Shown here piece after piece: positions 1-32,000 of a stretch of 32,000 nt of DNA. The DNA is from Vibrio vulnificus CMCP6. GTDB taxonomy: Bacteria; Pseudomonadota; Gammaproteobacteria; Enterobacterales; Vibrionaceae. The stretch is taken from contig NC_004460.2 in NCBI RefSeq assembly GCF_000039765.1, forward strand, positions 810,001 to 842,000. Reading direction: 5' to 3'. Position 1 is the first letter of the stretch; each line of letters starts with the position of its first letter. A model generated the notes under the pieces. It was not told where the DNA came from and did not search any database. It saw only the letters and a program-made list of their open reading frames with translations. A program made the position numbers and the translations under genes.

Positions 1-165
1 AACTTCAGATTCCGACAAGGACATCACAGGCTCGCGATTACTCTTCTGATTACAGGCATTGGTCAATGCATTTAAGCTCAATGGATATTGGTCTGGCGTT
101 GTGACTTCTTTTTCGATTAAACAACCAATGACACGGGCTTCAATGGGGGTCAACTCAGTTCTCAT
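1..165 (-). CDS. yceH: YceH/DUF480 family protein; only the N-terminal 55 codons are present because the gene runs off the left edge
   Basis: Reverse-strand translation from the ATG at 165..163 gives [55 protein letters not shown]. This is colinear with the E. coli YceH N-terminus as I recall it. An SD AAGGAG lies just upstream. The ORF track omits it because it is truncated. Confidence 0.8.
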
Positions 166-230
166 GTTGCTTCTCCTTATATATTTTCTTGCTTCACCAT
201 AGCACGTTTCTAACCCCACATTGCAATGGG

Positions 231-440
231 TTAATGCTCGGATATGAGAGTGAACTTGGTCAATTTGCCGTTTTCATCCACAACGACAATTTTGGAACGA
301 TTCAATTCGACTTCGATGGTTTCGAGCTTCACTCTTTCATCGATGTAAGCAGATTTGAGCTTGAAGCTGGTTTTGGGGCACTCTTCGAGCACTTGCTCAT
401 CGAAGATTTGCTCATCAAGTTGGGAACCATCGGACTTCAT
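231..440 (-). CDS. Hypothetical small acidic protein (69 aa)
   Basis: The ORF is co-directional with yceH and 65 nt upstream of it. Its sequence looks protein-like: an acidic N-terminus followed by a beta-rich C-terminus. The overlapping plus-strand ORF 189..539 has the F/L/H-rich look of an antisense shadow. No clear SD precedes the ATG. Confidence 0.45.
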
Positions 441-709
441 ACTACTTGTCTATCATGCAGGTTTACTAAGTTGGCGCAGATAATATCTCTTTATGGGTCA
501 GAAAGACAATTGCCTCGTTTTGAAGTGGCTTTTTCTTGACCAGACAAGCATTCGATTGATCTAAAGACTGTTATGAGTATGTATGATGTGCTTTAATCTC
601 TGCAGGGTATGTTCGAGAATCACTTCAAGATGCTGATAAGAATGATCAAACACGCATCCTGAAGTTATTTTGCAATTTATCATTCACTTTTATTGAAGGT
701 AAGGGACCT

Positions 710-1024
710 ATGAATACCGTATTTGAAATTGTTTCTCAGGCGCGCCGTAAGAACAAATTGAAACGTGAACTACTAGACAATGAAAAGAAAGTTCGCGATA
801 ACCGCAAGCGTGTTGAGCTACTTGAGAACCTACTGGACTACATCAAGCCAAACATGTCTCAAGATGAGATCATGACCATTATTAAGAACATGAAAGCCGA
901 TTACGAAGATCGCGTTGATGACCACATCATCAAAAGTGCAGAGATTTCTAAAGCACGCCGTGACATCAGCCGTCGTATTCGCGAACTCACCGAAGAAGAC
1001 AAGCAAGCAAGTGGCAAGAAATAA
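710..1024 (+). CDS. yeeX: DUF496/UPF0265 family protein YeeX
   Basis: The 104-aa product contains [36 protein letters not shown]...[24 protein letters not shown]. This closely parallels E. coli YeeX as I recall it. Confidence 0.85.
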
Positions 1025-1049
1025 GCCACAGCTTCAGCGATAACATCTC

Positions 1050-1079
1050 AGCCTCGCCATTTGCGGGGCTTTTTCTTTG
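1050..1079 (+). terminator. Rho-independent terminator of yeeX
   Basis: The stem AGCCTCGC/GCGGGGCT (one G-U pair) has a 5-nt loop and is followed by TTTTTCTTT. Confidence 0.7.
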
Positions 1080-1195
1080 TCGCGTTTTGCTACCCCCAAA
1101 AGGTATTCATCCCCCAATGAATACCTTTCCTAACTATTAGGTTATTAATTTATCTTGCGCTAGACTAGCGATGGGTTCTGATTCAAACATTCGAT

Positions 1196-2524
1196 ATGAC
1201 AACTTCTAACACTTCTCTCGCTCGCCAACTTTTTACTATGACATGGCCAATGTTATTTGGTGTGCTCTCTTTAATGAGCTTTCAATTGGTTGACAGTGCC
1301 TTCATCGGGCAATTAGGTATACTTCCTTTGGCTGCACAAGGGTTTACCCTACCGCTGCAGATGGTCATCATCGGTATTCAAGTGGGTTTAGGTATTGCGA
1401 CGACTGCCGTCATCTCCAAAGCGCTAGGTGCAGAAAAACTTCAGTACGCTCGTCAACTCGCAGGGCTTATTTTGCTCATTGGTGCCGTAGGTGTGGCTCT
1501 GGTCTGTGTGATCATCTGGTTTTTACGACATGTGATTTTGTCGCTACTTGGGGCACCTGAAAGTGTCTATGCCGTCATCGACGCGTATTGGCCCTATTGG
1601 CTTATCAGCGCTTGGGTCGGCGCTATGCTTTATTTTTTCTACAGTATCTGCCGCTCGAATGGCAATACTATGCTGCCAGGCACCATGATGATGCTCACCA
1701 GCGGCTTAAACCTAGTGCTAGATCCGCTGTTTATTTTTACTTTCGATCTCGGTATCAATGGCGCCGCTCTGGCAACTATTGTAGCTTTTGGTATAGGGAT
1801 TATGATCGTCGCTCCGAAAGTGCATCGTCACTCATGGGTCAGCTTTGATCGTCATGATCTGGATGTCGTTAACAGTGTGAAAGCCGTTGGCCATATTATG
1901 GGACCAGCGATGATCAGCCAGTTGCTCCCGCCTCTCTCTTCGATGCTGGCGACCAAACTCATCGCGGGTTTTGGCACAGCAGCAATTGCATCATGGGCGC
2001 TAGGGTCTCGTTTTGAATTCTTCACGCTGGTCTCAGTATTGGCCCTAACGATGTCCATGCCTCCAATGATCGGCCGACTTCTCGGTGCAAAGAACTTTGC
2101 CGATATTCGCAGCTTGGTCTCCATTGCTTGTCGCTTTATTCTGTTTTTTCAAACCAGCTTAGCCATTATCAGTCTATTAGTGTCTGCTTGGTTGTCTTCT
2201 TTGATGACCAGCGATCATCAAGTCGAAGAGATCCTCAACCTTCATCTGACCATTATCCCTATCAGCCTTGGAGCTTTGGGTATCTGCATGTTGATGGTTT
2301 CGATTTGCAACGCGCTAGGACGCTCCTACACTGCACTGCGTATTTCCGCATTGCGCTTGTTTGCCTTTTTCCTTCCTGCGCTTTGGTTAGGCGCAGAACT
2401 AGGCGGAATCCAAGGTCTCTTTATTGGCGCTGCGATTGGCAATGTTTTGGCAGGGCTTGTTGCATGGTTAACGTATCGCTCCGCCATCAATCAGTTGGCT
2501 GAGTTGGAATCACTCCGCTCTTGA
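1196..2524 (+). CDS. MATE family multidrug/sodium efflux transporter
   Basis: The 442-aa polytopic membrane protein has an N-terminus (LARQLFTMTWPMLFGVLSLMSFQLVDSAFIGQLG) and a 12-TM-like layout typical of the NorM/DinF-type MATE family. Confidence 0.8.
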   Translation: MTTSNTSLARQLFTMTWPMLFGVLSLMSFQLVDSAFIGQLGILPLAAQGFTLPLQMVIIGIQVGLGIATTAVISKALGAEKLQYARQLAGLILLIGAVGVALVCVIIWFLRHVILSLLGAPESVYAVIDAYWPYWLISAWVGAMLYFFYSICRSNGNTMLPGTMMMLTSGLNLVLDPLFIFTFDLGINGAALATIVAFGIGIMIVAPKVHRHSWVSFDRHDLDVVNSVKAVGHIMGPAMISQLLPPLSSMLATKLIAGFGTAAIASWALGSRFEFFTLVSVLALTMSMPPMIGRLLGAKNFADIRSLVSIACRFILFFQTSLAIISLLVSAWLSSLMTSDHQVEEILNLHLTIIPISLGALGICMLMVSICNALGRSYTALRISALRLFAFFLPALWLGAELGGIQGLFIGAAIGNVLAGLVAWLTYRSAINQLAELESLRS

Positions 2525-2532
2525 TACGAAGT

Positions 2533-2560
2533 GGCCAACCCCATGGGTTGGCCTCTTTAT
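2533..2560. terminator. Hairpin terminator in the convergent MATE / hybrid-kinase junction
   Basis: The stem GGCCAACCC/GGGTTGGCC has a 3-nt loop. It is followed by TCTTTAT on the plus strand. Confidence 0.6.
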
Positions 2561-2575
2561 AAATAGGCGAGACGC

Positions 2576-5221
2576 CTAAGCTATTTTCAGTTCACTAAAC
2601 AAGTCATAAAGCTGGTTAGATTTGTATGGCTTGGGTAGGTAGGCGTCCATCCCGGCCTCAAAGCAGCTTTGAATATCCTCTTCAAGAACGCTCGCTGTTA
2701 AGGCAATAATTGGCGTTTTTCCACTGCCTTGTTCCGTTTCCCAACGTCGGATTTCTCTTGTTGCGGTAATGCCATCCATCACTGGCATCATGCAGTCCAT
2801 CAAGACTGCATCAAATTTTCCGCCTTGCGTGATGGCATCAAGCGCTTCTTGCCCATTACTGGTAATCAAATAGTCAAACCCGGCCTTTTCTAAGAAAAAA
2901 CTGGCAATTTTTTGATTCATTAGATTGTCTTCCGCAATCAGTATTCGGCGATGGTTGCGGCCGTATGACGGGCTCACTCGAGTGTCGAAACAAACTTCCT
3001 GTTTGGCTGGCATTCTCGTACTTGAGGAAGCGGTAGGCTGTGAAAGGTTTTGTGCCAAACTCTCTATGCACGCTTTGAATCGTTTCCCTAAGAATGGCTG
3101 AGTCAAAAGAGCGTGAACTCGTTCGATGTTGATATGACTGCTGAACAAATGATGCTGGCACACCACGACACGTTGAAGCGGGATCACTTGCTCAAGTTGC
3201 TCTAGGTCTCGGGTCGCATTTTGATGCAGGCTGTGGCAATAGAAAACCACATCAAAATCGGGTTTCAATAACTGAACTTGCTCCACTCCTTCCGCGATCG
3301 TCAACTCAATACCACATAACCGACATTCATTAATAAGTTGGTTGGTATAACCATAGTTATCCGCGATCAATAAGCCTTTCTTAATCACTGGTGAACGCCA
3401 GTTTTCTGTATCGAGAGTTTCCACTGGGATCGTAAAAGAAAAGCAGCTTCCTAGGCCTTTGGTTGACGTGGCCGTTAACTCCCCTCCCATCATGGCAACC
3501 AACTGACGGCAAATCGCTAAACCTAAGCCAGTTCCACCAAATTGCCGCGTGATGCTGTCGTCTTCTTGCGTAAATGGCTCGAAAATCGTTTCTAGTTTTG
3601 CTTGATCGATGCCAATACCAGTGTCCGTCACTTTGAAGGTCAGATAGCCTTGGTGATCATGTTCATCCGCTTGATAGTTGACGAATGTAGAGATGTAACC
3701 CTCTTTGGTGAACTTGATTGCATTACCGACTAAGTTGGTCAGAACTTGCTTGATTCGGTGATCATCCGCCATTACTTTGGCAGGAATGTCCTCTCCCATT
3801 GTGATGTGCAGTTCGATATTTTTGCTTGTCGCCTTCGATTGAAACAGAGTCATGGCTTGGTAGACCGTTTCTCGAATATCCGCTTCCTGAAGCGAAATGT
3901 TTAAGTTACCCGATTCAATCTTGGATAGATCAAGGATATCGTTCAACAAGATAAGCAGAGACTGTGAGGAAGTATCAATATCTCCTAAAATCTCCTTTTG
4001 TTGGCTACTAAGTTCACTTTGAGACAAGATTTCAGTCATCCCGATAATCCCGTTCAAAGGCGTGCGAATTTCATGAGACATATTGGCTAAAAAGACCGAT
4101 TTCGCTCGGTTAGCAGAAATGGCCGACTCTTTCGCATGGATAATCTCCACCATCTGCTGCTGCTTCTCATCAATAATTTGGTTTATCTGTTTGGCAAACA
4201 CGGTGAACTCGTCATTGCCGTCAGGGATTACTCGTGTTTGCTGACTTTGCTCATCCTCTTTGGTCAAACTTTGTAATGCATTCAAAATGGCATTGAGCTT
4301 ATTGTAAACCCTTAGCCATGTGGAAGTACCCAACATAAACAACACGAATAGCATGGCAAATACGGCACCAGTCATGCCCGTGAAATACCATTGTTGATGC
4401 TCTATTTGACTGCGCAGGCTGGTTTCCGCTTGAATTGAAAAGCTATTGATTAACAATAGTAGCGTTTGTAAACGATAATCTAGCTCAACACTGTACGCTT
4501 TGAGCTGATCCAAAGAGAGCGTTCCTGCGGCAATGCTGTCTCGATATTGCACACTGCTTTGATAACGTTCTGATGAAAAAAACTGCAATAGCTTTTCAAC
4601 TTGATGATGACTTGCGCCTAAATCAAGAAAACGCTCAAGCGCTTGCTGTTGCCTTTCAATTGCCTGATAAAAAGCAGCATAATCAAAACCGTACGTTCCT
4701 TGTGTTTGTAATTTGTACGTGAGCAGCGCTTCTTTTTGCGCCCAATAGGAAAGGGAGATGAGCTGAGTGATGAGCTTTTCCGTCATTTCTGCATCATTGA
4801 GAGACAAATGAAGATGCTCATTTTCGATGGCCTCCAACATCTCCCGCAAAACATCAAACCCCCACTCTGATGAAATCAATCTTTCTTGCGCTGGTTGGCT
4901 TTTTATTTCCGACAACGCTTCAATTAAATCGTTTTTTAACCCACTTAATTCCGATGAAACATCTAGCGAATACATAAACTGGTTGAATGAGTCACTTTGC
5001 GATAACTCATCCAAATAACGCATTTCTCCTTGAACCCCCTGATAAATCCTAAAAGCCGTTTCAGCAATCCCATTTTGTATGTGTATTCGACTGATGGTTT
5101 TATCAAGAGAGTCTAACTGACGACGGTTATTTAATAACTCCTGCACTGTAAAACCCAATATAAAAATAGCGGGTAGCAGCGAAAGCAGGGCGAGACGAGT
5201 TTTTATAGAAATCTTCATCAT
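2576..5221 (-). CDS. Hybrid sensor histidine kinase/response regulator: periplasmic helical sensor, HisKA, HATPase, degenerate receiver, then a true receiver
   Basis: The protein is 881 aa.
- Two TM segments lie at about residues 10-26 and 279-302 and flank a ~250-aa helical periplasmic domain.
- The H-box is SHEIRTPLNG (His383).
- The ATP lid is GGTGLGLAICRQL.
- The C-terminal receiver reads RILIAEDN...AVLMDCMMPVMDG...LPKPYK (Asp809).
- No HPt domain is present. Confidence 0.9.
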   Translation of the reverse strand: MMKISIKTRLALLSLLPAIFILGFTVQELLNNRRQLDSLDKTISRIHIQNGIAETAFRIYQGVQGEMRYLDELSQSDSFNQFMYSLDVSSELSGLKNDLIEALSEIKSQPAQERLISSEWGFDVLREMLEAIENEHLHLSLNDAEMTEKLITQLISLSYWAQKEALLTYKLQTQGTYGFDYAAFYQAIERQQQALERFLDLGASHHQVEKLLQFFSSERYQSSVQYRDSIAAGTLSLDQLKAYSVELDYRLQTLLLLINSFSIQAETSLRSQIEHQQWYFTGMTGAVFAMLFVLFMLGTSTWLRVYNKLNAILNALQSLTKEDEQSQQTRVIPDGNDEFTVFAKQINQIIDEKQQQMVEIIHAKESAISANRAKSVFLANMSHEIRTPLNGIIGMTEILSQSELSSQQKEILGDIDTSSQSLLILLNDILDLSKIESGNLNISLQEADIRETVYQAMTLFQSKATSKNIELHITMGEDIPAKVMADDHRIKQVLTNLVGNAIKFTKEGYISTFVNYQADEHDHQGYLTFKVTDTGIGIDQAKLETIFEPFTQEDDSITRQFGGTGLGLAICRQLVAMMGGELTATSTKGLGSCFSFTIPVETLDTENWRSPVIKKGLLIADNYGYTNQLINECRLCGIELTIAEGVEQVQLLKPDFDVVFYCHSLHQNATRDLEQLEQVIPLQRVVVCQHHLFSSHINIERVHALLTQPFLGKRFKACIESLAQNLSQPTASSSTRMPAKQEVCFDTRVSPSYGRNHRRILIAEDNLMNQKIASFFLEKAGFDYLITSNGQEALDAITQGGKFDAVLMDCMMPVMDGITATREIRRWETEQGSGKTPIIALTASVLEEDIQSCFEAGMDAYLPKPYKSNQLYDLFSELKIA

Positions 5222-5330
5222 ATTTGTTTCGTCCTTGCAAGCATTGGGACCTAGCCTATCCTTAATACTAGACCAATTTCATAGCAACAAAATAAAAGTT
5301 AATTAAATCGCGGGAAACCGGTGAAACGGT

Positions 5331-5789
5331 GTGAGGTTAATGCCTAAATTCAGTCTGTTGGTGATCGTTGTTGTATTAATTAGTGTGCTCTCATCCTTAT
5401 CTGTGAGAGCCGCAGACCAGTACATCATTTTTTCGCTCAACCCTCAGCTACCCACCTTAAGCACCAGCCAAGTTAAGATGATTTATCGCGGCAAAATGAC
5501 GCAAATCGATGGCATTCCTTTTGAACTGCTCGATTTGCCCGCTTCGTCGCAACAACGTAATCAGTTTTATCAAATTTTATTGAACAAAACACCGTCACAA
5601 ATGGCTGCCATTTGGGCCAAACAAACCTTTTCAGGACGCACAAAACAACCTTTTCAGCTATCCGAACAAAGCATTAAAGAGGTAATGGAATGGCTAGCCA
5701 TTACTCCTTCCGGCATTGCTTATTTTCCAGCGAATGAGGTTCCCAGTGACGTGCATGTGCTCTACCAATTTACGACTGAGGAAGAATAA
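5331..5789 (+). CDS. Secreted single-lobe PBP-like (PstS/PBP_like_2-type) periplasmic protein, about 150 aa
   Basis: The signal peptide is MPKFSLLVIVVVLISVLSSLSVRA|AD. The pattern LSTSQVKMIYRGKMT...SGIAYFPANEV...VHVL follows the LS..Q...I..GK.T ... GaIGY ... V motif of phosphate-type periplasmic binding folds, but at only half the normal length. The start could be the GTG at 5331 or the ATG at 5340. Confidence 0.65.
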   Translation: MRLMPKFSLLVIVVVLISVLSSLSVRAADQYIIFSLNPQLPTLSTSQVKMIYRGKMTQIDGIPFELLDLPASSQQRNQFYQILLNKTPSQMAAIWAKQTFSGRTKQPFQLSEQSIKEVMEWLAITPSGIAYFPANEVPSDVHVLYQFTTEEE

Positions 5790-6842
5790 ATGAGGCTTAA
5801 ATTTATTTTACCCCTGTGCCTACTCTGCTCTCCGGTATACGGAGAGTGGACACTGTCGGACCAACTCACCATCAGTGGATTTGGCTCACTTTCTGCGAGT
5901 AAAAGCGATCAAGCGACGCCGAGCATCCAAGAAAAAGAATTTACCGATGAGTGGTGTTGGGATTGCGAAACCACACTTGGAGTACAGCTAGACTGGGCAA
6001 TGAACGAGAACTGGCGAGCGTCTTTGCAGGTGGTCAAACAACCTCATGACGATTTCTCCGACCCGACGCTGGCTTGGGCATTTGTTGAATATCGCGGCGA
6101 CGACTGGAGTACAAAATTAGGCCGCCAACGCATTCCGCTTTTCTTAATGTCGGAATATCTCTTTGTGTCACAAGCCTACCCTTGGTTTCGCCCGCCTATT
6201 GATGTGTACGATAGTGTGTTAGGCATTTCAAATTATGATGGGCTTTCTCTCGATGTACAGAAGTGGATAACCTCTGATATTCCAGTGCGAGTCGCCACTT
6301 TTGTTGCCAAATCCAGCAGCGACGATTACTCCTTGTATGGACAGCCACTGACCATCGATACCGATATTTCTTATGGCATCACCACCGAAATCGACTTTGA
6401 TGAAAATCTTGTCCGTGCCGCACTGATGCACACGAAGTTCGAACAGACATACGCTGCAACCACGATTATTCCCGGGGGGGAACAATCGTTAACCTTGTTT
6501 AGTCTAGGTACCATTTACAACTGGCAACAGTGGCAATTTATTGCTGAGTTGCTCACAAGCAGTCGCTATCACTCTAATTGGTATGTCAGCGTTAACTATC
6601 AATGGAACGATCTCACACCCTATATTACCTACAGCCAAAGGAGAAAATCCGTCGAAAACGAAACATACAGCGTAGGCTTGAAATACTCTCTATTGCCTAA
6701 TTTAAGTGTTTATGGCGAATGGCTTTACATACAAAGCGCCAAAAGTGTGATTAGCGGCCACTTTACTCAGCCTCAACTCCCACCAAACGAGTTGGTTGGT
6801 GAGGTAAACCTATTTAGCTTAGGCTTATCGTTTACTTTTTGA
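5790..6842 (+). CDS. Porin-like outer-membrane beta-barrel protein
   Basis: The ATG directly abuts the upstream TAA (5787-5789), and an SD GAGGAAG is present. The signal peptide ends in VYG|EW. The sequence has alternating amphipathic strands rich in Y/W/G. The C-terminus is LGLSFTF with a terminal Phe, which is the OMP signature. Confidence 0.7.
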   Translation: MRLKFILPLCLLCSPVYGEWTLSDQLTISGFGSLSASKSDQATPSIQEKEFTDEWCWDCETTLGVQLDWAMNENWRASLQVVKQPHDDFSDPTLAWAFVEYRGDDWSTKLGRQRIPLFLMSEYLFVSQAYPWFRPPIDVYDSVLGISNYDGLSLDVQKWITSDIPVRVATFVAKSSSDDYSLYGQPLTIDTDISYGITTEIDFDENLVRAALMHTKFEQTYAATTIIPGGEQSLTLFSLGTIYNWQQWQFIAELLTSSRYHSNWYVSVNYQWNDLTPYITYSQRRKSVENETYSVGLKYSLLPNLSVYGEWLYIQSAKSVISGHFTQPQLPPNELVGEVNLFSLGLSFTF

Positions 6843-7176
6843 GTGTTAAAGTTGATGCATGTCTTATTTACAGTGCAATGATTGAATCATGTTACAACTC
6901 ACGAGTGCTTTTATACATTATTTTCACAAAATAAGTTTCTGAGAATGAAAATGTCAATACGTATTTCGTTGTTTAAATCAACCACATTAAGACTTAAATT
7001 CAATCAGTTACAGCCATTTTATCTGTTTTATTTTTCCTAGCAGAATAACAACTTGCCGTGTAAACTCCCGCCACATAAATATTACAAGACTATTACAACC
7101 CTTATCCCTGCTTTCTGTTCCCCCTACATTCAGAAAGTAAGGTCAGCCCCAAAAACGTGAAAGGTCTAATACAAAC

Positions 7177-8613
7177 ATGAGTCCAGAGAAATATCTCCAA
7201 GACTGGCAAACCAGCCAAACGATTGCGGAATCCATCACTCCACTTATCGGCAAGCTGTACCGCCAAAAAGGTGTCGAAATCATTCTTTTTGGTAAAACCC
7301 TGATTAATGCAACCACCATCGACATTCTCAAAACTCACCGTGTCGCTCGACACTACACCGGTACACCACTTTCGCTTGAGCAAACCCTCCCCATTATTGA
7401 AAAAGTTTGTGAAATGAGCATTTCTGCTTGCCGTGTTGATGTTGGCCAACTTGCTCATCAATATTGGGAAAGCCACGACGATGTGTCTGCACTGGATGAC
7501 TACTTACAAACCGCATTAATTGGCGCATTAGATGCAGGTTCTTCACTCGCATCACGAGATGTTGTGTTGTACGGTTTTGGCCGAATTGGCCGTCTATTAA
7601 CCCGCCTTCTTATTGAAAAGAGTGGCCCAGGTTACCCGTTAAAACTGAAGGCCATTGTTGTCCGTGGTGGACGAGATGGTGATTTGCAAAAACGCGCAAG
7701 CTTGCTTCGTCGCGACTCTGTACACGGCCAATTCAACGGCAGTATCGTCATTGATGAAGAAAACAGCGCATTGGTGATCAACGGCAATTTCGTTCAGATC
7801 ATTTATGCGAACAAACCTGAAGAGGTCGACTACACCGCATATGGCATTCAAAACGCCTTAGTGGTCGACAACACTGGCGTGTGGCGTGATGCAGAAGGCT
7901 TAGGCCAACATTTGCAATGCCAAGGCGCCGCAAAAGTCCTACTGACCGCGCCAGGTAAAGGCGATATCAAAAACGTCGTATTTGGTGTGAACGAAGATGT
8001 AATTAAGTCAGACGACACCATCATCTCTGCCGCAAGTTGTACCACCAACGCCATTACACCGGTGCTGAAAGTGATTAACGACAAATATGGCGTCATCTCA
8101 GGTCACATCGAAACAGTGCACTCTTACACTAACGATCAAAACTTGATCGACAACTTCCACAAGGGCGATCGTCGTGGTCGAGGCGCTGCACTGAACATGG
8201 TATTGACCTCAACGGGTGCAGCCAAAGCAGTAGCGAAGGCACTGCCTGAGCTGGCTGGGCGTTTAACTGGCAATGCGATTCGCGTTCCAACCCCGAACGT
8301 GTCGATGGCAGTCGCTAATCTCAACCTTGAAAAAGGTACGACAAAAGAAGAACTTAACGAGTATCTGCGTGAAATGGCGCTGGCTTCACCACTTTCTGCA
8401 CAAATTGACTATACCGATTCGACAGAGATTGTATCTAGCGATCTGGTCGGCTCACGTCATGCGGGGGTTGTAGACGGTCAAGCGACGATTGCGCAAGATA
8501 ACCGCGCAGTGCTGTATATATGGTATGACAACGAGTTTGGCTATAGCTGCCAAGTTGTTCACTGTATGGAACAAATGATGGGCGTTCGTTATCAAACTTT
8601 CCCTCGTGTGTAA
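7177..8613 (+). CDS. Glyceraldehyde-3-phosphate dehydrogenase, long form with an N-terminal extension of about 125 aa
   Basis: The protein is 478 aa. The Rossmann motif LYGFGRIGRL begins only at about residue 131. The catalytic motif SAASCTTNAITP is present, and the C-terminus reads WYDNEFGYS. It resembles the ~480-aa second GAPDH of Pseudomonas-type genomes. Confidence 0.9.
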   Translation: MSPEKYLQDWQTSQTIAESITPLIGKLYRQKGVEIILFGKTLINATTIDILKTHRVARHYTGTPLSLEQTLPIIEKVCEMSISACRVDVGQLAHQYWESHDDVSALDDYLQTALIGALDAGSSLASRDVVLYGFGRIGRLLTRLLIEKSGPGYPLKLKAIVVRGGRDGDLQKRASLLRRDSVHGQFNGSIVIDEENSALVINGNFVQIIYANKPEEVDYTAYGIQNALVVDNTGVWRDAEGLGQHLQCQGAAKVLLTAPGKGDIKNVVFGVNEDVIKSDDTIISAASCTTNAITPVLKVINDKYGVISGHIETVHSYTNDQNLIDNFHKGDRRGRGAALNMVLTSTGAAKAVAKALPELAGRLTGNAIRVPTPNVSMAVANLNLEKGTTKEELNEYLREMALASPLSAQIDYTDSTEIVSSDLVGSRHAGVVDGQATIAQDNRAVLYIWYDNEFGYSCQVVHCMEQMMGVRYQTFPRV

Positions 8614-8654
8614 TTAGCTTGCTCCACAACTAACGACACCTTGGTAACGAAACC

Positions 8655-8700
8655 ACCAGCGGGTTTGTTTACCTACGGCAAAGCCGCTGGTTCAAATATT
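8655..8700 (+). terminator. Probable terminator hairpin downstream of the GAPDH gene
   Basis: The stem ACCAGCGG(G)TTTG / CAAA(G)CCGCTGGT is 12 bp with one G-G mismatch. It is followed by TCAAATATTTGTT. Confidence 0.5.
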
Positions 8701-8738
8701 TGTTCTCTTATAACGACAATAATAATCTCTCCCCCATT

Positions 8739-8768
8739 GCGCCTGTACCCCTGATACAGGCGCCTTTT
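8739..8768 (+). terminator. Second rho-independent terminator hairpin
   Basis: The stem GCGCCTGTA/TACAGGCGC has a 7-nt loop and is followed by CTTTT. Confidence 0.6.
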
Positions 8769-8947
8769 AACCATCATATCGTTGTATTTATCTTACCTTG
8801 TGACCGTCGAAGCACACATCGGCTTTCCTCATCCACCAAGCAACTTGGTCAAATGTCAGCGCTTTGTACTTTTTGAATCATATTCATATTTCGTTCATCT
8901 TCACCACCGCAGTATGACTCCATAGAACCACCAAAGAGGCAATATTT

Positions 8948-9175
8948 ATGAACCGCATTATTATGACTGCATTGACTGCGATTACCGCTCTGTTCACGCT
9001 CATGTTCAGCTTGCTCTTGGCAATTCCGTTGACCATCGTCGCGCTGATCACTGGTAAAAGAATCGAAAAGCAGCTAAAACAAGCCGCACAACAAGCGCAA
9101 GCACAACGCACACAACACGATGACGGCCAGCAGCATCGAGTCATCGATGGTGAGTTCGAAGAAGTCTCACGTTAA
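8948..9175 (+). CDS. Small single-pass membrane protein (75 aa) with a Q/A-rich charged tail
   Basis: An SD AAGAGG lies 8 nt upstream of the ATG. The hydrophobic N-terminal half is ALTAITALFTLMFSLLLAIPLTIVALI, and a polar tail follows. The Cys-rich antisense ORF 8884..9144 is a shadow. Confidence 0.55.
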   Translation: MNRIIMTALTAITALFTLMFSLLLAIPLTIVALITGKRIEKQLKQAAQQAQAQRTQHDDGQQHRVIDGEFEEVSR

Positions 9176-10056
9176 TGCCAATCGGTCGATTGTGCATACT
9201 CTTCAACCCACCCAAGTAATTGCTTCGCCGCTTTCGACAGAACTTGGTTTTGTCGAACAATATAGCCAAAGTCGGTTGCAGGAAAATCCTCTAAATGCGT
9301 GACTTTCCTGCTTAACGTGGTTTTGGTATGCAAAGAGAAATCCGGCACAATCGCGGTGCCAAATCCGGCCTCCGCCCAGTCGATTTGCGCTTCGACACTC
9401 CCCACTTCCATCACTCGAAAACGAGGCAGATTCAATTTCGGCAAAGAGGCATCAATCAGCTCCCGAGTACGAGTATCGTGCCCGAGCAAGATGAGTGTCG
9501 GCTTGTCTTGCGCCTCCCATGCTTTCTCCAATAAATCATCACCAAATGCACACCATTTAATCTGAGTCAAAGGCGTGAAGTGCAGCGGTTGACTCTCTTT
9601 TTGTGCGATCACAAAACCAATATCAGCACGGGCACTTTTGACCAATTCGACAGCTTGAGAAGAGGTGGTATTGAACAAAGCCAAATCGATACCCGGATAG
9701 TCATTTTTGAAGCGTTGAAAAGGTTCAATCAGCAGCAAACGCGAAACAATGTCACTGGCTGCAATCGAGAGTGTCCCTTGCGTTAATTCATTGATGGCAT
9801 TGAGATCGGATTGGCAAATTTGCAGCTCATTGAGCATCAACTTGGCAGACTTTAACAATCGACGCCCCGCCGGCGTTAACTGAACCGGGTTTCGTTCGAT
9901 CAATTTTGCTTTGGTTGTCTGCTCTAGCTGTTTGATATGCAGGCTGACGTTGGGTTGTGTCATGTGCAGCTCGTTGGCGGTTTTGCCAAAATGTTTCACT
10001 TCCGCCAAGGTAATAAACGTCTTCAACCAATTTAGATCCAACACCGCAGACTCCAT
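9172..10056 (-). CDS. LysR family transcriptional regulator
   Basis: The N-terminal wHTH is LNWLKTFITLAEVKHFGKTANELHMTQPNVSLHIKQLE, followed by a LysR substrate-binding domain. It is transcribed divergently from the PurA paralog. Confidence 0.9.
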   Translation of the reverse strand: MESAVLDLNWLKTFITLAEVKHFGKTANELHMTQPNVSLHIKQLEQTTKAKLIERNPVQLTPAGRRLLKSAKLMLNELQICQSDLNAINELTQGTLSIAASDIVSRLLLIEPFQRFKNDYPGIDLALFNTTSSQAVELVKSARADIGFVIAQKESQPLHFTPLTQIKWCAFGDDLLEKAWEAQDKPTLILLGHDTRTRELIDASLPKLNLPRFRVMEVGSVEAQIDWAEAGFGTAIVPDFSLHTKTTLSRKVTHLEDFPATDFGYIVRQNQVLSKAAKQLLGWVEEYAQSTDWH

Positions 10057-10086
10057 ATGAGTTTCTTATTGACTTGATGAGTATAA

Positions 10087-10103
10087 TTAATTTCTCTTAT
10101 TAA
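10087..10103. promoter_or_regulatory. Candidate LysR T-N11-A box (TTAAT-N7-ATTAA)
   Basis: The interrupted dyad TTAATTTCTCTTATTAA lies in the 92-bp divergent intergenic region. The region is AT-rich, so a chance occurrence is plausible. Confidence 0.3.
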
Positions 10104-10148
10104 GACTATCACCCTAAGATGCTTTGGTCTTATTTCGGAGGAATTGTC

Positions 10149-11405
10149 ATGACGTCTATCGTTGTTGTGGGTGCAAACTGGGGTGATGAAGGCAAAGGCC
10201 GCATCGTTGATTTTCTAGCAGAAAACGCAGCGGCTAGCGTACGTTTCCAAGGTGGAAACAACGCAGGTCATACCGTAGTGAACCATTTTGGTACATTCAA
10301 ACTTCATCAACTGCCTAGTGGTGTCTTCAACCCAGGTTGCCTCGCGGTGCTTGGCCCTGGCATGGTAATTAGCCCAGCGCTGCTTACTCAGGAATTGGCG
10401 GAAGTTGAACAATCTGGCGTGAAAGTGAATCTGTGTATTTCTGATCGTGCAACGCTGTGTCTACCGCTTCACGCACTAGAAGATACCCTAGAAGAACAGC
10501 GCCTAGGCGACAAGGCTTACGGTTCCACTCGTCAAGGTATTGCTCCTGCTTACGGTGATCGTGTGATGAAAAAAGGCATTCTGCTGGGCTGGCTAAAACA
10601 ACCTGAAGTATTGGTCGAGCGTCTGCAATTTATGTTGGATTGGAAACTGCCACAACTACGTGCACTCTACCCTGAGTTCAAATTTGAACAAACGGCGCAA
10701 GAGATGGCCGATTGGCTACTTGAGGTATCTGCCCCTTGGCGTGATGCGATTTGTAACGTGTCCGTCCCTCTCAAAGCACTGCAAGCGGAAAAGCAAAACC
10801 TACTTTTTGAAGCGCAACTGGGTGCTGGCCGTGATCTCGTCTATGGTGAATACCCTTGGACAACCTCTTCCAACGTGGTTTCTGCGTACGCAGGCATTGG
10901 CAGTGGTTTACCAGCCCTTCGCCCAGAGCGCGTTATCGCTGTCGCTAAAGCCTTCAGCTCATCTGTTGGTACAGGTACGCTGATCACAGCAATGGAAGAA
11001 CAAGACGCCTTCCGTGAAGCGGCGAACGAGTTCGGTGCAACAACCGGTCGCCCTCGCGATATGGGCTACTTTGATGCCGTAGCCACCCAAAATGGGGTTG
11101 AGCTACAAGCGGCAACCGAGATCGCTCTAACCAAACTGGATTGTTTGACTGGCCTTGACGATCTGAAAATCTGTGTGGCTTACCAAGGCGATCACAGTGA
11201 GAACCCAATTTGGCCTCAAACCGCAGCATTAGCACCAGTTTACGAGAAAATGCCAAGCTGGAGCGAAGACATCACCGCCTGCCGTCGTTTTGAAGATCTG
11301 CCTCAAGCCGCTCAGCAATATGTGTTGCGCATTGAAGAACTGATGGGCGTTCCAGTGAGTATGGTCTCTGTTGGCCCTGGTCGTGAGCAAATGATCCTAC
11401 GTTAA
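10149..11405 (+). CDS. Adenylosuccinate synthase family protein (divergent PurA paralog)
   Basis: The start was chosen at the ATG with SD GGAGG (MTSIVVVGANWGDEGKG). The GDEGKG P-loop, GGNNAGHT, TKLD guanine-specificity box and SVGPGR are conserved. The substrate loops differ from E. coli PurA as I recall it: GSTRQGIAPAY, EAQLGAGRDLVYGEYPW, SSSVGTGTLIT and TTGRPRDMG. Confidence 0.85.
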   Translation: MTSIVVVGANWGDEGKGRIVDFLAENAAASVRFQGGNNAGHTVVNHFGTFKLHQLPSGVFNPGCLAVLGPGMVISPALLTQELAEVEQSGVKVNLCISDRATLCLPLHALEDTLEEQRLGDKAYGSTRQGIAPAYGDRVMKKGILLGWLKQPEVLVERLQFMLDWKLPQLRALYPEFKFEQTAQEMADWLLEVSAPWRDAICNVSVPLKALQAEKQNLLFEAQLGAGRDLVYGEYPWTTSSNVVSAYAGIGSGLPALRPERVIAVAKAFSSSVGTGTLITAMEEQDAFREAANEFGATTGRPRDMGYFDAVATQNGVELQAATEIALTKLDCLTGLDDLKICVAYQGDHSENPIWPQTAALAPVYEKMPSWSEDITACRRFEDLPQAAQQYVLRIEELMGVPVSMVSVGPGREQMILR

Positions 11406-11421
11406 TGGACAGTCAATGACT

Positions 11422-11451
11422 AAAAAATCCGGGCTCGCCCGGATTTTTTTG
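11422..11451 (+). terminator. Rho-independent terminator of the PurA paralog
   Basis: The motif is AAAAAATCCGGGC-TC-GCCCGGATTTTTTT. Confidence 0.85.
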
Positions 11452-11602
11452 TTTTTGATCTCTAGAGTCTGTTTCTAGAGATAAACGCATTCATCGAGTC
11501 GGAGATCACTATCTCGATTAACCCCGCTTTTCATCCGTTTTTAACTTGTTGATTTCGTACTACACTGCTTGAGAACTCAATTCGTCAAACAAGGACAATA
11601 AC

Positions 11603-12076
11603 ATGATCGCTCAAGGCCAAACTTTACCTAACGCTACACTGAGCCAACTAACTAAAGAGGGAATGGTCCACCACCCTGTTTTAGAGCTGTTTGCTGGCAA
11701 AAAAGTCGTGCTTTTCGCCGTACCTGGGGCGTTCACGCCAACCTGTTCAGAAGCACATTTACCGGGTTATATCGTACTGGCCGATCAACTTAAGGCGAAA
11801 GGCGTCGATCTGATTGCCTGCGTTTCTGTCAACGATGCGTTTGTGATGAAAGCCTGGGGTGAAGCACAAAATGCGGAAGAAATTCTAATGTTGGCGGATG
11901 GCGACGCGAGCTTTACCAAAGCACTCGGCTTGGAAATGGATACCGCTGGTTTTGGTGGCCTTCGCTCTCAACGCTACGCGATGATTATCGACAATGGCGT
12001 AGTCACAACCCTCAATGTGGAAGCGCCTAAATCATTTGAAGTGAGTAACGCTGAAACGATTCTTGCCGCGCTTTAA
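11603..12076 (+). CDS. Peroxiredoxin, Prx5 subfamily (AhpC/TSA fold) without a fused glutaredoxin domain
   Basis: The 157-aa protein carries the peroxidatic motif PGAFTPTCS. An SD AAGGA is present. Confidence 0.85.
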   Translation: MIAQGQTLPNATLSQLTKEGMVHHPVLELFAGKKVVLFAVPGAFTPTCSEAHLPGYIVLADQLKAKGVDLIACVSVNDAFVMKAWGEAQNAEEILMLADGDASFTKALGLEMDTAGFGGLRSQRYAMIIDNGVVTTLNVEAPKSFEVSNAETILAAL

Positions 12077-12096
12077 GCCGCATAAGTCCAAAACAA

Positions 12097-12124
12097 AACG
12101 CAAGCTCTGACGCTTGCGTTTTTA
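12097..12124 (+). terminator. Rho-independent terminator of the peroxiredoxin gene
   Basis: The stem AACGCAAGC/GCTTGCGTT is followed by TTTT. Confidence 0.8.
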
Positions 12125-12161
12125 TCTGGTTGCTCATCGGTAGCTAACGATTACTCAGCGA

Positions 12162-12776
12162 TTACACCGTCAGCACCACACGCGCTGCCAGCAAAATCAG
12201 CACCACGCCTGACAGGCGATCGATCAACTGTGCTTTGGAGCGAATTTTGTCCACCACTTTTGAGCTCGATAACACCAAGGTGATAAAGGTATACCAGAGG
12301 CCATCAACGATAAATGGCGTCGCTACGATAATCACTTGATTACTCAACTCATTCCCCAGTGCTACAAACTGGCTAAACAGTGCGATGAAAAATAGCGCAA
12401 TTTTCGGACTGAGAATAGAAATCAAAAAGCCTTCTTTGGCCGACTGCAAAACCGTCGTTTGCTCCCCCGATTCCAACTTGGCCGCCACACCGCCTTTAGA
12501 GCGCAACGCGTTGTAACCCAAGTAGGCTAAATAGCCCGCACCTGCGTAACTAATGGTTTTGAACAAGAGTGGGGATTGCTGTAACACCACCGCCAAACCA
12601 ATTAAGGTCACGAAAGCGTATATCCCAATGCCAAAAGCGTGTGCCCAACTGGTGGCCAAACCATTCGCTCGCCCACCCGCTAACGCATGCTTAGCGACAA
12701 TCGCTAAACTTGGCCCCGGCGACATCGCGCCCAAAATGCAGATCGTAAAAAGTGATAACCAAACTGTGAATGTCAT
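12162..12776 (-). CDS. LysE/RhtB family amino-acid efflux protein
   Basis: The start was chosen at ATG 12776 (MTFTVWLSLFTICILGAMSPGPS) with SD AGGAGA. The protein has six hydrophobic segments, and the MSPGP motif is typical of the LysE/RhtB family. Confidence 0.8.
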   Translation of the reverse strand: MTFTVWLSLFTICILGAMSPGPSLAIVAKHALAGGRANGLATSWAHAFGIGIYAFVTLIGLAVVLQQSPLLFKTISYAGAGYLAYLGYNALRSKGGVAAKLESGEQTTVLQSAKEGFLISILSPKIALFFIALFSQFVALGNELSNQVIIVATPFIVDGLWYTFITLVLSSSKVVDKIRSKAQLIDRLSGVVLILLAARVVLTV

Positions 12777-12833
12777 AATCTTCTCCTGTGATGATTCACA
12801 GTAAGCCAATTTTTAAATGAACTGAAATCAAAC

Positions 12834-13775
12834 TTAATCATGATTGCCATGATTTGAAATCATACCGATTGAATACTCGCAACTCAGCATGACGCGGGTT
12901 ACCCTCTCTCGTACCCATCGATGGGCTGAGTCATGATCGTATTTGGGATGCCACATTAGCCAATATTGATGAATTTCCGTTTCAAACGGCAATGGATAAT
13001 GGCAAATAGGTTGGCTCTTCGCCAAGTTCACTGCGATATGCTCAGGCACCACCATCATGTAATCGCTTTGAATCAGGACGTTCACCGCAGCGGAAAAGAA
13101 AGGCACTTGTAATGCAATGTGCCGTGTTTTGCCCAACTTTCTTAATACACTGTCGGTCGCGGAGTCCTTGTCACCACCGCCAGTCACTTTAATGTGCGAG
13201 TAGCGCAGCATGTCTTCCAAGCTCAACGCCGCTTTGCCCGATAGTGGATGGCCTTGACGCATCACACACACCGAGTAGTCTTCGCCGATTTTCGTGTAGG
13301 AAAGCTCTTTGGGAGGAGAAGGCAACATGGTCGATGCCAAATGAATGCCCGTGTCGAGCAAGCTGTCTAAATATTGTGGCTGCCAAAGCCGGTAGGACAA
13401 TGTCAGACGCGGGGCCTGCTCTATCAGAACGCGAGAGAGCGTCGGTACAATGAACTGCGCAACATAATCGCTCGACGAAAGCACCAATTGCCCCTGCCAG
13501 TCTTGCGGGTTAAATGCCTGATGATCAAAGAGATGTTCAAACTCACCCAGTAACTGCACTAATTTAGGCCGTAGCACTTCGGCATGTGGCGTAGCAACAA
13601 GTCGGTTACCTTCTCTGACCAAAAGAGGGTCAGAGCACAGCTCTCGTAACTGGGCCAACTGTCGACTCATCGCGGACTGTGTAATGTGTAATCTGTCGGC
13701 CGCTCGGCTAACATGACACTCTTCGAGCAACACGAGCAAAGAACGCAGTAAATTGAGGTTGATGTTGTTGAGCAT
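12834..13775 (-). CDS. LysR family transcriptional regulator
   Basis: The HTH is LNLLRSLLVLLEECHVSRAADRLHITQSAMSRQLAQLRE, followed by a LysR effector domain. Its start lies 2 nt after the AsnC-family stop codon. Confidence 0.9.
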   Translation of the reverse strand: MLNNINLNLLRSLLVLLEECHVSRAADRLHITQSAMSRQLAQLRELCSDPLLVREGNRLVATPHAEVLRPKLVQLLGEFEHLFDHQAFNPQDWQGQLVLSSSDYVAQFIVPTLSRVLIEQAPRLTLSYRLWQPQYLDSLLDTGIHLASTMLPSPPKELSYTKIGEDYSVCVMRQGHPLSGKAALSLEDMLRYSHIKVTGGGDKDSATDSVLRKLGKTRHIALQVPFFSAAVNVLIQSDYMMVVPEHIAVNLAKSQPICHYPLPFETEIHQYWLMWHPKYDHDSAHRWVRERVTRVMLSCEYSIGMISNHGNHD

Positions 13776-13777
13776 AA

Positions 13778-14227
13778 TCAGGACACTTTGGTGGTATTAA
13801 AGAACTCCGTCAGTACCGTATGAGTAATAACGTGTTTCAGTTCTGGGAAGGCTTGTAACTGCTCTCTGATCTGGTTCAACCGTGTCATGGTCGTCACCTC
13901 CACATAGAGCATCATGTCCGTTTCACCACTGATCGCGTGGCACCACTTCACCCCATCGATAAGATAAATTTCCTTGGCATACGCTTCGCAATGATGGCTC
14001 GAAGCCGAAGTATCAAACTTCAACGCCAGATAGGCGGCAATTTTTTCGCTGGCGTTCTCCTGCGCGATATCAGCGTGGTAACCCAAGATCACCCCATCAC
14101 TTTCCAACTTTTTGATTCTGGCCGTCACGGCAGAACGCGACAGATTGACCGCCTTCGCCATGTCAGTCACAGAGCTACGTGCATCGTTTCTCAGTATGGT
14201 GAGGAGTTGTTTATCAAATTTATCCAT
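13778..14227 (-). CDS. Lrp/AsnC family transcriptional regulator
   Basis: The 149-aa protein has the HTH DKQLLTILRNDARSSVTDMAKAVNLSRSAVTARIKKLE and a RAM-type C-terminal domain. It is divergent from the YjeH-like exporter. Confidence 0.9.
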   Translation of the reverse strand: MDKFDKQLLTILRNDARSSVTDMAKAVNLSRSAVTARIKKLESDGVILGYHADIAQENASEKIAAYLALKFDTSASSHHCEAYAKEIYLIDGVKWCHAISGETDMMLYVEVTTMTRLNQIREQLQAFPELKHVITHTVLTEFFNTTKVS

Positions 14228-14482
14228 TTCTTCTCTGTGGTTAGCGTCCCTAATCTCTCTCCCATTCTACTCACAACGCTCAATTAGTGAAGCAATGAAA
14301 ATCCATTTGACTCTGCTTGCCCTAACCGTCACTTTGACGGCAATTAACAACAAAAGCGTCAAAATGTCGGTGCACAACATCACTTTGCTAGCTGCCATTT
14401 TCTGCAAAAGTCGATATGCTTGGTTAACGCTTTCATTCTCATAATTATTCATTTTCTATGGAAGCGGCACAGGGAGCGTGTC

Positions 14483-15736
14483 ATGAGTGAACTCAAACAA
14501 GAAATTACACTGTTGTCAGGAATTGGCCAGTTATCCACCACCTTGATGGGAACCGGATTGTTTATGATCCCCGCCATCGCCGCCAGTATTGCCGGTCAAT
14601 ATTCCCTCTGGGCTTGGTTGTTTCTGTTTGTGCTTATTTGCCCTGTGGCCCTCACCTTTGCTCAACTGGGCAAACGCTACCCCAACGCCGGTGGTACGGC
14701 TTATTTTGTTCGCCAAGCGTTTGATAAACGCTTAGAAAGCGCGGTGGCATGGCTGTTTGTCTCCGTGATCCCCGTCGGGGTTCCCGCTGCGATTGCGCTC
14801 GCTGCTGGCTTTTTGCAGCAGTTACTGCCTAGCGCACTCAATCACGCCTTGATAGCTCAATTGATCACCGTTGCGTTATTAGTGGCGGTCAACTTGCTCG
14901 GCGCTCGCTCTTCCGGACACTTACAAACGCTGATTGCTCTGGCTATTTTCGCGCTTGTTGGTGCTTTCTTATGGCGCGGGGAAGTCAGTGTCGAGGATTT
15001 GCACATGCCCATTTTTACCAGCGACTCGCTCCTGCCTATTGGCGCAGCTCTGGCGGTGATGTTTTGGTGCTTTGTCGGCATTGAAGCCTTTGCTCATATG
15101 GGGGAAGAGTTTAAAAATCCACAACGTGATTTTCCCATTGCCATCGTCATTGGCTGTTTTGTCGCCGGTGCGACGTACTGGGCATGCTCGGTGGTGATAC
15201 TCAAATTCGGTGCTTACGGCAGTGCTGAGTTTGACAGTGCTTCGATCCCTTGGCTGAGTGAACAACTGTTTGGTACGCAAGTCAAAACACTGATCAGTCT
15301 GATTGGCTTTTCGGCCTGTTTTGCCAGCATCAATCTCTATACCCAAAGCCTCTCACGCATGATCTGGGCGCAAGCGAGAGAACATAATCCGAGTGGAAAA
15401 ATGGCAAAAATTTCCCGTCGCGGCGTGCCCATCAACGCAACCTTAGTGGTGGGGTTGGTTTTGGCACTCGCCTGTCTTGTTGGCGAAATCTCTGGGCTCG
15501 ATTTAGAGTTTTTCCTTAAATTAGCCAACAGCGTTTTTGTGTTGATCTATCTGCTTGCCATGCTGGCCGCCTTCAAACTGCTGAACGGCCATGCTAAGTG
15601 GCTTGCCGGCGTCTCATTGATACTCTGCTCGTTGGTGTTTGTTTGTCTTGGTTGGTCAATGCTGTATGCACTGAGTGTTTTTGCTCTGTTTTTTCTACAA
15701 GCGAAAAAGCAAATGAACAAGGCTGAGTCGGTTTAA
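14483..15736 (+). CDS. yjeH: APC-superfamily amino-acid exporter, YjeH-like (methionine / branched-chain amino-acid exporter type)
   Basis: The start is at the ATG with SD GGGAG. The N-terminus MSELKQEITLLSGIGQLSTTLMGTGLFMIPAIAA and the internal FWCFVGIEAFAHMGEEFKNPQRDFP align closely with E. coli YjeH as I recall it. Confidence 0.75.
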   Translation: MSELKQEITLLSGIGQLSTTLMGTGLFMIPAIAASIAGQYSLWAWLFLFVLICPVALTFAQLGKRYPNAGGTAYFVRQAFDKRLESAVAWLFVSVIPVGVPAAIALAAGFLQQLLPSALNHALIAQLITVALLVAVNLLGARSSGHLQTLIALAIFALVGAFLWRGEVSVEDLHMPIFTSDSLLPIGAALAVMFWCFVGIEAFAHMGEEFKNPQRDFPIAIVIGCFVAGATYWACSVVILKFGAYGSAEFDSASIPWLSEQLFGTQVKTLISLIGFSACFASINLYTQSLSRMIWAQAREHNPSGKMAKISRRGVPINATLVVGLVLALACLVGEISGLDLEFFLKLANSVFVLIYLLAMLAAFKLLNGHAKWLAGVSLILCSLVFVCLGWSMLYALSVFALFFLQAKKQMNKAESV

Positions 15737-15743
15737 CTCAGCC
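15721..15743. terminator. Hairpin spanning the yjeH stop codon in a 13-nt convergent junction
   Basis: The stem GGCTGAGT/ACTCAGCC has a 7-nt loop. On the minus strand it is followed by a U-rich run (TTGTTCATTTGCTTTTT), so it may terminate the GATase transcript inside the yjeH 3' end. Confidence 0.4.
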
Positions 15744-15749
15744 AATAAG

Positions 15750-16511
15750 TTACGCGATCGGATAGCTAGTCACCGCGCTACCTTGAATGTGGGTGATGGT
15801 TTGGGGCGCAATCACTTGCCAGCGACACTGGCCGTCCAATGGTTCCGACGCGAGGATGATCGAATCTTGGCAATCTTGAATAAACACCGTCGGTGGGTCG
15901 CCTGCCGAAGCGTATCTTATGACCCAAAACTCGTCACCGTTTGAGATGCAAATGGACGCTTTAAACGGCTCTGTGATCGCTTTTTCTTGCATGGTTTGAT
16001 TCACTTCGCCAATCGTCTGTCGAATGGCGTTTAAGGGATCATGCTGAAGCCCATTTTTCATCATCAACAAAAAGATCAACTCGCTGTCAGTGGTTCCACG
16101 ACGTTTGAGATAAATGGCTTCGGGCAGTAACCGCTCTAAAGCAAACTTCACCGCGGCAAATTGACCTATCTGACCATTGTGCAAAAACATCCATTGCTCA
16201 AGGATAAATGGGTGGCAGTTGGAGCGTGATACCGAAGTGCCTGTCGATGAGCGGACGTGCGCCATAAAGCGATGAGAGCGAATGTGATGCGCTAATGAAC
16301 GCAGATTTTCGTCCCCCCAAGCGGGAAGCACCTCATGGAATTGCCCTGGCGTTGCCCGCTCGGTATACCAACCTAAACCAAAACCATCGGCATTGACGCG
16401 GGTGACCGCTTTTCTTGCTTCAAGACTTTGATGCACTAATGAATGTTCTGGCTCATAAACCAGTTTGTCGAGATAGATAGGCTCTCCTTGGTAGGCCAAC
16501 CAGCGACACAT
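15750..16511 (-). CDS. Class II (Ntn-type) glutamine amidotransferase, YafJ/EgtC-like
   Basis: The 253-aa protein begins MCRWLAYQG, so the nucleophile is Cys2. It contains NADGFGLGW and HPF...FLHNGQI motifs. An SD GGAAG lies in the 12-nt gap after the MocR stop codon. Confidence 0.8.
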   Translation of the reverse strand: MCRWLAYQGEPIYLDKLVYEPEHSLVHQSLEARKAVTRVNADGFGLGWYTERATPGQFHEVLPAWGDENLRSLAHHIRSHRFMAHVRSSTGTSVSRSNCHPFILEQWMFLHNGQIGQFAAVKFALERLLPEAIYLKRRGTTDSELIFLLMMKNGLQHDPLNAIRQTIGEVNQTMQEKAITEPFKASICISNGDEFWVIRYASAGDPPTVFIQDCQDSIILASEPLDGQCRWQVIAPQTITHIQGSAVTSYPIA

Positions 16512-16523
16512 AAATTTGCTTCC

Positions 16524-17981
16524 TTATTGATGGGACGACATTTGCACAAACAAGCTTGCCAGTAGAGCGAGCTTGGCGTCAATCTCTTCCTCTGCCACAT
16601 TACCAAATCCCAATACCGCGCCCTGCCAATCTCGTTGCGCGCAGGCTTCACTTTCATAATAGCTTAAAGGACGAATCACAATGCCTTGGCGTAAAGCTGC
16701 GGCGGCCCACTGTTGCTCCGTAGGCCCTTGGAACCAACGTACGGTCACATGCAGCCCTGCGGCTTGGCTGATCACTTCCAAGCGCTGAGAAAAATGACGT
16801 TCAATGCCCGCCACCATCGTTTGGTACTTCTGCGCATAGAGGCGGCGCATCTTACGGATATGACGCATTAACGCGCCATCGGCGATAAATTCCGCCAACG
16901 CAGCTTGAGTATGTGTGGGCGAATCGCCACTCAAGGCATCTTTGATTTCACAGCCCCTATGCACCAGCTCAGGGGGCAAGACAAGGTAGCCAAGTCGCAA
17001 ACCGTTAAACATGATCTTGCTAAATGAACCAATATACATAACGCGATCACTGGCACCAATTTGGCTGGCTAGCCCTTGCAAGCTGGTATAGGGGCGATGA
17101 GCAAACTGGAACTCGCTGTCATAGTCATCTTCAATGATCCAGCACTGTTTCACTCGGGCCCACTCGATGATCTGCACTCTTTGCTCTGTGCTTAAGGTGG
17201 TGCCCATTGGGTATTGATTGCTCGGCGTCAGGTAGACAAAACGACATTCAGAAGCGAGCACATCGGCAACATCAATGCCACTTCTCACTGCGACGTTAAG
17301 GGGCTCCATCGGCATGCCCAATAAGCGGGCCACTTTACGCATTTGGCGGTAACCCGGTTGCTCCATTAACAGTGGATCGCTTGCTTCTTTTGCGCACATC
17401 AGCGCGATGGTTAAGGCCTGCTGTGCGCCAGAGGTAATGATGATTTGCTCAGCTTGGCATTTAACAGAGCGACTCGACGCCAAGTAATCGACCAAAGCGC
17501 ACCTGAGGGCGTAATCCCCTTTGACGATTTGATTGCCTAAGATGGTGCGCCGCGAATGTTGGCGTTGTAGATATTTTTGCCATTCAGGCAGCGGGAATTT
17601 TTCCAGATCCGGCACGCCGGGCGCAAAAGCTCGGTTAATCTTGATGGGTTCAGGCTCTGCCGCGAAGGCTGCCATGCTCTTTTCTTGGGCTGGTGAAATC
17701 GCCATTTCTCCTAGAAAGTGCTCTGGTAGCTCAACCACAACGTAGTAGCCCGCGCCAGCACGACTTTCAATGTAACCCTCCGCACAGAGTTGCTCGTACG
17801 CCGCGATGACGGTGTTGCGGCTCACATTGAGCGCCTGAGCTAACTTACGTGTGGCAGGCAAGCGCCCCTGCTTATTCCAAAGTCCGTGCGTGATTTTTTC
17901 TCGAATGGCGTTGTAAAGATCTTGCTGTAACACACCTGTTTTTGGCGTCAGTGTCAGATCGCCGATTTCAATCGGTAGCAT
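16524..17981 (-). CDS. MocR/PdxR-type regulator (GntR wHTH fused to a fold-type I aminotransferase-like domain)
   Basis: The start was chosen at ATG 17981 (MLPIEIG), which has AAAGGA upstream; the ORF-track TTG at 17999 is less likely. The N-terminal wHTH is LPATRKLAQALNVSRNTVIAAYEQLCAEGYI, followed by a PLP-domain-like region of about 350 aa (SFSKIMFNGLRLGY). Confidence 0.85.
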   Translation of the reverse strand: MLPIEIGDLTLTPKTGVLQQDLYNAIREKITHGLWNKQGRLPATRKLAQALNVSRNTVIAAYEQLCAEGYIESRAGAGYYVVVELPEHFLGEMAISPAQEKSMAAFAAEPEPIKINRAFAPGVPDLEKFPLPEWQKYLQRQHSRRTILGNQIVKGDYALRCALVDYLASSRSVKCQAEQIIITSGAQQALTIALMCAKEASDPLLMEQPGYRQMRKVARLLGMPMEPLNVAVRSGIDVADVLASECRFVYLTPSNQYPMGTTLSTEQRVQIIEWARVKQCWIIEDDYDSEFQFAHRPYTSLQGLASQIGASDRVMYIGSFSKIMFNGLRLGYLVLPPELVHRGCEIKDALSGDSPTHTQAALAEFIADGALMRHIRKMRRLYAQKYQTMVAGIERHFSQRLEVISQAAGLHVTVRWFQGPTEQQWAAAALRQGIVIRPLSYYESEACAQRDWQGAVLGFGNVAEEEIDAKLALLASLFVQMSSHQ

Positions 17982-17997
17982 GGTCAGTCCTTTTTCC

Positions 17998-18046
17998 AAT
18001 TGGATCTAAACATAAATCAAAATTGGACCTTATAGCTAGACCAATT
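17998..18046. promoter_or_regulatory. Three copies of an AATTGG(A/T)(C/T)CT motif (two direct, one inverted); candidate MocR operator
   Basis: The copies are AATTGGATCT at 17998-18007, AATTGGACCT at 18021-18030, and AGACCAATT (reverse complement AATTGGTCT) at 18038-18046. All lie within the 116-bp divergent intergenic region. Confidence 0.5.
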
Positions 18047-18097
18047 TGTCTTTATTGTTCGTGTCATCTAAGCACTTCGCACGAAAGGGAGAGAAGT

Positions 18098-18763
18098 ATG
18101 TTGTCAGCAACGGACAGGACTCAAATTAAAAAAGCGGCACGTAAAGCAGTACACGATGTAGAGCAGTTACATCGGATCATTGATGAAAGCTTGATTGCTC
18201 ACATCGCCATTTCGGATGCCTCGGGACCCATTGTCATCCCGATGCTTGCTTGGCGTGTCGACAACCAAGTCTATATTCATGGCGCACGAAACAGCCGCTT
18301 AATCAAAGCGCTGAGATCAGGGCAAAACACCTGCCTCACTTTTACTTTATTTGATGGCTGGGTGTTGGCACGCTCTGCCTTTCACCACAGTGCCCACTAC
18401 CGAAGCGCGGTGGTTTTTGGTCAATTTAATGTGATAGAAGAGAATGCAGAAAAGGATCGTTTGTTGAATCATTTTATTGAGCAGATTGCCCCCGGTCGCA
18501 CCGAGCAGGTTCGCTTAAGTAACGAAAAAGAGCTCAATGCCACCGAACTGCTCGCCATCGGGTTGGAAGAAGCTTCAGTAAAAATCAGTGCATTTGGTGT
18601 CAATGACGACAGCAGCGATCTCGATCGCCCCGTTTGGGCGGGCATCTTACCCTACCGAACCGTTGTCGGGCCATTAGTGGGTGTCGAAGAACAACAAGGC
18701 AGTATCGCGCAACCCGATTACAGTCATGCCTATGGCACTCGTTGGCATCAAGCTTCTCGTTGA
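18098..18763 (+). CDS. Pyridoxamine 5'-phosphate oxidase-like FMN-binding (split-barrel) family protein
   Basis: The start is at ATG 18098 (MLSATDRT) with SD GGGAGAGAAG. The 221-aa protein has the layout of the Pyridox_ox_2-type family. It is divergent from the MocR regulator, which is a classic pairing. Confidence 0.7.
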   Translation: MLSATDRTQIKKAARKAVHDVEQLHRIIDESLIAHIAISDASGPIVIPMLAWRVDNQVYIHGARNSRLIKALRSGQNTCLTFTLFDGWVLARSAFHHSAHYRSAVVFGQFNVIEENAEKDRLLNHFIEQIAPGRTEQVRLSNEKELNATELLAIGLEEASVKISAFGVNDDSSDLDRPVWAGILPYRTVVGPLVGVEEQQGSIAQPDYSHAYGTRWHQASR

Positions 18764-18854
18764 GCGCGCTTGCACCTGCCAGTGATTTTTATCTGGCTAA
18801 TTTAGCCAAGCATGTTGACCATTAACCACAGAATATCAGCGATTTTTCTTGTGG

Positions 18855-20255
18855 TTAATGGAACGCTTTATCGATTCGAGCTTGATATTTCTTAAAGGCT
18901 TCGTCATCACAAGGCGACGCATTGTCACCATTGTTTTGATTAGGGATCAAGATGCTAAATCGCGCCCCACCCAAATGGCTATCATCGACAGAAAGGTGCC
19001 AGCCTAAACGTTTCGCCGCGCTTGACGCAATCGCCAGTCCAAGACCAAATCCACCAGAGTTGGCATTGCGACTTTGATCTAAACGCGCAAAAGCAATGAA
19101 GATCTCGTCACGTTTATCCAGCGGAATGCCTGGACCATCATCTTCAACGTCAATACACCAGCAGCAATCGAAATCGCGTAGTGTGACGTCTACTCTGCCA
19201 TGACCATAGCGGGCCGCGTTTTTAATCAGGTTATCGAGCACCAATTTGGCTAACGTCGATTCAAACACCATCACGTCGCTGCGGCGGATGCCGTCAGTCT
19301 TCACATCTCCCAAACCGTTGGACATCAACCTTGTGCGACACTCGCAAAACGCCAATAACGATTTCTCTATGCGCATGCTCTCACGATACTCTTTTGTCAG
19401 CGCATTGAGGCGCGAGAGCTGAATGACGTCAGTGGTCAGCTCGTTGATATCTTCTATGTACTCATCAATATCGTCAAAAAGTCGCTGCTGCTCGGCGGGC
19501 ACTTTTCGGCGCACGAGATCGGAAGCCATTTGAATACGGCTGAGTGGCGTGCGAATTTCATGCGGTATTGCCTGAGAAAAAATCTGGCTCTGTTTGACGC
19601 GGCTTTCGATCTCTTCCGCCATCATATTAAAACTGACGGAAGCTTCATGCAGCGGTGACGTGTTGTAGATCTCTGAGCGCACACTCAATTCCCCTTCCCC
19701 AAAGCGCTTTTGCAATGCCACTAAGCGATCTACCCTCTTTCTCACGCGATAGAGAGGCACATAAACCAACAAGGCGAGTGATAGCGCCATCGTGGTCACC
19801 AACATCAGCAAAAATTTGATTTCCGAATCTTCATACCACTCGATATTGGGACTAAAGAAATCGCGTGTTTCTTTAAACACTAAGCTATGGCGAGAGTTTG
19901 GCAGAGGGAATACCGCCAGATAGACGTTTTCTTCGGTGATATAAATTGGCACGGCTTGCAACGTATCCAGCAGTCTGCAGCCATCACAGGGGGGAGAGCC
20001 ATCCCAATTGTCGAGCAAATAGAGTTCAAAAATGTAGAACTTCTGATAATGATTGCGTGCCAGTGCGGAAAATTGAGAATCCGCTTTGGTGCGTTGCTCG
20101 GTATAGAGATCAACAAAGTAGCTGCCATCATTGAGGAAGATTTCAAGATCGGTCTGCCGCATATAATCTTCAGCGAAGTAGAGAAACACAGCGACCGTGA
20201 CAAACAGCCCAATCACCAGCTCCAAATAGAGACAAGTGAACATCGAACGGCGCAT
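18855..20255 (-). CDS. Two-component sensor histidine kinase, RstB-like
   Basis: The protein is 466 aa.
- It has two TM segments and a periplasmic domain containing PPCDGC.
- The region before the H-box (LQKRFGEGELSVRSE...SFNMMAEEIE) and the H-box PHEIRTPLSRI resemble E. coli RstB as I recall it.
- The N and G boxes are DNLIKNAARYG, DDGPGIP and GGFGLGLAIA.
- Its ATG overlaps the response-regulator stop codon (TAATG). Confidence 0.85.
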   Translation of the reverse strand: MRRSMFTCLYLELVIGLFVTVAVFLYFAEDYMRQTDLEIFLNDGSYFVDLYTEQRTKADSQFSALARNHYQKFYIFELYLLDNWDGSPPCDGCRLLDTLQAVPIYITEENVYLAVFPLPNSRHSLVFKETRDFFSPNIEWYEDSEIKFLLMLVTTMALSLALLVYVPLYRVRKRVDRLVALQKRFGEGELSVRSEIYNTSPLHEASVSFNMMAEEIESRVKQSQIFSQAIPHEIRTPLSRIQMASDLVRRKVPAEQQRLFDDIDEYIEDINELTTDVIQLSRLNALTKEYRESMRIEKSLLAFCECRTRLMSNGLGDVKTDGIRRSDVMVFESTLAKLVLDNLIKNAARYGHGRVDVTLRDFDCCWCIDVEDDGPGIPLDKRDEIFIAFARLDQSRNANSGGFGLGLAIASSAAKRLGWHLSVDDSHLGGARFSILIPNQNNGDNASPCDDEAFKKYQARIDKAFH

Positions 20256-20959
20256 TAATGGGTGCCTACTAGCATATATCCGCGATTGCGGATGGTTTTG
20301 ATCACCGCACTTTGTACATTCGCTTGCTGTAACTTTCTTCTTAAGCCCGAGACACGCATATCGATAGAACGATTGTTAAAACTGTATTCAATACCACGTG
20401 CAGCCTGACAGCAGTCATCTCGCGTTACCACTTGATCGATGCTGGCAATAAGAAGCTGTAAGATTTCAAATTCCGACGTTGTTAAGTTAAGTGGTTTATC
20501 AAGATAAGCGGCACTTTGCATTTTTTCGTTAATGCTCAGCCCATACACTTGCTTGATATACGACGGGCTGTCGCTCGGAGATTGAACGCCTCGCTGTAAA
20601 CGCCTCAATAGCGCTTCGATGCGAGCCACCAGCACATGCCCTCGCACGGGCTTAGTCACGTAATCGTCCGCACCAAACTTGAATAGGCACACTTCGCTCA
20701 TCTCATCTTCTGAGGCCGTCAACACCATGATCATGCCCTGATAGAAGTGACGAATTTCTTTACAGATGGTTGCGCCGTCCTTGCCCGGCAACATCAAGTC
20801 GAGTAGTACAATATGCGGCTCATAGGACTTCACTGTCTCTGCGGCATGAGTACCTTCATGAATGACTTTCACTTGATAACCTTCTGCATCTAAATACATT
20901 TTGGTCAATCTCGCGATTTCCAAGTCATCTTCAATCAGTAGAATTTTGCAATCCAACAA
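20255..20959 (-). CDS. OmpR-family response regulator, RstA-like
   Basis: The receiver reads KILLIEDD...VLLDLMLPGKDGATICKEIR...YVTKP, and the wHTH reads RSIDMRVSGLRRKL...IKTIRNRGYML. The gene appears to start at a TTG (no in-frame ATG upstream) with a weak SD. Confidence 0.85.
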   Translation of the reverse strand: MLDCKILLIEDDLEIARLTKMYLDAEGYQVKVIHEGTHAAETVKSYEPHIVLLDLMLPGKDGATICKEIRHFYQGMIMVLTASEDEMSEVCLFKFGADDYVTKPVRGHVLVARIEALLRRLQRGVQSPSDSPSYIKQVYGLSINEKMQSAAYLDKPLNLTTSEFEILQLLIASIDQVVTRDDCCQAARGIEYSFNNRSIDMRVSGLRRKLQQANVQSAVIKTIRNRGYMLVGTH

Positions 20960-21064
20960 AACGATACACCCAGTCTATAAATCCGCGCGCAGTATATAGG
21001 AAAGATTGGCGAAGGCAAAAACAAAAGGTCAAATAATTGACTCGTCAAAAAGACGAGTTACGCT

Positions 21065-21078
21065 TACATGACCTTACA
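21065..21078. promoter_or_regulatory. RstA-box-like direct repeat TACATGACCTTACA
   Basis: It matches 12 of 14 positions of the E. coli RstA box TACATNTNGTTACA as I recall it, with both TACA half-sites at the correct 10-bp spacing. It lies about 110 bp upstream of the response-regulator start. Confidence 0.4.
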
Positions 21079-21203
21079 TTAGTGGAGGACTTTATAAAAC
21101 CAAACCATCTACACAGATCATACACCTAATAAACCAACCAATCGCTTATACGTTAAAATTTAACGCCAAAAATAAATTGAATTTCAGAATTAAATGCCAA
21201 GGC

Positions 21204-21239
21204 AATTTGTAAGCAATCCGGGCTTATTGCTTACAAATT
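21204..21239. repeat. Perfect 14-bp inverted repeat AATTTGTAAGCAAT-N8-ATTGCTTACAAATT
   Basis: The repeat is read directly from the sequence. Each arm contains a TTACA/TGTAA half-site. It lies about 105 bp upstream of the lipoprotein gene. Confidence 0.6.
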
Positions 21240-21344
21240 CAAATATCCAGCCACCACTGAATCCAAGCGCATAGCTGCACATTACATTGACTCAAGGTAT
21301 GATTCGCACCCATCCATTTCCCCATTCCATTTGAGAGTACTATT

Positions 21345-22049
21345 GTGCGAAAACAACTCCAATCTGTAGCGCTATTCTCGGTTGCTGCAATGCTTACTGC
21401 GTGTGGCTCTGTCGCCATCATGTCCAAATCAGATTTGGTGAAACAACAACCTGAATTGATCATCAAAACGGATGGTGATTTTTGGGGGCTAGGCCAAGAA
21501 GGTACGTTTGATCTCGCCGGTTTGTATAACGGCCAATACTCTCGTCATGCTTCCAATTCTTCATGGTTTGATACCATCTCGACCTCAAAAGGCGAGATGG
21601 CTGCCAATATCACCAACACCCAAAATAACCAGATGTGGACTATGAGTTGTTCAGGCGGTGGCACGAACGTGAACTACATGGGCGTTCAATTTGGTGGCAA
21701 CAAGCCGTATCAGTGCACCATTTTCCAAGCAGGTGAACAAGTGGGTCAGTTCATCATGCAAGAGAAATCGGCGGTGATCGATTTGGGTCTAGAAAAGAAA
21801 GAAACAGGCTACATTGAAGTGGGCCACACTCGCTTTGAACTCGAAACTGTGCATACGGGTGAAGGGCTACTGATGCCGCTTGAATCTCCGCTTGGCTACA
21901 GTTTTAAGCACAATGGCCGTGAAATTGCTGCCGTACAAACCAACGGCATGCTGACGGTGCAATGGCTACCTGAACTGACAAGCCATGAAAAAGACGTGCT
22001 CGCTATTGGCGCGATCGCCGGAGCACTAAGCTGGCGTCCACAAGAATAA
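21345..22049 (+). CDS. Hypothetical lipoprotein (234 aa)
   Basis: The gene has a GTG start with SD GAGAG. The signal peptide carries the lipobox MLTAC|GS. I recognise no family. Confidence 0.7.
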   Translation: MRKQLQSVALFSVAAMLTACGSVAIMSKSDLVKQQPELIIKTDGDFWGLGQEGTFDLAGLYNGQYSRHASNSSWFDTISTSKGEMAANITNTQNNQMWTMSCSGGGTNVNYMGVQFGGNKPYQCTIFQAGEQVGQFIMQEKSAVIDLGLEKKETGYIEVGHTRFELETVHTGEGLLMPLESPLGYSFKHNGREIAAVQTNGMLTVQWLPELTSHEKDVLAIGAIAGALSWRPQE

Positions 22050-22101
22050 ACACTCGCCTCTGTTGAATGCATCAACATCAGGATGGGCCCTATATTCTGT
22101 T

Positions 22102-23127
22102 TTAATAGACATCGTGGAAACGCTGCCGATACTGCGCTGGCGTCACTCCACGATGTTTTTTGAACATTCGATTGAAACTCGCCACATTGGTATAGCCTAA
22201 ACGCTGCGCAATCACCTCAATCTCAGCGCCGTGCGCGAGCAAGTTAACCGCTTGGTTACTCAATACATAGCCGCAAACCGTTGAAAAGTTTAATCCCAAA
22301 CGATGCAAACGCCGCTGTAACTGTTGTTCAGATATGGACATCAAGTCCGCCACACGTTTCAGCGTCGGTAACCCATAATGACAGCTGTAGTTAACCAGCT
22401 CATAGATGGATTTCAGTTCGTCATCCGGCACAGGCATATTGAGCAAGTCATCTAAATCAGAGAAGTTCATGGCAAGGCGCTTGTTCGCCACCAGCTTCTT
22501 TTGTCTGACGGCCAGTCGATCGTCCGAATGTAACCAAACTTCGGTTTTATTGTGGTTCCACCCGACTTCGCAGCCAAAATACTCTTGGTATAACGCACGA
22601 TGAGTGCGAGAGCCTGAAAGCATCACTCGACGCGGGGTAAAATCCTCACCTAAGTATTCACGGACGATTTTGGTCATAAACACCGCCACGCGTATGCTGT
22701 CATGCACTTTCACATCGGGATGAATGAAGGGGTTTTCGTAGGTCCATTTAACCAGCGGCCCGACTTGCGAGCCAGCGAGAAACGCACCAGATTGCAGACA
22801 GCCTATTCCGTAGTTAATGCGTCGAATGGTGGTCGATAAATCGTAGCCTGAGAAAAGCCAACGCCCCACAGCACCCAACTTTTCAATGTCCACCTCTTTG
22901 GTCAATTTCAGGATGAAATCCGCCTCAGTAAAACGTTCTAAGTTCGCGTATAAACGGTTCAATTCCGGCAATGGAATCAGGTTCATGGTGTTATGAAATA
23001 CGGAATCAGGAAGACCGATTTGTGCCTGAGACAAGCCGTAGAGGCGCTTGGCATTGAGCTGCAAGTTAACAATAGAGATCGCACGAACAAAGCGAACAGA
23101 TTTAATATCCACGAAAACAGATCGCAT
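22102..23127 (-). CDS. AraC family transcriptional regulator with an AraC-type N-terminal ligand-binding domain
   Basis: The C-terminal double HTH is LKRVADLMSISEQQLQRRLHRLG...IAQRLGYTNVASFNRMFKKHRGVTPAQYR. The start is uncertain: ATG 23127 was chosen, and GTG 23160 is the alternative. Confidence 0.8.
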   Translation of the reverse strand: MRSVFVDIKSVRFVRAISIVNLQLNAKRLYGLSQAQIGLPDSVFHNTMNLIPLPELNRLYANLERFTEADFILKLTKEVDIEKLGAVGRWLFSGYDLSTTIRRINYGIGCLQSGAFLAGSQVGPLVKWTYENPFIHPDVKVHDSIRVAVFMTKIVREYLGEDFTPRRVMLSGSRTHRALYQEYFGCEVGWNHNKTEVWLHSDDRLAVRQKKLVANKRLAMNFSDLDDLLNMPVPDDELKSIYELVNYSCHYGLPTLKRVADLMSISEQQLQRRLHRLGLNFSTVCGYVLSNQAVNLLAHGAEIEVIAQRLGYTNVASFNRMFKKHRGVTPAQYRQRFHDVY

Positions 23128-23222
23128 CAAATTTAAATAAATAATGAAGTAATCTGTCACAAACTAAGTGAGTTATCAATTCCTGAACACAATAGCGCAA
23201 AAATCGAATACAGGAGAATTGA

Positions 23223-23558
23223 ATGAGTCTACTTAGTGTGCCGTTCGTTGGAACGGGCGCGGATACTGCCTTGCATGTGATGGCTACCGTCGTATTGGTC
23301 GCAAGTGTTGCGGCAGCGGGATTTGGCTTTTGGAAGATTCACGAGCTCCCCATCAATAAAGCACACAGTAAAGATCATCATCAAATCGGACTCATCACCG
23401 CCCTCACATGGATTGGATTTATTTGGCACTGGGTTTGGGTGCTGGCCGTTATTCTCGCTTTTGTCGACATGGACAAGGCGATTATTCATTTACGTGACAC
23501 TTGGAAAGGCACACCCGAAACCGATGCCCAACAGCAGGAGCAGGAGAACGCGAAATGA
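23223..23558 (+). CDS. DUF3302 family inner-membrane protein (YiaW-like)
   Basis: An SD AGGAG is present. The 111-aa protein contains KIHELPINKAHSKDHHQIGLITALTWIGFIWHWVWVLA, which parallels E. coli YiaW (IHDIPYLIAKKRNHPHADAIHVAGW...) as I recall it. Confidence 0.75.
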   Translation: MSLLSVPFVGTGADTALHVMATVVLVASVAAAGFGFWKIHELPINKAHSKDHHQIGLITALTWIGFIWHWVWVLAVILAFVDMDKAIIHLRDTWKGTPETDAQQQEQENAK

Positions 23559-24778
23559 TTGAAGGTTTAGCGGTATGGGCGCTGTTCATCTATTTGCTAC
23601 GCATGGTGGGCATGCCTTGGAACAAAGGGACGAAAGCTTTTGCTTACATGAGCGGCGTCTCTTGGTTAATGTTTGTTTGGGTTGGGTTGATCAATTTCAC
23701 GCCGATGGACATTTCTGGCGGCTCGGTGGTGCAATCGCCACACATTCAATTGCGCCCGGACTCCAGCAACGTCAACGGTAAAGTTGAAAAAATCTACATT
23801 TCGCCCAATCAAGAGCTCAGCAAAGGTCAGCTCATTTACCAACTGGATGATACGCCCTATCAAATTGCGCTCAACCAAGCCAAAGTGACAAGCCAAGCAG
23901 CGCAAGTGGCTCTTAAAGTCGCACAAGAAGACATCGCCATTGCTCAAGCAAGCCATGAGGCGGCGTTGCAAGACCTAGAAACATCAAAAAGTCAGTTAGC
24001 AGCAGCGAAAGCCGATCATCAGTTGCAAGCCAAAACATTAACGCGATACGTCGAACAAAACCGAGTGGTGAAGAACACCATCACGCAGAATGACATCGAC
24101 AAGCAGACAACGGCAGTGGAACTGGCTAAACAGAACATTGCAACGTTGCAATCGTCCTTGAAGAAGAAAGAAGTCGATGCAAGCCGCGCAAAACTCGACA
24201 TTACCAAGGCTGAGTTGGCCGTCGAAACCCGCACAGCCGATCTTGCCAAGGCGAAAGAGCAAGTTGCACGCGCGCAATGGGATCTTGACAGCACATTGGT
24301 TTACGCACCAGCCGATGGCTTTGTCACCAACTTCATCTTGCGTGAAGGGCAACGTGTTTCCATGATGCCAAGGCTGCAAATGTACACCAACGAAAAGTAC
24401 GTTTTGATGCGTGTTAATCACCAAGCCATTCGCAATGTCAAACCAGGGCAAATGGCGGAGTTCGCCTCTTCGGTCTACCCCGGAAAAATTTTCTCCGCAG
24501 AAGTCGAAGGCATTGTGGAAGCTACTGGAGAAGCGCAAGGCAACCTGCTTGGTTGGGATGACTCAGTGCGCATAACCACTGGCAAAAACCTCGCTAACAA
24601 GCATCACTTTGTGCGTTTAAAAATTGATGAACCAGAAGGCTACGACTTGCCTGTCGGTTCAGTGGGCTTGGCATGGGTCAGCGGAGAAAAGCCCATTGGC
24701 TTCCTCGCTTTCTTAGACGTGATTCGCGGCATCATTATCCGCATGAAATCTCAGTTGTACTTTTTCTACTCCATCTAA
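23555..24778 (+). CDS. HlyD-family membrane-fusion-type protein (YiaV-like)
   Basis: The start ATG at 23555 overlaps the upstream stop codon (ATGA). The protein has an N-terminal TM segment, a long coiled-coil (QAKVTSQAAQVALKVAQEDIAIAQ...), and a barrel-sandwich region (VYAPADGFVTNFILREGQRV). Confidence 0.8.
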   Translation: MIEGLAVWALFIYLLRMVGMPWNKGTKAFAYMSGVSWLMFVWVGLINFTPMDISGGSVVQSPHIQLRPDSSNVNGKVEKIYISPNQELSKGQLIYQLDDTPYQIALNQAKVTSQAAQVALKVAQEDIAIAQASHEAALQDLETSKSQLAAAKADHQLQAKTLTRYVEQNRVVKNTITQNDIDKQTTAVELAKQNIATLQSSLKKKEVDASRAKLDITKAELAVETRTADLAKAKEQVARAQWDLDSTLVYAPADGFVTNFILREGQRVSMMPRLQMYTNEKYVLMRVNHQAIRNVKPGQMAEFASSVYPGKIFSAEVEGIVEATGEAQGNLLGWDDSVRITTGKNLANKHHFVRLKIDEPEGYDLPVGSVGLAWVSGEKPIGFLAFLDVIRGIIIRMKSQLYFFYSI

Positions 24779-24783
24779 TCATT

Positions 24784-24804
24784 AAGACCGCACTAAGCGG
24801 TCTT
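24784..24804 (+). terminator. Hairpin after the HlyD-family gene
   Basis: The stem AAGACCGC/GCGGTCTT has a 5-nt loop. The downstream T tract is weak (ACCTCTTTCC). Confidence 0.45.
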
Positions 24805-24919
24805 ACCTCTTTCCTTCTCAACACTTTATTTTATCGACCTCCTTTGAAATCCCCGCAGTTTCCAGTACCTTATCCAACATTATAATTTTCATTGTTTTTA
24901 TTTTTTCGGGGGATACTTT

Positions 24920-26266
24920 GTGAGCGAATATCAGGATCTACCCTTACTGATCGAGCAGATTGCACAAGCAGAAGATGCTGAGCAGATCGTTTTGCTCAAC
25001 GATTCCATCGAGCATGGTCTCGAATCCGGCTCGATTGCACTGATTTTAGAATCGCAACCCGTTGATGATCGTGTGCGCTTGTGGCGTGCTTTGCCATTGG
25101 AAATGCACATTGATGTACTAACCGACATGCGTGCCGACGCGCGCTATTCCGTCATCAATGCCTTATCTGAGATAGAACTCAAACTCACCTTAGCGAAACT
25201 TGATAACCTTTCGTTGATCGAATGGGCAGATTCATTGCCTGAAGAGATCATCAACGAAGCACTGTCGTTGATTCAAAAAGATGAACTTGAACTGTTCGAC
25301 TTAGCGAACAAATACGGTGATGACGAGCTAGGCCGTTGGGCTGAGCGAAAAATCATTACCTTACCGTTTAATATCTCTGTTGATCGCGCAAAACGATTGA
25401 TGGAAAAATACAGTTTTGACACGCCGCAGCAAGTCTATCTCATCAATAAAAAGAAACAGTTTCGGGGCGTTGTGAATTACTACGAAATTTTGCGTAGCGA
25501 AGGCCATACCGTACTCAAGAATTTAGTGATTGACCCTGTCATTCTGCTAAGTAGTAAGATGGCGCTGGCGGAAGCCGTCGAAGCCGTCGAGCACAGCTCC
25601 TTACCTGCACTTCCTGTGGTTGATGAAGACCAAACACTGATTGGCGAGGTCGATTGGCAGTTTGCCCTCACCACACAAAGGGAAATTTACGAAGCGCGTT
25701 TAATGGCTGGTACGGGTATGGACGAAGGGGACGATCTCTTCGCGCCAGTCATCAAAAGTTCGAAAAAACGCGGTGTATGGCTCGGGATTAACTTGCTCAC
25801 CGCGATACTTGCCTCTGTCACCATTGGTCTGTTTGAAGACGTGATAGCGCAAGTGGTGGCGCTGGCAGTGTTGATGCCGATAGTCGCTTCCATGGGGGGC
25901 ATTGCCGGTAGCCAAACCTTAACACTGATGGTTCGTGCTATGGCGCTCAATCAGATCACGCCAGGTAACCGCTTTGCCTTGTTCAAAAACGAATTCGGCA
26001 TTGGTGCGATAAATGGCTTGCTTTGGGCGATCATCATCGGCGGGCTTGCGGCTCTTTGGTTCCAGTCCCCTCTCCTTGGCGGAACCATCGCATTAGCGAT
26101 TATCGTTAATATTATTACCGCGGCGATGTTTGGCGTGCTGATTCCAATCATTCTCGACAAATTGGATCTTGATCCTGCACTGGCAGGTTCCGTGATTCTC
26201 ACTACCGTCACGGATGTGGTTGGTTTCTTTGCCTTTCTTGGCACTGCCAGTTTGGTTTTGCTTTAA
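24920..26266 (+). CDS. mgtE: Magnesium transporter MgtE
   Basis: The gene has a GTG start with SD GGGGGA. The 448-aa protein has an N-domain, a CBS pair, and a C-terminal TM domain containing PIVASMGGIAGSQT and TVTDVVGFFAFLG. Confidence 0.9.
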   Translation: MSEYQDLPLLIEQIAQAEDAEQIVLLNDSIEHGLESGSIALILESQPVDDRVRLWRALPLEMHIDVLTDMRADARYSVINALSEIELKLTLAKLDNLSLIEWADSLPEEIINEALSLIQKDELELFDLANKYGDDELGRWAERKIITLPFNISVDRAKRLMEKYSFDTPQQVYLINKKKQFRGVVNYYEILRSEGHTVLKNLVIDPVILLSSKMALAEAVEAVEHSSLPALPVVDEDQTLIGEVDWQFALTTQREIYEARLMAGTGMDEGDDLFAPVIKSSKKRGVWLGINLLTAILASVTIGLFEDVIAQVVALAVLMPIVASMGGIAGSQTLTLMVRAMALNQITPGNRFALFKNEFGIGAINGLLWAIIIGGLAALWFQSPLLGGTIALAIIVNIITAAMFGVLIPIILDKLDLDPALAGSVILTTVTDVVGFFAFLGTASLVLL

Positions 26267-26310
26267 GCGGCCATCACCGCATTAAGGACCTTGACCTCAA
26301 GGTGAAAGTA

Positions 26311-26337
26311 AACGGAAGCTCGAAGCTTCCGTTTTTT
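26311..26337 (+). terminator. Rho-independent terminator of mgtE
   Basis: The motif is AACGGAAGCT-CGA-AGCTTCCGTT followed by TTTT. Confidence 0.85.
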
Positions 26338-26486
26338 ATTCCGTTGTTCTGCCTTTGACTTTATCAACCCAAACCACACTGACATCACACTCCCTCACTG
26401 GGCTAAACACCTCACCCAATTTATAAATAGATTCATTATTAGCTTTAGTTATTACACCACCCTATCAATAGCGTTTTAATTATAAA

Positions 26487-26512
26487 TTGCAAAACGCAAT
26501 TGCAATTTGCAA
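26487..26512 (+). promoter_or_regulatory. Two abutting LuxO-type enhancer sites
   Basis: The sites are TTGCAAAACGCAA (26487-26499, one mismatch) and TTGCAATTTGCAA (26500-26512, a perfect match to TTGCA-N3-TGCAA). They lie about 75-100 bp upstream of the -24 element. Confidence 0.75.
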
Positions 26513-26584
26513 TCACCTCAGAAAACTAAGCAACCAATGTCACAGAAACCATGGTAAAAACGCGGAATTTGGCGCTAAAAAAAG

Positions 26585-26602
26585 TTGGCACGCTTTCTGC
26601 TT
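26585..26602 (+). promoter_or_regulatory. Sigma-54 (-24/-12) promoter of the qrr gene
   Basis: The sequence is TTGGCACGCTTTCTGCTT, with GG at 26587-88 and GC at 26599-600. This is the canonical TGGCAC-N5-yTGC spacing. The sRNA 5' end lies 12 nt downstream. Confidence 0.8.
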
Positions 26603-26611
26603 ATATAAACG

Positions 26612-26719
26612 TGACCCTTATTAAGCCGAGGGTCACCTAGCCAACTGACGTTGTTAGTGAACTTGATTTGTTCACATGTATATAAGCCAATCGCACCTTT
26701 TGCGGTTGGCTCTTTTTTT
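26612..26719 (+). ncRNA. qrr: Qrr quorum-regulatory sRNA (Qrr2-4-like paralog), 108 nt
   Basis: The sRNA has four elements:
- a 5' hairpin TGACCCT/AGGGTCA
- the invariant core GGGTCACCTAGCCAACTGACGTTGTTAGTGAA
- a second hairpin GTGAAC/GTTCAC
- a terminator AGCCAATCGCA/TGCGGTTGGCT followed by CT7. Confidence 0.9.
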
Positions 26720-26826
26720 ATCTATCCGCTCTAACTTCCCTACGAAACACTTTCCTTTCTTTGTCAAATTCTCTTAGGCTATCGAGAGATTCATTATTCA
26801 AAAGCCATCATTGCAATCCATCCGTC

Positions 26827-27735
26827 ATGATTATGAAAACCAATTATCAACAACGTTTGATCCCTGTGATTCGCTATCTCGAGAACCACTTTGACACGCC
26901 TCTAAACCTAGAAGAAGTGGCTCGTCTGGCCCACCTTTCTCCTTACCATTTCCATCGCATCTTTAAAGCGGTCACTGGTGAGACGCTTAATGAATACTTG
27001 CGTCGCCTTCGACTGGAAAAGATTGCCAATCTGCTGTTTTACAGCAAACCCAGCGTGACTGAGGTGGCGCTAGACTATGGATTCTCCAGCTCGCAAAGCT
27101 TAGCGAAAGCATTTCGGCAGCATTTTGGACTTACGCCCTCACAGATTCGACAGTGTGAAACGCTTGAACAGTTTGCTCTGGTGCTACAAGAGAGCAAGAT
27201 AGGACACACGCTGCGCAAGAATGGACACGAAGCACTCACTGAACCCTCATACACTGGAGGGGAATCACAAACATGGAGTAGCACAATGGATATTCAAACA
27301 TTCCCAGCCAGTAAAATTGCTTATATTCGTGTCACTGGTGAGTACGGCAAAAACTACGAATCAGCCACACAAAAGTTATATCAATGGGCAGGACCACGTG
27401 GTTTGGCGGGCAACACCTGTATTTTCATTTATCACGATAACCCTGAGATTACCCCTGCGGACAAATGTCGAACGGACATCTGCTTGCTCAACTGTGAAAA
27501 TGCGGAGGGAAATGGCGAGCTCGAAATCAAAGACTTTCCTGGCGGTGAGTATGCGTTCATCCGTAAAACCATTACCGATAACGCGCAATATGCCACCGCG
27601 TGGGACGAGTTGATGGCACGGCTTGTCGAGCGTGGCTTGGAGTCGGATGAGCGTCCTTGCTTTGAGCTGTATCATTCCTATGATCCACAGACCCAGCACG
27701 CGGATGTCAGTTTCTGCACTGCCGTTACAGCCTAA
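26827..27735 (+). CDS. AraC-family regulator with a C-terminal GyrI-like effector-binding domain (Rob/SoxS-type N-terminus)
   Basis: The start was chosen at ATG 26827 (MIMKTNYQQRLIPVIRYLENH). The HTH pair is LEEVARLAHLSPYHFHRIFK...VALDYGFSSSQSLAKAFRQHFGLTPSQIR. The C-terminal half is GyrI-like (YIRVTGEYG...GGEYAFIRK). Confidence 0.8.
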   Translation: MIMKTNYQQRLIPVIRYLENHFDTPLNLEEVARLAHLSPYHFHRIFKAVTGETLNEYLRRLRLEKIANLLFYSKPSVTEVALDYGFSSSQSLAKAFRQHFGLTPSQIRQCETLEQFALVLQESKIGHTLRKNGHEALTEPSYTGGESQTWSSTMDIQTFPASKIAYIRVTGEYGKNYESATQKLYQWAGPRGLAGNTCIFIYHDNPEITPADKCRTDICLLNCENAEGNGELEIKDFPGGEYAFIRKTITDNAQYATAWDELMARLVERGLESDERPCFELYHSYDPQTQHADVSFCTAVTA

Positions 27736-27904
27736 ATCGAAACTGGGTGAGCGGTTGCTCACCCATGCTCACAAACAAAACGTATTAATGTCAGATAATT
27801 CATAAAAATAAGCGATAAAACAAACTCGATACCACTCTTTATTTTTCACTTATTGAAAATCACATCTATTTGTTTTTATTAAGTAAAAAAAACAACAAAG
27901 TCAA

Positions 27905-27920
27905 ATGCAAACGTTTTATT
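27905..27920. promoter_or_regulatory. Candidate PurR operator upstream of codBA
   Basis: ATGCAAACGTTTTATT compares with the PurR consensus ACGCAAACGTTTGCGT. The GCAAACGTTT core is intact, with about 12 of 16 positions matching overall. Confidence 0.5.
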
Positions 27921-27933
27921 AACAAAAACATCA

Positions 27934-27961
27934 TTGACAGCCTTGTTTTCATCACCATAAT
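27934..27961 (+). promoter_or_regulatory. Candidate sigma-70 promoter of codBA
   Basis: The motif is TTGACA (27934-39), a 16-nt spacer, then CATAAT (27956-61). A second perfect TATAAT at 27989-94 lacks a good -35 element. Confidence 0.5.
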
Positions 27962-28023
27962 ACGCGCCGTTTACCCAAAATTTGGGTCTATAATGACTAT
28001 TCTATTGTATCGTGGAGGTAAAA

Positions 28024-29262
28024 ATGGCGGCCGATAATAACTTCAGTTTGGGCCCGGTTCCCAACTCAGCCAGAAAAGGCGTTGCGTCTTTAACCATGGT
28101 GATGTTAGGGCTCACTTTCTTCTCCGCGAGTATGTGGACGGGCGGTTCACTCGGTACTGGACTCTCATTTAACGATTTCTTCCTCGCTGTTCTCATTGGT
28201 AACCTCATCCTCGGTATTTACACTTCTTTCCTAGGTTACATCGGCGCTTCTACTGGTCTCTCTACTCACCTTCTTGCTCGTTTCTCTTTTGGCTCTAAAG
28301 GCTCTTGGCTTCCTTCCGCACTGCTTGGTGGTACACAAGTCGGTTGGTTTGGTGTTGGCGTGGCCATGTTTGCGATTCCAGTCAACAAAGCGACAGGCAT
28401 TGATACCAATACCCTCATCGTCATTTCTGGTCTATTAATGACGGCGACGGTTTACTTCGGTATCTCTGCGCTGATGGTGCTATCTGCCATTGCAGTACCA
28501 GCAATTGCGTTACTCGGCGGATACTCGGTAGTAGAAGCGGTAAACAGCGTGGGTGGTGTGGCAGAGCTGCAAAAAGTACAACCTGCGCAACCGCTGGACT
28601 TCTCTGTGGCTCTCGCCATGGTAGTTGGCTCTTTCATCAGTGCAGGGACGCTGACCGCAGACTTCGTACGATTCGGCAGAAAGCCAAAAGGCGCGGTGAT
28701 GGTCACTATGGTGGCATTCTTTATCGGCAACTCACTGATGTTTATCTTTGGCGCTGCGGGCGCGGCAGTCACTGGTCAATCCGACATCTCCGAAGTGATG
28801 ATTGCGCAAGGTCTGCTTATCCCGGCGATCATTGTGCTTGGTTTGAATATCTGGACCACCAACGACAACGCGCTTTACGCATCCGGTCTAGGCTTCTCTA
28901 ACATCACAGGCTTGCCAAGCAAATACATCTCCATGGTGAACGGTTTGGTCGGCACGTTATGCGCACTATGGCTGTACAATAACTTTGTCGGCTGGCTAAC
29001 CTTCCTGTCGCTTGCCATTCCACCCATTGGTGGCGTCATCATTGCGGATTTCTTTATCAACCGTAAACGTTATTCCAATTTCGCCGCAGCAGAGTTCCAA
29101 ACAGTCAACTGGGCTGGCATTATCGCCGTAGCGATTGGTGTGGTTGCAGGTCACTTCCTACCAGGTGTAGTACCTGTCAATGCGGTACTCGGCGGCACAA
29201 TCAGCTACCTGATTCTCAATCCTATTCTAAATAAAAAGAGACTGGCCGAACTGCCAGCGTAA
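28024..29262 (+). CDS. codB: Cytosine permease CodB
   Basis: The start is at the ATG after SD GGAGG. MAADNNFSLGPVPNSARKGV...LGLTFFSASMWTGG...NIWTTNDNALYASGLGF is nearly colinear with E. coli CodB as I recall it. Confidence 0.92.
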   Translation: MAADNNFSLGPVPNSARKGVASLTMVMLGLTFFSASMWTGGSLGTGLSFNDFFLAVLIGNLILGIYTSFLGYIGASTGLSTHLLARFSFGSKGSWLPSALLGGTQVGWFGVGVAMFAIPVNKATGIDTNTLIVISGLLMTATVYFGISALMVLSAIAVPAIALLGGYSVVEAVNSVGGVAELQKVQPAQPLDFSVALAMVVGSFISAGTLTADFVRFGRKPKGAVMVTMVAFFIGNSLMFIFGAAGAAVTGQSDISEVMIAQGLLIPAIIVLGLNIWTTNDNALYASGLGFSNITGLPSKYISMVNGLVGTLCALWLYNNFVGWLTFLSLAIPPIGGVIIADFFINRKRYSNFAAAEFQTVNWAGIIAVAIGVVAGHFLPGVVPVNAVLGGTISYLILNPILNKKRLAELPA

Positions 29263-29271
29263 GGAACCATC

Positions 29272-30549
29272 ATGACAACACTATTGATCAAGAACGCAAC
29301 GCTTAAGGGACAGGAAGGTCTCCAGCAAATTTTGATTGAGGATGGTCAATTCACGCGTATTGAAAACAACAATGTCGAACTCAATTACACTGGTGACGTT
29401 CTTGATGCCGAGGGCGGCATGGCGGTCGCCCCGTTCTGCGAGCCGCACATTCACCTTGATACCACGCAAACCGCGGGTGAGCCAAGCTGGAATATCTCCG
29501 GGACACTTTTCGAAGGCATCGAGCGTTGGGCTGAGCGCAAAGAGACGCTGTCGATTGAAGATGTCAAATCGCGCGCGAAGCAAACACTTAAGTGGCAAAT
29601 CGCCAACGGTGTGCAACACGTTCGTACTCATGTTGACGTATCAGACCCGACTCTAATCGCGCTAAAAGCGATGGTGGAAGTGCGTGAAGAGATGAAAGAG
29701 TGGGTAGACATCCAAATCGTTGCATTTCCGCAAGAAGGCATTCTGTCTTACCCGAACGGCAAAGAGTTGCTAGAAGAAGCGGTTCAATTGGGTGCGGATG
29801 TGATTGGTGCGATCCCTCACTTTGAATTCACCCGCGAATACGGCATCGAGTCGCTGCATTATGTGTTTGAACTGGCCCAAAAATACGATCGTTTGATCGA
29901 TGTGCACTGTGATGAGATTGATGATGAGCAATCGCGCTTTGTTGAAACGCTGGCAGCACTGGCACACAAGTTCAACATGGGTCACAAGGTAACCGCAAGC
30001 CATACAACGGCAATGGGTTCTTATAACGGTGCGTACGCCTCTCGCCTCTTCCGTTTGCTGCGCATGTCGGGCATCAACTTCGTGGCGAACCCGCTGGTCA
30101 ACATCCACCTTCAAGGTCGCTTTGATGACTACCCGAAACGCCGTGGTGTCACGCGCGTAAAAGAGATGCTCAACGCCAACATCAACGTCTGTTTTGGTCA
30201 CGATGACGTGTTTGATCCTTGGTACCCACTAGGCACAGCAAACATGCTGCAAGTGCTGCACATGGGTCTGCATGTTTGCCAAGTGATGGGATACGACCAA
30301 ATCAACACCTCACTTGATCTGATCAGCACCAACTCAGCGCGTACGCTGAACATTCAAGACAAGCACGGTATTGAAGCAGGTAAACCTGGTAGCTTGCTGA
30401 TCCTTCCAGCGGAAAATGGTTTTGATGCTGTGCGTCGCCAAGTGCCGGTTCGTTACTCTGTTCGTCACGGTAAAGTGATTGCGGAAACGCAACCTGCGAC
30501 AACGCACATCCACCTTGGTGAGCGTGAACAAGTCACTTTTCAGCGCTAA
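29272..30549 (+). CDS. codA: Cytosine deaminase CodA
   Basis: The metal-binding motif [13 protein letters not shown], plus [22 protein letters not shown] and [15 protein letters not shown], are colinear with E. coli CodA as I recall it. Confidence 0.92.
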
Positions 30550-30577
30550 CATTGGTGATAAATGCCTTTGAAGACGA

Positions 30578-30602
30578 AATTGGCCCATCGGGCCAATTTT
30601 TT
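30578..30602 (+). terminator. Rho-independent terminator of codBA
   Basis: The motif is ATTGGCCC-ATC-GGGCCAAT followed by TTTTT. Confidence 0.85.
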
Positions 30603-30804
30603 CATTCAACCCCATTAATATGGAATCAATCTCACATAAATATTAAGTAATTTAATAATAAATTGTGGAATATTTGCGCACTTAAAAAATCACGACTAGT
30701 GTTAAGACAACCCAGTGAACCTGAAAAGAGATAGCGAATTTTCAGAATTCACTAACAACGTCACACTCACAACTCTCATATCAATGATAATAACTCAATA
30801 TTAA

Positions 30805-30831
30805 ACGGCTCCCTTAGGAGCCGTCTTTGTT
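30805..30831. terminator. Hairpin downstream of the Lon-like gene (possibly bidirectional)
   Basis: The stem is ACGGCTCC-CTTA-GGAGCCGT. On the plus strand it is followed by CTTTGTT. On the minus strand it is followed by TTTAATATT. Confidence 0.55.
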
Positions 30832-30871
30832 ACTAGAAAATCAACACATAAAATATTGATTTTATTAGTTA

Positions 30872-32000
30872 TCACTTTCTCAGCGCGTTGAGTTTGGCTT
30901 GAGCAATACCAAAGATAGTGTCAATGGGGTAGCTGCCATCATCGGTGGGCTCGCCCGCCGATTTGCCGGTAAAGATCTCAATTGCTTCAGTGACATGGTC
31001 AATCGCCCAAATATGGAAATCGCCTTTTTCTACGGCTTTAACAATATCTGGTCTCAACATCAGATTATGCACATTCGAGCGTGGAATAATCACCCCTTGT
31101 TGATCATGACGACCTTTGATAGCACACACATCAAAGAAGCCTTCGATCTTCTCGTTTACCCCGCCAATCGGCTGTGACTCACCAAATTGGTTCATCGAGC
31201 CGGTGATCGCGATATCCTGTCGGTTTGGCTGTTTAGAAAACGCCGACACAACGGCACACAACTCCGCCATGCTGGCGCTATCGCCGTCCACACCGCCATA
31301 CGATTGCTCAAACGTAATCGTCGTCGTCAGTGGCACTTTCGCATTACGGCCAAATACCGATGAGAGGTAAGCCGACAATATCATCACGCCTTTAGAGTGA
31401 ATGCTGCCCCCCAAATCCACGCTACGTTCAATATCGATCACCTCACCATCACCATAACAAGTGGTGGCAGTAATACGGTTTGGCGCGCCAAATGCGTGAT
31501 CACTGGTACTCAAAACAGAAAGTGCATTTACTTGGCCCACCGCACTACCTTCGGTACGAATTAACGTGGTGCCATTAATAAATCCTTCCATCACAGCATC
31601 TTGCAATCGGCTCACTCGCATTTCTTGATTGCTCAGAGCCTCCTCAACGTGACCGATGCGGATCATGTTAGAGTTAGACTGCTTGGCCACATAGTTCGAC
31701 TCACGTAGCAAATTGGCAATGTGCGCCGAATGCAATGAGAGCTTGCCTTGGTCTCCCACTAGACGAGAGCTGTGCTCAATGATGCGCGCAATGGCTTTCT
31801 TATCGCAATGCAGCATGCCATTGTCGTGCACCACACTGGAGATAAAGCGCGCGTACTGAAGTTCAGATTCCGGTGTACGCTTCATTTCATCTTCAAAATC
31901 GGCCGTGACTCGGAACAGCTCGCTGAACTCTGGATCGTAGTGTTGTAACAACTGATACGTGCGATAGTCGCCAAACAAAATGATCTTAATGTCGAGAGGA
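30872..32000 (-). CDS. Lon-like (S16 family) ATP-dependent protease, C-terminal part; the gene continues past the right edge
   Basis: The Lon proteolytic domain shows a Ser-Lys dyad context (GGVDGDSASMAELCAVVSAF and IGGVNEKIEGFF). The reading frame stays open upstream of the ORF-track TTG (..LDIKIILFGDY..) up to position 32000. Confidence 0.85.
   Translation of the reverse strand, partial: PLDIKIILFGDYRTYQLLQHYDPEFSELFRVTADFEDEMKRTPESELQYARFISSVVHDNGMLHCDKKAIARIIEHSSRLVGDQGKLSLHSAHIANLLRESNYVAKQSNSNMIRIGHVEEALSNQEMRVSRLQDAVMEGFINGTTLIRTEGSAVGQVNALSVLSTSDHAFGAPNRITATTCYGDGEVIDIERSVDLGGSIHSKGVMILSAYLSSVFGRNAKVPLTTTITFEQSYGGVDGDSASMAELCAVVSAFSKQPNRQDIAITGSMNQFGESQPIGGVNEKIEGFFDVCAIKGRHDQQGVIIPRSNVHNLMLRPDIVKAVEKGDFHIWAIDHVTEAIEIFTGKSAGEPTDDGSYPIDTIFGIAQAKLNALRK

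Follow-up and report, generated by a model that had tools for sequence, protein, structure and literature searches.

A Qrr small RNA gene orthologous to qrr3 between the mgtE-type and codBA genes of Vibrio vulnificus chromosome 2

Gene content of the locus and the Qrr RNA

The window, i.e. the whole 32,000-nt stretch of V. vulnificus CMCP6 DNA that was analysed, contains a 560-bp intergenic region (26267-26826) with a series of forward-strand genes on both sides. Upstream lie the genes of an HlyD-type adaptor (23501-24778) and an MgtE-type transporter (24920-26266), and downstream those of a regulator with an AraC-type HTH and a GyrI-like domain (26827-27735), CodB (28012-29262) and CodA (29272-30549). 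These are followed on the reverse strand by the gene of a LonB-like protein (30872-31978). Further upstream, an RstAB-like two-component pair, response regulator and histidine kinase (18855-20959, reverse strand), and a VV20781-family lipoprotein gene (21345-22049, forward strand) were found. V. vulnificus entries match three of these proteins exactly: the AraC/GyrI regulator, the MgtE-type transporter and the VV20781-family protein, the last with an entry from CMCP6 among them. The taxonomic context that the first-pass annotation had deduced from the Qrr RNA agrees with these flanking proteins, and its assignments of the AraC + GyrI-like regulator, codB and codA were correct. The reading frame of the AraC/GyrI regulator is open from 26761, with an ATG at 26827. 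The RNA gene lies upstream of this regulator as had been described, but the distance given, 108 nt, is 107 nt when counted to the ATG; a second ATG, which is used in most annotations, is 113 nt from the end of the RNA gene.

The intergenic region had been described as free of ORFs, and only two short ones were detected in it: a 41-aa ORF on the reverse strand (26263-26388) and a 45-aa ORF with a TTG start (26487-26624). An intrinsic terminator of the upstream mgtE-type gene, an 11-bp stem followed by a T-run, is located at 26310-26334, 44 nt past the stop codon, and marks the upstream limit of the qrr regulatory region.

The whole window was scanned against Rfam 15. The only match above threshold was RF00378 (Qrr) at 26612-26719 on the forward strand, with a score of 110.9 bits and an E-value of 7.1e-21, covering model positions 1-108 of 108. 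This score is more than 2-fold higher than the gathering cut-off of the family, 50 bits. The first-pass annotation had claimed a complete Qrr locus and named the Rfam covariance model as the search on which the claim could fail; since the match is full-length and far above the cut-off, the Qrr identity stands. All the elements that had been listed for the locus were found where they had been placed.

The 108-nt RNA comprises the stem-loops SL1 (26612-26635), SL2 (26638-26656) and SL3 (26657-26675), the terminator hairpin SL4 (26685-26711) and a U-tail (26712-26719), all on the forward strand. The invariant 32-nt core GGGUCACCUAGCCAACUGACGUUGUUAGUGAA, the target-pairing region, is matched exactly at 26630-26661, and the pairing region is identical to that of experimentally characterised Qrrs. 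The minimum free energy structure consists of four hairpins with an energy of -38.3 kcal/mol. The mean energy of 200 shuffled sequences was -20.6 kcal/mol, resulting in a z-score of -5.5, and none of the 200 folded as well as the Qrr RNA. The terminator, which was also detected independently of the fold, has a stem of 11 bp, 6 of them GC pairs, and then U7 (T7 in the DNA). In an alignment of 25 diverse Qrr members, compensatory changes were determined in nine pairs of the terminator and SL3; eight of the nine belong to the terminator stem. As the 5' hairpins and the core are invariant in this alignment, they are uninformative on covariation, either way. The transcription starts of V. parahaemolyticus qrr2-4 were mapped by primer extension 1 nt downstream of the predicted U (PMC3323551); due to this offset, the true 5' end may be 26613, corresponding to an RNA of 107 nt.

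In four other V. vulnificus assemblies the gene has the same sequence (100% identity), and the entire 560-bp region is 99.8-100% identical. The nearest other species among the matches listed was V. floridensis, the Qrr of which shares 98% identity and lies in the same HlyD-MgtE-Qrr-AraC/GyrI-codBA context. A search of viral contigs with the Qrr core gave no matches.

Promoter and upstream sites

The sequence TGGCACGCTTTCTGCT at 26586-26601 on the forward strand is a predicted sigma-54 (RpoN) promoter; its GG falls at -25/-24 and its GC at -13/-12, counted from 26612. For comparison, at least 120 Vibrionaceae loci with the exact 32-nt core were available among the matches listed, and the promoter counts were based on the 96 Qrr copies having at least 200 nt of upstream sequence, the window copy included. 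Among these, GG was found at the same position in 93 and GC in 91 copies, so that the -24 GG/-12 GC spacing proposed by the first-pass annotation matches the norm of the loci listed. The -12 region reads CTGCT compared with the TTGCW consensus, which is a common variant within the Qrr family, and the complete 16-mer is identical in V. floridensis. The predicted promoter architecture is an ordinary example of a Qrr gene. An overlapping sigma-70 promoter, as in V. parahaemolyticus qrr2, was also considered and none was detected on the forward strand: a TTGGCA hexamer lies only 11-13 nt from TATATA/TATAAA motifs, and this spacer is too short for sigma-70.

Two abutting 13-mers, the second of them perfect, had been proposed as LuxO sites. 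They are found at 26487-26499 (-125..-113; TTGCAAAACGCAA, one mismatch to TTGCANNNTGCAA) and 26500-26512 (-112..-100; TTGCAATTTGCAA, a perfect palindrome without mismatches). These two are the only matches to TTGCANNNTGCAA with at most one mismatch in the 32-kb window; taken singly, such matches are not above chance (3.4 expected), and the case for LuxO sites rests therefore on their location and not on their existence. According to PMC11443567, every V. vulnificus qrr promoter contains the LuxO consensus, TTGCAW3TGCAA. Among the matches listed, 91 of the 96 Qrr loci have one or more LuxO-type sites within 200 nt upstream. In the same loci the sites cluster at -125/-112 and -114/-101 as abutting 13-mers, which is the commonest arrangement. 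The pair at -125..-100 from the 110-bit Qrr match is thus family-typical and lies in the stretch of about 90-155 nt upstream where such sites are expected in Qrr genes; its position is kept in the syntenic orthologues. In the alignment of these orthologues, the LuxO sites and the -24/-12 elements are retained and the other upstream sequence is largely unalignable across clades.

Downstream of the LuxO sites and ahead of the sigma-54 promoter, a further conserved segment was found on the forward strand at 26530-26550 (-82..-62), the 21-nt block GCAACCAATGTCACAGAAACC. Among the matches listed, five other loci syntenic with qrr3, from the Vulnificus and Harveyi clades, retain it with at most 4 mismatches, and none of the 83 non-syntenic Qrr loci contains it. 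The promoter sequence around the block is mostly unalignable between these two clades, which also differ by an 11-nt indel between the block and the promoter. In V. cholerae qrr promoters, binding of Fis has been reported for the stretch that separates the LuxO from the sigma-54 sites (PMC2680268). The block is possibly a site for a DNA-bending protein, for which Fis would be a candidate.

At 26422-26441 (-190..-171, forward strand), 45 bp upstream of the LuxO-type sites, a predicted LuxR/SmcR-type box, TATAAATAGATTCATTATTA, was found. It differs by one mismatch from TATAAATAGATTTATTATTA, which was predicted in 2012 at -191..-172 of qrr3 of V. vulnificus YJ016 by Zhang et al. (PMC3323551). The agreement with the LuxR consensus TATTGATAAATTTATCAATAA is moderate (15/21, a score reached at 8 positions of the window). 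With the Fur consensus, the box gives the best match of the intergenic region (13/19, reached at 24 positions of the window). In V. harveyi, qrr2-4 are activated directly by LuxR, whose sites precede the LuxO sites by about 30-40 bp (PMC2680268). In V. floridensis the intergenic region is shorter upstream and the box is not conserved; the box lies just beyond the part of the intergenic region that can still be aligned with that species. It is also not aligned with the LuxR/OpaR site footprinted in V. parahaemolyticus. SmcR feedback or a Fur input via this box would be speculative. Outside the qrr region, the best matches of the window to the 21-bp LuxR/SmcR consensus (15-16/21) are at 30640-30661, 17014-17035 and 665-686; the one near 30641 is just downstream of codA. 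They could reflect either genuine SmcR sites or no more than chance in AT-rich DNA.

It is rather unlikely that the block at -82..-62 and the composite box at -190..-171 represent undescribed, paralogue-specific inputs of the qrr3 promoter. If they did, the block could serve a dedicated regulator or a positioned bending protein, and the V. vulnificus-specific SmcR-like/Fur-like box could integrate the feedback of the master regulator and iron at one paralogue. The qrr3-specific block is only a modest lead, which might help to explain the differing expression among Qrr paralogues.

Paralogue assignment and alternative readings

The paralogue was assigned by position. According to Zhang et al. 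(2012; PMC3323551), qrr3 of V. parahaemolyticus lies between VPA1240 and VPA1241; the oligonucleotides used are given there as well. The forward and reverse EMSA primers and the primer-extension oligonucleotide of qrr3 each map with one mismatch to L119, an mgtE-Qrr-codB locus of a close V. parahaemolyticus relative, where the forward EMSA primer falls within the 3' end of mgtE; the oligonucleotides of qrr2 and qrr4 map best to other loci. As the qrr3 oligonucleotides point to the mgtE-Qrr-codB slot, the gene in the window is the positional orthologue of qrr3. The primer-extension target of V. parahaemolyticus qrr3, GTTGTTAGTGAACTTGATT, is also matched exactly at 26650-26668. Among the matches listed, the (HlyD)-MgtE/(AraC/GyrI)-codBA slot holds a Qrr gene in many species, including V. 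floridensis, V. owensii, V. jasicida, V. atypicus, V. splendidus, V. chagasii, V. bivalvicida, V. sinensis and V. metoecus. Family membership, the architecture and conservation of the promoter and activator sites, the species and the positional orthology to qrr3 are supported directly. We are highly confident that the element is a qrr3-orthologous Qrr sRNA gene of V. vulnificus chromosome 2.

In V. bivalvicida the Qrr copy most similar to that of the window (L085, 93%) is not syntenic, and the syntenic copy (L022) is 87% identical. This mismatch suggests that turnover of paralogues or gene conversion has occurred among the Qrr copies of some lineages. Due to this conflict between similarity and synteny, assignment of paralogues across distant species by similarity alone was rejected, and 'qrr3' is to be read as a positional label, reliable only in the Vulnificus, Harveyi and related clades. 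The numbering of qrr genes in V. vulnificus may also differ between laboratories. The most highly expressed gene is qrr2 in one report (PMC11443567), and the highest read depth is that of 'Qrr3' in another (PMC10840491); the names used in these two reports are not tied to coordinates, and the text and supplement of PMC10840491 contain no coordinates or sequences that connect its 'Qrr3' with the present locus. A literature search under the locus tags VPA1240/1241, VV2_0785/6 and VVA1249/50 gave nothing further.

The region could also be read as encoding a small protein, instead of or besides the RNA, as the 45-aa and 41-aa ORFs are mechanically present. The probability of this is practically negligible: the 45-aa frame starts in the LuxO palindrome, crosses the sigma-54 promoter and ends after the first 13 nt of the RNA, it contains the 11-nt indel by which the Harveyi and Vulnificus clades differ, and what the species have in common is a pattern of separate DNA sites and RNA structure rather than a conserved frame. 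It is likewise extremely unlikely that the gene is a silent or vestigial copy which has the sequence of the family and is not appreciably expressed or used. Not every Qrr paralogue is active, since V. harveyi qrr5 was reported to be outside cell-density control under laboratory conditions (PMC2680268). Here, however, none of the promoter, the two LuxO-type sites, the core and the terminator is disrupted, the intergenic region is nearly invariant in the four other V. vulnificus assemblies, and the regulatory elements are kept across clades. In addition, reads were obtained from V. vulnificus cells for each of the five Qrrs (PMC10840491), and the qrr3 orthologues of V. harveyi and V. parahaemolyticus are expressed and activated by LuxR/OpaR.

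The adjacency of the RNA to the AraC/GyrI regulator and codBA, hinted at as meaningful by the first-pass annotation, raises the question of whether the Qrr acts locally, as a leader or cis-regulator of these genes, by read-through of its terminator or by pairing with their mRNA. The genes are on the same strand and only 107 nt separate the end of the RNA from the AraC/GyrI ATG. In V. vulnificus and V. floridensis the regulator gene separates qrr3 from codB, and homologues with 61-63% identity follow a Qrr gene in V. metoecus, V. sonorensis and strain HQB-39. When the loci with the AraC/GyrI gene (L040, L074, L106 and L114) were compared with L058, L119, L095 and L017, the gene was absent from the slots of the Harveyi and Splendidus clades, where the Qrr adjoins codB directly. 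The strong terminator with its 6 GC pairs and U7 argues against read-through. For AraC/GyrI, codB, codA, mgtE and six further genes of the window, duplexes of the Qrr seed with the gene start had energies no better than those of 395 random windows, and the four neighbours fell in the weaker half of these controls. Qrr sRNAs are, moreover, established as trans-acting. A local role is therefore very unlikely, and the suggestion of a meaningful adjacency was not upheld. The reading preferred here is that of a trans-acting qrr3 orthologue.

Predicted mode of action and comparison with known systems

By analogy with characterised Qrr systems, LuxO~P would bind the tandem TTGCAW3TGCAA sites at -125..-100 at low cell density and, via DNA looping, would activate sigma-54 RNA polymerase at the -24/-12 promoter. 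Transcription from 26612 or 26613 to the intrinsic terminator would yield a transcript of about 108 nt. Acting with Hfq, this RNA would then pair, through its invariant 32-nt region, with mRNAs encoded elsewhere in the genome; smcR (the luxR/hapR homologue), luxO and aphA all lie outside the window. By this pairing the Qrr is expected to repress smcR and luxO and to activate aphA, so that the low-density programme would be held. The dependence on LuxO and sigma-54, the dependence on Hfq and the set of targets are transferred to this locus from the literature and are probable to that extent. For the species itself, Wen et al. (2016), as related in PMC5225090 and PMC8764119, reported LuxO~P/RpoN-dependent expression of the qrr genes at low cell density. 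According to the same accounts, LuxO regulates the Qrr sRNAs, these act on SmcR, and Fur-iron represses each of the five qrr genes. Reads of Qrr1-5 were detected in V. vulnificus cells (PMC10840491).

The family is well studied and has already been studied in V. vulnificus, and the element is therefore already known. As far as the work of Wen et al. 2016 (J Biol Chem 291:14213) is represented in the accounts cited above, its qrr1-5 are of the same species and the same gene set. The value of the present assignment is mainly in annotation, by which a quorum-sensing regulator is placed in an unannotated gap and the window is recognised as part of V. vulnificus chromosome 2.

Like V. parahaemolyticus qrr2, the locus combines a Qrr gene with a sigma-54 promoter and, by prediction, control by LuxO. 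The sigma-70/sigma-54 dual promoter of that gene, which was reported as unique to it, differs from the present promoter, where the forward strand has no overlapping -35/-10 pair. The similarity to qrr3 of V. parahaemolyticus and V. harveyi is more extensive. The full-length RF00378 match, the 32-nt core and the four stem-loops are common to the Qrr family and these genes, and the sigma-54 -24/-12 promoter, the tandem LuxO sites and the mgtE-codBA slot are shared with both qrr3 genes. In contrast to these species, V. vulnificus and V. floridensis have the additional AraC/GyrI gene before codB. The LuxR/OpaR box footprinted in V. parahaemolyticus at -154..-125 has no good counterpart at the aligned position, and the box predicted in V. 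vulnificus is further upstream, at -190..-171. The mgtE/qrr3/codBA slot is a stable landmark across Vibrio, and, to judge from the known systems, the RNA and its predicted control conform to the established LuxO-sigma-54-Qrr-Hfq model.
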